IMG/VR virus record: IMGVR_UViG_3300028887_000067 | Span: 32,001-96,000 of that record | Length of the DNA stretch: 64,000 bases | From: a virus | Lineage: Duplodnaviria > Caudoviricetes | Reading direction: 5' to 3' (one strand) | In this document: one piece after another, positions 1 through 64,000 of the stretch | Position numbering within the stretch: position 1 is the first letter of the stretch | How the letters are laid out: each line of letters begins with the position of its first letter | The notes under the pieces: generated by a model | Told to the model about the DNA's origin: nothing | Seen by the model: only the letters and a program-made list of their open reading frames with translations | The model's database searches: none | Made by a program: the position numbers and the translations under genes

Positions 1-160
1 TACTCGGCACCAGCGAGGTCATTTCCGAATCGAGCTCACGGGCTTCATCCGGTACGTATGCAAGGCCGTAATAACCAATCCAGTACTGGACGGTATCGCC
101 CCCAGCAATGCTCTTGTTCAAAATGCCGAGTCCGGCGTTAGTAATGATGCTGCTGTTCAT
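1..160 (-). CDS. Tail fibre/collar-like protein, N-terminus (runs off left end)
   Basis: ATG at 160 reads MNSSIITNAGLGILNKSIAGG..., resembling the 'IITNAGL' N-termini of P2 gpH-type tail fibres. Follows the baseplate genes; late motif at 192-199. Confidence 0.5.
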   Translation of the reverse strand, partial: MNSSIITNAGLGILNKSIAGGDTVQYWIGYYGLAYVPDEARELDSEMTSLVPS

Positions 161-191
161 GCCGTTTATAACCAATTTCTTTCAAGAAACT

Positions 192-199
192 AGTTTATA
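192..199 (-). promoter_or_regulatory. Late promoter TATAAACT
   Basis: Exact motif about 30 nt upstream of ATG 160. Confidence 0.7.
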
Positions 200-222
200 A
201 CATCCGGCAACGGACTTTCCGG

Positions 223-3200
223 CTAAAAACTGCAGTCATCGTCCATACATACGTCGGACTCAATCACCTCGGTAGCGCCAAAAACGGGCTTAATTGCATA
301 TTTTCCGGACTCTCCGTGGCCAATAATGCTGATGTTACCGGTCGCCTCGGCCTTCATTATGACCCTGATTCCGTCGAACACCACGTTAATGGGCTTGCAC
401 ACGCGGACTTGTTCCGTAATCCGGCCCACGTCCTCGGTAGTCACCGACACACTAGGGAATCTCGGGTCGTCCACTACGTCCAGAACCACGTGCGGAGTGG
501 GAACCCACCGAGTCGAGTCCTCTATGGACTTGTTCATTACCTCGTCTTGGCGCACAAGCCTCTCATAAGGCCTGTCGGCGTCCGTCCATAGCGTCACGAG
601 CTCGCCCACAAGGCCGAACGTGGCCATGAGCATGTTGATACCCGCCTTGGTGCCGCTGAGAGCGTAATACTGCGGAAGATGGGAAATGGTCTCCCTCAAG
701 GCCTCCTCGCGCTCCTCGTCCGTCCGGTACACCCCGCTTTCGCTAACGTCGTCGGCGAGCGACGTGATATCGTACCCCATGAACCTCGCAAGGTACCCGA
801 TGAGCTTCCTGTCAATGACCGAGGCGTCCTTCAGATATGCAAGGCGCTCAATGCGCTCGGCGAGCGGGTAGTCCATGTCAGGAACACCACGGAAATCGGA
901 CGACATGTCGTCACGCGGGGCAACGGTGCCATAGTCGTACTTAGACGAATACTGAAGCGCGACGTCCCTCGTCGTGTCAAGACTGTCAAGATGAGGCTGT
1001 CCGAAATGATAGTTCCTAGAAAGGCCCACCCGCTGCATATAGGCACCGTTCTCGACATCGGCGAGCACCTCGCCTTCCCCGTACCTGCGGTACATCCATT
1101 CGCTCGCCTCGCCGACTGGATCGGTCTCGTCGAACATCGGGTTAGGCACCATGTCCACCTCGACCCTATCGATCTTGAAGGTACGCTTGCGCCTCATCGG
1201 AACCCACGCCGTATTGGCTGAAACCCTCCAAGCCATCAGCTCGTCCTCGCACACCTGTCTCGCGGTAACGACGATTTCCCCTTCACGGAACCGGTGCCCG
1301 CGCCATACGTATTCGCCTGACAGCCGACCCACGTTGCCGTCGGCAACGAACCCCCTGTACAGGGTAGCGGCCGAATTGTCCAGCTCAACCGGGGAATCCA
1401 GCACCACCGTGCTGTCGTTCGGAACGGACACTACGCGTCGTTGCAGGAAATCGTCCGTAGATTCGCCACAATAGGTATAAGCAGCCTCGCCCGTCCGGTC
1501 GACGATAACCTGGTCGCCTGCGGAAAGGCCGTGGGCGTATTCCGTACGAACAACAGCGCCGGTACACTCGACCACCCGGTTGGACGTAACATACGTTGCG
1601 CGGTTGCTGAGCTTGCTCCAGTCGTAGGCGTAGACCCTGTACTTGTACCACATACCAACGGACAACGTCATCTCCTTGCCGACAAGAGCAAGACCGTCGG
1701 GCAAACTTTCGGGTCCCTCTATGCGGATATTGAAGATTCCGCCTCCATTCACGTTGCTAGTCACCGTGTGCCAGCCGTTGTATACGCTGTTGTTCGCGTA
1801 ACGGATGAACACCCTCGTTCCCTTGACCAGGTCGGTTTCGGGAATGCGCCCGACAAGGTTCACCTGCGCGGTCTCGCTGTCAACGAACACTATGCGGCTC
1901 ACCTTGAACTCCGGGCCCATGGCGATTTCCGGGTTGGTCACTCCCACGTCGAACAAGTTCTGTTGCGCATAGAGCGTAAACGGGGTTAGAACCGAGTCAC
2001 GCTCCACGTGTTCCCAGGCGCCGATCGCAGCTCGGAAGAACCGGTGAACCGTTACGCCGTTCTCCACGCGGTATACGTCGACGACGTCACCCTCGGACAA
2101 AGGGTCGCCGTTCAGGCGTGTCGGCCTATGATAGACGGCCATCGCTTTCTCGGCGCCGGTATCGACCTCGCCGGTAAAGCACACGCCTTCCACGTCAGCG
2201 TCGGATTCATACGACACTACGTCGGGAGATACCACGGTAACAGGCACGTCAGTAACGTTGAATATCGCTTCCTTCTGCGGATTGCCTGAAACCTGTACGT
2301 TGCTGACTGAAATCCGAGCCCCGTCAGGCAGGCCGTGACCAGCTGACACAAGCGTCACCACCCACTTGCCATCGGCGTTCTTCACCGCGATAAGGTTGCT
2401 GTCGATATCAATCACGTAGCTCGGTAGTATGCCGCTCTTCATTACCGTGCCGTCCGTGTCCTCGTCGACCTTCGACACGGCAATCTTCTCCAGGTCGACA
2501 TCAACCACATTGTGGTCACCGAGATCGTCATAGAACTCGACAAATCCCGACCTGGACATCTCGTCGATGCCAATGTCGTTGCCGTAGTACAGATACTCGC
2601 GTTCCTTCCATCCATATCGCAGACGGGTGTCGTTCGTCCGCTTCACGTACAAGGGAAGCCGTAGGACGGACATCGAGTCGCTCTCGTAGTCAACGGTCTC
2701 GCCGTAGTCAAGCTTGGCCACGGGACCAACGTACGGCATAAAGGCATTATAGACCTTCTTGTAGCCGACGGAGTAATGCGCCATGGTGTCCTCGACCAAG
2801 TCGGTCTGAACGACCGCCACGCCGTCCTTGTAAATCGTGGACTTTGCCACGCGATACACCTTCCCGTCGGAAACCTTGTACACGTACGCCCCGTCCGGAT
2901 GAGTCCGACGAGGATCATAGAATACGACATCCGTGTCCATCTCGAGAAGGACAAAATCGGACACGCCGCTCATACGGGCGACCATGTATTCCGGCGTAAA
3001 GACCGAACCGCTATAACGACGTACCACGGCGACCGTATCGTCGCCGAGCACTCTCACGTGGTCAATGGCCGTCACGACACCCTCTTCGCTTTCGGTCACC
3101 ATCTCGACCGGCGTATTTGCCGATATGACAAGGGACGCGTCGTGCGAAATCGCGATTACGGACGTATTCTTGTCAGGATGTTCCTTGACATCCTCAACAC

Positions 3201-4971
3201 GGAACAGACGGCGCTCGATGTTTCCGGCAATCGAGCACGGGACCAGCAACACGTCACCCTTCTCGAACGTGCGGTAGCCATAAACGACGTAATAGTCGGG
3301 ACCCGTGGAATCCGGTTCCTTCGCTAGATGGTCGGTAATGTAGCCTACCGTCGGGGAAGTGACCGAAACCGGAACATGGCCTACTAAGGCAAACAGCTTA
3401 TCTATTCCGATAATGTATTTGCCACTAGACCGGTCGTACTTGCACGAAACTACTTCCGCCAATCCATCCCACGCGTCGATTGCGTAGTACTTGCCGCCGA
3501 TATCCAACGGGCTCATCGAGTAAAACGCGTCAAGGCCATAGACGCTTTCCGCAAAATCCTCGATATAGGAATTGACATAATTCTTCACCAGAAATGCCGA
3601 ACGCAGCTTCACATCGTTAGACAGTCCGAACGACACGTCGCTCGGGAACCTGTACTCGCGACGCCACTTCAGCATAGGCATCCTATCGTCCGTGTTGACC
3701 ACGTACTTGCTCTGCGACAGGGGAATCAGAACAAGGACGAGCGCACTGGACCTGTCATCTACCCAGCCAATAATTTCATCGACGCCATAATTGACCGACA
3801 TGGGGAACAAGGTGGAATAGAGTTCCCCGTCCTCCTTCCTCTCGCCAGAGGCTATGTCGCTATTCATCTTCAGCAACGCGACCTGCTCGTTCCCGTGCAT
3901 CAGGTATAAAATCGCGTCGCTGTACAGACTGGGAGAGGCGCTTCCCGTGTAAACCTTCCACTGGCCGTTCGAATCAACCTCGATACGGCTTACCCTGTAG
4001 CGTTCAACGCTCGGGCTGAGCGCAACGTCGGGCTGGGGGATATAGTTCGTCGACGAGACAGCCGACATCTTGGAACCGCTCGTATCGCGCAGGTAGAAAA
4101 TTCCGGACGGATAATCACCCACCCAGTCGAATCCGTTGCCGGACGCGAACTTGACAAACGTGTTGAAATTTCCCGAAACCGGAGAAAGCTGGTTATAGTA
4201 GTCGACGGTGACCTGGTCGACCTTCTTGTCCACCCCGTCAATGTCGAAATACACCGTATCCGTAGCAGGAACCCTCTTCACGTCGGTAATCTTCAGCGAA
4301 AAGAACACCTCATAATAGGTAATGGAGCGTCCCTGCGGATGACCACCGTGCCTACGGAGCACGTGCCCGACGTCGGAAACGCTGAACTCTATCGCGGTAG
4401 CCGGACTGTTGTCCGTATCGGTAAACGGGTCCTGCGAAGTGCCGGCCGTGTCTACCACGAGCGCGTCGTCCGCGTAAGAATAGTAGTACGGAATCGTGCG
4501 AACCGGTTCGGCGTTCCGGTACTTCACGTACACGACCGAACCATCCTTCAGGTTCCTGTCGACAAGATGATGGCCCGAGGCGGACTCTATCGTGTCCTGC
4601 ACGACATCGAAATCGACCTCGACCTCCCTAGGATATTCGGCACCCTCGTTACCAACGATGACGTTGGACTTCACGTTGTTGCGCGGGACGGATAGATAAC
4701 GGACCCTGTCGCCACGCTCGGAGGCGAGTTGCAACATCGAACAGAGCCGCTCCATAGAAGCCATCACCGAACCCTGGTCGGTAGACGTACACACACGGAC
4801 CAACTCGAACTCCTCGGTAGTCTCGATGTTTCGGTAAGCGTTGTTGATGTAGTCAGACATGACCTGCATCAACGTCACGACATCCGGCTCTGTCTTCAGA
4901 AACTCAGGAAGATAACCGACAAAGTCGTTAAACCTAAACTGGCCATTCTTGTTGTAAACTATCGGATTCAT
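223..4971 (-). CDS. Large baseplate wedge protein (T4 gp7 / P2 gpI-like), 1582 aa
   Basis: N-terminal 'YLPEFLKTE'; C-terminal gpI-like 'IGYLARFMGYD...LPQYYALSGTKAGINMLMATFG'; directly downstream of gp6. Confidence 0.65.
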   Translation of the reverse strand: MNPIVYNKNGQFRFNDFVGYLPEFLKTEPDVVTLMQVMSDYINNAYRNIETTEEFELVRVCTSTDQGSVMASMERLCSMLQLASERGDRVRYLSVPRNNVKSNVIVGNEGAEYPREVEVDFDVVQDTIESASGHHLVDRNLKDGSVVYVKYRNAEPVRTIPYYYSYADDALVVDTAGTSQDPFTDTDNSPATAIEFSVSDVGHVLRRHGGHPQGRSITYYEVFFSLKITDVKRVPATDTVYFDIDGVDKKVDQVTVDYYNQLSPVSGNFNTFVKFASGNGFDWVGDYPSGIFYLRDTSGSKMSAVSSTNYIPQPDVALSPSVERYRVSRIEVDSNGQWKVYTGSASPSLYSDAILYLMHGNEQVALLKMNSDIASGERKEDGELYSTLFPMSVNYGVDEIIGWVDDRSSALVLVLIPLSQSKYVVNTDDRMPMLKWRREYRFPSDVSFGLSNDVKLRSAFLVKNYVNSYIEDFAESVYGLDAFYSMSPLDIGGKYYAIDAWDGLAEVVSCKYDRSSGKYIIGIDKLFALVGHVPVSVTSPTVGYITDHLAKEPDSTGPDYYVVYGYRTFEKGDVLLVPCSIAGNIERRLFRVEDVKEHPDKNTSVIAISHDASLVISANTPVEMVTESEEGVVTAIDHVRVLGDDTVAVVRRYSGSVFTPEYMVARMSGVSDFVLLEMDTDVVFYDPRRTHPDGAYVYKVSDGKVYRVAKSTIYKDGVAVVQTDLVEDTMAHYSVGYKKVYNAFMPYVGPVAKLDYGETVDYESDSMSVLRLPLYVKRTNDTRLRYGWKEREYLYYGNDIGIDEMSRSGFVEFYDDLGDHNVVDVDLEKIAVSKVDEDTDGTVMKSGILPSYVIDIDSNLIAVKNADGKWVVTLVSAGHGLPDGARISVSNVQVSGNPQKEAIFNVTDVPVTVVSPDVVSYESDADVEGVCFTGEVDTGAEKAMAVYHRPTRLNGDPLSEGDVVDVYRVENGVTVHRFFRAAIGAWEHVERDSVLTPFTLYAQQNLFDVGVTNPEIAMGPEFKVSRIVFVDSETAQVNLVGRIPETDLVKGTRVFIRYANNSVYNGWHTVTSNVNGGGIFNIRIEGPESLPDGLALVGKEMTLSVGMWYKYRVYAYDWSKLSNRATYVTSNRVVECTGAVVRTEYAHGLSAGDQVIVDRTGEAAYTYCGESTDDFLQRRVVSVPNDSTVVLDSPVELDNSAATLYRGFVADGNVGRLSGEYVWRGHRFREGEIVVTARQVCEDELMAWRVSANTAWVPMRRKRTFKIDRVEVDMVPNPMFDETDPVGEASEWMYRRYGEGEVLADVENGAYMQRVGLSRNYHFGQPHLDSLDTTRDVALQYSSKYDYGTVAPRDDMSSDFRGVPDMDYPLAERIERLAYLKDASVIDRKLIGYLARFMGYDITSLADDVSESGVYRTDEEREEALRETISHLPQYYALSGTKAGINMLMATFGLVGELVTLWTDADRPYERLVRQDEVMNKSIEDSTRWVPTPHVVLDVVDDPRFPSVSVTTEDVGRITEQVRVCKPINVVFDGIRVIMKAEATGNISIIGHGESGKYAIKPVFGATEVIESDVCMDDDCSF

Positions 4972-4973
4972 TT

Positions 4974-7532
4974 CTACTCCGTAAGAAGGACGCTATCGAC
5001 GGAAACCATGAGCTCTATCTGATCGGTCGGGATGGTTATCTGCACGATCTCGTTATCGTTGGAATATTTCGTGATGTTGCCGTTCTCGTCGATCAGATTC
5101 CGGGCCACGTAATACTTCAGCGCGTTGCGCACCAGCTTGATGTATTCCAGCGCGTACTCAATGTAGTCGTGCAACGAATTTCCGCCTACCTCGGCCATAT
5201 CCTTGATGAAGTCCGTATCCTTGAAAGTGAGCGAGTCGAATCCCTTGTCCCATCCCTTCACAGCCTGTATCACGCGGTACAGCGTATCGGCCATCGTAGA
5301 ACCGTTCGACTGCTGGGCGATAAGTTCCGAATTGATCGCTTGGTACACAACGGTCATTACCTGTTCCCATATGTAGGCGACGAACTTGTCGATGTCCCTG
5401 TCGGAAATCGGCTCGGTTGCGCCCACGGAAAGCTTCGGACGAACTACGAACTGGTAGTAGTCAGATATGCGAGACTGCAGGCCAGCAAGCGAACCCACGG
5501 TAAACGTAGACTCCCTGACGTGGTTCTCATTCGACGCGTAGAATCTCAACGTAAAGTCAAACCCATCAAGAGCGATATTGCCGGGAACAATGTATTCGTA
5601 TGTCATCGGGCCGAGCAGCTTGAGCTCAGTAAGATCAAGTTCGGCATACCGGTCGTTGACCGGAGAGAACGTCACGTCGACACCGGCCACCTCGGTAAGC
5701 CCATGCACTATGGACTCAATTCTCGAGCGGTATACAGGTGTTGCGAAATCGGTGTTCTCCAGCAAATACTTGTAAACGGCGTTCTTGATGCGTTCCTTTA
5801 CGTCGGTGAAGTTGTTTCCGCGATACAAAGTGACCTTCATATGGGCCTCCATATCGTGAACAGATGGGTATACATAGTTGTGGAAACCACCCCCGACAGT
5901 AATCATACCGCGCTGGTTGAGCGCCGACATCACGGAATAAAGCTCGGAGCCGTCCTCGACGAAGTCCATCGGGGAAAGCATCGCGGAAAACACCTTGTAA
6001 TCGAGCGGATAAGTCGGCTGTACCTGTGAAAGGACTTGCTGCTTCTGCTCCTCGGTAAGGCCCGCAGAGTCAAGAGCCGACCGAACACGTTCGTAAATTG
6101 CGACATGCCCCTCGTCGAGCCCGTTCTTTTCGAGATCGCTGTAGTCGTACTGCCAAGTATACATGAGCCCGTTAACCTTGTACCCATCGAGGAAGTACTC
6201 ATCAGCAGTAGTCGGATAGAAAGTATTATCCTTCTGTCTGTAAAGGCTCTTCAGTGCGCTGAAGCGCACCTGGTTCATATACTTCACGTCAATTCCACCG
6301 TTATCCAGCTTCGTATTGAGAATGTCCTCGCCGTATGCGGTGGCATACTTCACGTCGGCATACCTGCGGAGGAATACCTTGTAGCTCATCCGGTTGACGA
6401 GCCGGTCGAGAGAGCTAAACAGGGCAGGAGCATTCGCCTTTATCGACTCGATACTCTCGATGTCGAGCCCGTTACGGACGTCCGTCGTAATGGCTATGTT
6501 GAGGTCGTTCACCGTGATGTCGCTCTCGGTGCCGTCGTCCTGGCAGATAACAATGCGGCTCGCGTTCGTGGAGAGCGTGGTACCGGCAACATTGAGCAGA
6601 TTTCCCGTCTCTCCCGTGGTGGAGAAGTAAGTAACATTGATGACGCCGTACGGGATCGCTGCCTTCAATCCGTCACCGAACCGAAGCTGAACATTTCCGT
6701 CGTTGGCAGTGGAAAGCTCCACCGTATAGTTGTCGCTGTAGTTGTCCTGACCAGACACAAACTGGTCAATATCGTTCAGTATGTTCTCCTTGGACGGGTC
6801 GATAAGCCCGCGTCTGGATATGCGCCAGTAAAGCTTGTCGTCGACCACGACGCTGGGGTCGATGTTGTCCATCAGGGTCGCGTCGGACGTGACCCTCGTG
6901 AACGCGGCCGAACGATGAGCCACGTTACCATCGTCATCGAAGTTGGGGTCGTTGTCACCGTAGTAGTCGCTAAAGGAAAGGTCGTGTATGATGAATGTCT
7001 GGTTCTGCGTACCGGTGGAAATCAACGACTCGGTCTTGAAACGTCCCTCAGCAAGGACCGCCTTGCCCGACACGAGCTTCATCAAGCCGGTCTGTTCGGT
7101 GTCCGCGTTGCGGTCGTAACGGAACTCCATGTTGTCCATCGCAGTCAGCGTGGTGCTGCCCATAGTGAACTCGGTGCCCATCGGGATACGGACGCGAATA
7201 GTGTTGAACTTTCCCGTCTTCGTCGTCTGGATGCCGATTCCCGCCTTGGCCGGGACTGGACGTCTCACGCTGTAACCAAGCATCCTCGCGTTCGCGTATA
7301 CGGACGGGAGCGAGTTCGCCGATTCCATGAAGGCGTTCTTGAACGAGGATTCCGCGTAATACGCCATGAGGTCGGCCGTACCTGCGAACAGGTCGGACAT
7401 GAGCCGCCCATAGGAGCTTTCCGAGAAGTCCGCAAGATTTCCCCCCTTGGCCTTCATGATGGTGGCCAGGTGCTCGCGTATCGCCTCGAACGAGATGTTC
7501 GTATACTTCCTCGATATGGATGTATTCGCCAT
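4974..7532 (-). CDS. gp6: Baseplate wedge protein gp6-like, 852 aa
   Basis: N-terminal 'FEAIREHL...DFSESSYGRLMSDLFA...SVYANARMLGY', plus 'LRFGDG' and 'ESIESIKANAP' motifs typical of T4 gp6. Confidence 0.85.
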   Translation of the reverse strand: MANTSISRKYTNISFEAIREHLATIMKAKGGNLADFSESSYGRLMSDLFAGTADLMAYYAESSFKNAFMESANSLPSVYANARMLGYSVRRPVPAKAGIGIQTTKTGKFNTIRVRIPMGTEFTMGSTTLTAMDNMEFRYDRNADTEQTGLMKLVSGKAVLAEGRFKTESLISTGTQNQTFIIHDLSFSDYYGDNDPNFDDDGNVAHRSAAFTRVTSDATLMDNIDPSVVVDDKLYWRISRRGLIDPSKENILNDIDQFVSGQDNYSDNYTVELSTANDGNVQLRFGDGLKAAIPYGVINVTYFSTTGETGNLLNVAGTTLSTNASRIVICQDDGTESDITVNDLNIAITTDVRNGLDIESIESIKANAPALFSSLDRLVNRMSYKVFLRRYADVKYATAYGEDILNTKLDNGGIDVKYMNQVRFSALKSLYRQKDNTFYPTTADEYFLDGYKVNGLMYTWQYDYSDLEKNGLDEGHVAIYERVRSALDSAGLTEEQKQQVLSQVQPTYPLDYKVFSAMLSPMDFVEDGSELYSVMSALNQRGMITVGGGFHNYVYPSVHDMEAHMKVTLYRGNNFTDVKERIKNAVYKYLLENTDFATPVYRSRIESIVHGLTEVAGVDVTFSPVNDRYAELDLTELKLLGPMTYEYIVPGNIALDGFDFTLRFYASNENHVRESTFTVGSLAGLQSRISDYYQFVVRPKLSVGATEPISDRDIDKFVAYIWEQVMTVVYQAINSELIAQQSNGSTMADTLYRVIQAVKGWDKGFDSLTFKDTDFIKDMAEVGGNSLHDYIEYALEYIKLVRNALKYYVARNLIDENGNITKYSNDNEIVQITIPTDQIELMVSVDSVLLTE

Positions 7533-7559
7533 GTTTCAACCTTCAATCAATCATTCCGC

Positions 7560-7567
7560 AGTTTATA
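7560..7567 (-). promoter_or_regulatory. Late promoter TATAAACT (gp6 operon)
   Basis: Exact motif 28 nt from ATG 7532; one of a divergent pair. Confidence 0.75.
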
Positions 7568-7591
7568 CGATTTTGGCCCCCCGCCCCGGCT

Positions 7592-7599
7592 TATAAACT
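7592..7599 (+). promoter_or_regulatory. Late promoter TATAAACT (gp14)
   Basis: Exact motif, followed by GAGG RBS and ATG 7617. Confidence 0.75.
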
Positions 7600-7616
7600 A
7601 CATCAGAGGTCAAACA

Positions 7617-8630
7617 ATGCCAGAGTTCGTATTACATCTTTCCGGAAACTGCCGAGCCACGACGGCCATCGTGCCGAATTTCAGCGTACTCGCGTCGGTC
7701 TCCCCCCACATGTGGAACGACCGGACGGGCGGACAGGTGGAACGCTCCGAAAAGATGCAGATCAACAACCCCGACTTCCAGCACGACTCTCGCCTCGGCC
7801 TCGTCTTCTACAACAGGCGCCACAACGCTTTCCGCGACCAGGAAAGATACAACGTCATGAGCAGGGCCTTCGTCAGCCGGCAGGGCACCTTCTACAAGTA
7901 TTACACCACCTCGTTGAACGTAGCAGGAAATTCCCTCTTCCACGAAGATTCCAATAGGCAGGTGGAACGCGTATTCGACTTGCCCGTGATAATGGGATTC
8001 AACCCGCAGAACGAACTGTATTCCCGTTTCGGCATCCAGTACACGACCAAGCAGGAAATCTACGTCCACATGAGCCTGTTCCTTGAACTCAACTACAGGA
8101 ATCTCCGCGAACAGGGCGTAAAGCCGGCCTGCGACCCGTCGGAACACAATCCGGTGTGGTACCAGCGCGGCTACGAGGACTTCAGGTACTACGGCTACAC
8201 CGCCGCACAAATCTTCCCGAAGGCGGGGGACCTGCTGAAGCTCGAGTTCAACAATGTCCTGTACCAGGTGGACACCGTCGTCGACGAGCTGCCCGAATTC
8301 CAGTACAAGTGGCGCAAATACTGGTGGAAACTCTATCTAGACACGGCAATGGACAACGGAAAGAAAGTCAGCGATGAAGTGCTCAACGCACCAGACCAGG
8401 AAAACTTCATCAACAAGCTGTTCGGACGCAACGTACTCGGCAAGTCAACCGACCCCGAGGCCCCAAACTCGAACAAGGCACAGGGAAGCAACATATTCAA
8501 CGTGGCCTCGACAGTGGACGAACTGAAAAAGGACGTCCTGTTCAGACCTCCCGAAGTGGACAAGTGCGTAAAGGATATGACAAACGACCCCGCCTACTAC
8601 GCCTGCGGTTCCCTACTTGGACAATGGTAA
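7617..8630 (+). CDS. gp14: Neck protein gp14-like (start corrected from track ORF 6036)
   Basis: 'LFHED...LYSRFGIQ...FPKAGDLLKLEFNNVLYQV' resembles T4 gp14; RBS and late promoter support the 7617 start. Confidence 0.75.
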   Translation: MPEFVLHLSGNCRATTAIVPNFSVLASVSPHMWNDRTGGQVERSEKMQINNPDFQHDSRLGLVFYNRRHNAFRDQERYNVMSRAFVSRQGTFYKYYTTSLNVAGNSLFHEDSNRQVERVFDLPVIMGFNPQNELYSRFGIQYTTKQEIYVHMSLFLELNYRNLREQGVKPACDPSEHNPVWYQRGYEDFRYYGYTAAQIFPKAGDLLKLEFNNVLYQVDTVVDELPEFQYKWRKYWWKLYLDTAMDNGKKVSDEVLNAPDQENFINKLFGRNVLGKSTDPEAPNSNKAQGSNIFNVASTVDELKKDVLFRPPEVDKCVKDMTNDPAYYACGSLLGQW

Positions 8631-8632
8631 AC

Positions 8633-8661
8633 AAAAAAGGTTGCCTTTGGGCAACCTTTTT
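8633..8661. terminator. Bidirectional intrinsic terminator
   Basis: AAAAAAGGTTGCC-TTTG-GGCAACCTTTTT between convergent genes. Confidence 0.85.
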
Positions 8662-8678
8662 CGCAGCGTCGGGATCCG

Positions 8679-10592
8679 CTATTCTTCTTCCATAAAATTG
8701 GTAAGCTTGTTTTTCGACACGTAGCAATTGTTGGACATGCTGTTACGCTCATTAACGCGCTGGATAGCGGCACGAAGCTTTTCCGGAGTGCATACTTCGA
8801 CCGGCGATGCCTCCTTATCCAATGGTATTTCGTTAACGTCGGCGTCAGTTTCGTCGGCCTCCGTGTCTTCATCGGCACCGCTGTAAATCACGATATCGGT
8901 GAAGATGTTCGTGATGTCGGCGGCCGTGATATGCGACTCGATGGCAAACTTGATCACGTCGTCGTACTTCGGGTCATCGAAATTGGTCGGATTTTCCTTG
9001 TTTACGATGGCGTCGTTGTACTTGAAGAGGTAACGCATCGTGTTCTCGGTCGGAAGGCCAATCTCGAACATCTCGTCGATACGTCCGCTACGACGCATAA
9101 TTCTCTGGTTGACCTTGGTCGGGTCGTTAATCGTGGCGAAGAAAATGTAGGACACCTGGTCATTCTTCGCGGCCTGATTGAGCTTGTCAAAGAAATTCAG
9201 GTAGGAGATCACATTGTCGTTCTTCTCGTTCAGGTTGTAAGAATCCATGTCGTCAAGAATGATGATGCACTTCTTGATTGCCTTGATGTAGCGAAGCATC
9301 GACTCAGTCTCGTCCTTGTCGCAGATGACGTCCGCAGTAATCTTGAATGTACACACGTCGGGGAACGCATTAGAAATTTGCTGTGCGCCGATGGTCTTAC
9401 CGGTACCCGGCTGGCCGACCAGCGCGTAGCTTCGTGACAGGCCACGGTTGAACGCGACACGGATGGCCTTGATAATCTTCGGGATTGTCTCAGTAACCGA
9501 TTCCTGCGGGATGGCGACGGGGCGAAGCATTTCCTTTAGATTGCCGTCATCAAACGTGTAAAGGTACATAGACGGGTCGATACTCAACGCGAACATCATC
9601 TCCACAAAAAGCTCGATGTTCTTGTGGAACACGGCGTACTCGTTCTTGGAAATCACCTGACGGCGGTTGACAGGAGACCAGAACAGCTTGATAGTGGAGG
9701 TCGGGACATAGATGGTCCCCTCGCCGGTTTCGCCTTCGCGGACGCGGACAAGCTGGGTAGCGTATACTTCCACGTCGTCGAAACGGAACACGAACACGGC
9801 ATTGATGACGGGACTGCGCTTGTTGACGTCGGCCTCGCCCTCGACATGGCGATACTGATCGCTTCGTTCGTCGAACACGTACTGCACCGTGGTATCGGTA
9901 GCCTCGTCCTTCTTATCGGTCTGGGCGGTGACCATACGCTTGCACTCGATTACATTGGTCTTGACCGGCGTAATCACGTGTTCGGTCTGGTCAATCGGGG
10001 AGAACCACTTCATCGGTTCCTTGGAGTTCATCATTCTAATGAACGCGAGGTTGCTGGACGGAGTAATATTGATGGATCGAGAGTTTTCGCCGTTATGATT
10101 CTTGCTGACCTCGCGGAACTCGTCAAGGCTCATATGGAGGAAGGAAGGTTCCGACGTGGACACCATAACATAGAGCTGGTCGAGAGTATTCCATTTGAAA
10201 TTTATTCGTGCGCACACCGTGTCGCCGATGGCGTACAATGCCATACAGTTCTGAAGAAAACCGGCAATCTTGGAAACCGACTTGGCGCCGCTATGCTTGG
10301 CGATAAGGTTCGTCATTGAGCAGGCCAACATAGCGACCTTGGTATTGTCGGTATTCTTGTAGGCCTTCACGACTTCCTTCAGCGCGGCGAACTTGCTCTT
10401 GCCGATGACGCTGCTCGGAATGTCTATGGTCGGCAAGGAGCCAATCATATCCTCAATCGTCTTGGTAAGCTCCTTGAAAGTGTCAATCGAGTCAAGGTCG
10501 TCGCCCTTGATTCCGGAAATCTTCTTGACCCAGTCGGAAACACGGCCCAAATCGAAATTGTTCATGATAATGGATGGAAGTTTATTGTTCAT
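8679..10592 (-). CDS. AAA+ ATPase with large unique N-terminal region (637 aa)
   Basis: Walker A GQPGTGKT, Walker B IIILDDMD, sensor/second region of homology 'ATINDPTKV...RRSGRID'. Start MNNKL has an AGGGA RBS and an ATGA overlap. Confidence 0.85.
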   Translation of the reverse strand: MNNKLPSIIMNNFDLGRVSDWVKKISGIKGDDLDSIDTFKELTKTIEDMIGSLPTIDIPSSVIGKSKFAALKEVVKAYKNTDNTKVAMLACSMTNLIAKHSGAKSVSKIAGFLQNCMALYAIGDTVCARINFKWNTLDQLYVMVSTSEPSFLHMSLDEFREVSKNHNGENSRSINITPSSNLAFIRMMNSKEPMKWFSPIDQTEHVITPVKTNVIECKRMVTAQTDKKDEATDTTVQYVFDERSDQYRHVEGEADVNKRSPVINAVFVFRFDDVEVYATQLVRVREGETGEGTIYVPTSTIKLFWSPVNRRQVISKNEYAVFHKNIELFVEMMFALSIDPSMYLYTFDDGNLKEMLRPVAIPQESVTETIPKIIKAIRVAFNRGLSRSYALVGQPGTGKTIGAQQISNAFPDVCTFKITADVICDKDETESMLRYIKAIKKCIIILDDMDSYNLNEKNDNVISYLNFFDKLNQAAKNDQVSYIFFATINDPTKVNQRIMRRSGRIDEMFEIGLPTENTMRYLFKYNDAIVNKENPTNFDDPKYDDVIKFAIESHITAADITNIFTDIVIYSGADEDTEADETDADVNEIPLDKEASPVEVCTPEKLRAAIQRVNERNSMSNNCYVSKNKLTNFMEEE

Positions 10593-10828
10593 TTTTGATC
10601 CCTTTTGTTTGCTGCAGTTATTGTAACATTTGCCGAATCTACGCATTGACGCAACTTCCGTTTGAACACGACCGAGCTGAAGTAATGGCACATTCGCCTA
10701 ACAATATCATCCGTTAGCATCTTGTAACGGATGTCGCAAATCGCCTGTCGCTCAACGACGGAGGCCATCTTCTCGGCCATCCGTATAGTCGCGTGTATAG
10801 CGCAAACTAGGTAAATTAAAGACTTCAT
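10589..10828 (-). CDS. Hypothetical 79-aa protein
   Basis: Stop overlaps the AAA start (ATGA); start overlaps the upstream stop (TAATG). Confidence 0.6.
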   Translation of the reverse strand: MKSLIYLVCAIHATIRMAEKMASVVERQAICDIRYKMLTDDIVRRMCHYFSSVVFKRKLRQCVDSANVTITAANKRDQK

Positions 10829-11007
10829 TAGCCAGCGCTATCCACGGACATCATTGCCGAATGATCACGGGTAGCCATACGGCCAATCCGCTGGTCCTTG
10901 CCGGAGCCGAACGTCTTCTTCATCGAGTTCACGAGCTTGTAGACCATCTGGACAATAATTCCCACATAGACCACGTACTGAAGTTTTTCCAAAATCTTGA
11001 TAAACAT
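10828..11007 (-). CDS. Small putative membrane protein, 59 aa (not in ORF track)
   Basis: MFIKILEKLQYVVYVGIIVQMVYKLVNSMKK...; GGAG RBS; TAATG coupling to next gene. Confidence 0.65.
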   Translation of the reverse strand: MFIKILEKLQYVVYVGIIVQMVYKLVNSMKKTFGSGKDQRIGRMATRDHSAMMSVDSAG

Positions 11008-11036
11008 AAAATCTCCGCCTTGGTTAAGACGGAGAA

Positions 11037-11065
11037 AAAATAGATGAGGTAAATTTGAAGCTCAA
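11037..11065 (-). promoter_or_regulatory. Host sigma70-type promoter TTGAGC-N17-TATTTT
   Basis: 17-nt spacer, upstream of the AAA operon. Confidence 0.55.
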
Positions 11066-11097
11066 GCCGATTAGGCCTAAGTTATGTAAAAAGATAT

Positions 11098-12099
11098 TTA
11101 CAGGAACCAGCCAAACGAATTAGAGCGCTCTTCAGAGCGTTTGTCGTTGTATCTATCAAAATTCTGCAAATTCGGGTCACCCGGATGCGCACGGCGCTCA
11201 TTGTAGAAATCATCTGCTATCTCGTGGTCGCCCAGCCGCATACGGGTAGGTACGTACGCATAACCAATCGTACGCGTTTCCGTTTGGTCTATGCCATGCG
11301 GATCGCTTCTGTGATCAAGCACTTTAGTGAAGTTCAGCTTAGTCATCAAACTATCAATCATATCGACATCGGTATCATCTGGCCCGGTTGCGTTCGACGC
11401 CACAACTGTCGTAAACACAAATCCTTCATCGCCATCACGGACATCCATGCTATGATATGCGTTCCAGCCCATATTCTGAGCAAAAGTCTCAATCTTCTTG
11501 ACGAGTTCCTCCGGAATTAGCTTACGGTTCTTTTCGGCGGCGTATGAAGTTCGGTTATAACGTTCGGTACGATTTTCCGCACGCTCAGCCGGTTTCATAT
11601 TCCACTCGGGGTCATTTTCCACGGACGCGCCGGCAACCCTTGTTTTATCCAGCTTGAACGCGTGAACGTCGTAATACTTTCGCCGTGCATCATCGACATA
11701 GAACGCAACCACGTACATCGTTGGCGTATCGGCAAGCACTATCTTATCGGTCTCGTCTTTATAATAATCTTTTTTAGACTTTAGCCAAGCCACGGATTCT
11801 CTGCGGTCACCATCGCCGTCCTTGCTCCATAGCTTGATATCACCACTTTCCAGCCTTTGTGCGATATCAGACAACGTGATTTCGTTCGGATTTTTAAGCT
11901 GGTCCACCGGAACATTAAACAGTTTGTATTTCATCTCATATGAATCGGCCTCGTTGCGCAGCAAGTCGCCGGTATTGCTAAATGCGGCTTCCAAGTACAG
12001 GCTAAATCCCTCCTTGAGCGAGGGAAGCACCTCCTTGCAGCCGAGCTTTTCGCAAACGCCTTCCATGAAGGCAACATATTCCTGTGCATTCTTTTCCAT
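11098..12099 (-). CDS. Hypothetical protein, possible internal head protein (333 aa)
   Basis: GGAG RBS; in the gp13 operon; N-terminal segment ending FSLYLEAA. Confidence 0.6.
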   Translation of the reverse strand: MEKNAQEYVAFMEGVCEKLGCKEVLPSLKEGFSLYLEAAFSNTGDLLRNEADSYEMKYKLFNVPVDQLKNPNEITLSDIAQRLESGDIKLWSKDGDGDRRESVAWLKSKKDYYKDETDKIVLADTPTMYVVAFYVDDARRKYYDVHAFKLDKTRVAGASVENDPEWNMKPAERAENRTERYNRTSYAAEKNRKLIPEELVKKIETFAQNMGWNAYHSMDVRDGDEGFVFTTVVASNATGPDDTDVDMIDSLMTKLNFTKVLDHRSDPHGIDQTETRTIGYAYVPTRMRLGDHEIADDFYNERRAHPGDPNLQNFDRYNDKRSEERSNSFGWFL

Positions 12100-12109
12100 A
12101 GGAAACTCC

Positions 12110-12859
12110 TTAACTTAAATCTGTCATCATCATCGGCTGAGCGGACTGGGCCTTCAGTTCTTCCATCAATCGCTTCCACTCTTCGAGGCCGTCGTTGTAA
12201 ATCTGTTGCCCGTTCACCTTGCCGCCGCCCGGAAGAGGCATATCGTCCTTCTTCAAGATCCTACCGAGCTGAATTTCGGCACGGGCGAGCGCCATATCCT
12301 GGAATAGCGGGTTGGCGAACACCTCGTACTTCTTCGCCTTGACATAGACCGTGGCAATCGCCACGCGGTCGGACTTCGGCGTCGGATATACGCGGAGAAT
12401 GTGCTGTTGCGGGTGCAGCTTGATGTTGTACTGCGTACCCACCAGCTTCTTGACGTCCTGCAGGTAACGCAAGGCGCCGGAATAGGTAATAAGATCGAAC
12501 TGCCCGAGTCCGCCGAGTCCGGCTCCGCCCACGCCCATCAGGGACTCGCCCGGACCAACGTCCCATGCCATCATCGGGCTAAACGTGTTTCCGTATGACG
12601 GGGACACGTCTACCACCTCCATAACCTCGTCGGGCACCCTGTACTGGATGACGCCTTCCTTCAATCGCAAAACCATAGCGTCCTGGTAGGACGCCTCGTC
12701 CTGATTGATACGATAGAACCAGTTGAGGGTGTCGTTCACGGCCATGTGCAGGTGACCGAGGCCGTTACGTTCCTCGACGACCATCTCGATCTCGGTACAC
12801 GGGTAACCGAGCATCGCCTTGATCTTCTCAACCATGTCATCAGTCGTGATTATCTGCAT
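12110..12859 (-). CDS. gp13: Neck protein gp13-like
   Basis: 'IKAMLGYPCTEIE' and 'LGRILKK..MPLPGGGKVNGQQIY' match T4 gp13 motifs. Confidence 0.85.
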   Translation of the reverse strand: MQIITTDDMVEKIKAMLGYPCTEIEMVVEERNGLGHLHMAVNDTLNWFYRINQDEASYQDAMVLRLKEGVIQYRVPDEVMEVVDVSPSYGNTFSPMMAWDVGPGESLMGVGGAGLGGLGQFDLITYSGALRYLQDVKKLVGTQYNIKLHPQQHILRVYPTPKSDRVAIATVYVKAKKYEVFANPLFQDMALARAEIQLGRILKKDDMPLPGGGKVNGQQIYNDGLEEWKRLMEELKAQSAQPMMMTDLS

Positions 12860-12869
12860 ATTGCCTTAC

Positions 12870-13367
12870 CTACGCATTGAACTGCTGATACTTGTACAGT
12901 ATCGTCGTCATGGTCTCGTCGAAGTCAGCAAAAATGTTCTTGACCCCTTCCGAGAATTTCGGGTTCTTTTCGACCGCATTCTTCATATTGTCGTTGATGG
13001 ACTTCAGCAGGCCCACAACAGCCTTGTCGTCAAACTTGACCGACCTCGGCGTGTCGGGAAACTCCTTGTCACACGGCTTGCCTGTCAGGGACATGTACGT
13101 CTCGGCAAGCTTGTCGCCGGTGTCCCTGCAAAGGTCGTACGCCTCGTTGAGAAGGGTGTGCTTGTTCATCGTGTCGACATTCCAGTGAATCTTGTTGAGC
13201 ACGTTGGCCTCGACAAGAAGCCACAGGGCAAGTTCCTTCAGAGTCTCGTAGCCGTTGCCCTTGCCGTCGGCGGCCTCCAATTTCGGTGAAAACGCGGCTA
13301 TGACGCCGAGCGCCTTTTCCCCGCATACACGGAACACCGCTTCACAAAAAACCTTAAAAAACGACAT
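12870..13367 (-). CDS. Ferritin/Dps-like four-helix-bundle protein with N-terminal extension
   Basis: 'IHWNV..MNKHTLLNEAYD..RDTGDKLAETY' is the HW...H...D...E pattern of Dps-like proteins. Confidence 0.7.
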   Translation of the reverse strand: MSFFKVFCEAVFRVCGEKALGVIAAFSPKLEAADGKGNGYETLKELALWLLVEANVLNKIHWNVDTMNKHTLLNEAYDLCRDTGDKLAETYMSLTGKPCDKEFPDTPRSVKFDDKAVVGLLKSINDNMKNAVEKNPKFSEGVKNIFADFDETMTTILYKYQQFNA

Positions 13368-13383
13368 TCTGCCATCCGATCAC

Positions 13384-13412
13384 TTTACAGGGAGTTTATA
13401 TCGTGCTATATT
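13384..13412 (+). promoter_or_regulatory. Host sigma70-type promoter TTTACA-N17-TATATT (TG-extended)
   Basis: 17-nt spacer, upstream of ATG 13437; overlaps the opposite-strand late promoter. Confidence 0.6.
13393..13400 (-). promoter_or_regulatory. Late promoter TATAAACT
   Basis: Exact motif 26 nt from ATG 13367. Confidence 0.7.
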
Positions 13413-13436
13413 TAATGCAGAACAACGAGGTACCCA

Positions 13437-13835
13437 ATGGCCGAAGAACTCAATACCGAACCATCCACGCCAGTCCAGCAACCGACGCCCGACGCGCGAA
13501 CGCCTAACGAAGCCGACATCCAAGCCAAACGACACAGCGTCAGCAACTTCATCAAGAAGCTGGAAAAGCAGACCAACTCCAAGGAATATCAGGAATATAT
13601 CAAGAAGATGAACCGCGCAAAGCGCGACTTCAAAGAATTCATGGACCTCCCGAAGGATATCCGCTCCAAGATCCTATTCAAGATCCAGACGCAAATCATC
13701 TCCCACGAAGTCGAGGTAAATCCCGACTCGCCGTACAACTGGCGGCGCATCGAAACAGAGGAAAGGATGCGCGAGAACGAGGACCGGATGCGCAAGGTCG
13801 CGGGAGAGCTAGGCCTCGGAGTGCGCTCCGAATGA
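13437..13835 (+). CDS. Hypothetical protein (132 aa)
   Basis: GAGG RBS, promoter upstream, terminator downstream. Confidence 0.7.
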   Translation: MAEELNTEPSTPVQQPTPDARTPNEADIQAKRHSVSNFIKKLEKQTNSKEYQEYIKKMNRAKRDFKEFMDLPKDIRSKILFKIQTQIISHEVEVNPDSPYNWRRIETEERMRENEDRMRKVAGELGLGVRSE

Positions 13836-13867
13836 AATTCCACATAATAAGGTGATCTCCAATATTC

Positions 13868-13895
13868 AAAAGGCCCGCCGAACGGCGGGCCTTTT
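13868..13895. terminator. Bidirectional terminator
   Basis: AAAAGGCCCGCCG-AA-CGGCGGGCCTTTT between convergent genes. Confidence 0.85.
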
Positions 13896-13901
13896 CAGTA
13901 C

Positions 13902-14495
13902 CTAGTGTGGCCACTTGAAATGGCTGGGGTACGAGTCGACAACTCCCCTCAGCGCGGTATGGAAGTGGAACGGCGTCCACTGCGTGATGAAGTTGGACTT
14001 CACCGGCTTGCCGTCAGGCGGCGTAGCTATCGTAATATGCGGCACCGCGTTCGTGGTCTTAAAGTTTCCCGTCACGCCGACCGCTATGGCATCACCCGAC
14101 ACGCCGACCGACACGACCTCTATCGAGGCAGTCTTGCCCAAGTTGTTCACGATGTAGTCCTCGACCTCAGGATATGTCCGCCTCGGGTCACCGAAGGCAA
14201 GCGTGACGTGATGCGTGTAAATCTTCCAGTCGTCGGGAATCCCGCCCCTGAGCACGTCCAGCAGCGCGTTTCGGGAGGCCTCGTCAAGAAAGATGCCGAA
14301 GTACACCGGCTTGGTGCCGTCGCCGAGGTCCATCAAGTTGCGTCTGTAATACTCGCGCCTGAACTCCTCGCCCCATTCCTTAGACCACTCAACCATCCGG
14401 CGCTCGCCAAGATCGTAACCGGCCTTCATGGACTGAATATACTTGTCGCGAAGCATCTCTTCCATCTGCTCCGCCATCATAGCCTTCATGTCCAT
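13902..14495 (-). CDS. 2H phosphoesterase
   Basis: Two HxT motifs, 'HHVTLAF' and 'PHITIA'; GGAGG RBS. Confidence 0.8.
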   Translation of the reverse strand: MDMKAMMAEQMEEMLRDKYIQSMKAGYDLGERRMVEWSKEWGEEFRREYYRRNLMDLGDGTKPVYFGIFLDEASRNALLDVLRGGIPDDWKIYTHHVTLAFGDPRRTYPEVEDYIVNNLGKTASIEVVSVGVSGDAIAVGVTGNFKTTNAVPHITIATPPDGKPVKSNFITQWTPFHFHTALRGVVDSYPSHFKWPH

Positions 14496-14550
14496 AGGTT
14501 ACCTCCTAGCTCGATAAATATAGTTTATGGATTTTTGTACGACCATAAAC

Positions 14551-14577
14551 AAAAAACCTACTGGTTTTCCAGTAGGT
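14551..14577 (-). terminator. Intrinsic terminator
   Basis: ACCTACTGG-GAAA-type hairpin followed by a U-tract on the minus strand. Confidence 0.7.
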
Positions 14578-14597
14578 AATAAGTTGTATTAAATAGA

Positions 14598-15044
14598 TTA
14601 AGCTTCTTCGGAAGCCGTATCCTCGACCTGAACCGCCTTCTTCTTACGGCTCTTCTTCACCGTCAGGACCAGCGATTCGCCAGCTTCCTCGCCAACGGAA
14701 ATGCCGTTCACGGGAGACTCGTCAGCCTTTACGAACGCATTGTACGCCTCGTCGGCCACCGCCTCGTCAAGAGCCGGGTCGGCCTTCGTTTCCGATTCCT
14801 CGACCTTCGGCGCGTTAGGGGTGAAGAACATAGGCGTTTCACCCAGATCATTGGTGAGACCCTTGATGTACGCCTCGTACTCGGACCTCAGCGAATCGAT
14901 AACGGTCTGGTCAACCGAACCGACCTGGAAAGCCTGCGTGGAGGCGGCCTTCTTCGCGTTAAGGCGGTTCATCACATCCTGGGCACCCGTCTCGCCGCGA
15001 GGCATCGTCTTGATAGTGGTAACTTTGAAATTGAGCATTGTCAT
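14598..15044 (-). CDS. Hypothetical late protein (148 aa)
   Basis: ORF with TATAAACA motif at 15082-15089 upstream. Confidence 0.65.
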   Translation of the reverse strand: MTMLNFKVTTIKTMPRGETGAQDVMNRLNAKKAASTQAFQVGSVDQTVIDSLRSEYEAYIKGLTNDLGETPMFFTPNAPKVEESETKADPALDEAVADEAYNAFVKADESPVNGISVGEEAGESLVLTVKKSRKKKAVQVEDTASEEA

Positions 15045-15073
15045 TTCCCATTTTATGGGGCGGATGCCCCTTG

Positions 15074-15295
15074 CTACTCTTTGTTTATACGGTGGGCCAT
15101 GCCAATACTCACAAGCACAGGCGTGTCGGGCCCGCCTGTAAGCTGCTTTTCGTACGTAACGTCCTCCAGATAGGCCTCCATCGGGCTCCTCTTCGGGATT
15201 TTAAGCTCCGTCTTCGGCAACTCGGGCATCGACTTGCGTAGCGCCTCATCGGCTTCCCTTCGCTTCTTCCCCAACAGGAACTCGATATCGCCCAT
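15074..15295 (-). CDS. Hypothetical protein (73 aa)
   Basis: TGATG coupling to gp15; GGAGGAG RBS. Confidence 0.6.
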   Translation of the reverse strand: MGDIEFLLGKKRREADEALRKSMPELPKTELKIPKRSPMEAYLEDVTYEKQLTGGPDTPVLVSIGMAHRINKE

Positions 15296-16902
15296 CAGCT
15301 CTCCTCCTTGGTCACCAAGGCCATCATCGTGTCAGAAAAGTTCGTCTTGACTCCGAACGCGCCCTTGTTTCCCTCGTCGTAGAGAACGAAGTAGAACGAA
15401 TAGATCGTGTCATTATCGCAAATGATCGGCTCGCTGACGAAACGGCGGAATTGCGTCGTCGTGTGGTATGCGAAATAAAGGCGCCCGTCCATGATTCCCC
15501 AGTCAAACCATACCTCGCCTGCCGGAATCACCGTGCCGTCAGACAACGTGACGTCGGCCGGGTTGTACAGATATTGGAAAACGGTGTCGTTCTGGTGCCT
15601 GAACTGCAGTACCGCCTTGAACGTGTAAGACTCGAGAATCTTCCCGTCCTTGTTGTCTCCGAACCAGTTAAGAATATTCGACCAGTCGGTCGCCGTAGCA
15701 TATCCGCCCGGCGCGAAAGAGCCGTTGCCCGGAGCCATGTCCGGAACAAATTCGCGAGCTTCGGCGTTCACGGCTACAAAATCGCGACCGAGACCGCTGT
15801 AATCCTTCTCCCGGTCGGAATCCTCGTCGAAATTAAGGTGAATCAGGTCGAACGACGGCACCTCGACAGGACGGGCGACATCGCCCACGACGACATCCTC
15901 CCATTTGTATACCGGAATAGGGTCGCCATCCACATCGGTAATATCTTCACCCAGCGAGTTCTTCAAGTTTCCCTTGTAGACAGGATTATAGCCGGCCCTC
16001 GCCTTGCCGTTGGCGCGACGCTTAGTAATGTCTTCGTCGGTATGCGGGGTCAGGTCAAGCGTCCGCATAGTCTCGTCCTTCCAGAACTCCTCGCCGTGCT
16101 CGTCGACACGACGTACAAGCGTCCTGGTAAATGTCTTGAGGAGGGACCACCCCTCGCGGATAGACGGCTCAACCGTCTCCCAGAGATGCTTCTTCTGCTG
16201 GGCGATTTCATCGGGATAGACAAACACCTGTATGGAATCCTGTATCTGGTCGCGCACGTTGAAATTCATCTGGGCATACTTGATTATTGCCGGAATCTCG
16301 TAAGGACGATGATACACTCCTCCGTGCGTCTCGATAGTATAGACACACTTGTAAAGCTGATACTCGTTGCTGGTATCGCTTTTTTCGTCATCGACGCTGC
16401 TAGACCAGTGCAAAGTAAAAGCAATCGGACGCTCGATTTCGGGCGCAAAATCCCATTCCTTAATCCTAACCGTGCGATACGTGTTGAAATACGGCTGAAT
16501 CTGCTCCTTCAAGTGGAAGAAGTCTGTTATGTTGTCTGCAAGAAGAGTCAATTCGAATGTGACGGACATCGGAGTCGGCTGAATGTCACGGATATACTTC
16601 TGCAACGGCGCGGACAGGATTTCCCGGGCGTAGGTAGGCTGGACCATATGCGACTCGTCGTGGCGGTCTTCAATGAACCTGAACCCCAGACAAGGTATAG
16701 CCATCGGTTCCTGCGCAGTTGCCGTAGACGCGACAAAGTTGGCAAAGTCGTCACTGTTGTGCGTATACAACGGCACGGCAACAGTCTGTGACTCGACTGA
16801 ACGATTCTGGTCCTCATAGCGGTTCACACGCAAGTTGTTGAACACGTCCATGATCGCAATCATAATCTTCTCAATTTCGCGAACGTAGTAATGCGGTGTC
16901 AT
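15295..16902 (-). CDS. gp15: Tail terminator / sheath stabiliser gp15-like with C-terminal extension
   Basis: 'HYYVREIEKIMIAIMDVFNNLRV...VAVPL...PTPMSVTFEL...EQIQPYF' resembles T4 gp15. Confidence 0.8.
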   Translation of the reverse strand: MTPHYYVREIEKIMIAIMDVFNNLRVNRYEDQNRSVESQTVAVPLYTHNSDDFANFVASTATAQEPMAIPCLGFRFIEDRHDESHMVQPTYAREILSAPLQKYIRDIQPTPMSVTFELTLLADNITDFFHLKEQIQPYFNTYRTVRIKEWDFAPEIERPIAFTLHWSSSVDDEKSDTSNEYQLYKCVYTIETHGGVYHRPYEIPAIIKYAQMNFNVRDQIQDSIQVFVYPDEIAQQKKHLWETVEPSIREGWSLLKTFTRTLVRRVDEHGEEFWKDETMRTLDLTPHTDEDITKRRANGKARAGYNPVYKGNLKNSLGEDITDVDGDPIPVYKWEDVVVGDVARPVEVPSFDLIHLNFDEDSDREKDYSGLGRDFVAVNAEAREFVPDMAPGNGSFAPGGYATATDWSNILNWFGDNKDGKILESYTFKAVLQFRHQNDTVFQYLYNPADVTLSDGTVIPAGEVWFDWGIMDGRLYFAYHTTTQFRRFVSEPIICDNDTIYSFYFVLYDEGNKGAFGVKTNFSDTMMALVTKEES

Positions 16903-16919
16903 CGGCCAACCTCAAGTGC

Positions 16920-16943
16920 AGTTTATCACGAACATTATAAACT
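16920..16943. promoter_or_regulatory. Divergent late promoters: GATAAACT (-, 16920-16927) and TATAAACT (+, 16936-16943)
   Basis: Each lies 18-25 nt from a start codon. Confidence 0.7.
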
Positions 16944-16967
16944 GAACAAAAAGCGACCGGAGAAACC

Positions 16968-17279
16968 ATGGAACCCGCCACTGACGCACAGAAACTCTAC
17001 ATCTATCGACTCGGCAAACATAAGGACGATACCAACTCCGCCGTCGTCGAGGGAATCACCAAGGCCTTCGGCCTGGTAAACGGCATCGACACCACCCTGA
17101 CTGAGTCCGACCAGAGCAAGATGGACGCGTTCGACTTCCTCGAGACCGACCGCAACGGGCAAGACCCGAGCGCTTACCTCGAGGCGCTGACCGAAAACGT
17201 CCTGAAACAGACAAAACCCGAAGACTTCGGAACCATCAGGAAGGCCCTGAACGAATACAGGTCGTTCCTCGGAAAATAG
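16968..17279 (+). CDS. Hypothetical late protein (103 aa)
   Basis: GGAG RBS, late promoter, terminator downstream. Confidence 0.7.
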   Translation: MEPATDAQKLYIYRLGKHKDDTNSAVVEGITKAFGLVNGIDTTLTESDQSKMDAFDFLETDRNGQDPSAYLEALTENVLKQTKPEDFGTIRKALNEYRSFLGK

Positions 17280-17304
17280 AAAAAGGCCGCACACGCGGCC
17301 TTTT
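17280..17304. terminator. Bidirectional terminator
   Basis: AAAAAGGCCGC-ACAC-GCGGCCTTTT. Confidence 0.8.
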
Positions 17305-17325
17305 CCTTTTTCTGCAGGTAACCTC

Positions 17326-17748
17326 CTATTCCACACTAAGTTTCTTCGCCTCGGGCTTATCCTTCGGTAACGGGCGGACACGGATGGTCATCATGCCGTC
17401 CTCGTACTTGCACTTGGCGTTCGCAACGTCCAGAGCGCTATTCACGTTGACGGCATACTTGTATTCCTTTCCGTCAATCATGCGGACACCCTCTACACGG
17501 ATTCCCTTGCCCACTTCGAAGGAAGCGGACACGTTCTCGCGCTTGCAACCCGGAAGGTCGACGTAAATGACGTCTTCCTCGCCTTCGGTGAAGCGGTACA
17601 CGGACGGGAGATACGTGCCCTTCTCGCCGCCAGTCACCGCCGGCTTGAAGCCGAGCCCGTCGACAAGCTGACCAAATTCAGACACGATATCGTTGAACGA
17701 ACGATCGAAAGCATTGGTGAAGATAGTGGGGAAAATTCCGTTAATCAT
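17326..17748 (-). CDS. Small heat-shock protein (Hsp20/alpha-crystallin); start corrected
   Basis: 'YVDLPGCKRENV...AKCKYEDGMMTIRV' alpha-crystallin motifs; GAGG RBS before ATG 17748. Confidence 0.85.
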   Translation of the reverse strand: MINGIFPTIFTNAFDRSFNDIVSEFGQLVDGLGFKPAVTGGEKGTYLPSVYRFTEGEEDVIYVDLPGCKRENVSASFEVGKGIRVEGVRMIDGKEYKYAVNVNSALDVANAKCKYEDGMMTIRVRPLPKDKPEAKKLSVE

Positions 17749-17789
17749 ATTTACCTCTTGGTTAATTGTTTTTTTTTCGAACCCAGTAA

Positions 17790-17805
17790 AGCAAAAAGCG
17801 TGCCA
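17790..17805 (-). promoter_or_regulatory. Sigma54 (RpoN) -24/-12 promoter TGGCACGCTTTTTGCT
   Basis: Exact match to the TGGCACG-N4-TTGCW consensus, about 40 nt upstream of the Hsp20 ATG. Confidence 0.8.
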
Positions 17806-17811
17806 AAACAG

Positions 17812-17837
17812 AAAAGGCCACGGATTCCCGTGGCCTT
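17812..17837 (-). terminator. Intrinsic terminator insulating the sigma54 promoter
   Basis: AAGGCCACGG-GAAT-CCGTGGCCTTTT on the minus strand. Confidence 0.75.
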
Positions 17838-17857
17838 GATGCAAATTCTTAGAACAG

Positions 17858-18334
17858 TTAACGGAGCTTGATTTGGTCCTTGTAGTCGTTCTGGGTAATC
17901 GGCTCGTTGCCCCAAGCGCTCGCCGTGCTGCAGATGCTATAGCGATTATTCAGCAGGTTCAGCACCTCGTCCTTGTCCAGAACCTCGCGCTCCTCGGCCT
18001 CTGCGCGGTCTTCCTCCGCACCCTTGCCGTTGGGCTTCTTCTGGATAGGGTACTCCATCCGGCGATAATTGAGCTCACCAAGCCCAGGAGTATTGTTAAT
18101 CGGGTCGTCCTCGACGAAATTCTCCTGTTCCTGAGCCAACCGGTCCTCGGTATGCCAATAATTCTGCTCGTAGGCACGATGCACGAACTTCTCGGCCTTG
18201 CCGCTCTTGATGTCACCGACGTCCGGAATCAGGCTCTGGGCCTGCACGAAGATGTCGTGACGCCAGTCCGGATGGGTGTCGAAGTTGTCGCCAACCATAC
18301 CCAGTACATTACCGCTGTTAATTTTCTGTGCCAT
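17858..18334 (-). CDS. Hypothetical late protein (158 aa)
   Basis: ORF with GATAAACT at 18363-18370 upstream and AGGGG RBS. Confidence 0.65.
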   Translation of the reverse strand: MAQKINSGNVLGMVGDNFDTHPDWRHDIFVQAQSLIPDVGDIKSGKAEKFVHRAYEQNYWHTEDRLAQEQENFVEDDPINNTPGLGELNYRRMEYPIQKKPNGKGAEEDRAEAEEREVLDKDEVLNLLNNRYSICSTASAWGNEPITQNDYKDQIKLR

Positions 18335-18422
18335 CGTATAAGCCCCTAATCATTCCATAGCAAGTTTATCAAGATGTACGAAAATTAACCACGAAAGTGT
18401 CGCAAACAGCGACACGGTTCGT

Positions 18423-19157
18423 TCATTTTTTAACCGCCTTTTCCTTTTTCTTCTTGTTGATCTTGAGCTGAGCCATACGGAGGCTCGGGTCGCTCGCGAC
18501 CGTAGATGCGTCAACGCCGGCCTCGCCGACCTCGATATCGGGGTCGATCTTGTTGAGCGTGTCCACGGCCTTGTCGAGGTCGTTTCCAGTCATCTCGAGG
18601 CTGATATTGCCACTGATAGCCTCCTTCTCGCGCTCCGCCTCCTTCTGGACGACACCGGCATACTCGTCGATGTTGAGGCACTCGTGATAAATGTTCTCGT
18701 TAAGGGAGGTGAACTTTATGTACTTGGAACGTACCGAGTGCGCCTTCTGTACCTGCATAAACGCACGAGACACGATCTGTCCGAGGTAATAGTAGGGGTC
18801 GTTGTTCTTGGACTTCTTGGCCATCTTGACCGGGTCGAAAGATCCGCAATACTTGAGGGCGCAGAACTGGGCGCGGGCGAACATGTCCTCCTTCCAGTCG
18901 TCGGTGTACTTACGCCACGACTTCATTCCCAGCGTCTTGAGGATGACAACACGAATGATGGTGGCAAGCTCGTCGCCAACCGGATAACCCTTTCCGTACA
19001 GTTCCACGTTGCGCTTATGTTCCAGCAAAAGTCTAGTGAGATAGGCGGGATCGACCCTGTCCTTTTTCATCGAAGCTAGGGTCTGGTTGCCGTTAATGTC
19101 AAAAACGGCCGGGTCGACCGGGCGAGTCTTCGGCCCGTTGATATTATGATTTTTCAT
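18423..19157 (-). CDS. gp55: Late-transcription sigma factor gp55-like
   Basis: 'WRKYTDDWKEDMF...LKYCGSFDP...NDPYYYLGQIVSRAFMQ' resembles T4 gp55 'FSGYTQSWKQEMI...NFD...NPHAYITQACFNAFVQ'. ATG 19157 has an AGGA RBS (alternative GTG at 19184). Confidence 0.8.
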   Translation of the reverse strand: MKNHNINGPKTRPVDPAVFDINGNQTLASMKKDRVDPAYLTRLLLEHKRNVELYGKGYPVGDELATIIRVVILKTLGMKSWRKYTDDWKEDMFARAQFCALKYCGSFDPVKMAKKSKNNDPYYYLGQIVSRAFMQVQKAHSVRSKYIKFTSLNENIYHECLNIDEYAGVVQKEAEREKEAISGNISLEMTGNDLDKAVDTLNKIDPDIEVGEAGVDASTVASDPSLRMAQLKINKKKKEKAVKK

Positions 19158-19199
19158 CGAAACAATCCTAAGTTCGTTAGACACTAAATTAGTGCATTC

Positions 19200-22100
19200 C
19201 TACACAGAATGCGCGGCCAAATCGAAACTGACCTGCCCGATATGTTCAGCATCCTCCAAATATCTAAGATGGAATCGTGACTTGCTGTTGAATACATAGT
19301 CAATATCGAACGTTTCGTACGGCTTGGTCGTATCGGCGATCATCGTCCAAGACTTCACTGTAGAACCACTCAAGGAGACGACGCTGATCTCGAACGGAAC
19401 TAGCCAAATGTTCGATAAATATTTCGCGTGTCCCGAATTATCCTCGGCAGTATTATCGATCGAGACAACCAGCGACACGTCGGCTCCCTTGAACTGTCCG
19501 AGATTGATAAATCCATTGTTGCCGATAGAAAGATTCTCACCAGTAGAGCTGTCCGGAACCAGGTAATAGCTGTTCGGAACCAGGTCATCATTGGAAAGCT
19601 TCATAGTTGCCTTGACATATCCGGACTCGCCATGCGCCTCGAGACCATTCGGGCCCATGGTAATCGTCGTCCCGTCAACCTTCACGGCAAGTGCGCCGTT
19701 ATCGTCAACAACGACACTCTTGTTGTCGGTATGAACGGAAATCACACCATTATCAGATACAGAAACGGCTCCGCCACCAGCTCCATGACACACCGGGCAT
19801 TCATAACCCTTGTGGCCGTCACATCTGGTGCAAACCTCGTCGTCGGTACCCGGCTCAAGACCGGTACCACCACACCGCTCGCACGTGGCATAGCCAGTCC
19901 CGCCACAGAAACCACAATCGACATCGTGATCGCCCGCCGGATAGGGCAGTCGAACGGTTTCCCTCCCATTTGGATTATTCGGGTCAGGCCTGGTCGCAGG
20001 GATCCACGGACGACCGGGATCATCCGCAGTTCCGGCAGGAAGGTCGATGATAGGCTTCGTTGCAATACCCTGACCGCCGGAACCGCTTCCGGACGTGCCG
20101 CTGCCGGCAACGGACGGATCAGTCTGGATGGCGGTCGAGCCGTCCGTCGTAATCGCCTCCGGCTGACCGGTAACCGGATCAACAGAGTCGGTACCTACAA
20201 CCTCGACGGCATCATTCTCCACACCAGGCTTGTACTTGTTGAACTCGTCGCAGAACTCCGCCTTGGACATCACGGTCTTGTAGTAGCCGAAGCCCCACAC
20301 GTGACGCATACCGGCGATGTAACCCGGCTGTTCAGGAGTACCCTCGGCAAGCTCGTTCCGAACATCGTCATCCATGTCTTCACAAGTCAGACGCTCGTCA
20401 TTAGCACCTTCGGTGCCAGACGGATCCCACATACGGACAGCAAGTATAGACGTGGTGCATTTGATGCGCCACTGCGAGAAAAGCTTCTCGTCGGAATCAA
20501 GGTTATGCGAATAGTAAATCCGGTCGACGCCCGGACTATCGGGATCGATGTCGTAATACGAAAATTCCCACGTGTCATCGGTCAGCGCAAAAGAATTGAT
20601 AAATGTCCGAGAGTCAACAACTTCCTCATAAGGCGACTCGCAATGCACCTCGTTGCCGTCATCGTCGCACACAGGGGAAATTACGTCGACCTCGCCGGAG
20701 GCAATCACGCCTCCGTTGCGGGTAAACCAGGAATGCTCATTCACATCGACAAGGTTCTCCGTCGCAGCTCCCTTGACGTGCAAGTGATATACGTAGTAGT
20801 CCATCCCGCTCATAGCGGTGCCGGAACCGATGTACGCATAAAGGTGCCATCCGTTCGACTCGTGCCTCCAGAACTTAATCGTGAAGCCGTTAGCGTCGTT
20901 GCTGTTACCGTAGCTCTTGTCGGGCCGAATGCTGTAGAACTTCGGCAAGTCGCACATGGGGACGCCTTCGGGAGACTTCAGGCACTCTATGGCGCAACAA
21001 GGCATGTCCTGCACGAACTCCCTTATACCGACTCCGTTCTTCAACGAGAAATCCTCGTCAGACCTTACGCAGTCATCCTTGACCGGATCACCGGGCGTAC
21101 GGCCACGATTGCCAACCAGCGAATCCTCGATGCCTACGGTAACCCTGTACTCCGAAATACGCACCTGGTGGTCCTCGTTGTTCGGGACTACGGACGCGTC
21201 CGTACACATCAAGCGGACATTGCGCCGAAGATGCGTCATATAGCAGGACGGATTCAGGTAGTAATAGTCGATGTGGTATGTCTCGCCGCAGTTGCAGAAG
21301 TTGATGTTGTTCTGCGTGATAATCCGTCGCGACATGCCCACCTTGGTTCCATCGTTGGCATCCGGCGGGCCCATGAAAATCCAATCACCGCACGTAACCT
21401 TCCATATGCCGTTGTAGCCGTCCTTCTGATTGGACAGCAACAACGTGTCGCCGGGATGGACGCTGTACGTACATACAGTGCGAGACCCGCACTTGTACGG
21501 GACGTCGTCAGAACATACATAATCGACCTGGTCAGTAACCTTAGCGCCGAGGTCAATTACCACCGTGCCGTCAACGGCGCCCGGATGGGGCTTCGAATAG
21601 CAGTTGCTCGGGCACGAACTGGCATGGACGTCGTCAAGGCCACGCCATGCGCCGACCTCAACCACCCACAGGCCGTTCTCGTCAGGGTTGAACTGGTTAG
21701 AAAGCCACACTATGTCGCCCGCTTCGAGCTGCACCCCGTTGATATAACTCTCGCCGAAACGATACGAAAGATTCTTGTTAAGCTTCAGGCGAACCGGCAC
21801 GTAGCGATAGCCCGAACAGTCACCAAAAACCTTGATATACATCGTCTTGCCGAGCGTACCGGCGGCGGGATTCGGCACGCCATTCCCGTTCCTGTCGGTG
21901 GTGTCGTACACTAGCGACATATCACTCACGTCGAAACAATCACCGACACCGGTAAACTTCGCCGGCGTGCGCTCCCTCGCCTCAAGGTTATCGGCGTCGT
22001 ACTTATACCTTATGATGGCAAGGTCGCCGTAATCCTTGTTCAGAGCATCAAACCCGATGTGAATGTCGTACACGCCACATGCGTCGTTGCCATCCCCGTC

Positions 22101-22844
22101 GACGGAAAGCATCTTCGGATAAAGCGTAAATTTAGCCGTAGTCCCGTCGTCACCGAACACGATATCTGACGACGGAACGACATACTCGTCCTTCCCGTCC
22201 GTCAGGTAAACATTCATGCCGGAAACGAAATTCCTTCCGTGCAACACTATTTCGGCAGGCTCACCTATCCGGCTGGCGAGATTATCAACGTAGCCGATAT
22301 AAGGATAACTATCACGATAGTCACCCGACATAGCCGAACTGGCCGTTATGGACATCCTGACGTCGTTGTAGAACGGAACGTCGTCATCGTCGAAACCGGT
22401 CACGTAGAATGACACAGGAATCTTCCTAACCGTGTCGCCGTTCGCCTGAATCGGCGGGATTACAAGGGAAAGATTGGCGATATTGCCCGAGCCGACCGAA
22501 ACCGAGTCTACATCCACGTCGAACTCAATCTCGTACAGGCCTTCAGCAACCCGCTTAATCGAAACCCAGCCGGAATCCGTATCCTCGTGTTCGTAGAAAT
22601 CACCACGCTGTTCCTCGAGATCGGCATAAAAGTTGCGCATCCCAATACCGGCGACATCGAGCTGCAAAACAACGGCCCGGTCAGCACACTCGATATTTAC
22701 TGACGAAATATGACAGCTACGACGGGTAAAACCAGTCGCCGAAACGCTAGTCAGGCGATAACCCCCAGTAGGCAACACCACGATATCGGACGCGGTGTCT
22801 GAGAAGGGTATTGCGTAGTTGCTGAGCGTTATCGGACTTGACAT
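19200..22844 (-). CDS. Cys-rich multidomain virion/tail-associated protein (1214 aa)
   Basis: IPT/TIG-like 'IVLHGRNF'; two tail-fibre-type 'GD.V.LSNQ....NG.W.V..G.W' modules; four CxxCxG motifs. Confidence 0.55.
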   Translation of the reverse strand: MSSPITLSNYAIPFSDTASDIVVLPTGGYRLTSVSATGFTRRSCHISSVNIECADRAVVLQLDVAGIGMRNFYADLEEQRGDFYEHEDTDSGWVSIKRVAEGLYEIEFDVDVDSVSVGSGNIANLSLVIPPIQANGDTVRKIPVSFYVTGFDDDDVPFYNDVRMSITASSAMSGDYRDSYPYIGYVDNLASRIGEPAEIVLHGRNFVSGMNVYLTDGKDEYVVPSSDIVFGDDGTTAKFTLYPKMLSVDGDGNDACGVYDIHIGFDALNKDYGDLAIIRYKYDADNLEARERTPAKFTGVGDCFDVSDMSLVYDTTDRNGNGVPNPAAGTLGKTMYIKVFGDCSGYRYVPVRLKLNKNLSYRFGESYINGVQLEAGDIVWLSNQFNPDENGLWVVEVGAWRGLDDVHASSCPSNCYSKPHPGAVDGTVVIDLGAKVTDQVDYVCSDDVPYKCGSRTVCTYSVHPGDTLLLSNQKDGYNGIWKVTCGDWIFMGPPDANDGTKVGMSRRIITQNNINFCNCGETYHIDYYYLNPSCYMTHLRRNVRLMCTDASVVPNNEDHQVRISEYRVTVGIEDSLVGNRGRTPGDPVKDDCVRSDEDFSLKNGVGIREFVQDMPCCAIECLKSPEGVPMCDLPKFYSIRPDKSYGNSNDANGFTIKFWRHESNGWHLYAYIGSGTAMSGMDYYVYHLHVKGAATENLVDVNEHSWFTRNGGVIASGEVDVISPVCDDDGNEVHCESPYEEVVDSRTFINSFALTDDTWEFSYYDIDPDSPGVDRIYYSHNLDSDEKLFSQWRIKCTTSILAVRMWDPSGTEGANDERLTCEDMDDDVRNELAEGTPEQPGYIAGMRHVWGFGYYKTVMSKAEFCDEFNKYKPGVENDAVEVVGTDSVDPVTGQPEAITTDGSTAIQTDPSVAGSGTSGSGSGGQGIATKPIIDLPAGTADDPGRPWIPATRPDPNNPNGRETVRLPYPAGDHDVDCGFCGGTGYATCERCGGTGLEPGTDDEVCTRCDGHKGYECPVCHGAGGGAVSVSDNGVISVHTDNKSVVVDDNGALAVKVDGTTITMGPNGLEAHGESGYVKATMKLSNDDLVPNSYYLVPDSSTGENLSIGNNGFINLGQFKGADVSLVVSIDNTAEDNSGHAKYLSNIWLVPFEISVVSLSGSTVKSWTMIADTTKPYETFDIDYVFNSKSRFHLRYLEDAEHIGQVSFDLAAHSV

Positions 22845-22848
22845 ATTT

Positions 22849-23385
22849 CTATCCTAGTGTTTTGATTACATCTTTGTACAAATTCAGGTACTTGGACAGC
22901 GACCGTGCGAGCTTGGAATTCTTGACGCTCTGCGCTTCTTTCGCACGCTCAACGGGAATCCAGTCCTCCGGATTGTCGATAGCGTCAATCACCTTCGTCA
23001 GGAGGAACATGAACTCGTTCAGGTTCTCCGTCTTGGACGCCTGCGTCTGTTCAGATGTGCCGTTGATGTTCTCAACAATCTGCGACATCTTCTCCAAGTT
23101 AGACTCGGCGTCCACGCTGGTCGGGCCAGCCTTTACCTTGTTGTTAGCCTCGACCCACGCCTTCAAGTTCTTGTTGTAAGCGGAACGGAACTCGGCGGAT
23201 CCATCCTGTGGCTGTGCCACCTGCATCTGCGGGTAGAACCCGTTCTGCGTATACACCTGTTGCGGAGGAGGCTGCTGGTACGCCGGCTGTTGCGGCGCCA
23301 TGTTTGGGTACTGCTGGTACGCCGGCTGTTGCTGAGGGGGCGGTTGCTGTCCCCTCGGCGCAAATGTGTAGTTCTGCTGTGCCAT
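22849..23385 (-). CDS. Q/P-rich hypothetical late protein (178 aa)
   Basis: Repeated QQPAYQQ; GAGGA RBS; GATAAACT at 23400-23407. Confidence 0.65.
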   Translation of the reverse strand: MAQQNYTFAPRGQQPPPQQQPAYQQYPNMAPQQPAYQQPPPQQVYTQNGFYPQMQVAQPQDGSAEFRSAYNKNLKAWVEANNKVKAGPTSVDAESNLEKMSQIVENINGTSEQTQASKTENLNEFMFLLTKVIDAIDNPEDWIPVERAKEAQSVKNSKLARSLSKYLNLYKDVIKTLG

Positions 23386-23488
23386 AAATCCTCTTTCCTA
23401 GTTTATCAACTGGATACGTGCTCCCCGCTAAATTACATCAAAAAGGCGGGACGCCGTCGCGCCCCGCCCGTTTGGCTTTGGGGTTGAT

Positions 23489-24328
23489 TTAGGAGAACTT
23501 CGTGAAGTTTTTGAGCTGGGCAAGCGCCTCGGCGACGTCTTTTTCGTCCGAACCGGCTACGCCGTCAAGCGACTCGAAACTGACGTTACCCGTCGGAATC
23601 GTACTGCGCTGCGGGGAAAGACCCTTGCCGAGACTCTCAAAACGGCTCTCGACCTTGGCCGGCTTGCTCGGCTTGGTCTCCATATCGAGCTCGTGCGTGA
23701 TTTCCTTCAGGGCGTTCTCCACGCTGTTCATGTTCAGGTCGCCGTCGGCCTCCGGGTCGATGTCGAGCATGAACACGTCGTTGGAATCACCGGATATGAA
23801 CTTAGCGATGGACTCCTTCGTGATATCGCGCACGTCTACGGTCGGTTGCATAAAATGCTTCAGGACCCGCTGTACCTCGTCGGGCTTCATGCCCTGAACC
23901 TGGCACATGATGAAATTCTTCTTCTCCAGCTCGTTAAGACGCTGATGGCTCTTGTTGAGCTCCTGGTAAGCCTGATGCAGCTTTTCCTCCGCGTCCTTGT
24001 TAGCCCGCTGGGCGTCGCCGAGCTCCTCGCTGTAGGAAATGCCGGCACTCTCCAGACAGGCGTGTATCGCCTTCACCACCCGGTAAAGCTTTCCGTCAAT
24101 CGCATTGCTCTTGTACTTCTCGACGGTCTGGGCGACCGCCTCGCCGATCATCTTGTCGGCCCGGTCAGTCACGCAGGCCAACATCTTCTCGACTTGCTTG
24201 CGCTGTTTCGCGCTGTCGGACTCGACCGCCGAAGCAAGTTCCGCACGATAGGCGGATTCGAGCTTGCTTACTATCTCCGGGGAAAGCTGCGAAAGCTCCG
24301 ACTCGGTCAATACCTTCGAAAGATCCAT
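23489..24328 (-). CDS. gp22: Prohead scaffold/core protein gp22-like
   Basis: Coiled-coil with many xxES sites, 'LSPEIVSKLESAY', directly after the prohead protease. Confidence 0.7.
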   Translation of the reverse strand: MDLSKVLTESELSQLSPEIVSKLESAYRAELASAVESDSAKQRKQVEKMLACVTDRADKMIGEAVAQTVEKYKSNAIDGKLYRVVKAIHACLESAGISYSEELGDAQRANKDAEEKLHQAYQELNKSHQRLNELEKKNFIMCQVQGMKPDEVQRVLKHFMQPTVDVRDITKESIAKFISGDSNDVFMLDIDPEADGDLNMNSVENALKEITHELDMETKPSKPAKVESRFESLGKGLSPQRSTIPTGNVSFESLDGVAGSDEKDVAEALAQLKNFTKFS

Positions 24329-24329
24329 C

Positions 24330-25085
24330 TTACACTCCTTGGCGCAACACAGAAATTAGCGCATTCTTGTTGTACAAACCATAGGCGATTTCCAGTTTGC
24401 CATAATCACGGGCGATAGCACGTCCGTAACTGCCCATAACGCGCTCGATGGACTCAAGCAAAGGCTTGCGGCTGGAGCCGACGGACTCGGTAAGTCCCTT
24501 GCGCTTGGTCGGGGCGACACTTTCCGTACGGCTATTGAATATGGCGGCCTGCCCGTAGGACGGGTTACCAACCACGTCAATCGTAATCATAGTGTAATCG
24601 TCGCCGATTTCCTCGTGGTCGCCGACCGTAACGGTCGAACCTGCACCGCGAAGCGAGAAACCAGGATGGTAACCGCCACGGATGAGCCCGGCAAGCGTCT
24701 TTCCGGCAGGAGTCTCCTCCAGAACGACCATGCGGACCATAAGCTTGTTGCCCTCCATGTGCATCTCCTCGATGAGGGCGCACACCTTCTCAAGGTTCAT
24801 CTCGAAAATCGGATAGTCCTTGGCATCGCCGTTGGAATCAAGACGAGGATGGTTGAGCTCGGCCGCAAGACGGCCACGAGACACCATCTCTTTCATAAGA
24901 CGATTCATCTCACGCTCGATAATGGGTTGCGAATAGGAACGATTGTTGATACCCGGAACATCACAGATAATGCCGATACCCTCAATGATCAGTCGCTTAA
25001 CGCCGACCCCGAACTCGTCAGTCCGGTCCACCAGCCTCGCGGTGGAACTCTCCACGAATATGTCACCTACAAGATGCTGCATCAT
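24330..25085 (-). CDS. gp21: Prohead protease gp21-like
   Basis: 'NNRSY...AAELNHP...TPAGK...GFSLRGAGS...IDVVGNPS' are T4 gp21 catalytic H/S/D motifs. Confidence 0.9.
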   Translation of the reverse strand: MMQHLVGDIFVESSTARLVDRTDEFGVGVKRLIIEGIGIICDVPGINNRSYSQPIIEREMNRLMKEMVSRGRLAAELNHPRLDSNGDAKDYPIFEMNLEKVCALIEEMHMEGNKLMVRMVVLEETPAGKTLAGLIRGGYHPGFSLRGAGSTVTVGDHEEIGDDYTMITIDVVGNPSYGQAAIFNSRTESVAPTKRKGLTESVGSSRKPLLESIERVMGSYGRAIARDYGKLEIAYGLYNKNALISVLRQGV

Positions 25086-25249
25086 ACCGACTTCCCCCCA
25101 TTGCCGATGGATTCCATTATGGCCGTAGACGCCCGATCGAGCTCCCGGCCCATGGCCGACTCGATATACGACGTGACAATCCGCTTGACAGCGCCCTTGT
25201 CATCATTCAAAATCCCAGACAATAGCGTCTTTGCGTCCTTCTGGTCCAT
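25082..25249 (-). CDS. Small prohead core protein (gp67/68-like position); start corrected
   Basis: 55 aa, YIES and IMES sites, overlaps gp21 start; TATAAACT at 25276-25283. Confidence 0.55.
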   Translation of the reverse strand: MDQKDAKTLLSGILNDDKGAVKRIVTSYIESAMGRELDRASTAIMESIGNGGKSV

Positions 25250-25330
25250 TTCCCTGTCCATCTCGGTTACTCTGCAGTTTATATAGGGGCACAAATCCTG
25301 AAAAACGGCACCCCGACCTGCCATAGACAT

Positions 25331-25361
25331 AAAAAAGGTGGTAGATCACTCTACCACCTTT
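25331..25361 (-). terminator. Terminator downstream of the homing endonuclease
   Basis: AAAGGTGGTAGA-TCAC-TCTACCACCTTT hairpin with U-tract on the minus strand. Confidence 0.8.
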
Positions 25362-25387
25362 CGAGCCCGTGTTCAATAGGCCTAAGT

Positions 25388-26974
25388 TCAATCCGGACGC
25401 TTATAGACGTATTTATAGTTGCCACAATCATAAATACGGTAGATATGACGCTCAAACATAATTTCGTGTTCGGTCTTGGTTGCATCAAACCCAGCTTCAA
25501 CCAGCTTGTGCTTCTGATATTGCATTCTGTTAGCCAAAGAGTCGCCTACGACATAGTAATACGACGGCTCGGTAACACCTTCAAGCGTAAATCCAATTTT
25601 TTCATAGAACGCACCGTTACCGGACCAGCGACGGTCAGCAAAACTGACAACACTCTCCGGATTATGATCTATCAGATAATGAGTAAATAACTTACTGGCA
25701 CCGCCTACGACAGAAACATCGGGGACGGTACAATACCGTAACAATTCCATCACGTCCTTGGAATATCTTCCTGGGCCAAACGTCATCAACGCAACCAAAT
25801 CGGTTCCATTGTACAGGCCATAACGGTGCGTCGAACCGACACACGCTCCCTGAATATGATACTTATCCAAAAATGCGTTGGACGTATCGAAATCGACAAG
25901 CTTAACCTCACAAGTTCTTGCATAAATTTTGCGACGTACTGCACCCAATATAATAGCTAGACGCGCCTTAACGATGTCTTGCTTGTACTCCCATTCATTA
26001 GAAAATATATGGATCAGATGATAACCAGCTTTTTCGGCTAATTCGGTCTTCATCAAATGATAATCATTAGGACGGTACAATTCGTTATGCCAATGAATTC
26101 CGTCGTACTCTATAATCAATTTCTTAGACTCAACCACGATGTCGGCTCCATAGACACCCATGAAAGCTCGATCATAGTGTTCCGTGGTAAAGCCCAAGCT
26201 CTCAACATATTTACGTAGGTTATCCTCCGCGATAGAAGACCAAGCATCCTTCGGCTTACAATGCGAGCACGGCGTACAACCGAGATTATCCCGGTTCTTG
26301 ATATACAAATCTTGCTCCGTCATCGTCTCGCCACAAACATTGCACTTAAACGTGATTTCCTTCTTGTTACCGAACTCAATCAGTTCGCAGTTGTATTTTG
26401 AAAGAAGTTCGGTATACCCATTTATAGCAGCTTCACGATTTTTGCAGAAGTAATAAGGTACACCGATTCGTTTCATATTAGCGGCTTGCAACTTCTGCTG
26501 GAACTCCGGCAATTCTATATAAGATTTGACTCCATACCGCTCCATATTGGATGTATGGTACTTATTAACAAAATCCTTGTGCTGCGAATAGAACTCGACT
26601 CCATGACGCTCGACCATCGTAGCCTTTCGCGTTTCCAGTATCTTTTGATTATACTCGCCGTTGGATTCTTCATTCAGCTTTGTAACAGTTTCTTGGCGAG
26701 CCGCTGTCTTATGAGCGTTACGTTCTGAATCCTTTGCGATATGTTGAGCAGCACACCTCTTAGAGCAAAATTCTTTATAGCCTTGGCCAATCGACCGAAA
26801 ACTGGTAGGTTTACCACATTCGGCGCACTTACCCTCACCCGGCTTAGCGAGATACTGGTCATAGTATTGCTGGGGGTTTAAGCCGTGAGTTTTCCAAAGG
26901 TGTGTTCCCAAAGAACACGCCTTCTCGTATTCGACTATTTTTCCAGACCGTTCACAAATAAGACATCTATGCAT
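25388..26974 (-). CDS. Free-standing homing endonuclease-like protein (Zn-finger, ERYGV repeats, Vsr/PD-(D/E)xK nuclease, C-terminal GNAT-like domain)
   Basis: 'ADIVVESKKLIIEYDGIHWH', 'YARTCEV...HIQG...GGASKLF...FADRRWS'; visibly more AT-rich than neighbours; has its own promoter and terminator. Confidence 0.75.
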   Translation of the reverse strand: MHRCLICERSGKIVEYEKACSLGTHLWKTHGLNPQQYYDQYLAKPGEGKCAECGKPTSFRSIGQGYKEFCSKRCAAQHIAKDSERNAHKTAARQETVTKLNEESNGEYNQKILETRKATMVERHGVEFYSQHKDFVNKYHTSNMERYGVKSYIELPEFQQKLQAANMKRIGVPYYFCKNREAAINGYTELLSKYNCELIEFGNKKEITFKCNVCGETMTEQDLYIKNRDNLGCTPCSHCKPKDAWSSIAEDNLRKYVESLGFTTEHYDRAFMGVYGADIVVESKKLIIEYDGIHWHNELYRPNDYHLMKTELAEKAGYHLIHIFSNEWEYKQDIVKARLAIILGAVRRKIYARTCEVKLVDFDTSNAFLDKYHIQGACVGSTHRYGLYNGTDLVALMTFGPGRYSKDVMELLRYCTVPDVSVVGGASKLFTHYLIDHNPESVVSFADRRWSGNGAFYEKIGFTLEGVTEPSYYYVVGDSLANRMQYQKHKLVEAGFDATKTEHEIMFERHIYRIYDCGNYKYVYKRPD

Positions 26975-26981
26975 GATTTAA

Positions 26982-27010
26982 AATATAATAAACCCCATTC
27001 TAAAAAGCAA
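26982..27010 (-). promoter_or_regulatory. Sigma70-type promoter TTGCTT-N17-TATATT, probably giving a leaderless mRNA
   Basis: -10 element ends 7 nt before ATG 26974. Confidence 0.6.
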
Positions 27011-27088
27011 CCCAAAAATGATGATTTTAGAGTTTTTATAACAAGTAAACATTTACTGCAAGAATACGGGTCAGAACTTAAAATTTAC

Positions 27089-27118
27089 AAAAACGGCGGT
27101 GAATCGCTCCACCGCCGT
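27089..27118 (-). terminator. Terminator after the major capsid gene
   Basis: ACGGCGGTG...CACCGCCGT stem followed by a U-tract on the minus strand. Confidence 0.75.
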
Positions 27119-27149
27119 CACCTAACTAAGGAGCTAAGCTAGATCAACC

Positions 27150-28652
27150 TTACCAGTTGTTGTTCTCGAAGGAGAGACCGCCGGCAACGTTGACATTGCC
27201 ATCCAGAGAGCCCGGAACAGTCTCGTAAGAGAGACCAGGCTGCAGAGAGGCACCGCCAACAGAACCATTGGACTGCCACGGGTTGTTCTCAAGGTCGATA
27301 CCAGTGATCACGCTCGACACGTTCTTGAAGTGAATCAAGCGGTAGAACTGACCGGCACCGAGCAAGTTAGCCACGATGGCATAACGGCTCTTGACAATGA
27401 GACGCGGAGAACCATCTTCCTGACCAGCGGTCTTGCAGAAGATGTAAGGGATGTAAGGCATCATGATGATACCAGATTCACCCTGGCGCGGACCCTTATA
27501 ACCAATCAAGGCATAAGAGGCATTGGCGTAGATGTCCTGATAGAGCTTGATGTTGCCATTCAAGAGGCTACCAGCATCAGCCACACCGCCAGCGGGCTGG
27601 ACAGCGGCATCGGTCTGGAGGTAGGTCGGAGTGTAGATACCGTTGTTAAGGGTAGCCACAGCAGCGGCGATGTCCGGAGACACGATAGCGAAGTTACCGC
27701 AACCCATACGAGTCGTGAGAGCAATCTTGCGGGAGACTGCGATCATGGTGTTCACGATACCACCAGCGATGCGTTCAGCAGCCCAGCGACCCATACCGGC
27801 ATTGAGGCGGTTCGGATCAGCGAGGTCCATGTCGATCGGCTTTTCACCACCGAGGGACGGAGTCTGAGCAACAATCACCATGGCCATGAGGATTTCACGG
27901 TCGATGTTCTGCTGAATCTCAAACTGGAGACCTTCGAGGAGAAGAGCTTCAACGTCCTGGCCGTGAGCGGAGGCCATGTCCTGCTGAAGTTCGATAGTGT
28001 AGTGAGACTTGATGGCACGAGTACCAACCTTGATGGCACCAGAGATCACCTTGATCGAGGCTTTCTTGATGTTGAAGGAGTAAGCACCATACTGGTCGTC
28101 ACCGGCGACATAAGAGCCACCGAAGTTGTTGTAGAGCTGACCCGGTTCGCTAGGATCGAACTTGTTGCCCGTAGCGGAAGCACCAGTTACACCGGTACCT
28201 TCGGAGTAGTTGGACAGCATTTCGCCAGCGCCAGTGGACCACGGGTTGAACGTGCCAGCGAAGCCGGTATGGTCAGCGACGAGGTCGTAGCCAATTTCCT
28301 GCTTCTGACCGAAACGGAATTCCGTAGTCTTGGTCGGTTCGTTATCGTACAGATAACGGAGGGCAAAATAGATACCCATTGGAGTCGTAGTCGGGATAAC
28401 GGCCACGGTCTTCATCGCGAGCAGTTCAGGGAACTGACGGCGAATCATCGGGAGGGCGTACTGCTGATACTGTGCAACATCAGCAGAGATGTTGGCGGCT
28501 TCCGCGAGGACGCCACGGTTGACCTTGTTCTGGTTTTCGAGCAAGGTAGCAATAGTGCTGGCTTCTGCGCGGGTACGCATGGCCGGACCGAGGTCGGACT
28601 CAAGCACGGACTGCCACTTGCGGGTGAGATTCTTCTTCTGAAGTGTCTGCAT
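27150..28652 (-). CDS. gp23: Major capsid protein gp23-like
   Basis: 'KWQSVLES...TLLENQ...MIRRQFPEL...YTIELQQDM..HGQD.E...IDREI...PYIP...KSRY' are T4 gp23 family motifs. Confidence 0.95.
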   Translation of the reverse strand: MQTLQKKNLTRKWQSVLESDLGPAMRTRAEASTIATLLENQNKVNRGVLAEAANISADVAQYQQYALPMIRRQFPELLAMKTVAVIPTTTPMGIYFALRYLYDNEPTKTTEFRFGQKQEIGYDLVADHTGFAGTFNPWSTGAGEMLSNYSEGTGVTGASATGNKFDPSEPGQLYNNFGGSYVAGDDQYGAYSFNIKKASIKVISGAIKVGTRAIKSHYTIELQQDMASAHGQDVEALLLEGLQFEIQQNIDREILMAMVIVAQTPSLGGEKPIDMDLADPNRLNAGMGRWAAERIAGGIVNTMIAVSRKIALTTRMGCGNFAIVSPDIAAAVATLNNGIYTPTYLQTDAAVQPAGGVADAGSLLNGNIKLYQDIYANASYALIGYKGPRQGESGIIMMPYIPYIFCKTAGQEDGSPRLIVKSRYAIVANLLGAGQFYRLIHFKNVSSVITGIDLENNPWQSNGSVGGASLQPGLSYETVPGSLDGNVNVAGGLSFENNNW

Positions 28653-28814
28653 AGTGTTACCTGCTGGTTAGGCCTTTTCGGCAGCACTATGCTGCGTGAA
28701 GGCACATTGACTTTACCTCTCCACAGCGGTCAGCTGCTTGAAGGCTTCATGTCAGAATGTTTAGCAGGCACGAAAAAACACCCCAAAAAGGGTGCCAAAA
28801 CCTACATTGAAATG

Positions 28815-28836
28815 AAAAAAGCGGTCATTCGACCGC
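28815..28836 (-). terminator. Intrinsic terminator
   Basis: GCGGTC-GAAT-GACCGC followed by T6 on the minus strand. Confidence 0.65.
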
Positions 28837-28861
28837 CCTGAGACTATTTTCGGCGCCAAAA

Positions 28862-29320
28862 CTAGAAACGCTGCCCGACGGGCACGAAGTTGATATTGAA
28901 CCACGGATCGGACTTCCCGTTGTCCTCCAGACGGACCTCGATGCAGGGTTCGAATATGGTAATAAGGGACGGGTTGGTGCTCCGCAGCTTGTAAACGGCG
29001 GTTTCCATCCATTCGTCCCGATAAGCTTCGCACCCCTCGAAGACCGTGAACTGCGTCAAAGTCTTCCCGCACCAGTCCACGACGTGCAGTTTCGCAAGGG
29101 TCTCCATGATGCGGGAAAGGTTAATGGAAAGAGAACCACCCTTGACTGGTGTGTCATCGTCGTCAACTAAGCCAAGTATGGCGCACATATCGGCGACGTC
29201 GTCGGTATTGAATGCTATGAGGGACTCTTCAATTATCTCGTGCCACTTGTTCCAATCGAGATGGGTATCGAGCACGAGTTCCCTTTTGTCGGTATCGGGC
29301 AGTGTATCTTTTTTGGCCAT
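28862..29320 (-). CDS. Hypothetical protein (about 152 aa)
   Basis: ORF between portal and capsid genes, flanked by terminators. Confidence 0.6.
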   Translation of the reverse strand: MAKKDTLPDTDKRELVLDTHLDWNKWHEIIEESLIAFNTDDVADMCAILGLVDDDDTPVKGGSLSINLSRIMETLAKLHVVDWCGKTLTQFTVFEGCEAYRDEWMETAVYKLRSTNPSLITIFEPCIEVRLEDNGKSDPWFNINFVPVGQRF

Positions 29321-29351
29321 ATCCAAGAAATTAGTTCATTTTCGGAACAAG

Positions 29352-29376
29352 AAAGGCGGCCGATAGGCCGCCGTTT
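29352..29376 (-). terminator. Terminator after portal gene
   Basis: GGCGGCC-GATA-GGCCGCC hairpin. Confidence 0.65.
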
Positions 29377-29379
29377 CCG

Positions 29380-31083
29380 CTATGCCGGTGGAATGGGAGG
29401 CATCGGGGGAGCGCCTGGGCCACCCATACCGCCCTGTTCCTCGGTATCGGATTCATCCCCTTCGCCGGAGGCCTCCTTTTCCTCCTGCTTGCACCATTTC
29501 TTGTTGAGCAGGTATACTTCGTCGGTAAGGCGGAGTCCGTAACGGAGAGCGAACTGCTTCGAAAGTGCGCCGTTCGGGTTCTCCTTGCTAGACACGTGCT
29601 TCATCATAGAATCGAAGACCGCGAGCTTGGTAGTCCATTCCTCGGAGTCTATGAAGTTCTTGAAGCCGTTGGACTTCTTGAAGCGCACGGTGTAGAGTTC
29701 CTGGATCTTGATGTTGTCATCGATAGTATTATCGGTATTCATCACCATGATGAGGAGCCTAATGAGGATTTCCTCGAATGGGGTCTGGTACCGTTCAACG
29801 AGACGAGCGAACGATACTTCCGCCTGGGTGACTTCACCGATCTTACCCTGCGAATAGTTCTGGGAATCGCCCGCGAGCGCGGTTATACGTCCGGGAGGCA
29901 CCATCAAGGCGTTTACCAAGTTTCTCTTGAAGAATTTCAAGTCGTCAATGTTGCCGAGCTGGTCGCCGCCGGCCATTCGCTCAATGCCGGAACCGGTTCG
30001 GCCGTTTCCGACGCCGATGACAAAGTGTTCAGTCAATCCGATTGCCTTGCCAAAATTGGTAATCTCGCCGGACATCGGGTTGTAATCAAGCTTGCGGGAG
30101 AACATCTTGGCCTGGTCCTTCATGTACTTTTCTGCGGTAGACTTGGTCATACCGGAGACGTCGCACTTGAGGACGAGCTTTTCAGAACCCCAGAGAACGC
30201 GGTACATAACCACCGAGTCCTCGATCGTGTTCAATTGGTTGTACGGCTTCATAGCCGGTTCAAGAATGGAGCGCGGGTCGTTAATACCACCCGGACCGGC
30301 CATGCCTAGCGATGCGTAAAGGATCTGTTGCGGGGAGAAGTCGATATAGTTCTTGCCATTGGTCTGCTGTGACACGGGGCCGGTAAGCATCTGGCGGAAA
30401 CCGATTATCAGGTTGTCCTGCACCACGATGATCATGTTTTCCTCGGGCAACATGTTCAAGCCGACGATTTTCTTGGATTCTGTGTCGTAGATGACCTCGA
30501 AGAAAATCCTTCCGCGTCGGAGAAGATATTTCATATATTCCCAGCCTCTCGAATGGAGCTGGAAAATGCGTCGCAACACCTGCTGGCGGAAAATCTTACC
30601 GATCTTTATCTTGACGGCGTCGCCGATTTCGGCATCGGGGTCAATCTTCAGCGAGCAGATCTCGTCGAGGTCGTCCTTGTACATACCCTCGTTACAGAGC
30701 TGAATCAACGACTCGTTGACCTCGGAGCGACAGGCGACCGTATCGTATTTCAAAGCCCGTTCAACGTTCTTTCTCCAATATAGTTCGGCCTGATTTTCCG
30801 CGATCGCGTTCTGTACCTTGTCGGGATCTATCTTGGCGGTCGAGATACCGAGGGCGGGCATGTAGCTGCTGAACCCGTCCGGCGTATTGCCGTTGGGGTA
30901 CATCATCTGGCTTATGCCCTGGCCGACTATATTCCGCGACGCCCTAATCTGCCGGACAACGTCGCCCCGGTTAAAAATCCTATCAAAGAGCTGGCCTTTC
31001 TCGTTGGCAGCCCCATAATCGCGGACGTGCGAAAGCACCCTTGACGCGACAGTATCGATATGTGGCGGTTTCTTTCCTAGCAT
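29380..31083 (-). CDS. gp20: Portal protein gp20-like
   Basis: 'SILEPAMKPYNQLNTIEDSVVMYRV...AEKYM...LGNIDDLKFF..L..ALMVP.GR...EVSF.R.V.R' are T4 gp20 motifs. Confidence 0.92.
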   Translation of the reverse strand: MLGKKPPHIDTVASRVLSHVRDYGAANEKGQLFDRIFNRGDVVRQIRASRNIVGQGISQMMYPNGNTPDGFSSYMPALGISTAKIDPDKVQNAIAENQAELYWRKNVERALKYDTVACRSEVNESLIQLCNEGMYKDDLDEICSLKIDPDAEIGDAVKIKIGKIFRQQVLRRIFQLHSRGWEYMKYLLRRGRIFFEVIYDTESKKIVGLNMLPEENMIIVVQDNLIIGFRQMLTGPVSQQTNGKNYIDFSPQQILYASLGMAGPGGINDPRSILEPAMKPYNQLNTIEDSVVMYRVLWGSEKLVLKCDVSGMTKSTAEKYMKDQAKMFSRKLDYNPMSGEITNFGKAIGLTEHFVIGVGNGRTGSGIERMAGGDQLGNIDDLKFFKRNLVNALMVPPGRITALAGDSQNYSQGKIGEVTQAEVSFARLVERYQTPFEEILIRLLIMVMNTDNTIDDNIKIQELYTVRFKKSNGFKNFIDSEEWTTKLAVFDSMMKHVSSKENPNGALSKQFALRYGLRLTDEVYLLNKKWCKQEEKEASGEGDESDTEEQGGMGGPGAPPMPPIPPA

Positions 31084-31084
31084 G

Positions 31085-31282
31085 TTATCCCCACGTTACG
31101 ACCAATCCGTTATACTCAATAACGAACTTGGGTTTACGTTCCTTGACGTAGTATTCGTAAAATTCCTTGTTGTTTATGTTTTTTGACAGGAGTCGCTTGT
31201 TCAACAGAAGGCAATTAGTGACGAGCAGGAAGTCGTCAGCGCCGACATGGAACATAGGCAACCCGTTATAGTTATCGACCAT
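31085..31282 (-). CDS. Hypothetical protein (65 aa; start corrected to MVDNYNG)
   Basis: Fills the gap between the 246-aa gene and portal; overlaps the upstream stop. Confidence 0.5.
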   Translation of the reverse strand: MVDNYNGLPMFHVGADDFLLVTNCLLLNKRLLSKNINNKEFYEYYVKERKPKFVIEYNGLVVTWG

Positions 31283-32012
31283 AGGACGCCAACTGCCTCC
31301 ATAACCGACCGTAGTCGTCCTCGTCGCCGTCGCCGTGGCAAAGCTCAGACTTAGCGATATGCTTGGCGAGCCGCACCGCAAGAAGGTGCCCTTCGGGCAA
31401 CAACTGCCTGTAGTCGCACAACCCACCCTTCTTCATATAGTCAATAAGTTCTCCACGCGACCCAACCGACCTTACGTTGAACGTAGCCTCTACGGACGGG
31501 AGGACATAGTTATTGAACGATTCCTCCGAGACGAGCTCGCCGTTATTCTTGATCGAGGCAATTATAAAGTTCGCAATGGTCAATGCACGTTCGAGTCGCT
31601 GTTCCTTTGTCAGGCCTTCCTCGCTATCGCCCTCGGCGTACTCGCCACGGCCACGCTGTTCCGGCGGGAGGTACGCGGTTTCCTCGACCAGGGAGATGAC
31701 CGGGTCGAACCTGTCCCAGTACCCTTCGACCTTGCCGCCGTTCATCAAGTACATAGGGTCAATGTCGTCGTAGTCGGCGGTCAGCGACTGTACGCCGCGT
31801 TCGCCAAGCATGGACTTAATGCGGGCGACGAACTTGTCAAGGTTAGTATAAGCCCATTCAGCCGGGTGCTCCCCGATGGGATTCCCCATGTCGTCCACGG
31901 CGCCCGTAAAATACGAGTCGCTTCGGTCGGTAGGACAACGAAGGCGTTTAACCAAGTAAGCGTAGACGATATCGTCAAATTCTTTCTTTCGATTACGGTA
32001 ATGTGTAGCCAT
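31272..32012 (-). CDS. Conserved T4-like putative virion protein
   Basis: 'DIVYAYLVKRL..P....Y..G.VDDMGN...AYT.LDKFV..IK.ML' recalls a family common in T4-like myoviruses; GGGGGAG RBS. Confidence 0.5.
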   Translation of the reverse strand: MATHYRNRKKEFDDIVYAYLVKRLRCPTDRSDSYFTGAVDDMGNPIGEHPAEWAYTNLDKFVARIKSMLGERGVQSLTADYDDIDPMYLMNGGKVEGYWDRFDPVISLVEETAYLPPEQRGRGEYAEGDSEEGLTKEQRLERALTIANFIIASIKNNGELVSEESFNNYVLPSVEATFNVRSVGSRGELIDYMKKGGLCDYRQLLPEGHLLAVRLAKHIAKSELCHGDGDEDDYGRLWRQLASYGR

Positions 32013-32020
32013 ATCTCCCC

Positions 32021-34198
32021 CTACATCGACGCGGCAAGGGTCTGGTCATGCGTGAAAACCATATCCCAAGTGTTCTTGTTTTTAAGGTTGTCGTTCAAAA
32101 TAAAGCAGGGGACGGACGGCTGAGGCGCCGCTCCCATCGCAATATCCGGATGCGGTTTTTTCGGGTCCTGCCAAACTTCCACGTGGAACGCGGGGTCCTT
32201 GACTTTCGGGCCACCATATTCAGCCGGGCCCATAAACGCCTTCAAGTAACCTTCAAGCTTGGTCTCGTAGCAGGCCACGTTGAAACGCTTCATCTGCGCC
32301 TCGGATAGATGGAACTGCTTCCTAGTTTCGGTCGGGCCAATATCAACCGCCTGTATGACGTTTTGGTCATATCCGTGATTGGAAACAGGCGTGCCGGCAG
32401 CGAGAAACTCTTCGCACTTCTTCTGCATATTGGCCTTGGCCTCCTTCATGGCGGCAGGGTCTTCAATTTTCTTCAGGGTGCCGTTATTTACGCGCTTGGC
32501 AACCTTGGTATACTCCTCGTCAACAGCCTTTCCAGGAGCCCTATAATTCACCGATATCTGTCCGTTATGACTCTGGCGGTTGTTGAACATCACACGGGCT
32601 TGGGCCTCGGGACTGCGATACACAGAAGTAATGACAACGCCGGGAACTTGTGCCTTCGCCATTATATAGCGAATAGTGGCCATCGTCGTATCAGACACTG
32701 CATTGGAACCCTTTTCCGCCCTGTTAAGCACCTTGAAATTTTCTGGGTCAATCGGCAACGCAATGTTCTTATTCTCATACACGAGTATCGTGCCCTTCAT
32801 CAGCCAACCAAAATTCCGCTTCAACAAATGCGGCATCGACTGCTCGGCGGGAACCGGCGTCTTTCCAAACGCGATAGTGTCGACACCGCACTCGCGGTAG
32901 ATCTTGTTAGCCTCGTCGATACGGCGACGGCGCAAATGGTAAGCGTTTGGATTTGTGTCATACGTCATATGCGACAGAATGTCGGCAATCAGCTCGAAAT
33001 GAAGATAGGCGAGCTTACTGTCCTTTGGGACTCCGTTGGCCACGAGAACATTCTTACCGTAATCAGATTCGGTCGCATTTACAACTTCCTTGTTGTCATT
33101 CAGATACTTCATTCCAGGAAGCATATGGAGCGTCATCGTCTTAGAAGAACCGATTAGATAAGCCATTCCGACGTTGGCGCAATAGGATATAAAACCAGAT
33201 TCGGGACAAATGTTCGGGTCGACTGCAAGACCGTTGGTCTGCAAATAACTGCACACGGCCGTCTTTACCGCCTCCGGGCAGGAGTTGTGCGTGATGCAAC
33301 CCCAATGCAGGTAAGCCCAGTTGTTATCATTCTTGATGGCGCCCCACAACATGAGCTGAACCATCTTGAAATATGCCAACTGCAACTGTCCCTCGGTAAG
33401 CTCGAAATCCTTCTCCTTGTCGGTCAGTTCGGAGTACATCTTTCCAGAAACCGCGTAGAGATGGTTGAACTCCTCGGCGGAAAGCCCGTTCTTCGCGTCA
33501 CCAACCGGATTCCCCTCATCGTCAATATCGGGAACGGAGAAAATCATCTTGAGAACGAGCAAGCGTGCTACGCCGCCCGTATTGAGCTTGATTCCCGCAC
33601 CGATAGCCACACCGCCGTCGTCCGCCTCGTACAGGCGATTCGACTTGAAAGTCTCGTGGTCGTAAAGGAACGTCCAATCAGGAGGATATGAACCCTTCTT
33701 GAACGCATTCGCAAAACTTATAGGTAGGCCATTGAAACCTATACAGATCGGCGGGATTACATCCGGGTCGAACTTACATCCGCCCTGGATGGCGGCCACC
33801 AGGCTGGAAAGCGACTGACGAGTAGCCTCTGCGGCTCCATTGGTCAGTCCGCCAAGAGCTGCACCGATTCCGTCAAGTTCAGCGGCTGACATAGAACCTC
33901 GCTGGTCCAGCTTGTTGATTATTCCGTCCACGCCTGGGTAAAGTACGCCATATTCGTCGTTACTGAGATAGTCCTGCAACATGTCGGCGATCGCGGCGCA
34001 CAAGTCAGAAATCCTGTGACGGTTGTATTCGGGAACGGACGCCCGTTGCCACGGGGTCAAGTTGTTAGCCTCGTCAGCGATATCGAAAAATCCGTGCTTG
34101 TTCATGATTTCGTAAAACTTGCCGGAAGTACCCTTGGCCTTCTCGGTAGCCTTCTCAATCATTCCCTTGGTGCGCCCGGAAAAATGTCCGTTCAACAT
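32021..34198 (-). CDS. Putative virion-associated peptidoglycan hydrolase (lysozyme-like + M15 peptidase)
   Basis: 'LYEADDGGVAIGAG' and 'LRRRRIDEA' are lysozyme-like; 'ITSVYRSPEAQ...SNH...AVDI...AFHVE' is an M15 zinc peptidase pattern. Start placed after TATAAACT at 34215-34222. Confidence 0.6.
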   Translation of the reverse strand: MLNGHFSGRTKGMIEKATEKAKGTSGKFYEIMNKHGFFDIADEANNLTPWQRASVPEYNRHRISDLCAAIADMLQDYLSNDEYGVLYPGVDGIINKLDQRGSMSAAELDGIGAALGGLTNGAAEATRQSLSSLVAAIQGGCKFDPDVIPPICIGFNGLPISFANAFKKGSYPPDWTFLYDHETFKSNRLYEADDGGVAIGAGIKLNTGGVARLLVLKMIFSVPDIDDEGNPVGDAKNGLSAEEFNHLYAVSGKMYSELTDKEKDFELTEGQLQLAYFKMVQLMLWGAIKNDNNWAYLHWGCITHNSCPEAVKTAVCSYLQTNGLAVDPNICPESGFISYCANVGMAYLIGSSKTMTLHMLPGMKYLNDNKEVVNATESDYGKNVLVANGVPKDSKLAYLHFELIADILSHMTYDTNPNAYHLRRRRIDEANKIYRECGVDTIAFGKTPVPAEQSMPHLLKRNFGWLMKGTILVYENKNIALPIDPENFKVLNRAEKGSNAVSDTTMATIRYIMAKAQVPGVVITSVYRSPEAQARVMFNNRQSHNGQISVNYRAPGKAVDEEYTKVAKRVNNGTLKKIEDPAAMKEAKANMQKKCEEFLAAGTPVSNHGYDQNVIQAVDIGPTETRKQFHLSEAQMKRFNVACYETKLEGYLKAFMGPAEYGGPKVKDPAFHVEVWQDPKKPHPDIAMGAAPQPSVPCFILNDNLKNKNTWDMVFTHDQTLAASM

Positions 34199-34263
34199 TC
34201 CATTCATATTTCGCAGTTTATAATCTTCCAAGGCGTGTACCTAAGAAATTAGCTCATAACGAC

Positions 34264-34291
34264 AAAAAAGCCGTCCCTCGCGGGACGGCTT
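34264..34291 (-). terminator. Intrinsic terminator
   Basis: AAGCCGTCCC-TCGC-GGGACGGCTT with U-tract on the minus strand. Confidence 0.8.
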
Positions 34292-34310
34292 CCGGATACT
34301 ATCTAATATC

Positions 34311-36176
34311 TTATCCGTTGCGCACTGATTCGACCAGCGCATCGAGTTCAGCCTGCAGAGAGGCATTATCGTTTACAGCGGGAGCCGGATCCTGGGTAGC
34401 CTCGAGCTTCGGCTCTTCCTTCGGAGTTTCCTTAGGAGCCTCGGCGACGGGGGCCGGTTCAACCTTTTCGGTAGATTCCACCACCGGCTCAGCCTTGGGC
34501 TTCACCTCGATGGACTCGAGAAGAGAGTTCAACTTCGAACCGAGGGTTTCGGCCGGAGTCGGCTGAACGGATTCAACCACCGGTTCAACCTTGGCCGGTT
34601 CTTCCTTGGTTGCCTTAGCTGCTTCGAAAGCGGCCTTGGATGCCTTGGCGTACTCACCAACGATAGACTCAATCTTCGCGGCCTTCTTGCGAGCGGCCTC
34701 GTCCTTGTGGAACTGGGCAATCACACTCTCGACCTGGGCCTTAGCCTTGGCCTTACGATCGGCCTTGTTATAGGCCTCTATCTGAGCCTGCACCTTTTCG
34801 GCGATGTAGTCGGCGCGGAACTGGCCGGTAATCGCTTCCACCTTGGCGGAAATGTCGTCAGTGCTTTCCTGGACGGGCTGAGATTCGTCGGCCTTGGCCG
34901 GCGTACCACATTCCTGGACGGGCTGAGTTTCATCCGTCTTGGCCGGCGTACCGCATTCCTGTACAGGCTGAGTTTCGTCCGCCTTGGCGGGAACACCGCA
35001 TTCCTCGACAGGAGTCGCTTCATCGGCGGCAACGGCTTCACCTTCCGGAATAGCCTCTTCCTTGGCGGTTTCCTCAACCTCAGTAACGTCGGCGTTTTCG
35101 GTCAGGACTTCCGCTTTCTTGGCAACGGCCTCGAAATCGAAATCATCGTCCTTGTCGTCTTTCGGTTCGTCCTTGTCGCCCTTGTCATCCTTGGGTTCGT
35201 CCTTCGGTTCATCCTTAGGTTCGTCCTTTGGCTCGTCCTTCGGAGCGTCGTCGCCCTTCGGGCCTTCATCGCCAGCAGGGGCGGCATCGCCACCAATGTC
35301 GGCATCGAGGTCGCCGAGTTCGGCATCCATATCAGCGTCAAGTCCATCCAATCCGTCAAGCTTGCTCGCATCGAGGTCGTCTGCTGGGGCAGGTTCGCCA
35401 CCGAGCTCAGCATCCATGTCGGCATTGAGGGCATCGTCGATACCGCCCGCCACGCCATCAACCGGAGCTACTCCGTCGACAGGCGGCTCAGGAGAAGCCA
35501 GCGGGTCTTCGGCAGGAGCGGCAAGCGGATCAGCGCCGAGGCCGTCGTCGACATTCGGCTCGAGAGTCGGCTGGTCAGGTTCGACGGTCGGAGGAACCGG
35601 GTCCATCACAGGAGCGGCGCCGTCAGCCGTCGGGTCGGCCATCGGGTCGGCGGGAGCGTCTGCCGGAGCACCTGCATCGTCGGCACACGGGGCGAAGTCA
35701 GGGTCAGTCTGCGTTCCGTTCGGCTGTGCATCGGACACGTTCTGGGACTGCTGGACATTCTTGGCGTTGGAAATGGTCTGCTGGATGAAGCCTTCAAGGT
35801 CGCCCTTGATCAAGGAACCACCACGGGCAAGGGACGCGCACTGCACACCCTGGCACAGACCGGCGATATCGCTACGGGTAATCGTTGAGCCAGGAAGCTT
35901 AGCGGCCTGCTTGGCAAATTCATCGATCACGAAACGCTGGGTAGCTTCGTCCTGGAGGTCGTCGCCCATCTGTGCGAAAGTCTCGCTCGTATCGCCGAGG
36001 TTGGGCTCGTTGGACGGGTTGACAGTCATCAGGTCATCGAAAGACTTCGGTTCGAAATCCTCCGCAGGGGGCAGACCAAGGTCCATCTGGCTGCCTACAG
36101 ATTCCAGTTCAGCCTTCGCATCATCAAGGGCGAAGATGTCCCGAACTGCCTTCTTGTTCAAATCTGCCTGTTTCAT
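34311..36176 (-). CDS. Acidic low-complexity protein, likely protease-processed head core protein (621 aa)
   Basis: Very D/E/A/P-rich; many hydrophobic-x-E-[SA] sites; AAGGA RBS; AATAAACT at 36220-36227. Confidence 0.6.
   Translation of the reverse strand: MKQADLNKKAVRDIFALDDAKAELESVGSQMDLGLPPAEDFEPKSFDDLMTVNPSNEPNLGDTSETFAQMGDDLQDEATQRFVIDEFAKQAAKLPGSTITRSDIAGLCQGVQCASLARGGSLIKGDLEGFIQQTISNAKNVQQSQNVSDAQPNGTQTDPDFAPCADDAGAPADAPADPMADPTADGAAPVMDPVPPTVEPDQPTLEPNVDDGLGADPLAAPAEDPLASPEPPVDGVAPVDGVAGGIDDALNADMDAELGGEPAPADDLDASKLDGLDGLDADMDAELGDLDADIGGDAAPAGDEGPKGDDAPKDEPKDEPKDEPKDEPKDDKGDKDEPKDDKDDDFDFEAVAKKAEVLTENADVTEVEETAKEEAIPEGEAVAADEATPVEECGVPAKADETQPVQECGTPAKTDETQPVQECGTPAKADESQPVQESTDDISAKVEAITGQFRADYIAEKVQAQIEAYNKADRKAKAKAQVESVIAQFHKDEAARKKAAKIESIVGEYAKASKAAFEAAKATKEEPAKVEPVVESVQPTPAETLGSKLNSLLESIEVKPKAEPVVESTEKVEPAPVAEAPKETPKEEPKLEATQDPAPAVNDNASLQAELDALVESVRNG
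34860..35030 (-). repeat. 45-bp coding tandem repeat (PAKADETQPVQECGT), about 3-4 copies
   Basis: Visible in DNA and protein. Confidence 0.8.
35150..35270 (-). repeat. 12-bp coding repeat (PKDE)n
   Basis: PKDEPKDEPKDEPKDEPKDD in the translation. Confidence 0.75.
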
Positions 36177-36243
36177 TTATAGTATCCTTTGTTACAGCCG
36201 ATTAGGCCAATTTTCCAATAGTTTATTACGCGGTTAAGATTTT

Positions 36244-37842
36244 TTAATTTTCGTCATAGGCGATAACAAGGTCGGGTACGCAATAACCCGGAGGCGAGCT
36301 CCCGCTGACTTCCAGCTGCAAGTAGACATAGTCAGTCTCGCCGGCCTGCAACGGGTTATAGATACCGCCATCCACCCGACACAGGTTGTACTGCCCGCAC
36401 ATCGAGAGCTGCTGGTTGTAGACGTAGCTTCCCATCCCCGGACGAGAGACGCACTGGTAAGCGTTGATGCACTTGCCCGCCTTCAACACCAGTTCTGGGT
36501 CAACATCGATCACTTCGGCGTCGGTTCCGCCATTGGTAACGTAAACCCCGTCGACCACCACGTCATCGACAAAATTCGCAATCGGCGAATGCGGATTCCC
36601 TATGAAACGCAACGGGTATGACCCGCCGGCCCTGTTAACGAATCGGTACACCTTGTTGAGGTCAAACGTCAGCATCGGACGGCGAACGCCGCCCACAATG
36701 TAGCTGAACTGACCCAAATTATCGCACTCGGCCATAACCTCGTATACTTCCATCGGCTTACCCTTGAACAGGTGCGACTCGTCATAGTAAGGACGGCCTT
36801 CCTCAGGAACACTCCGATAAATGAACTCGTTGTTCCCGTTGTCCTCAGTTACAAACCATCCATCGTTCGGGACATACAGCTCGTGCATAGGAGACCCCGG
36901 ACGAACATATGTCGGAACGAAACTGACCGCGTTGGTGTTCATCAGTCTTGCAGGTACGACAATATGGCCCGTGTTGAAGTTCGGGTTCCCATTGACGGGA
37001 GGAATCTTGTATACGAGCCCATGCTTTCCCTCATTGGCCATCAGGTCAATGACCTCGCCAGTTATCGGATCTCTGTCATAGACGACGAGGTACAGCGAGT
37101 TACCCTCGACGTGGATATATTTCGACGGGAGCGAAGCGTTCAGGTCAATCTTTCCATCGGCATACGGGATGAACTGAACCATCGACGCAGTCGGCGCATT
37201 CGTATTGTTCACGAACTCGATACGGATTGGCCCGCCCTTCTCCTCGACAATCCGGTTGGGGTCGGTATAAGACGGGACCGGGATAAGAGGTTGGCGCTCG
37301 CCATTGAGGTAAATCAGGTTGCCGTAGCCGCAATCCTTGTACTCGACTACATATCTGTACGTAGACAGGCGCTGGTCCGGAAACTGGCCATACTGACCCG
37401 CAACAGTCAGATAAAACGGGTGTTCCTTGCTGTAATTCCAGATATCGTTCACCGCGATTCCGGATTTTTGGTTTGTCGGACGGCTATAAGAAACAGAATT
37501 GCCGATGTACAGCCTTGCAGCCAACAGATCAGTCGGGCGTTCGCCTACGGGGTATATGCGGATATTGCTGAGCTGTACATCGGGCGGATTAACCAAATGC
37601 AACTTGAACACGCTTTCCATCGAATATGCGTAGCAGTTCGGGTCGTCGGGCCGGTAAATGCAATATAGGGCTGACTCGCTTGCGTCGTCCGACGGAATCG
37701 TCATACCGGAACCCTGGAACTGCTCAGAACTATAGACGGAAGGTACGCACGTGTCGACGCGCTTGATACCGATAGAAGAGACCGGCGTACCGAAATCGCC
37801 GTCCCGTCCAGTATATTTCTTAATAATCACACTAGCCGACAT
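36244..37842 (-). CDS. Putative virion structural protein (start corrected to MSASVIIKKY)
   Basis: Beta-rich; C-terminal 'DYVYLQLEV...YDEN'; TATAAACT at 37869-37876. Confidence 0.55.
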   Translation of the reverse strand: MSASVIIKKYTGRDGDFGTPVSSIGIKRVDTCVPSVYSSEQFQGSGMTIPSDDASESALYCIYRPDDPNCYAYSMESVFKLHLVNPPDVQLSNIRIYPVGERPTDLLAARLYIGNSVSYSRPTNQKSGIAVNDIWNYSKEHPFYLTVAGQYGQFPDQRLSTYRYVVEYKDCGYGNLIYLNGERQPLIPVPSYTDPNRIVEEKGGPIRIEFVNNTNAPTASMVQFIPYADGKIDLNASLPSKYIHVEGNSLYLVVYDRDPITGEVIDLMANEGKHGLVYKIPPVNGNPNFNTGHIVVPARLMNTNAVSFVPTYVRPGSPMHELYVPNDGWFVTEDNGNNEFIYRSVPEEGRPYYDESHLFKGKPMEVYEVMAECDNLGQFSYIVGGVRRPMLTFDLNKVYRFVNRAGGSYPLRFIGNPHSPIANFVDDVVVDGVYVTNGGTDAEVIDVDPELVLKAGKCINAYQCVSRPGMGSYVYNQQLSMCGQYNLCRVDGGIYNPLQAGETDYVYLQLEVSGSSPPGYCVPDLVIAYDEN

Positions 37843-37882
37843 AAAACCCGCGTGTTCACTTTTCCCGCAGTTTATAAGGTTT

Positions 37883-40800
37883 TCATCGGCCAAGGACATC
37901 GTTCGCTGACGTCATCCGGCCTTTTGTGATGAGCTTGAATATCTGCTCGTTCGTCAAGCCGGTCGTTCTAGCGTTGACCTGAACGTGCTCCTTGGTAAGG
38001 GAAGCCGTACGGATTCCGGCGAGCTGGGCATTAGACACCACCTTTTCATATATCGACTCATCGCCATCCTCCTCGTTGGCGCCCGCGCCACGGACGGTTC
38101 CATCGGTAGACCTAGGGGCCAGATCGTTGATGTCCTTCTGCTTGTAGATGTTGCGCAACTTATCAAAACTAATCAAGTCCTGCCCAGAAATCAGGCCAAA
38201 CTCATTCTCAAGCATATTCTCCATCGAGCGGTTCGGACTATCCTTGAACCTGTCGTACATCAGGTTGCCGCCGAATCCCTCGAACATCTCGCGAATCTTG
38301 TCGAACTCGTTCTTTATCTGGGTAGCCATGAGCGAATGGATCAACCTAGCGTCACCTCGCTCGACATTGCCTTCCCGGTCAAACCCCTCAACGAACGATT
38401 CCTCGCTGACCGTTTCCACCGGATAACCCATCTCAATAAGCTCCGCTTCAGTCTTGAATACGCCATCGAGCCAGATACCGCGAACCATATTCTGAACGCT
38501 GGCCTGCTTTTCGCCAAAGAAATTGCCCTTGGAATTCATATCATACACGGGAACAAGGTCGGTCGTCTTCATGTGCAGCTTTCCGTCCTTCACTGAAATC
38601 CACGCGCCGCCGTCGCCGACGGAATCGATATAGATCTTAGCGTCCGCATACAGGTTGCCAAGAACCTCCTGCACCATCGCCACATAATCCTCCGAGAACT
38701 TGGTGTCGACAATGTTGCGATACTTCTCGACGAAGTCGCCCGCGATAAGAGCCTTCGCCGCCGAGATACTACCAATCATTCCGTAATACATTATCAACTG
38801 CCTGTACGACTGGTCATTGAGCGATTTCCATTCGTTGATATTCGCCCTGTCGTCAAGGCCAGTGCCGTTGGCTCCCTGCTTAGCCTTCACAAGATTGACA
38901 AACTCGAGCACGTTGGCCAACACAAGGTTGTTCGGTACGACATAGTTGCGGATTTTCGACGGACTAACATAATGATGCCCGTTAATTACGATAGCGTTCT
39001 TGTAAGCGGAACCCTTGTTCAACACATAAGGAACGTTCCCCGACGGCGGATTGGAGTATACCATTCCCTTAGCATCAACGTCAACAAACCCAAGCGACGC
39101 GACAGGGTCTTCTTGGTTGAACATCGCGTCACGGAACTTAACCGCGTCCTTGTGCTCGACTCCTATCGGAAGGAACTCCCAATCGAAAATATTGGCACCC
39201 AACTTGAGACGACCGCACCACACGACATTCAGCGGCTTTCCGAATGCGCCATTACCGCAGGCAATCGTAAATCCTTCGGCGATGTCGATAAGTTTCTTCA
39301 TATCGTCGCTTCCGTCCTCGATTGGCATACCGGTCACGGCGTCATTAATGAGAATCTTGATAGCGAGACCATAGTTGTGCCATGACAGGAAAGCGCTCTC
39401 GGCACCGCCCGTACACATAAGTTCCTGGTCTTCAATCGAGCGAACCGTGTCGACCACCTCAACCTGGCCGACTCCATAGGCGTTACGCAAGATTCCAAGC
39501 AGTATTGACACGGCATCGTAAATTCCGAGCTGCGCCCGCATATCCCCGATTCGTTTCGAACTCGGCTTGAAAATCTTCCATCCATCGACCTTGTCTTCCT
39601 CGGCCGGGACCTCGCGAGTCACGCTCGCATACTTGTCCTGGTCAAAAGCGCCGTATGACTGGAAAGCCCAGCGACGAATTTCGCTGTCAAAAGGCAAGCT
39701 CGGCATACGATACTCAATCCTTACAGGAGTCAGGTCGTCGGACTTGCTAGTCGAGTCTAACGGCAAGTAAAGGCCATAGACAAAAACATTACTACCATCA
39801 GCAAGCGTCGAATTAGTAATTGTAAATTCGCTGACCGAACCGGAAATGGCCACGGGCACCTCGACTCCGTCGGCGTCATTCAAAACGAATTCGCCCGTCT
39901 TGAACTTAGTCATAGTGCCGATAGGTAGCTGTCCTTCCTCAACACCTTCCAGGTCGCCGTCGAACACGAGCGTGTCCCCATAGACGGTCGCTGGCTTTCC
40001 GATAGGAAAGAATTGTCTCGGTTCATCCGTATTCTGTGGATAAGCCGAATACACATCATTGTCAATGAAAGTAACCTCGGCCCAGCGCACTCCGATTGAC
40101 CGCTTCACCATCTTGTATCGGGTCTTAAAGAACCGCTTGTACTTAACCCGAACTTTCTTGTACATCAGTACAGGAACCATGAATCGTGCCGGCATAAAGA
40201 TATACGGGCACGGCAAGTCGCTCCTGTCGCCGACAAAAGAACGATTTTCGAACACGGATTCCCCGGAAAACGCCTGATACCACCTAATCTTGCGAATACA
40301 CGACATCAAGTCGTCATAGTCTTCCTTGGCTTCGCGAAGGTTGTATTTTTGTATAAGCAAGTAAGCCGGCCCAAGGAACCTTCCCTGGACATTAAGTATC
40401 GTATCAATCTCGTCGATAGCCTCGCCCATCACGTCGACGGCAAAATCAATACATCCGTCGATATCGGCATTAGGCAAATCACCCACGTTATCATAGGTCT
40501 CGTAAGACGGAACAAAGTCAAGGAAACTGATAACCTTTCCACCGGTAGAACAGGTATCCCAGTCAACAATCTCTATTTCCGTGGAGTCATCGAGCGTGGT
40601 GAAATAGTATACCCCGGTCGCGTCAATGGATGAAACCAACGACGAGATTTCCCTCATGACGATTTCTATGTAGGCGCGAGCCGTTCCCGTATACGGCAAC
40701 GACGTATATCCATTCTTGGCGGCGGTCACTATGTTGGCCGGGTCTTGAACAGCGTCAGTATCGTAGGCCGGGTTGTAAGCCATGATAGACATATCGGTCG

Positions 40801-42574
40801 ATACCGACTTACCATCAGCGTCGTTATAAGTCACGGTCAGACGATACGGCTCACCGGACGCCGCATCCTTGTCATAGTACCAACGGACATAACCCTCATC
40901 GCCTTCCTCCTTGTCAAACAGGTCGTTGTACAATCCGGTATAGTAATCGCACAGCATATCCTTAATTTCTGACACGGTTTTCTTTGAAGACGAAATGCTC
41001 CAATCATAATACGTAGATGACTGCACCGCATAACGGCAGGTCGAATAGAACAGGCCGGTTAGGGTACTCTGGTTCGGTATAAACGAGGCCGAATCATACA
41101 ATCCGATATGATACATCGATGGGTTCGATACCTCGGCGCCGAGATTGTACTTCACGGACCACCCGTAATCGCTGACCATGCGAACGCCGTGATTAAAATC
41201 CGGCGAAGCCGAATTATATGTCGGCATAGACAGGCGTTGCACATTATGGAACAAATGGTCAAGCAAGTTGGCACATGAAGCCACATCAAGTAGATAACGT
41301 TTAGGAATAGTCGTATCGGCAGGCTTGCGCAGTCGAAGGAGCTCGTTGTTCAGCTTCCTCTTCAAGGAAGACGACATGAACGAGCGGACACCCTTCACCG
41401 ACTTAATGCTACGATAAGTAGCGAAATACTTGTCATTAAACTCCTCGGCAAGAGTATCGGCGTGGTAATAAAATTTCTTGAACGCATCCGACACGTTAGG
41501 AATCACGGCGGTAACGTTCGATATGGTATTGCTGGTACCTTCTTCACTGACCACCGTCTCCTGTCCAACTAAATCCGGCAACGGATTCTCGTCACCACGA
41601 GCCTTGCACTTCGAAACAAAGTCATTCAGGTATGTGTAATAGTCGTCGAATTTCAATCGAGACGAACGAGGTATGTCCGTCTTGGTCCAGTCACCTTCGT
41701 CGATTACATTGCCATCTTCATCTCGGACCGGCTCGGCAAGGGAATCGTCATAGTAAGTGACCTTGATTCCCATATTGTTCTGTTCCAAGATTTCACCTAT
41801 TTCGGCGAGTTTCGACTTGAACGAATCGTAGCGCTCCACGCCAATCCAATTCTTCTTGGTCTGCCGGCTATACCATTTCCAGCCGTGATAACGTTCGCCG
41901 AACATACCGAGCGCACCCATCGCCCTACGCATATCCACGACACCAAAACGCAAATCCCAAGGATTCTGGTTGGTATCGGAAAAAGACGGGCTCGTTGGGT
42001 CTATCATAAGCATACCGGCGGTCGGCTTGTTTTCCGCCTTAGACACATTGGCAACATTCTGCAGACGAACCCTAGGAACGAAGGCAATAGTTATGTCGTT
42101 TACGGGACTACCCTTTCCGTCAGAAACTATGTAGATAGCATTGACAAACGGGCCAGCGGAAGCTCCATCCGACGCCTCGTAGGCCACCGCGCCAGCCGTC
42201 AACGTAACCGGCCCCATCGGTGCCCTAGATTCAGGAATACGGACCAGGCCGGCCTCCACCAGGATGTCGACCGGGCAAGCTTCAGCGATAACAAGGTCAC
42301 TACTCTCGGTACCCTGTACGGAAGAATAATTGATGCGAACCGTGGAATTGACATCGACCAAGGATGTAGCGTTCGCGTAACCGATGCCGCTGATCTTGTA
42401 CATGACATTGTTCGTCACATACTCGTTCATGCTAACATCGTCAGCGCTTCCGTCCTCGTTACCGGATTCCGAGCTGGCCGTGCTCTTCAGATCGATACCG
42501 CTGAGATCGAGATGTATCTCGGTCTTCACCGATTTCTCGGTGTAGAACTTCTCAAAATCGAATAAACCGGCCAT
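37883..42574 (-). CDS. Large virion protein with degenerate M15C peptidase domain (1563 aa)
   Basis: 'TVRSIEDQ...SWHNYGLAIKI...VVWCG'; TATAAACT at 42602-42609. Confidence 0.55.
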   Translation of the reverse strand: MAGLFDFEKFYTEKSVKTEIHLDLSGIDLKSTASSESGNEDGSADDVSMNEYVTNNVMYKISGIGYANATSLVDVNSTVRINYSSVQGTESSDLVIAEACPVDILVEAGLVRIPESRAPMGPVTLTAGAVAYEASDGASAGPFVNAIYIVSDGKGSPVNDITIAFVPRVRLQNVANVSKAENKPTAGMLMIDPTSPSFSDTNQNPWDLRFGVVDMRRAMGALGMFGERYHGWKWYSRQTKKNWIGVERYDSFKSKLAEIGEILEQNNMGIKVTYYDDSLAEPVRDEDGNVIDEGDWTKTDIPRSSRLKFDDYYTYLNDFVSKCKARGDENPLPDLVGQETVVSEEGTSNTISNVTAVIPNVSDAFKKFYYHADTLAEEFNDKYFATYRSIKSVKGVRSFMSSSLKRKLNNELLRLRKPADTTIPKRYLLDVASCANLLDHLFHNVQRLSMPTYNSASPDFNHGVRMVSDYGWSVKYNLGAEVSNPSMYHIGLYDSASFIPNQSTLTGLFYSTCRYAVQSSTYYDWSISSSKKTVSEIKDMLCDYYTGLYNDLFDKEEGDEGYVRWYYDKDAASGEPYRLTVTYNDADGKSVSTDMSIMAYNPAYDTDAVQDPANIVTAAKNGYTSLPYTGTARAYIEIVMREISSLVSSIDATGVYYFTTLDDSTEIEIVDWDTCSTGGKVISFLDFVPSYETYDNVGDLPNADIDGCIDFAVDVMGEAIDEIDTILNVQGRFLGPAYLLIQKYNLREAKEDYDDLMSCIRKIRWYQAFSGESVFENRSFVGDRSDLPCPYIFMPARFMVPVLMYKKVRVKYKRFFKTRYKMVKRSIGVRWAEVTFIDNDVYSAYPQNTDEPRQFFPIGKPATVYGDTLVFDGDLEGVEEGQLPIGTMTKFKTGEFVLNDADGVEVPVAISGSVSEFTITNSTLADGSNVFVYGLYLPLDSTSKSDDLTPVRIEYRMPSLPFDSEIRRWAFQSYGAFDQDKYASVTREVPAEEDKVDGWKIFKPSSKRIGDMRAQLGIYDAVSILLGILRNAYGVGQVEVVDTVRSIEDQELMCTGGAESAFLSWHNYGLAIKILINDAVTGMPIEDGSDDMKKLIDIAEGFTIACGNGAFGKPLNVVWCGRLKLGANIFDWEFLPIGVEHKDAVKFRDAMFNQEDPVASLGFVDVDAKGMVYSNPPSGNVPYVLNKGSAYKNAIVINGHHYVSPSKIRNYVVPNNLVLANVLEFVNLVKAKQGANGTGLDDRANINEWKSLNDQSYRQLIMYYGMIGSISAAKALIAGDFVEKYRNIVDTKFSEDYVAMVQEVLGNLYADAKIYIDSVGDGGAWISVKDGKLHMKTTDLVPVYDMNSKGNFFGEKQASVQNMVRGIWLDGVFKTEAELIEMGYPVETVSEESFVEGFDREGNVERGDARLIHSLMATQIKNEFDKIREMFEGFGGNLMYDRFKDSPNRSMENMLENEFGLISGQDLISFDKLRNIYKQKDINDLAPRSTDGTVRGAGANEEDGDESIYEKVVSNAQLAGIRTASLTKEHVQVNARTTGLTNEQIFKLITKGRMTSANDVLGR

Positions 42575-42617
42575 GAATCCACCAATTTCAACTACTTCCG
42601 CAGTTTATAAGGTTTTA

Positions 42618-44888
42618 TCAGGCCACCTTGTTGCGGACAGGCTTCGGTTCACCCAATCGTGAATACATGCCGTTATAGGAAACTTCCAACTCGTAGTCGA
42701 ACTTGTCGGCCACGACCTTGCCACGGTGGGTAATCACCACGGCGCAACCGATATCGGCCATCATCAGCTTGGCAAGGTCGAGCATATCGCGCATAGCCGA
42801 ATCGTCGGTCGAAATATCGAGCACTTCGTCCAAGGACAGGAAGTTCACATTGAAATCGCCAACCAGCGACACGAAATCACGGAAAGCCATCGATACAATG
42901 AAGCCCATCCTGCGCTTCTGACCCTGCGAAAGCATCGTGTAGTTCGGGGAGAGTCCAGGCATCGTCTCAAACTTGTACGACATAGAGTCGTCGAACTTGA
43001 GCGAGAAGGGCAAGCCGGCCTTGGCCATATTACGAGCAACGGTCTGGTTAAATACAGGAACAAACTGGCCGAACACCATCTGCTTCATTCCGTCATCCGC
43101 GCAGATCTTCGTGATAGCGTTGCATAGAGCCAAGGTGTCAGACGCTTCAGACCGCCTTTTCTCGGCAGCAACCAGCATTTCCTTGTTCTTCTTGATCTTC
43201 TGCTCCATCACAGCAATCGAGTTATCGTCAGCCGACTCCGCCCTCTCGATATCTGCGGTCAACTTGTTCAATGCCACTTCGAGCTGCCTGATTTCCCCAT
43301 CAATAGTCGAATACTTGGACACTTCCTCGTTCAGTTCCTCACTGACCGACGAATATTCCTCACGGATGGCAGGGAACGTCTCCTTCTGCTTCTTCAGGGC
43401 GTCCAGCTCCTTGGCAATCTCACCGGCGTCCCGTCCGTCAATCTGTTCCTGGTACTTCGTTTCCGTCATCAGCGCGGCATTAAACTGCGCCTGCATAGGC
43501 TTGAACTTGGTATTGTCGACGTCGTTGATATGACGCACCTCGGCGTCAATCTTATCGATTTCCTCGGTCTTGGCAGCCACCTTCTCCTCGAGGTCGGAAA
43601 CTTCCTTGTCGTAGACGTCAAGGGAAGATTTCAACTCCTTGACTTCCTGATTCAAGGACTTCCACTTGACCCGCAATACTTCCTTGTGTTCCTTGACATC
43701 CTCCTCCGTGGTTACGTGACCGCAAGTAGGACAGGGCTGTCCGGCAACAAATTTCTGCGCGTCATTGGTGACAGCGTCACGCTCGGCAGACTTCAGACGG
43801 AGCGTTACAGAACAATCATCCCGCACCCGCTCCTTGTCTCGCAAATCCTTTGTCAGCTTAGTAAGCTCACCCTTGGCATTCGCCCGATCGTTGTTCAAAG
43901 TTTCCCGTCGTTTAAACATCGGGTCGAGCGACTTGGACAACTCTGCAAGAGCCGCCTTCTTTTCTTCGGTATTCTTTTTTGCTTCGTCCAGCAACGAGAA
44001 CGCGGTAATGTCCTGCGAAAGCTCGCCAATGCGACGATCGATGTTGCGCTCCTCGCCCAGCTTTGCGCTGATAGACTTCATCTTGGTACGAAGCTTGGTT
44101 ACAGCCTTCCCGACCTCGTCAAGCTGACCTTTCTTGACCTTGATATCGGAGTCCATCTGGGTGGCATTGTCCTTCATCTGCTGCAGGTTATGGACCTGCT
44201 CTCGCTTCATCTTATCGTGAATAGCACTCAACTCGTTGATTTCGTTAGTCAGCTGCGAAATATCGGATTCAGAAATACTGAACTCGAGCTGGGCCTCAGA
44301 CGCACGCTTGTTGTTAGCCTTCTTCCACTTATCCAAAGACAGAGAAATTATCGACTCAAGCAGCTCGCGCTTTTTGGCGGCCGGCAACATAAAAAACGGC
44401 TGGGTCTCCTGGGTGTTCATCGCGATGACGTTCTTGAACAAAACATCGTTAAACCGAAGGATATTCTCCTCGAAATCCTTCTGAGTAAAACCAGCACGCT
44501 TGTTCTGCACAATCCATTCGGCCCCCTCGTACTTCTCGAGGGTAAACTTGATATCCGACTTCGCCCCCGAAATAGTCCTGGTGATGCGGTAGTGCTCGTC
44601 TTCGGCCGGCGGATTGGAAATGTCGAAAAGTAGCTCCACCACGGTAGGAGGAGCCTCACCCGGACGTTTCGGGTTATAGTTCTTCGAGTTACGGAGGTCT
44701 TCCTTCGTACCACCGCGATAAGACTTACCGAGCAAGGCAAACGTCATAGCCTCGACTATGGTAGACTTACCGAAACCATTGTCACCATGGACCCAAGTGA
44801 GACCATCAGAAAAAGTAAACTTGTTCAAGTTCGCCCCATAGCTCATAAAGTTACGAAACGACACTTCCTTGAAAATCAGCTTGTGCAT
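42618..44888 (-). CDS. gp46: Rad50/SbcC-like recombination ATPase gp46
   Basis: 'FRNFMSYG', Walker A GDNGFGKST, CPTC zinc hook, signature 'LSQGQKRR', Walker B 'LSLDEVLD', 'VITH'. Confidence 0.92.
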   Translation of the reverse strand: MHKLIFKEVSFRNFMSYGANLNKFTFSDGLTWVHGDNGFGKSTIVEAMTFALLGKSYRGGTKEDLRNSKNYNPKRPGEAPPTVVELLFDISNPPAEDEHYRITRTISGAKSDIKFTLEKYEGAEWIVQNKRAGFTQKDFEENILRFNDVLFKNVIAMNTQETQPFFMLPAAKKRELLESIISLSLDKWKKANNKRASEAQLEFSISESDISQLTNEINELSAIHDKMKREQVHNLQQMKDNATQMDSDIKVKKGQLDEVGKAVTKLRTKMKSISAKLGEERNIDRRIGELSQDITAFSLLDEAKKNTEEKKAALAELSKSLDPMFKRRETLNNDRANAKGELTKLTKDLRDKERVRDDCSVTLRLKSAERDAVTNDAQKFVAGQPCPTCGHVTTEEDVKEHKEVLRVKWKSLNQEVKELKSSLDVYDKEVSDLEEKVAAKTEEIDKIDAEVRHINDVDNTKFKPMQAQFNAALMTETKYQEQIDGRDAGEIAKELDALKKQKETFPAIREEYSSVSEELNEEVSKYSTIDGEIRQLEVALNKLTADIERAESADDNSIAVMEQKIKKNKEMLVAAEKRRSEASDTLALCNAITKICADDGMKQMVFGQFVPVFNQTVARNMAKAGLPFSLKFDDSMSYKFETMPGLSPNYTMLSQGQKRRMGFIVSMAFRDFVSLVGDFNVNFLSLDEVLDISTDDSAMRDMLDLAKLMMADIGCAVVITHRGKVVADKFDYELEVSYNGMYSRLGEPKPVRNKVA

Positions 44889-44912
44889 AGTACACCCTAA
44901 AAGAATACCACC

Positions 44913-44941
44913 AATTTAACACATTGGTGGTTGAATTGCAA
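44913..44941 (-). promoter_or_regulatory. Sigma70-type promoter TTGCAA-N17-TAAATT overlapped by a 9-bp inverted repeat
   Basis: 17-nt spacer, TG-extended -10; ACCACCAAT-N7-ATTGGTGGT at 44907-44931. Confidence 0.6.
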
Positions 44942-44960
44942 ATCGACAGTTTTATACCGA

Positions 44961-46610
44961 TTATTTATCGGTGAACGCGCTCAAATCGATAGAATTGAGC
45001 AAATTGGCGTCCTCCTCGTCAAGATCTGTGTCAAGCGCCTTGTCCAGTTCGACCCGTTCAGAACCCTGTTCCGGGGATGATGCCGTACATTCCTTCACAA
45101 GATTTCGAAGCTCGGCCATGTCCTCAGCCTTGACGACAGGAGGCGCCTCCAACTCCTTCTTGGCAGCTTCCTTCTCGGCCTTCTTCTTGTCGCGATACTT
45201 TTTGCGAGTTTCACGGGCCCGCTTTCGCTTCGCGTCATCCTTGTCCTCGATTTTCTGCTGCTCCTCGGTAGTCTGCTTTGTCGCAGAAACGCTCTCGTCA
45301 TAACTGCTAGTCAGGGCAACGATATCTTCGTTGGCGACTACTTTTTCGGCGGCCTTCTGTTCCTGGATGTCCTCCGGAGTGGGCTCATCGATTATAAGCT
45401 CCTGCAGAGTCATGCCGTGTTCCCTGTCGTACCCCTCAATATCGAGCACCTTGAGGCAACGCTTCATATTGTCGAGGGCGTATCCGCCAACACCAAGCTC
45501 CGTCATGAAGTTCGTGTTCGTATTGTTCGGATTCTTCATCATATCGTACAGCTTACGATAGGCAGGCGACGACTCGATAATCATTCGACGCTCGCGGTCA
45601 TATAGACGACGTATGGTCGCCTTGTGCTCATCGGTTGGCTGGTACGAATTGTTGCAGATATATCCAACGACCTCGTCATAGGTACGACCGTTAAGGATAG
45701 CTGAATCAATCCTCGCCAACGGTACCGGAAGCTCAGCCTCCGCTATTTCCTCGGGCGTCAGCTGACGGGCAGTCGGGTCGACCTGTTCGACTTCCATAGA
45801 ATCCTTGGCGAACATCTCCTCGGCGGTCGGATTCACCGGAATACGCAACAGCAACTCACGGGCCTGTTGCATCGAATTGTCCTCCACCTCGTAGCCTTCC
45901 GGCTTCATGCTCTCGTCGCCACCCATCTCAGACAGGGACTTCAAGGCATACTTGTAAACACGCAATGGGTACGCCGTCGGCTCGAACCGGTCACTCTCCA
46001 GATAGGCAAGGAACGTATTTGAATTTAGCAGCTCCCCACGAGTATTAGTCCAGTTAGAAGTAGCCGGGATAACCGGATTGATTAAAGGAACCGTCTTATT
46101 GTCGCGAACGAAGAACATCGTGACGGACATATTCGGGGTCTTCGGGTGCGGGTTAACCTTACCCTGCGGGTTCTTACGACAATGCTGAAAACAATCTATC
46201 AGCGTACCGACACGACTGTTGATAGGCTTCGCCGAAGACAGATACTTCACGTAAATGGAAACGGCCTCGCTCTTCACCAACTCCATGTAATGGTGCAAGC
46301 TGCGGAACTTGCTATAATCAAGCCACAGATACTCGTCATCGTCAAGACACACGGCCCAGCACGGAACCGTACGGCGATCGACATAGGCTTGAATCATCCG
46401 ACGCTTGAACTTCCAGTCATCGTTACGAGGAACAAATGTCACGTGTTCGCGATAGCGGTCTACGATGCCGTCCAGCCAAGAACGGCACCCCGTGTCAAAC
46501 ACAAATATGCGGTCAAACCCCATGGCGATGTGATATTCGAGCCACTCGACAAAATCCTGCGGGTTTTCAGTAGTCACCCGAACTAGGCAGTTAATGAAAA
46601 TTTGAGCCAT
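44961..46610 (-). CDS. GT-A fold glycosyltransferase (GT2/GT92-like) with charged C-terminal extension
   Basis: 'EWLEYHIAMGFDRIFVFD' and DxD motif 'WAVCLDDDEYL'. Confidence 0.7.
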   Translation of the reverse strand: MAQIFINCLVRVTTENPQDFVEWLEYHIAMGFDRIFVFDTGCRSWLDGIVDRYREHVTFVPRNDDWKFKRRMIQAYVDRRTVPCWAVCLDDDEYLWLDYSKFRSLHHYMELVKSEAVSIYVKYLSSAKPINSRVGTLIDCFQHCRKNPQGKVNPHPKTPNMSVTMFFVRDNKTVPLINPVIPATSNWTNTRGELLNSNTFLAYLESDRFEPTAYPLRVYKYALKSLSEMGGDESMKPEGYEVEDNSMQQARELLLRIPVNPTAEEMFAKDSMEVEQVDPTARQLTPEEIAEAELPVPLARIDSAILNGRTYDEVVGYICNNSYQPTDEHKATIRRLYDRERRMIIESSPAYRKLYDMMKNPNNTNTNFMTELGVGGYALDNMKRCLKVLDIEGYDREHGMTLQELIIDEPTPEDIQEQKAAEKVVANEDIVALTSSYDESVSATKQTTEEQQKIEDKDDAKRKRARETRKKYRDKKKAEKEAAKKELEAPPVVKAEDMAELRNLVKECTASSPEQGSERVELDKALDTDLDEEDANLLNSIDLSAFTDK

Positions 46611-46636
46611 TATTAAACCTCATGCGCTAAATTACA

Positions 46637-47998
46637 TCAGATCGCATCGATATTGAACTCGGGGGCGGCGAACATACCACTCAAGCCAGATATTCCGAGC
46701 GTAGACCCGTTGCCGTTGATAAGCTGAGCATTGGTCTCCGCCTCGTTCTGTACAAGGATATCGCCCTTGAAATTTTCCGGCGACGCGCAATCCCGGTTTA
46801 CCGTACAGAAAAAGCCGAACTGTTGCAATGTCTTGTAATAGTCGGTCTTGCTCTCCGGAATTCCCCACTCGGCAGTCTGTTCCCAGTCGACGGCGCGTTC
46901 GGGAGCCGGCTGACTGACGATATCTTCAACTTCCCTCGCGATATCAGGCGGAATCCACGACAGGTCTATGAGCGTCCTATTGCGGAGATACTGGCCATCC
47001 CATCCATTCGCCTTGGCGACGGCATAAATATTCGGGCAGTTTTCCAGAAGCTGAACCGCAGCCTTTTCGGATATCAGTGTTTCCTTGGACGGATTGTAAT
47101 CGCCACTCTTCGGGTCTACAAACGCCATTCCACGGATATTGTCCGACGTATCGCCGGCCAATACCTTGGCCGCAAGATACTGTTGCGGATAGGCGCACTT
47201 CACGAACGTGTTGGTCGTGTGGTTGAAAATCTTCACACCAGGTATATCGATCTGCGACATATCGGAGTCACGCGTGACAACAATGACATCGTCGTAGTCG
47301 GCGGCATACTTTTTGACCGACGCATATATCATGTCGTCGCCCTCGGCTACCTCGCACCGGACCGCCTTGGCACGGAAAAACGGCGCGAGCTTCATCGCAT
47401 ACTGGTCTTTGTACTCCTGCCAGTACTTCTTGTCGACAGAAAATTCCCAAATCGAAGCGGCACGCTTTCCCTTATAAGACGGCAGAATAGGAGTACCTGT
47501 GGTCGTCTTGATACTCCAGAGCATATCACGCTTTTCCTTCGGCAACTGCTCCAGCTTCCGATGCTTCAACGACTCATACAAGGCCTTCTGTTTCAGCGGA
47601 ATCTTTACCACGTCGTATTCGTCATCACCTTCCTTCGTCACCTTGAATGTGTAGTTATCGCTATTGACGTAATAACTAGTCGCATCGTAATACACGGTAG
47701 CGTTACGCTCGTAGTAGTCACGGACGAAATTTCGGCGCCACGCCTTCTTGCCCTCAAGACACAGAATGATATCCATCGGATTGAACAGCTTGACGTAGTC
47801 GAGCAAGCGGTTGAACATCTTAGTCCGCCAGACGATCATCTCGTCTTCCTCGGGCAGCATACTACCGAGCCTTTGACGGCTAGACTTAGTCTTCATTGAC
47901 CAAAGCTGGTGATATGACAGGGATGCCCAGTCGATTACCAGCAATCGCTTATCCTTATACGGATAGCTCTTTACAGGAGGTTCCTTAAAATCCATCAT
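46637..47998 (-). CDS. rnh: T4 RNase H-like 5'-3' exonuclease / flap endonuclease
   Basis: 'LVIDW', 'YKGKR', 'AEGDDMI', 'TRDSDMSQ', 'LAGDTSDNIRG'. Confidence 0.88.
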   Translation of the reverse strand: MMDFKEPPVKSYPYKDKRLLVIDWASLSYHQLWSMKTKSSRQRLGSMLPEEDEMIVWRTKMFNRLLDYVKLFNPMDIILCLEGKKAWRRNFVRDYYERNATVYYDATSYYVNSDNYTFKVTKEGDDEYDVVKIPLKQKALYESLKHRKLEQLPKEKRDMLWSIKTTTGTPILPSYKGKRAASIWEFSVDKKYWQEYKDQYAMKLAPFFRAKAVRCEVAEGDDMIYASVKKYAADYDDVIVVTRDSDMSQIDIPGVKIFNHTTNTFVKCAYPQQYLAAKVLAGDTSDNIRGMAFVDPKSGDYNPSKETLISEKAAVQLLENCPNIYAVAKANGWDGQYLRNRTLIDLSWIPPDIAREVEDIVSQPAPERAVDWEQTAEWGIPESKTDYYKTLQQFGFFCTVNRDCASPENFKGDILVQNEAETNAQLINGNGSTLGISGLSGMFAAPEFNIDAI

Positions 47999-48339
47999 TT
48001 CCTCGAATAGCTTCTTGCCAGCGCATCTTCATCAAACATATTTTCAATATTGACCTGGTGCATATTGATTACATAGCCGTTTTTATAATCGAACTCGGGA
48101 TCTTTCGGATTCAACACCCGAATCCCATGCTGAACGCACTGATCAGCCAACCAGCCCAAATCGATACTGCTACCGATAACAATGCTATCAAACCCAACCG
48201 GATCACCCTTACCGGCAAACTGCAGTACACGATGTTCCAAAGTGAAGTACGTAAAGAACGTGCGTTGTTCTTCCGACTCATTTTCTATCGATTGGATTGT
48301 CGTTTCGGATACTGGTTCTGTAGTCATAAGATATCTCAC
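47995..48339 (-). CDS. Hypothetical protein (114 aa)
   Basis: 4-nt overlaps with both neighbours. Confidence 0.6.
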   Translation of the reverse strand: MRYLMTTEPVSETTIQSIENESEEQRTFFTYFTLEHRVLQFAGKGDPVGFDSIVIGSSIDLGWLADQCVQHGIRVLNPKDPEFDYKNGYVINMHQVNIENMFDEDALARSYSRK

Positions 48340-50129
48340 AGGAAAAATTTCTTTTTAAATGTTCCACCGGTCTTGTTGACCTTGGACTCGTGTTTCGCCT
48401 TGGCCTTCTCTGCGGCCTTCTTCTTACGTTCCATCAGCATCGCCTCGTCAACGCTCGCCTCGTAAATCCCATCGAGATGGATCTCGTTTATAGGAATCTC
48501 GTCCTTAGCGTAATACATCTTTCGAGTCTCATAATGCTGCATCATATAGTTGTACTTGAGTCGTGGAGGCCCACCCCTTCTCGGGTTCGTGAAATACGAA
48601 GCGTCGTCCACCAAGTCATATACGAAGGCCATCTTCTTTTCCTTGTGAGGACGGACAATACGACCAATAGACTGCATCACCATATACACAGACTTTGCAG
48701 GGTCGGCCATCACCAGATTATGCAACAACTTTATGTTCACACCCTGCTGTAAACAACCATACGTCGCGAGAATGATATGCCCCGTAGAAAATTCAAGCGA
48801 CTTTCGTATCGACTCGCGTACGTCAACGGTCACCTTACCCGTGATGACGTGCAGCTTGAACGCCGGAAAATTATCGCGAAGGAAAGCCTCCATCAGTTCA
48901 AGATTCTCAATGAACTTGAAAAGGATGACGGTATTCTGCTTCTCCGTTATCTTTCCGGAGTCAATCAAGAGCTTCATTACATCACGTCGCGAACTCGTGC
49001 TAGAACAGAACGCTCGCTCGTCGTCAAACGTCGAATATCCGATCGTACGTCGCAACGAATGGGGGTACGGAATAAAAATCGCATTTACGGTAACCGGCGT
49101 CAGGATTCCCTTGTCGATGAGTTCCTTCAATCGGACAATCTCTTCCTTACGCCCGAGCTGGCTCTCGATATAGCCAGCGTCGATACCATCGTCGGGCAGC
49201 GTGCCCGACACGCCGATCTTGAAATCAACCGCGTTGACGCATTTCATCAAAATGTCGCGAAGCTTCACTCCTCTCGACGAATGCGCCTCGTCAACAATAA
49301 CAGCCGAAAAGCACTCGAAGAATTTAGCCGGCTTCCTCTGCAAGGACTGCCAGGTCGATATGGTGATATCCTTCAGCATAACTTCTTCGCCGAGATTCGC
49401 TTCCTCGAGCCGCTTCTTTTGCACCTTTGTCAACTTGTCGTCGGAATCCGCATAGATCAACGTACAATGGCGCTTGGCATCTTCCCATCCATAATCATTG
49501 TAAAAATCGGAATAGAGCTGCTCAACCAAGTTTGTCGACGGAACGATAATCAGGATCTTCTTGCGTTCCCGTTCGAGCAAATAGCGAGCAATAATACACA
49601 TAGACAGAGACTTACCCGAACTCGTACACGCCAGCAACGATATGCGACGACCATTGAGCGCCCGTTCCACCAGACGCAACTGGTGCTCATACGGAGTGAT
49701 CTCGAAATTTTCGACCCTGTTGTGAAGTTTCAATGTCTTCGCATACGCGAACACGTCGTCACGGCACAACATCCCCTTCGGCGGGGTATAAATATCGCGG
49801 ATTGCCTTCGTCAACGCGATTCGGGTACCGAAGCGGTTCTTTACAAGCGAACTTACCCTCGGGATCAATCCGATAGGCAACAAATGGGTAGACTTGTTGT
49901 AGAAATACACAAACGGAGTCTTGAAACCTTCCCTCACGGCCCACGTGTTAGCCACGGCCTTGTCATAGAAGGTCATACTGCCGAAAATGAAATTATTGAG
50001 CCTGTTACCCTCTGTAGGCGAAACAGAGGCTATTTTCAATACCGAAAACACGTCGTCGGCCTTGTCGAACGTAATCGCCGTAAGCGGTTTTTCCTGGTCA
50101 GCTTCCTTTACATCGGTATCTGCCATCAC
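48336..50129 (-). CDS. uvsW: SF2 helicase UvsW-like
   Basis: 'PYEHQ', 'CTSSGKS', 'ISTWQSL', 'VDEAH', 'SGT', 'QSIGRIVR', 'YDLVDD'. Confidence 0.9.
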   Translation of the reverse strand: MMADTDVKEADQEKPLTAITFDKADDVFSVLKIASVSPTEGNRLNNFIFGSMTFYDKAVANTWAVREGFKTPFVYFYNKSTHLLPIGLIPRVSSLVKNRFGTRIALTKAIRDIYTPPKGMLCRDDVFAYAKTLKLHNRVENFEITPYEHQLRLVERALNGRRISLLACTSSGKSLSMCIIARYLLERERKKILIIVPSTNLVEQLYSDFYNDYGWEDAKRHCTLIYADSDDKLTKVQKKRLEEANLGEEVMLKDITISTWQSLQRKPAKFFECFSAVIVDEAHSSRGVKLRDILMKCVNAVDFKIGVSGTLPDDGIDAGYIESQLGRKEEIVRLKELIDKGILTPVTVNAIFIPYPHSLRRTIGYSTFDDERAFCSSTSSRRDVMKLLIDSGKITEKQNTVILFKFIENLELMEAFLRDNFPAFKLHVITGKVTVDVRESIRKSLEFSTGHIILATYGCLQQGVNIKLLHNLVMADPAKSVYMVMQSIGRIVRPHKEKKMAFVYDLVDDASYFTNPRRGGPPRLKYNYMMQHYETRKMYYAKDEIPINEIHLDGIYEASVDEAMLMERKKKAAEKAKAKHESKVNKTGGTFKKKFFL

Positions 50130-50698
50130 AGCACCTCGTAATAACCCTTGACCGGAGACGCGGATATGTCAATCGAGTCGGGAACCGTGTCGCCCTTGAT
50201 AACATTGTCACGGAAAAACGCAGGGGTGCCCAGCACGACACCGAGGCCCGTATCTGACTTATCGAGCGCGAACACCATCCGGTAAGTCGCGTTCGGCATC
50301 ACGAAATTCTGTGTTTGGTTGAACACGTTCCAGGCCGGCCGGTCGACACCCTTCGGAGCCGGTATGCACTCAAGCCTGCGCATGAAACGGCGCAGTTCGC
50401 CCACGTCCTTGTGGACGCGCATACCAACGGCTCTCGCCAGTCGCTGGCCGATGTCCGGCGGCAGACCCTCGCCATAATCGCGGTCCACCGCCACCATTCG
50501 TGACCGAGGCACATCCCGACCCAGTAACCTAGGCTCGGTATCGATTTCGACCTCGGCATCCGGCTTCATACGAACGCACGGATTACCGAAGCCGGCATAC
50601 TGCCACGAAAACAAGGAAACTAGTTGAACGGTAAAAATCATCTCACTTGTCAGATAGTCGTTGCCATCGAAAATAGCAATAACAAGTTTTAAACTCAA
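50126..50698 (-). CDS. Hypothetical protein (190 aa)
   Basis: Overlaps the uvsW start; TTG start is uncertain. Confidence 0.55.
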   Translation of the reverse strand: MSLKLVIAIFDGNDYLTSEMIFTVQLVSLFSWQYAGFGNPCVRMKPDAEVEIDTEPRLLGRDVPRSRMVAVDRDYGEGLPPDIGQRLARAVGMRVHKDVGELRRFMRRLECIPAPKGVDRPAWNVFNQTQNFVMPNATYRMVFALDKSDTGLGVVLGTPAFFRDNVIKGDTVPDSIDISASPVKGYYEVL

Positions 50699-50772
50699 AT
50701 TACTTCAAAAACGCCTGAAAAAGGTGAAACATATATATGTGCAGTTGATTTGCGCTTTCTATATTTGGGCGC

Positions 50773-51459
50773 ATGGACACGAGCGAATTTTTGAAAATAC
50801 AGACCAACCTGGTAGACAACATCTCCTTCGAAGACATCATCACGACCGACGGCATAAAGACCATCGCCGGCGTCGACACTGCCTACTGGAACAACTCCGG
50901 GCGCGAGTACGGCGTATGCTGCATCGTCGTGATCGACGTCGCAACCTGCGCTCCCATAGAGAAAAAGTACGCGACTGGGCCAATCGATATGCCGTACATT
51001 CCGGGGTTCCTCGCCTTCCGCGAGCTCCCGCTGTTCGAGAAGGCGCTTTCCAAGCTGGAAACCAAGCCGGACCTGTTCATGTTCGACGGGAACGGCGTGC
51101 TCCATCCCAGAAATATGGGAATCGCCACCCACGCCTCGTTCCTCGTGAACGTCCCCACAATCGGCGTGGCCAAGACCTTCTACAAGGTGGCCGACGACGC
51201 GGACTACGTGCTCCCGCCAAACCAGGTGGGCGCCTCCACCCGGATAACCTACAACGGGACCGAACTGGGGCTGGCAGTCCGGACGCGTCTAAACACGCTC
51301 CCCGTGTTCGTTTCGGTAGGTAACCGCATATCCCTGCAGACGGCCAAGGACATCGTCATGAGGGTCGTCACCAAGGACAGCCGAATCCCCTGCCCCACCC
51401 GTCAGGCCGATCTCTACAGCCATGACTGCCGAAACATGCTGAAAACGGCGTCGGACTAG
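50773..51459 (+). CDS. nfi: Endonuclease V (deoxyinosine 3' endonuclease)
   Basis: 'IAGVDTAY', 'PYIPGFLAFRE', 'FDGNGVLHPR..GIATH', 'PTIGVAK', 'PVFVSVG', 'RIP.PTRQAD' all intact. Confidence 0.93.
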   Translation: MDTSEFLKIQTNLVDNISFEDIITTDGIKTIAGVDTAYWNNSGREYGVCCIVVIDVATCAPIEKKYATGPIDMPYIPGFLAFRELPLFEKALSKLETKPDLFMFDGNGVLHPRNMGIATHASFLVNVPTIGVAKTFYKVADDADYVLPPNQVGASTRITYNGTELGLAVRTRLNTLPVFVSVGNRISLQTAKDIVMRVVTKDSRIPCPTRQADLYSHDCRNMLKTASD

Positions 51460-51477
51460 CACCGCCGGTCTTCCCCG

Positions 51478-51504
51478 GAGGCCCCTTTCCAGGGGTCTTT
51501 TTTT
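51478..51504 (+). terminator. Intrinsic terminator after nfi
   Basis: GAGGCCCCT-TTCC-AGGGGTCTT followed by a T-run. Confidence 0.8.
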
Positions 51505-51687
51505 GTACCTTTTTCCCCCTATAAAAGAGGAAACATATATTCGGTACTCCCGAAGGCTTACTTGCGTGGCTCGTTTAGGGCCTACGCAGGAGGGGGTTAG
51601 GGCAAGGGGAGCATAAACTCCTGTCCGGCAAAGGGGGAGGATACGGGGGTGTCGATCCAAAGATCTGAAAAAAGAACGTGGAAAGAC
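51505..51687. other. Structured G-tract-rich intergenic element; candidate replication origin
   Basis: Six runs of 3-5 G on the + strand, several hairpins, and an apparent strand-skew switch nearby. Confidence 0.45.
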
Positions 51688-51716
51688 TTGACGATCAAAT
51701 TTGTTTTTTGTAGCTT
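51688..51716 (+). promoter_or_regulatory. Sigma70-type promoter TTGACG-N17-TAGCTT
   Basis: Near-consensus -35 with 17-nt spacer, 11 nt before ATG 51728. Confidence 0.65.
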
Positions 51717-51727
51717 TGTCCTGACGA

Positions 51728-53314
51728 ATGAGACCTAGGCACTACAAAATAATGCTCCCCGAGCCTGTCCTTGCGGACCTGAAGACCGTCATAGCGGACT
51801 ACTTCAAGGTCGAAGGCGTGTCCAAACGGACAAAAACATTTGTGGATAGCTTGGCCTTTTTCCTCTCCGTCGTCACCAAGTCCCTTATTTCCGACCACAA
51901 GAAGAACGAAGTGTCATCCCTCGACCACAGGGTGCCGAAGGACCACTGGTGTACCCATCTCTACTCCCCCATACTTCGTAATATCTTCGGTAACGGCTAC
52001 ATTGAAGTGGTGGAATTCCTTGTCCAGCATGGATTTATAGGCCGTTCCGGGCATTACGAGAAAGGGAACGCCAATACCCGTGGCAAGAGCAAGGCGTACT
52101 GGTTTACATCGAAATACGGTACGTACCTTGCCAAGTACCTGAATAGCCGTTCGCTGAAGAAGTACTCGAACGAGTCCGTCAAGGTGGTCGGAAAGATGCG
52201 TGCCTACACGATAACGTCCAAGACCGTTCTTGACCGCTGGTTCGGCGTACTCTCGGAACGCAAGTTTGTTTCCAGGATGGATCCCGTGGTCGACGCCTGT
52301 TATGAGAACCTGGAGCACTTCTCCATCGATATGAAGGCGGCTGACTCCACGATAGCGAAGCTGCGTTCCGAAGGCAAGATGTCGAAGTACAAGGAGCGTC
52401 TGGAACGCGAGAAGATTAAGCGTTTCAACGAGTCCTCGACCGAGCCGTACGCAATGTACGTCAAGCACGACAGGTATGGCCGAATCCATACCAACGTGAC
52501 CTGTATGAAGAAGGAACTCAGGGCGTCGGCACTTCGCTGTGACGGGGAATACGTGGCCGAAGTTGATATCAAGTCGAGCCAGATTGCCTTCCTAGTCCCC
52601 ATATTCAGGCGTTTCATCGATATTTACCGTGGAAAGGTCGAGATGAATGAGGACTCCTTCATCCAGTTCAGGCCGTTCTGGGCCGATGGGATGCAGGATA
52701 GTGTTCTCGAGAAGATGGACATAGAGCTGGGCCTGTTCGAGCACCTTGTGAAGACTCATTCGGTCTACGAATACTTCATGAAGGAGCTGAACGACGATTA
52801 CGAGCTCGATATGGTGGTGGACAGGAGCATTGCCAAGGACGGCGTCGTGTCGTTCCTGTTCTCGCCTCGCTATTTCGACGAGGAAAAGGAGCCGGTGCGT
52901 GCCGCCGTCAAGCGCTCGTGGGAAGAGAACTTCCCGACGCTACTTACTTGCCTCTACTCGATGAAGCACAATTGCCACGCCGCGCTCGCCTACGAGCTGC
53001 AGAAGGTCGAAAGCGACTACATCTTCTACAAGGTATGTCCGAGGATTACCCGCGAACTGGGTTGCCCGTATTGCACGGTTCACGACTCGGTCATCGTGCC
53101 GAAGCGTTTAGGGGCCCGTCTGCAGTCCATAATGGACGAGGAGCTTGCCAACCTTGGCATCCCGACAGTCACCGATGTTGAGTACTACGACATGGTGGAG
53201 GCATCCATGCCCTACCTGCCGGACGAGTTCTTTATCGACGAAATGAAGTTGCGCGGTATCAAGACGGTCGATGTCGACGATTTGATCGATTCGGTGGAAT
53301 ATCCGGAAGAATGA
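51728..53314 (+). CDS. Family-A-like (TV-Pol type) polymerase with N-terminal winged-helix-like region, no exonuclease domain
   Basis: 'YGRIHT', motif A 'EVDIKSSQ', motif B-like 'RSIAKDGVVSFLF', 'LQKVES', motif C 'TVHDSV'; N-terminal 'VEFLVQHGFI...GKSKAYWF'. Confidence 0.7.
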   Translation: MRPRHYKIMLPEPVLADLKTVIADYFKVEGVSKRTKTFVDSLAFFLSVVTKSLISDHKKNEVSSLDHRVPKDHWCTHLYSPILRNIFGNGYIEVVEFLVQHGFIGRSGHYEKGNANTRGKSKAYWFTSKYGTYLAKYLNSRSLKKYSNESVKVVGKMRAYTITSKTVLDRWFGVLSERKFVSRMDPVVDACYENLEHFSIDMKAADSTIAKLRSEGKMSKYKERLEREKIKRFNESSTEPYAMYVKHDRYGRIHTNVTCMKKELRASALRCDGEYVAEVDIKSSQIAFLVPIFRRFIDIYRGKVEMNEDSFIQFRPFWADGMQDSVLEKMDIELGLFEHLVKTHSVYEYFMKELNDDYELDMVVDRSIAKDGVVSFLFSPRYFDEEKEPVRAAVKRSWEENFPTLLTCLYSMKHNCHAALAYELQKVESDYIFYKVCPRITRELGCPYCTVHDSVIVPKRLGARLQSIMDEELANLGIPTVTDVEYYDMVEASMPYLPDEFFIDEMKLRGIKTVDVDDLIDSVEYPEE

Positions 53315-53348
53315 TGTAGTTTCATAGGTAGCGACCTTCGAGATACCT

Positions 53349-53831
53349 ATGAACTATACGCATATCCGAAACATTGTATTCCAGAACCAACCGCAGATAG
53401 GGAAGGTTCCCGGCGAATCCGGTCTTATACTCGAGGACGACCTTGTCGTCGATATCAAGCTAGAGTACAGGGAAAATGTAGGCGGAATTGATATAGTCGA
53501 CAACGACGAGCACAGAGTAATCGTGTACAAGGGACTAGTACTTGAGCGCCATCCATTTCCGAAGTGGTTGTGCTGGATCTTAAAGATGTCAGGCGTGGAA
53601 CTTAATCCGGCCCTGTCGCTGATTCACAAGGCCCTGTATGAGGAAGGCGGTCTGGAAGTCTACTCGCGTGAACAGGTAGACCGCCTCTGCATAGACTCGA
53701 TGCTTGGCAATATAAAGAATCCCGTCAAGAAACTGCTTCTCGATATGCTGATGGAGATGTTTGTCGGTTCGTCTCTTGCTTGGAAACGGGACGGGGATTC
53801 GACTAAGTACGCAATGATTGAGCCGATTTAG
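53349..53831 (+). CDS. Hypothetical protein, DUF1353-like (degenerate)
   Basis: 'LIHKALY...SREQVDRL..DSM' resembles the HDxLY...RxxAD motif. Confidence 0.45.
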   Translation: MNYTHIRNIVFQNQPQIGKVPGESGLILEDDLVVDIKLEYRENVGGIDIVDNDEHRVIVYKGLVLERHPFPKWLCWILKMSGVELNPALSLIHKALYEEGGLEVYSREQVDRLCIDSMLGNIKNPVKKLLLDMLMEMFVGSSLAWKRDGDSTKYAMIEPI

Positions 53832-54856
53832 TCCGGCAGTGCGAGCGGGGATTTCCTCAGGATTTCGTCGTCATCCGCGTCGTAGTCGTCAGATGGTTCC
53901 TCGTCGACCGGCACGTCATACATGTCCAGGTTAGATTCCTCGTCATAATCGACCATGTGGTTCGGCTTCGGCTCGGCTCCGAGTAGGCCCAGCGTAGGGT
54001 CTTCCTTCGCCAGTTCGGAGGGTTGTCCGGGTTCGGACTTGTCGGAATCGCCAAGGACATCTTCGGTTGGGTTGTCCTTGATTTCTTCAGCCGGCTGTTG
54101 TCCCGGTTCGATGTTGTCGGCGAGCGCGTCCAGTACTTTCTGGGTATCTTCCGTTTTCATACCTGGAGCAGTGTCGAAGGTGTCCATCGCTTCCTTTTCT
54201 TCCGGCTTCTCGGCATCTATCCGTTCTTTCACGTCTTCGGCGTTATTTCCGATTGGCAGCTCTTCGCGTTTAGGTTCTGGTTGTGGCCTTGCTTCGGGCG
54301 TGTAGCCACGGACGTCCTTCATTATGGTAGCGGCGTTCGTGAGGACTCCGGCGCAGGCAGCAACGAGATGCTTGCACAGGGTGTTCTTGTGCTTCGGGTC
54401 GCGTACCGACGGGTTGATGTCCTCGCCCTGGTCGTCGGCCACGTCGTCGGCGTGGTGGTCGGCCGAAAGGCTCTTGTGGATATGCTTCATGTTGTACTTC
54501 ATACCCGCCCAGTTGAAGTCGGGACAGCTACAGAAACACTTGACGTCGGCGTCCTTCAGGGTCTGTACCCTGTCGGCGAGCTTGGCCTTGGCCTTCGCTA
54601 TGTTGAACAGCGTAGTATCCTTCGGAATGATGTCGATGAAGCAAGTGTAGGACTTGGACGGGTCGGATTGCGAAGGAATCGACCATTCTAGCACGGCGTT
54701 GCCCTGTCGGTCAGCCTTCACTCCCTTGTAATAGTGCTGGAGCTTCTTTCCCTTGGACAGCCTCTTGGGATCGACCTTCTTGACGAAGAAGGCCGCATTG
54801 GCTTCCAGTTGGGCTTTGCCTTGTGACAGCTGCGAAAGGAAAAGGTTCTTGTCCAT
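53828..54856 (-). CDS. SWIM-type Zn-finger protein with acidic tail
   Basis: 'CFCSCPDF...LCKHL'. Confidence 0.65.
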   Translation of the reverse strand: MDKNLFLSQLSQGKAQLEANAAFFVKKVDPKRLSKGKKLQHYYKGVKADRQGNAVLEWSIPSQSDPSKSYTCFIDIIPKDTTLFNIAKAKAKLADRVQTLKDADVKCFCSCPDFNWAGMKYNMKHIHKSLSADHHADDVADDQGEDINPSVRDPKHKNTLCKHLVAACAGVLTNAATIMKDVRGYTPEARPQPEPKREELPIGNNAEDVKERIDAEKPEEKEAMDTFDTAPGMKTEDTQKVLDALADNIEPGQQPAEEIKDNPTEDVLGDSDKSEPGQPSELAKEDPTLGLLGAEPKPNHMVDYDEESNLDMYDVPVDEEPSDDYDADDDEILRKSPLALPD

Positions 54857-54858
54857 AT

Positions 54859-56454
54859 TTATCCTAGTTCGAACAGGTTCTCGCGTTCGTCCGAATTGAC
54901 GAAGTAGCCGATGGTGTTTCCGGTGGCTTGGTCGACCGACTTGACGAAATACATATCGTTGAGCAACGGCTTCGGCGTGATGCGGATTTTTTCCTTAGCG
55001 GAACCCTTGCGCTGTACCAAGATGTAGAACGGCAGGATTCCCTTGTGCTCCTTAATGAAAGCTTGGAGCAGTGCCTGCTTGAACGGAGTTCCACCTTCGG
55101 ACGCCGCCTTGAACGCGTCCTTGGATATCGACGACTTGATGTTGGATATATCGGCGTCGGACATGTATCTAGTGTACTTGGAAAGGCCTTCGGGTGACGA
55201 TGGTGTCACCACGGTGTAGAACTGTTTCAGGTACGGGACAGATACCTCGATGGGGTCCTGGTCGATGAAGTCCTTGGCTTCTTTTTTTCCACCGTTGAGA
55301 ACCTTGTCGAGCAAGCCTTCCACAATGGGAGTTCCGTTCTGTTCGGTAGATTCCTGGATATTTGCCGACCTCGTGTTGATTGGACGGACTTCGATGCGCT
55401 GGTTGCCTTCTTCGTCACTGTTGCCGTTGAACAATGTTGCAATTTCGCTGATCTCGTTAATCTTGAGTGGCTTGTGGACAACCGGAATGCACTTGGAACG
55501 GCCGAGCACCCTGATACGCTTGATGAGGCGTTTCCAACCGCCGAGCGCAATTCTCGACCCGAGCGAGTTCGCTATGTCGGTCGACTTTGTTTCCTTGACG
55601 AATTCGATTGCGAGTTGCTTGAGGTAAGAAAGGTCTGTCTCGCGGAGCATATCCTTGATTGTGTCGCTACCAAAATTGATCAGGGGGAATCCGAAGCGGT
55701 TCGTCGTGCAGTGGTCGCCAAGTTTCATCGGCGCCTCGTTGAACCCTCTCGGAACCTTGATTATGCCGACCGATTCCTTTGTCCGTATGAGGTCCGACGC
55801 GCTCGGGTAATGCAGCTCGGCGTGATCGGTATCGTTGAACTTGTTGATGAAATCCTTGATCAGGTTGCTGATTCCGTAGGCACTGTTGCTGGCCTTGGAT
55901 ATTACGCTTGGCTTGAGATTATTGTTCTTGATTTCCCCGTCGAGAAGCATGAACAGCTTGTTCATCTCTTCCGGATTGTTCTTGAAAATCTTTTCGATAT
56001 ATTTGGCAACCTTCGGATATTCTTGCTTGAACAGGGTCGGCTCTTCCGGCTCAGGTTCAGGTTCTTCCGGTTGCGTGTCGGGTGCCGACGTTTCCTGGGG
56101 TTTCGGTTCCTCAGGCGTTTCGGCGGCTGGCTTTTCGGTAACTTGCGGTTGTTCTGATTGCGGCTGTTTCGTTTCCTCGGCCTGCGGTTTATGATCGGAT
56201 TGTGCGGAGACGTCCGCCTGCTTCGGTTCGTCGGCCGGCTTGTTCTTTTCAATGGGCTTGTTCACGTTGACAGTTTGCCCGTTACCATCGGCAACTGCTT
56301 CCATGGTGGGACGCGGATCTATGCCGGCCTCGATGGTTTCGATAATCGACACCATGCCGTCAACGCCGACAGCGTCGACATCCTGCTCGAAATCGGCCGG
56401 GTCTTCGCTCATGTCGATAGAGCTGAACAATTTCTGTAAATTCTGGTCTGCCAT
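54859..56454 (-). CDS. Late protein, paralog of 56532-58475
   Basis: P/E/Q-rich linker; shared C-terminal domain; TATAAACT at 56479-56486. Confidence 0.65.
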   Translation of the reverse strand: MADQNLQKLFSSIDMSEDPADFEQDVDAVGVDGMVSIIETIEAGIDPRPTMEAVADGNGQTVNVNKPIEKNKPADEPKQADVSAQSDHKPQAEETKQPQSEQPQVTEKPAAETPEEPKPQETSAPDTQPEEPEPEPEEPTLFKQEYPKVAKYIEKIFKNNPEEMNKLFMLLDGEIKNNNLKPSVISKASNSAYGISNLIKDFINKFNDTDHAELHYPSASDLIRTKESVGIIKVPRGFNEAPMKLGDHCTTNRFGFPLINFGSDTIKDMLRETDLSYLKQLAIEFVKETKSTDIANSLGSRIALGGWKRLIKRIRVLGRSKCIPVVHKPLKINEISEIATLFNGNSDEEGNQRIEVRPINTRSANIQESTEQNGTPIVEGLLDKVLNGGKKEAKDFIDQDPIEVSVPYLKQFYTVVTPSSPEGLSKYTRYMSDADISNIKSSISKDAFKAASEGGTPFKQALLQAFIKEHKGILPFYILVQRKGSAKEKIRITPKPLLNDMYFVKSVDQATGNTIGYFVNSDERENLFELG

Positions 56455-56500
56455 AAACAAGTCTGCACGTTTGATTGCAGTTTATAAGGTTCACGGCATT

Positions 56501-56529
56501 AAAAAAGCCTTGCTTGGCGCAAGGCTTTT
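56501..56529 (-). terminator. Intrinsic terminator
   Basis: AAAAGCCTTGC-TTGGC-GCAAGGCTTTT. Confidence 0.8.
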
Positions 56530-56531
56530 GA

Positions 56532-58475
56532 TTAGTTGATGTCGGAGTAGAGCTTGCTCGCGTCCTTCTTCTCGATGAGGAAGCATCCCCTCTTATTTCG
56601 GAACATCGCCTTCAGCATCACGCAACGGATACCGCCGAACAATGCCGAGAACAGGGTTCCGGGTTTAACTTCGCTCCGGCTGAACTTTGCTTGTTTTGGC
56701 ACGAGAATATAGTAAGGAACCGTGTCGTCGTTGTTACGTATTTCCTCAAGCAGCTCGGACTGGGTAAGTCCGTCGGAATACTTGGCATAGGTCCGGAACG
56801 ACTTGGTATAGTCGAGTACGTCGTAGAAGTTCTCAAGAAATTCCCTGGGCACGTCGACACTACCTTCGAACTCTGGGTCTACGCTGAAATACTTGATTGG
56901 GGTGACATTGATTGTGTCTTCCTGTTCGAGGTTATCAGTATCGACGCGTAGATAGTTCGGGACGCAGATGGTTCCTGGGTCGATGGCGAACTTCTTGAGC
57001 AGTTCAAGAGACGCTCCATAGATGGCGCTCCAGATTCCGCCGTAACGCTTCTTGGCCTCCTTGAGCATTGCCTTGATCTTCTTGAAAGTACGCTTGCGGT
57101 CGGCCTCGTCGTTGGTACGGAACAGGTGAACCATGGCCTCGCTACTGAAATTGAGGAATGGATAACCGAAGTCAGTAATGACCGGCGTGTTCCAGACGGA
57201 TACATTGACCTGTCGACCGAATCCCTTGGGCATTTTGAACACGAGCGGTGCTTTCGCCTGACCCTGCGGGGCCGGTGCGCTCTGTTGAACGGGCTGGGCT
57301 GGAGTAGGTTCTTCCGGGGATTTGCCTCCGTGGATGGCGTTCAGAGTGTCGAAATCCGCAGGGTCGTACGGAACAGGTTCCGAGGGTGTCTGAGTAGGCG
57401 TCGGTTCCTGCGTCTCGACAGGGGCCTTCGTAGCCTTGTTTTTAGGACGCACGGGTTTGGCTACGCCCTGTTTTGTTGTGGGCGCTTTGGGTGGTTCCTG
57501 AGGTGGAACGGGTTCTGGTGCCGTCGGCTTTTCGACTGGGGCTGGTACGGGCTCGGGTGCTTTAGGCGGTTCTGCAGGAGCGGGCGTAGGAACTGGCTCG
57601 GGCGCTTTCGGCTTCTCAACCGGTGTTGGTACGGGCTCGGTCACCTTCGGCTTTTCTACAGGGGTTGGTGCAGGTTCAGTTGCCTTCGGCTTCTCAACCG
57701 GGGTTGGAGCAGGCTCAGGTGCCTTCGGCTTCTCAACCGGTGTTGGAGCAGGCTCAGGTGCCTTCGGCTTCTCAACCGGGGTTGGAGCAGGCTCGGGTGC
57801 CTTCGGCTTCTCAACCGGGGCTGGGACAGGCTCAGGTGCCTTTGGCTCTTCGACCGGGGTTGGAGCAGGCTTGGGTGCCGTCGGCTCTTCGACCGGGGCT
57901 GGCGTGGGCTCTTGTGCTTTCGTCGGTTCTGCGGGAGCAGGTTCCGGTGTGTTTTTAGGTTCGACCGTGGAGTTCGGCATCACGACCGGATCCGCCTTTA
58001 CGAAATCTCCCTTTGCCGGTTGGCCGGCTTTTTTCCCGGTAGGAGCCTTGAAGTCGTTAATCCCAAGTTTTCCTTCCCCGCCGTTGGCTACATTCTTGAA
58101 GGAATCCCAATCGATGTTCTCGATGTTGTATTCCTTGTTGGTCAACAGGAGGGTGAGAATGGACTTGCTGTCCTGTTTGCTCTTGCCGATGATATGGGCA
58201 AGCGTCGCTGCGTTCGCGACTTGGCGGATAACGGCTTCGTCGCCGGCTGAGGGATCGACCCGCTTTTCCATAATGAACGCAAGGTTATTGATAAGGAACA
58301 GGGGAAGGCAGATGTTCCTGACTTCCTCGTCACCTTTTGTCCTCTGCGAGTTCAAACCAACTACTTCGCTGGAGTCGAGCCCCAGTTTTGCGAGAATCGA
58401 CTTGATGTCGGCTTCGAGTTGCTTGCGTGCGTCGCTTCCGACCGTCTTGAGTTGGGCAAAGAGTTTCTTATCCAT
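56532..58475 (-). CDS. Late protein with long Pro-rich repeat linker (647 aa)
   Basis: ORF with TATAAACT at 58502-58509. Confidence 0.7.
   Translation of the reverse strand: MDKKLFAQLKTVGSDARKQLEADIKSILAKLGLDSSEVVGLNSQRTKGDEEVRNICLPLFLINNLAFIMEKRVDPSAGDEAVIRQVANAATLAHIIGKSKQDSKSILTLLLTNKEYNIENIDWDSFKNVANGGEGKLGINDFKAPTGKKAGQPAKGDFVKADPVVMPNSTVEPKNTPEPAPAEPTKAQEPTPAPVEEPTAPKPAPTPVEEPKAPEPVPAPVEKPKAPEPAPTPVEKPKAPEPAPTPVEKPKAPEPAPTPVEKPKATEPAPTPVEKPKVTEPVPTPVEKPKAPEPVPTPAPAEPPKAPEPVPAPVEKPTAPEPVPPQEPPKAPTTKQGVAKPVRPKNKATKAPVETQEPTPTQTPSEPVPYDPADFDTLNAIHGGKSPEEPTPAQPVQQSAPAPQGQAKAPLVFKMPKGFGRQVNVSVWNTPVITDFGYPFLNFSSEAMVHLFRTNDEADRKRTFKKIKAMLKEAKKRYGGIWSAIYGASLELLKKFAIDPGTICVPNYLRVDTDNLEQEDTINVTPIKYFSVDPEFEGSVDVPREFLENFYDVLDYTKSFRTYAKYSDGLTQSELLEEIRNNDDTVPYYILVPKQAKFSRSEVKPGTLFSALFGGIRCVMLKAMFRNKRGCFLIEKKDASKLYSDIN
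57480..57945 (-). repeat. 39-bp coding tandem repeat (PAPTPVEKPKAPE), about 11-12 degenerate copies
   Basis: Direct repeats such as GCCTTCGGCTTCTCAACCGG...GGAGCAGGCTC, with no spacers. Confidence 0.9.
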
Positions 58476-58501
58476 GTATACGATGCCGTTGATTTACGTG
58501 T

Positions 58502-58548
58502 AGTTTATAATTTTGTCGGGATGTCAAGGTTCGTGGACATTATAAACT
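58502..58548. promoter_or_regulatory. Divergent late promoters TATAAACT (-, 58502-58509; +, 58541-58548)
   Basis: Each lies 27 nt from an ATG. Confidence 0.75.
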
Positions 58549-58574
58549 ACGGGTAAGTTTTTGATGGTTGGTAT

Positions 58575-61500
58575 ATGAATCGTCCGTTAATTGAGGCATG
58601 GGACTTGAATACGATCAACGTGATGTTCCGTAACGCGTACGAACAGTTGATGAATGTCATTGGTGTCGGAAAGCTCGATGACGAGTCTCGACCGAGCGCC
58701 TATGCCCAAATTAGCTCGAAGACTATGGTCGGTGCAATTCTCGACCAGGTCGCCGCTCAAGTAGACTTTGCCAAATATAGTGGTGCAGTCCGTTATGCCG
58801 ACAGCACTTATATGTCCCGTAGAATCATATACCTTGTCGCCTGTATGATCCCTGCGGTTGCCGAATACTTTGCCAACCTGTTCGGCTCCATTGCATCTGA
58901 ATATCGTGGCGATGACCGAGCCAAGGCAGTTTTCGCGAGAAATTGGTTTGTGCAGCTTGCGGAAACCGCCCGTGTTCAAGACCGAGACAACCCTCTTTGC
59001 CAAGCTGCGGACGTGTTCGCGAAGTCTATGTACGACACTGTCAAGACCGGCGTCAAGTCCCGCCGGCAGACTGCTGTTGATGACGACAATACGGCAAATG
59101 CTGAAGTGACTAAAATTCTTGATGGGCTCACTGCCGACATGAATGAAACTCGTAACATGGTTTACGACATTCTTAGGGCCGTAGACCTTTCTCCCGATTC
59201 GGTATCGTCCGACCGAGTGAGCAAGGTCGTGTGGGTCATCTATACGCTTAAAGTTCTTGAAGCATACAAGGAAACCACATATAAGCAAAACAATCGCCGT
59301 ATTGATACATATAGCGGTATATTGTCGCACGCGCTTTTGTCTGAACCCGGAATATCGGGTGTCGCCGGTTCTGACTATGTACTGAAGTCGTTCCAAAACG
59401 ACACTGACGTAACCAATCAGCACGCGACGCTGTCCGATACTACCCGGTTTACCGCGAAGACCGTTGTGAAGCTGTTTGTCGGAAACTTTTCCAAGATGGT
59501 CGCACTATACCCGGCGTCGGCCAGTACTGGTTTTTCCGGACGTCCTGATAGGGTCAGTCGTAACGATATAATGAATGCCGTACAACTGATTTTTAACCAT
59601 CTCAGCCCGCGTATCAAGAAGGAACAAGTCACCCCCGAGTTCGTTGATAACTACATCCGTGATACCTTGTCACTGGATACGAGGCTCGCTCTTAACGTCC
59701 ACGACAAGATTACCGAGTATATGTTTGAAGGCGGCGCAAATGGCTTGAAGGAAACATTGACTGCTCAATACAAGAGTTCCGCCTATGCTGACCGAATCAT
59801 CAATGAGGTCGCTAGTTGCTTGATTTTTGTTGGCGACGACCAGGTGCTTGGACACCCGTATATGCCGGAAGAAATTTATTGCTTTGGTGAGCAGGGCTCC
59901 AACGACCGTGTCAAGACCAGCGGTCTTACGACTATCGGTGAACAAGTTGCAATTATTATGGTTCCGGATGGCGAATCTGTTCATGTGCATCAGATTAATC
60001 CGAGAACGAAATTTATGTCTGACGACGGGATTGGCGATAACTTCGGCGCCGAAGATATCGTCAGCTATGACGAAATCAAGGCAAAAGGCGATTCCTATGT
60101 GTCGCCTATCCTGGTACTTCTCCCAATTTCTGAGAGCATCTATGGCTGGTGTGCGCTTTCCGGCATTCAGGCTTTCTCGAAACTTGAGGGTGATGATTTT
60201 CAGGATGCTCGCGAAATCAACCCGGTGAACACCGAGATGGAACGTCGTATCGCCGCAAGCAAGCCGATTAACTTGGCTATATACGGCGGTAAGGGTGATG
60301 TCCGAATTGACCACTATGCGCAGAACAGCTCGACGCCGGACAAGTATGCGATGCGTAGTATTGTAGCGAGTTTGAATACCGAGGATATGCGAAGGAAAAT
60401 GGTCCGTACTGGACTTGCTTCTCCTAGCGATTCGGATCAAGATTATGTTGACAAAGCAGCGACCGTCATCAAAATGTGCAATGCGGTCGACAAGGCGGCT
60501 GGCGACGGCGCCGGGAAGAATATGGGTCAGAAGCTGACCGATATAGCGGCTATCGCTAAGGAATATACCGGCGCTGTAAACCAGTATATCAGTGATTGTC
60601 CGGCTGTAATGGAACGAGGCCTTGCTAACATTGTGCAGCAAAAGGTTTACTCGGTTGGACCGACTATTTCCCAGATGATTACGTTTGGGGATATTGCCGT
60701 TCGTGCCTCCGTTGCTCGATTTGCCTGCGAGTTGATGAAGGACGAGGATTCCGACACCTCGGGTCAAATTGATATGGCTATCCGCTTTCTGTTCAATGCG
60801 GTTGCTGTTGCCGATTATCTGAAGGGCAAATACAAGACCGGTGAAGAAATCGCCAAGAATCAAAAGGCTCTTGGACATGTGAAGACCTTTATGGAGCAAT
60901 ACGGGCAGTTTGTCCGTTGGGCGTCCGAGAATGTTCCTGAACTCAAATCGGAATTGAAGACGATTGACGAGGCCGTTGAATACGGAAATACTGATGACGC
61001 GATTAAGTTGCTTGTGGATCCTACTAGCGTTCAGCGTTGGACGTCATGGATATCGAAGTGCTATGGGTATGCCGTATCGAAATCCGGCGGGATGCAGAAT
61101 CAGGTCTATGCCGAGCTCATTAAGAATATTGAACACTTGTTGAACTCTTGGTCCGGGGTGGTCAACTCGATTAAAACACGTGGATTGACTACGGCGGATA
61201 TAGGCCAGGTGCGCAATATTCTCGTGAACCTTTCCGGCAATCAGGGCGGGTTTACAAAGTTTAATGAAATGTATACGCCGACGCAGCTGTTGATTACGTT
61301 GCGTAAGATTGGCCATATTAACACGGCCGAGGAGGAAACTGTCGATACTCAGGAAATGAACCTGAACAACATCGACCTTTCCGATACCCGCGAGGCCGCG
61401 CCCGTATCCGTGTTTGATCCGGAAAATAAGAACGCGCTTGACCTTGAGCTTGCTAATCGTCAGATTACCGGTGATTCCGGTACCGAGTTGTACACGGGTC

Positions 61501-64000
61501 AGGATGAAAAACCAGACAACATGGCCGGCTTCCGTGCCCAAATGGATGATGAATCCGTGAAGGATGTGGACAAGCTGCTTCTCGGAATGTCCCATATCGG
61601 TGGCCTTGTTGCCCAAGAAAATGATTACAAAGACTTGTTCTACGAAATTAAGTCTATGGCATCTGAAGATGGCATCGGCGTAACTGCCAACGCGCAGAAT
61701 GCCAATGTCGAGGCAATCAAGCGCAAGCTTGCCGAAATTTCTACCGAACTGCAACGGGCTCGCGATATTACTGGAAAGTTCGTTGAAAAGAACGTGCTGA
61801 CTCAGACCGTTTATAGAGTTGTCAGCAATAAGATGATGTCCGTCGACGATATCAAGCGTGCCGAGGGGATTTTCGATACGGCCAACGATATCGCAGTCGA
61901 CCTTGTCGACGAGCGCAACGGAGTGGTTAATGCGTACACCAAGGACGACACTTCGACCATTGCGCAGCTCTTGAGTGTGCTCGGCGCTTCGGCGTTCTCT
62001 CCGGACTTCATCGATATGGGCGAACTCTCGTCAATGCTTGGTAGCCTCAGACAGTATGTTGCTCACGCGAGTGGAAACCCCGCTTCCGTCAAGGCTATTG
62101 ATTACGCCGTTAAGGAAGTTTCCCAATATTCCGACTCGCAGAATAATTCCGTGGAGACTAACGCGGACCTGTTCGTCGTTCTGGCGAAGCTGATGAATTC
62201 GATTGGCCGTCTTGTGAAGAGTGATGCCAATGACAACGCCAGCTATCTCAATTCCGTCAAGGGACTGCATTATGATAGGCCGTCGAGCTTCAAGAAGGTG
62301 GAGAAGGGTGACCTGCGCGGTCTTGACCTTGACAACCCGATTGACGCGTTTGCTCGTGCCAGAATCCGCCCGCTGTCCTTGAAGAACACCGGCGAGGTTA
62401 CTGATACGGAGCGACTCGAGGCTAATATGTACGTCGATAGCGTCTTCGACGCGATGAAGGAAAATCCGACGCTTGCCAAGTACGCGTATGCTTTGGGCAA
62501 GGCGATGGCCGAGTTCGGTCGTAGCGTGGTTTCTGACGACGACAGATTTTCGACCAATGAGCGCCTTAACCGTCAGTTCAACTCAATCTACAAGAGCGTG
62601 GTCGATAAGAACATGCTTTACGGCGATATCGCCAAGACACTACCACAGCGGATTGTTCTCAATGCGATTATCGACGACGAACGCCTTGGCGACAAGACGT
62701 ACAAGCGTACCCGCCAGACTGTCGAGAATATGACCGACAACTCCAACCTCCAGCTGCTTGACACGTCGTTCAAGTCGGTCGGTCAGGGAAAGGCCCATCG
62801 CCTTGCCGGAAACCCGCTTTATCGCAAGACCTCCGACTACTCGATGTCTTATGCCAAGGGTGACGGTGAGCTGGTCCAGGCCGGCCGTGGCCAGTACCTT
62901 GACGATGAAGGCAAGGAGGAAATTATTTCATCGTGGTTCAACCCTGATAACCCGACTAGCTCCACGAATATTATCGACCGCGTGAAGTCGGCCCGTCAGT
63001 ATGTATGCGGCGTTATTGCCGATCGAATCGGAACGCTGGACGAGTTCTCCGACGAGGTCAACCTTACTAACGGCAAGACTTCCGATGAGCTCAAGGCGGC
63101 GGTACGTTCGATTCATGCGCTCGCATCTGACCTTGATACGCCTATCGCCGATGTCATTGTCGCGACGACCTCCCTTGGCCAGAAGAATGCACGAAAGGCC
63201 TTGCTGGTGAATGCCCGCGAAGCGCTGACTAGCGGACGTGAGGATTATAGCGTTGACGATATGGCCGTGGTTGCCAATGAGATTAACGTGTTCCCGCAAA
63301 GACTCTCGTCCATTGTATCTTATGTCGATACCGACTGGGTCGATGGTATGACACGCCTCGTATCGGCCATTCCTGAACAGATGAGCGTGGCCGATGTTGT
63401 GGGCGCGGTCAATATGTATTGTGGTTCGCTTTCACAACGGCAGAAGATGATGGCCGACGAGAATACAAAGGTTATGTACCGGATTCTCGCTAACCTGCAG
63501 AGCATGAGTTCCGAACAGGGTGTTCCCATCGGATATTTCGGCGATAACCGTTATGAGGCCAATCAGAACCTGAAGAGCCTGTTCAAGGTTATCTGCTCGT
63601 TCAAGACGGCGGACAATACTTGGGATGATGTTGCCGAACGTATCGGTGCGATAATGAGCGAAAGTGTCGAGCGGGGTGACCGTACTCGTAAGGTTGATGG
63701 GGGCCCGACCCCGTCCCAGCCCGCTCGCGAGCGTATAGCCCATCTCCGTATGAACCCGTACTACTCTTATCGTACAACCGGGGATACTCAGGAAAACTTC
63801 GACGAGGTTCAGCGCATACTGGTCAATTCCGGTTATGCCAAGCCGAGTAAGTCGGGCCATTCCGTCAAGTTGCCGTATGACGGCGTGGTCATTGACAAGA
63901 ATACGTTCCGTTACTGGGTTGGCGCCATCGCATCCGACTTCGAAAAGAACCACATCGAGATTGATGATGAGGTCGCCGGTGACGTATTCGGATATATGGA
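58575..64000 (+). CDS. Giant late protein, >1800 aa, runs off right end (missing from ORF track)
   Basis: ATG 58575 reads MNRPLIEAWDLNTINVMFRNAYEQ...; frame open in all lines I translated, at start and end; the track lists no terminated ORF in this frame. Confidence 0.85.
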   Translation, partial: MNRPLIEAWDLNTINVMFRNAYEQLMNVIGVGKLDDESRPSAYAQISSKTMVGAILDQVAAQVDFAKYSGAVRYADSTYMSRRIIYLVACMIPAVAEYFANLFGSIASEYRGDDRAKAVFARNWFVQLAETARVQDRDNPLCQAADVFAKSMYDTVKTGVKSRRQTAVDDDNTANAEVTKILDGLTADMNETRNMVYDILRAVDLSPDSVSSDRVSKVVWVIYTLKVLEAYKETTYKQNNRRIDTYSGILSHALLSEPGISGVAGSDYVLKSFQNDTDVTNQHATLSDTTRFTAKTVVKLFVGNFSKMVALYPASASTGFSGRPDRVSRNDIMNAVQLIFNHLSPRIKKEQVTPEFVDNYIRDTLSLDTRLALNVHDKITEYMFEGGANGLKETLTAQYKSSAYADRIINEVASCLIFVGDDQVLGHPYMPEEIYCFGEQGSNDRVKTSGLTTIGEQVAIIMVPDGESVHVHQINPRTKFMSDDGIGDNFGAEDIVSYDEIKAKGDSYVSPILVLLPISESIYGWCALSGIQAFSKLEGDDFQDAREINPVNTEMERRIAASKPINLAIYGGKGDVRIDHYAQNSSTPDKYAMRSIVASLNTEDMRRKMVRTGLASPSDSDQDYVDKAATVIKMCNAVDKAAGDGAGKNMGQKLTDIAAIAKEYTGAVNQYISDCPAVMERGLANIVQQKVYSVGPTISQMITFGDIAVRASVARFACELMKDEDSDTSGQIDMAIRFLFNAVAVADYLKGKYKTGEEIAKNQKALGHVKTFMEQYGQFVRWASENVPELKSELKTIDEAVEYGNTDDAIKLLVDPTSVQRWTSWISKCYGYAVSKSGGMQNQVYAELIKNIEHLLNSWSGVVNSIKTRGLTTADIGQVRNILVNLSGNQGGFTKFNEMYTPTQLLITLRKIGHINTAEEETVDTQEMNLNNIDLSDTREAAPVSVFDPENKNALDLELANRQITGDSGTELYTGQDEKPDNMAGFRAQMDDESVKDVDKLLLGMSHIGGLVAQENDYKDLFYEIKSMASEDGIGVTANAQNANVEAIKRKLAEISTELQRARDITGKFVEKNVLTQTVYRVVSNKMMSVDDIKRAEGIFDTANDIAVDLVDERNGVVNAYTKDDTSTIAQLLSVLGASAFSPDFIDMGELSSMLGSLRQYVAHASGNPASVKAIDYAVKEVSQYSDSQNNSVETNADLFVVLAKLMNSIGRLVKSDANDNASYLNSVKGLHYDRPSSFKKVEKGDLRGLDLDNPIDAFARARIRPLSLKNTGEVTDTERLEANMYVDSVFDAMKENPTLAKYAYALGKAMAEFGRSVVSDDDRFSTNERLNRQFNSIYKSVVDKNMLYGDIAKTLPQRIVLNAIIDDERLGDKTYKRTRQTVENMTDNSNLQLLDTSFKSVGQGKAHRLAGNPLYRKTSDYSMSYAKGDGELVQAGRGQYLDDEGKEEIISSWFNPDNPTSSTNIIDRVKSARQYVCGVIADRIGTLDEFSDEVNLTNGKTSDELKAAVRSIHALASDLDTPIADVIVATTSLGQKNARKALLVNAREALTSGREDYSVDDMAVVANEINVFPQRLSSIVSYVDTDWVDGMTRLVSAIPEQMSVADVVGAVNMYCGSLSQRQKMMADENTKVMYRILANLQSMSSEQGVPIGYFGDNRYEANQNLKSLFKVICSFKTADNTWDDVAERIGAIMSESVERGDRTRKVDGGPTPSQPARERIAHLRMNPYYSYRTTGDTQENFDEVQRILVNSGYAKPSKSGHSVKLPYDGVVIDKNTFRYWVGAIASDFEKNHIEIDDEVAGDVFGYM

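Follow-up and report, generated by a model that had tools for sequence, protein, structure and literature searches.

The primary origin of phage T7 and the mitochondrial origins are primed by a single-subunit RNA polymerase (RNAP); the origins of phage T4 are R-loops, in which a transcript of host RNAP is the primer and which are removed by the T4 protein UvsW. TV-Pol consists of a minimal superfamily-A core with no nuclease domain and was predicted to be a primase-polymerase (Iyer, Abhiman, Aravind 2008, PMC2579912), and an enzyme of the TV-Pol group, CcPol-MP, primes de novo (bioRxiv 10.1101/2022.12.02.518924). In barbaviruses and related phages, divPolA2 is a second polymerase to which no definite role was assigned: repair and RNA polymerase roles were proposed, a tie to origins was not made, and the N-terminal domain was not called a wHTH (Yutin et al. 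2024, PMC11348598). In PLE-like satellites, the place of the RepA_N initiator is taken by a gene with a "DNA Pol I domain" (Netter et al., PMC9410903).

The stretch of DNA analyzed here (64,000 nt; referred to as the window) corresponds to bases 32,001-96,000 of a T4-like rumen phage contig (308,245 bp; 81% complete), which was best represented in a bovine gut metagenome run and encodes a T4-like major head protein, PolB, a DnaB-like helicase, and a primase. Other, independent assemblies spanned the locus without rearrangement, and the contigs of close homologues were binned with Fibrobacter, Prevotella, and Bacteroidaceae. The features of the locus (window coordinates) are as follows.

48336-50129, minus strand: SF2 (UvsW-like) helicase gene (phrog_16, E 5e-70)
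50670-50698, minus strand: leftward promoter-like site, read from the sequence, of the same class as the site at 51688 and positioned for the UvsW-like helicase operon
50726-50741, plus strand: box 1, with the first 11 nt the same as in box 2 (both copies are perfect in the relative G001)
50773-51459, plus strand: endonuclease V gene (PF04493, E 6.5e-64), between the two boxes
51477-51505, plus strand: intrinsic-terminator-like hairpin with a T run, after the endonuclease V gene
51530-51545, plus strand: box 2, GAAACATATATTCGGT, a conserved candidate binding site
51589-51650, plus strand: G-rich tract (30 G in 62 nt)
51613-51620, plus strand: ATAAACTC, a genome-wide promoter-like motif (27 of 31 copies intergenic, at most 200 nt from a start)
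51688-51718, plus strand: promoter-like site TTGACG-17-TAGCTTTG, recognized by consensus match and conservation
51728-53314, plus strand: gene for a 528-aa protein with a wHTH-like N-domain and a minimal family-A polymerase, a candidate initiator-primase (ORF, model, and alignment)
51728-52237, plus strand: N-terminal domain (residues 1-170) with a winged-helix-like core at residues ~33-131, matched at the class level
52253-53197, plus strand: family-A polymerase core (residues 176-490) with R252, D280, R366/K370, Q425, E428, and H452-D453

We infer the name UvsW for the SF2 helicase; upstream genes of equal size and strand to it were found across the rumen clade. The endonuclease V gene is missing at this place in most relatives and was, therefore, probably inserted. 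The 160-aa gene downstream of the polymerase gene had no Pfam or PHROG match. Elsewhere in the window, a homing endonuclease gene (25388-26974, minus strand; phrog_3339, E 9e-115) directly follows the major head gene, a 647-aa protein (56532-58475, minus strand) contains a long Pro/Glu/Lys/Thr repeat region and was placed in no family, and a 1,994-aa ORF with no PHROG match (58575-64000, plus strand) is the first of the rightward block. The gap in front of the polymerase gene had been singled out for its length in a first-pass annotation of this DNA: its 268 bp make it the third longest in the window (by our own gene calls), but 37 of 206 gaps were equally long genome-wide.

ORF calling returned the 528-aa frame on the plus strand as originally annotated, and the start codon at 51728 was accepted because relatives open with the same MRPR and have no Met at position 9. 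No significant match was obtained for the protein with Pfam or PHROG, and 1,327 relatives were collected at E values of up to 0.001. In the predicted structure of the full chain (pLDDT 93), the N-domain and polymerase core were the only parts, with no room for an exonuclease, in agreement with the claimed lack of a proofreading domain. When residues 1-170 were modelled alone (pLDDT 94), a fold search mostly returned winged-helix domains with modest Z scores of 5-6: ORC2 WH (Z 6.0), CooA (Z 5.5; rmsd 2.3 over 73 residues), and also TFE, Fur, and Cdc6. The wHTH-like N-terminus claimed earlier is, at the class level, supported by this predicted structure. The fold check suggested for the protein recovered a family-A polymerase fold in the remainder, also from the predicted structure: residues 176-490 matched Pol theta (Z 14.5; rmsd 3.5; 251 aligned) and Klenow (Z 14.3).

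The palm motifs named previously were both present, as motif A (DIKSSQ, with D280) and motif C (TVHDSV, with D453), and the two Asp residues were invariant; the sequence given as "K...LF" was also found, and corresponds to motif B (R366-x3-K370...F378). A GRIH hairpin carries R252. Among 135 homologues, R252, D280, Q285, Y347, K370, E428, H452, and D453 were invariant, and R366 and F378 were kept in 117 and 110, respectively. Since the catalytic residues are invariant in these homologues, the enzyme is probably active.

These alignments and models also bear on a different reading, raised for divPolA2 by Yutin et al. (PMC11348598), in which the protein would be a miniature single-subunit RNAP, the boxes its promoters, and the product an RNA primer or R-loop as with the T7 and mitochondrial enzymes. 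The HDS of motif C is as in T7 RNAP, the best PDB sequence match was N4 RNAP2 (E 0.019), and residues 176-490 matched the yeast mitochondrial RNAP (Z 13.2; rmsd of 10 in a whole-chain alignment) and T7 RNAP (Z 10.9). On the other hand, DNA polymerases outranked RNAPs in both fold searches. In contrast to T7-like RNAPs, which have a small residue (Gly) at the steric gate and Tyr at Y639, the invariant Q285 presumably occupies the steric-gate position and F378 presumably that of Y639, while Q425 presumably matches Q849 of Pol I (Klenow/T7 numbering; register aligned by eye). We lean toward DNA chemistry, which Q285 and Q425 favor in spite of the RNAP-like HDS, and a miniature RNAP appears to be quite improbable.

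A fold search with the 528-aa protein returned Barba31A of a Rheinheimera Barba phage (E 1.2e-6; predicted structure), which is the divPolA2 of Yutin et al. and has an ICP1 gene among its homologues; a profile match was found with Barba8A (E 6.5e-7 per genome). In the ICP1 proteome, the family profile gave one significant match, gp100 (E 9e-11); conversely, the 528-aa protein came first in a search with a profile built from nine divPolA2 proteins (E 0.002). The family and divPolA2 were reciprocal best hits in these searches, with weak profile scores. The type protein of the divPolA2 paper (AUR84708) was below the threshold with the family profile, and a quick tree placed the family as a separate long-branch clade beside divPolA2; these sequence comparisons suggest that the family stands next to divPolA2 as its sister group and not clearly within it. 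An intact PolA palm, the absence of an exonuclease, and an N-terminal globular domain are common to both, and in both cases the enzyme accompanies a regular replicative polymerase. divPolA1 (Flavobacterium immuto phage type) differs in having an inactivated exonuclease domain, of which there is no counterpart in the 528-aa model, and the family profile did not match immuto_3-5A.

The gp100 gene occupies 58,951-60,618 of ICP1_2006_E, and a coverage peak in that isolate placed the bidirectional theta origin of ICP1 "near the 60 kb position" (Barth et al., PMC7145576). Since this is an approximate position, from a strain in which CRISPR/cas2-3 was deleted, the offset between gp100 and the origin is uncertain by a few kb, and the coincidence is itself approximate: 3 kb on each side of the peak amounts to ~5% of the genome. 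No initiator for this origin was named in the ICP1 literature that we found, and a literature search of incomplete coverage returned nothing on ICP1 gp100 or on an origin linkage of such enzymes. At gp100, ICP1 isolates had one or the other of two highly divergent alleles (L194:8227-9714 and L196:18951-20618 vs. L195:9001-10305); the isolate 2017_Dha_A had no gp98-gp102 labels and encoded a 434-aa paralogue with 42% identity to the Vibrio 1.063.O protein. It appears that a replicon module was exchanged.

In the raw cumulative GC skew of the whole 308-kb contig, the minimum lay inside the gap (window 51551). Because raw skew tracks gene direction, a two-arm model was fitted to four-fold degenerate sites, with co-oriented and head-on genes separated. 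By skew only, the origin in this genome was placed at +272 from the gene start (-728 to +2272 within 10 log-likelihood units), and those in the relatives G001, G002, and G008 at -964, -601, and -314, respectively; in G003 it was at +3252, with the gene itself within 2 log-likelihood units. Intergenic GC skew flipped at the locus in all five rumen genomes, which, as relatives with common synteny, count as approximately one event. From a separate phage lineage, a genome-wide fit was obtained only for G006, a 572-kb phage on another branch of the family, in which the origin was placed at +148 with a weaker signal (dLL 54).

A skew switch may also arise with no origin, from the divergent transcription of virion and replication blocks together with differences between gene classes, in which case the protein would be an accessory repair polymerase. 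Gene orientation indeed diverges across 50.7-58.5 kb, the three minus-strand genes on the right include low-complexity proteins, and skew tracks transcription in small divPolA2 phages. Furthermore, a first four-state codon model had its maximum at 58.0-58.5 kb, where the main switch in gene orientation lies, and a lower plateau at 51.5-53.5 kb; we attributed the shift from the skew-only peak to GC-content differences between gene classes, and set this model aside as confounded by GC content. However, the switch was kept at four-fold sites within each strand class and in intergenic DNA, and was also found in G008 and G006 in spite of a different local gene order, while the fitted terminus in the rumen genomes was 0.35-0.49 of the contig away. 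In minus-strand genes across the gap, TA4 was +0.48 on the left vs. +0.01 on the right, with a p value (2e-11) that is nominal because sites within one gene are not independent. A transcriptional switch with no origin is, therefore, considered to be very unlikely.

The coincidence of homologues with skew inflections, put forward initially as a check, was found in this genome and its clade, but not in several distant homologues. In four megaphages and the provirus G007, the origin was not placed at the gene: two genomes had no two-arm signal and three appeared to be unidirectional. Six small divPolA2 phages, including ICP1, gave no strand-corrected signal (dLL under 30). Since ICP1 has a real theta origin with no corrected skew, negative genomes are weak evidence against the assignment. 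An origin at this locus is very probable. The strand-corrected skew of LR756502, LR756511, and G007 was unidirectional over 91-96% of the genome, as rolling-circle replication predicts; a smaller local skew shift was still present at the homologue in LR756511 and G007.

The element originally assigned to this origin was the G-rich tract. Twenty other loci in the genome were equally G- or C-rich, and relatives with ~70% protein identity had no equivalent tract; a G-tract or G-quadruplex element was rejected, the tract being neither conserved nor unique, and the analogy drawn from it with T7- and T4-type origins fails for lack of conservation. The proposal of a bidirectional origin with a dedicated enzyme is well supported by skew and fold, but not with the G-tract as its element. 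A strong G/C tract cluster in a long intergenic region outside the window (280.5-281.2 kb of the genome) is a better quadruplex candidate.

Conservation instead marks two boxes in direct orientation; they have an AAACAT core and AT-rich flanks, and are candidate binding sites on the basis of sequence. Of 21 rumen loci, 11 had an exact direct repeat of 16-25 nt in front of the gene (with the AAACAT core in 10), whereas direct repeats of at least 15 nt were present in 4 of 182 control regions. The exact repeats were the same within one genome and differed between genomes, and the copies were mostly 96-186 bp apart. In the present genome, the identity between the copies is limited to the first 11 nt, and the box is nearly unique to the polymerase locus. 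The endonuclease V gene separates the copies here (50726 and 51530) and in G001; the element, therefore, extends from ~50670 to 51720, beyond the limits of 51460-51727 drawn in the first-pass annotation. No clear box pair was found in the G003 subclade or in ICP1. Two other roles were excluded: box 1 is not a plain endonuclease V promoter, because both boxes are kept in relatives with no endonuclease V gene, and the boxes are not a general promoter class, being nearly locus-specific. In this genome and G001, the skew signal survived the presence of an endonuclease V gene with its own terminator within the putative origin; the spacing of the boxes may, thus, be non-critical, or box 2 alone may be enough.

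Each box has AT-rich DNA on its 5' side: a 40-mer (70% AT) starts at 51498, just 5' of box 2, and the 40-mer with the highest AT content around the locus (80%; within the top 0.02% for the window) overlaps the promoter-like site at 50670-50698, the G001 equivalent of which also scored. Promoter-like sites of one class point outward on either side of the element. The rightward site (51688-51718) fits this class, TTG-N5-CAAA-N11-TAnnTT, which was also found before the PolB gene, and would give a near-leaderless mRNA. Of the host-type promoter claimed for the polymerase gene, a conserved promoter-like site remains, but an E. coli sigma70 scan was negative. By analogy with T4, ATAAACTC is probably a late-class motif. 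Another motif, GGACTAGCAC (window 51453-51462), was unique in this genome and recurred at varying positions in the gap of the relatives L002, L003, L005, L006, and L008.

We consider it somewhat more probable than its alternatives together (~55%) that the main bidirectional theta origin lies at 50.7-51.7 kb, with the 528-aa protein as its dedicated origin-binding initiator-primase. PolB, a helicase, and a primase are encoded in the same genome, and the enzyme is, therefore, not needed for elongation or Okazaki priming; since this enzyme, with its putative DNA-binding head, lies next to conserved boxes and to the skew point, it is the probable starter of replication at this site. The analysis recovered a polymerase fold with its active site intact, the conserved boxes, a promoter class, and the strand-asymmetry switch at the locus; from these, we infer binding, melting, priming, and hand-off at the boxes, in the following order. 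The protein would be made early, together with replication genes, and its winged-helix domain would bind the two direct boxes; the AT-rich DNA on their 5' side would open, and the family-A core would make a short primer with no pre-existing primer (more likely DNA than RNA, as judged from the active-site residues). This primer would be handed to the phage PolB, and the DnaB-like helicase and primase would set up two forks. The position of gp100 near the mapped origin of ICP1, priming by CcPol-MP, and the Pol I domain gene of PLE-like satellites were counted in favor of this initiator role. Counted against it were the G003 subclade and ICP1, with no clear box pair, the homologues on plasmids and islands (see below), the megaphages and G007 with off-gene placement, the lack of skew in ICP1, and the SSB partner that CcPol needs for priming, no equivalent of which was identified here.

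The same origin may instead be primed in the T4 manner, by R-loops of host RNAP from the divergent promoters; the protein would then extend or repair DNA, or regulate its own gene via the boxes, and early gene dosage or synteny would keep it near the origin. The boxes lie between divergent promoter-like sites and have AT-rich DNA beside them, a UvsW-like helicase gene adjoins the locus, the active-site residues resemble those of primer-dependent DNA polymerases, and repair was suggested for divPolA2 (Yutin et al., PMC11348598). However, R-loop priming leaves unexplained why a non-proofreading polymerase has a winged-helix head and why the box pair changes in concert between genomes. Nor does it account for the location of the gene, which in G006 coincides with the fitted origin and in ICP1 is close to the mapped one, in spite of different neighbors. 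We regard it as unlikely, and prefer the initiator-primase reading.

Homologues of the 528-aa protein were found in bins of Bacteroidota, Planctomycetota, and Verrucomicrobiota, a spread similar to that of TV-Pol, and also on plasmids with another rep gene or in chromosomal islands; one distant bacterial homologue had an integrase nearby. Plasmid searches returned two homologues, neither of which was the sole rep gene: a full-length Hymenobacter homologue (L264:2824-4398), the plasmid of which also has its own rep gene, and a short Thioclava homologue (L275:5629-6564) directly after an IS21 element. In LR756511 (L054:9458-11904), the homologue is directly followed by a gene for a 428-aa Pfam DNA_pol_A protein, which did not match the family profile, and then by an AAA_3 ATPase gene. 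A search of genome contigs with P0073 gave no match. P0201 (406 aa; 1.9-kb contig), in which a 75%-identical third of the polymerase protein is joined to Peptidase_C10 domains, is probably an assembly chimera.

To our knowledge, the role of a sequence-specific initiator-primase is known for the AEP and DnaG folds and for transcribing RNAPs, and not for the architecture of a wHTH plus a family-A polymerase. The locus bears on how large T4-like phages and ICP1 begin bidirectional replication; if the initiator reading is true, a family-A polymerase acts in this role, divPolA2 genes gain a function, and ICP1 gp100 is one gene with which to test the idea in an existing laboratory phage-host system. 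A widespread initiator class, in which an origin-binding winged helix and a family-A enzyme prime theta replication in T4-like jumbo phages and, via the divPolA2 branch, in ICP1 (gp100), is suggested tentatively, at somewhat less than even odds.

In comparison with the known systems, the leading strand is primed at a fixed AT-rich origin by a transcript or an enzyme of superfamily A in T7, mitochondria, and T4, as would also be the case at this locus; those origins use large transcribing RNAPs or host RNAP, whereas the enzyme here has 528 aa and a DNA-polymerase-like active site. The catalytic features of TV-Pol were recovered: the hairpin with an absolutely conserved Arg (R252; 135 of 135 homologues), the RRM palm and its pair of catalytic Asp (D280 and D453, both invariant; residues 176-490 matched by fold), the RxxxK of the fingers with an acidic residue (R366 in 117, K370 in 135, and E428, a Glu in place of Asp, in all 135), and the absence of a nuclease domain. 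TV-Pol has a two-helix coiled-coil thumb, and two short helices (202-214 and 220-237) precede the hairpin in the model. The context differs: TV-Pol genes are accompanied by D5 helicase, resolvase, integrase, or transposase genes, and the present gene by those of endonuclease V, an SF2 helicase, and proteins of no known function, being, unlike TV-Pol, inherited in place in jumbo phages. The family profile did not match the Ma-LMM01 genome in a first pass with a loose filter. The putative TV-Pol membership assumed in the first-pass annotation, thus, agrees with the catalytic features but not with the context, and the nearest sequence-linked named family is divPolA2. CcPol-MP and the PolA-SSB primases of SCCmec need a separate OB-fold partner, with a helicase and recombinase alongside (bioRxiv 10.1101/2022.12.02.518924; PMC7581432). 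The 528-aa protein has a fused wHTH-like domain and site-like boxes in place of this OB-fold partner, and by analogy may work like CcPol-MP, with the fused DNA-binding domain replacing the SSB partner.
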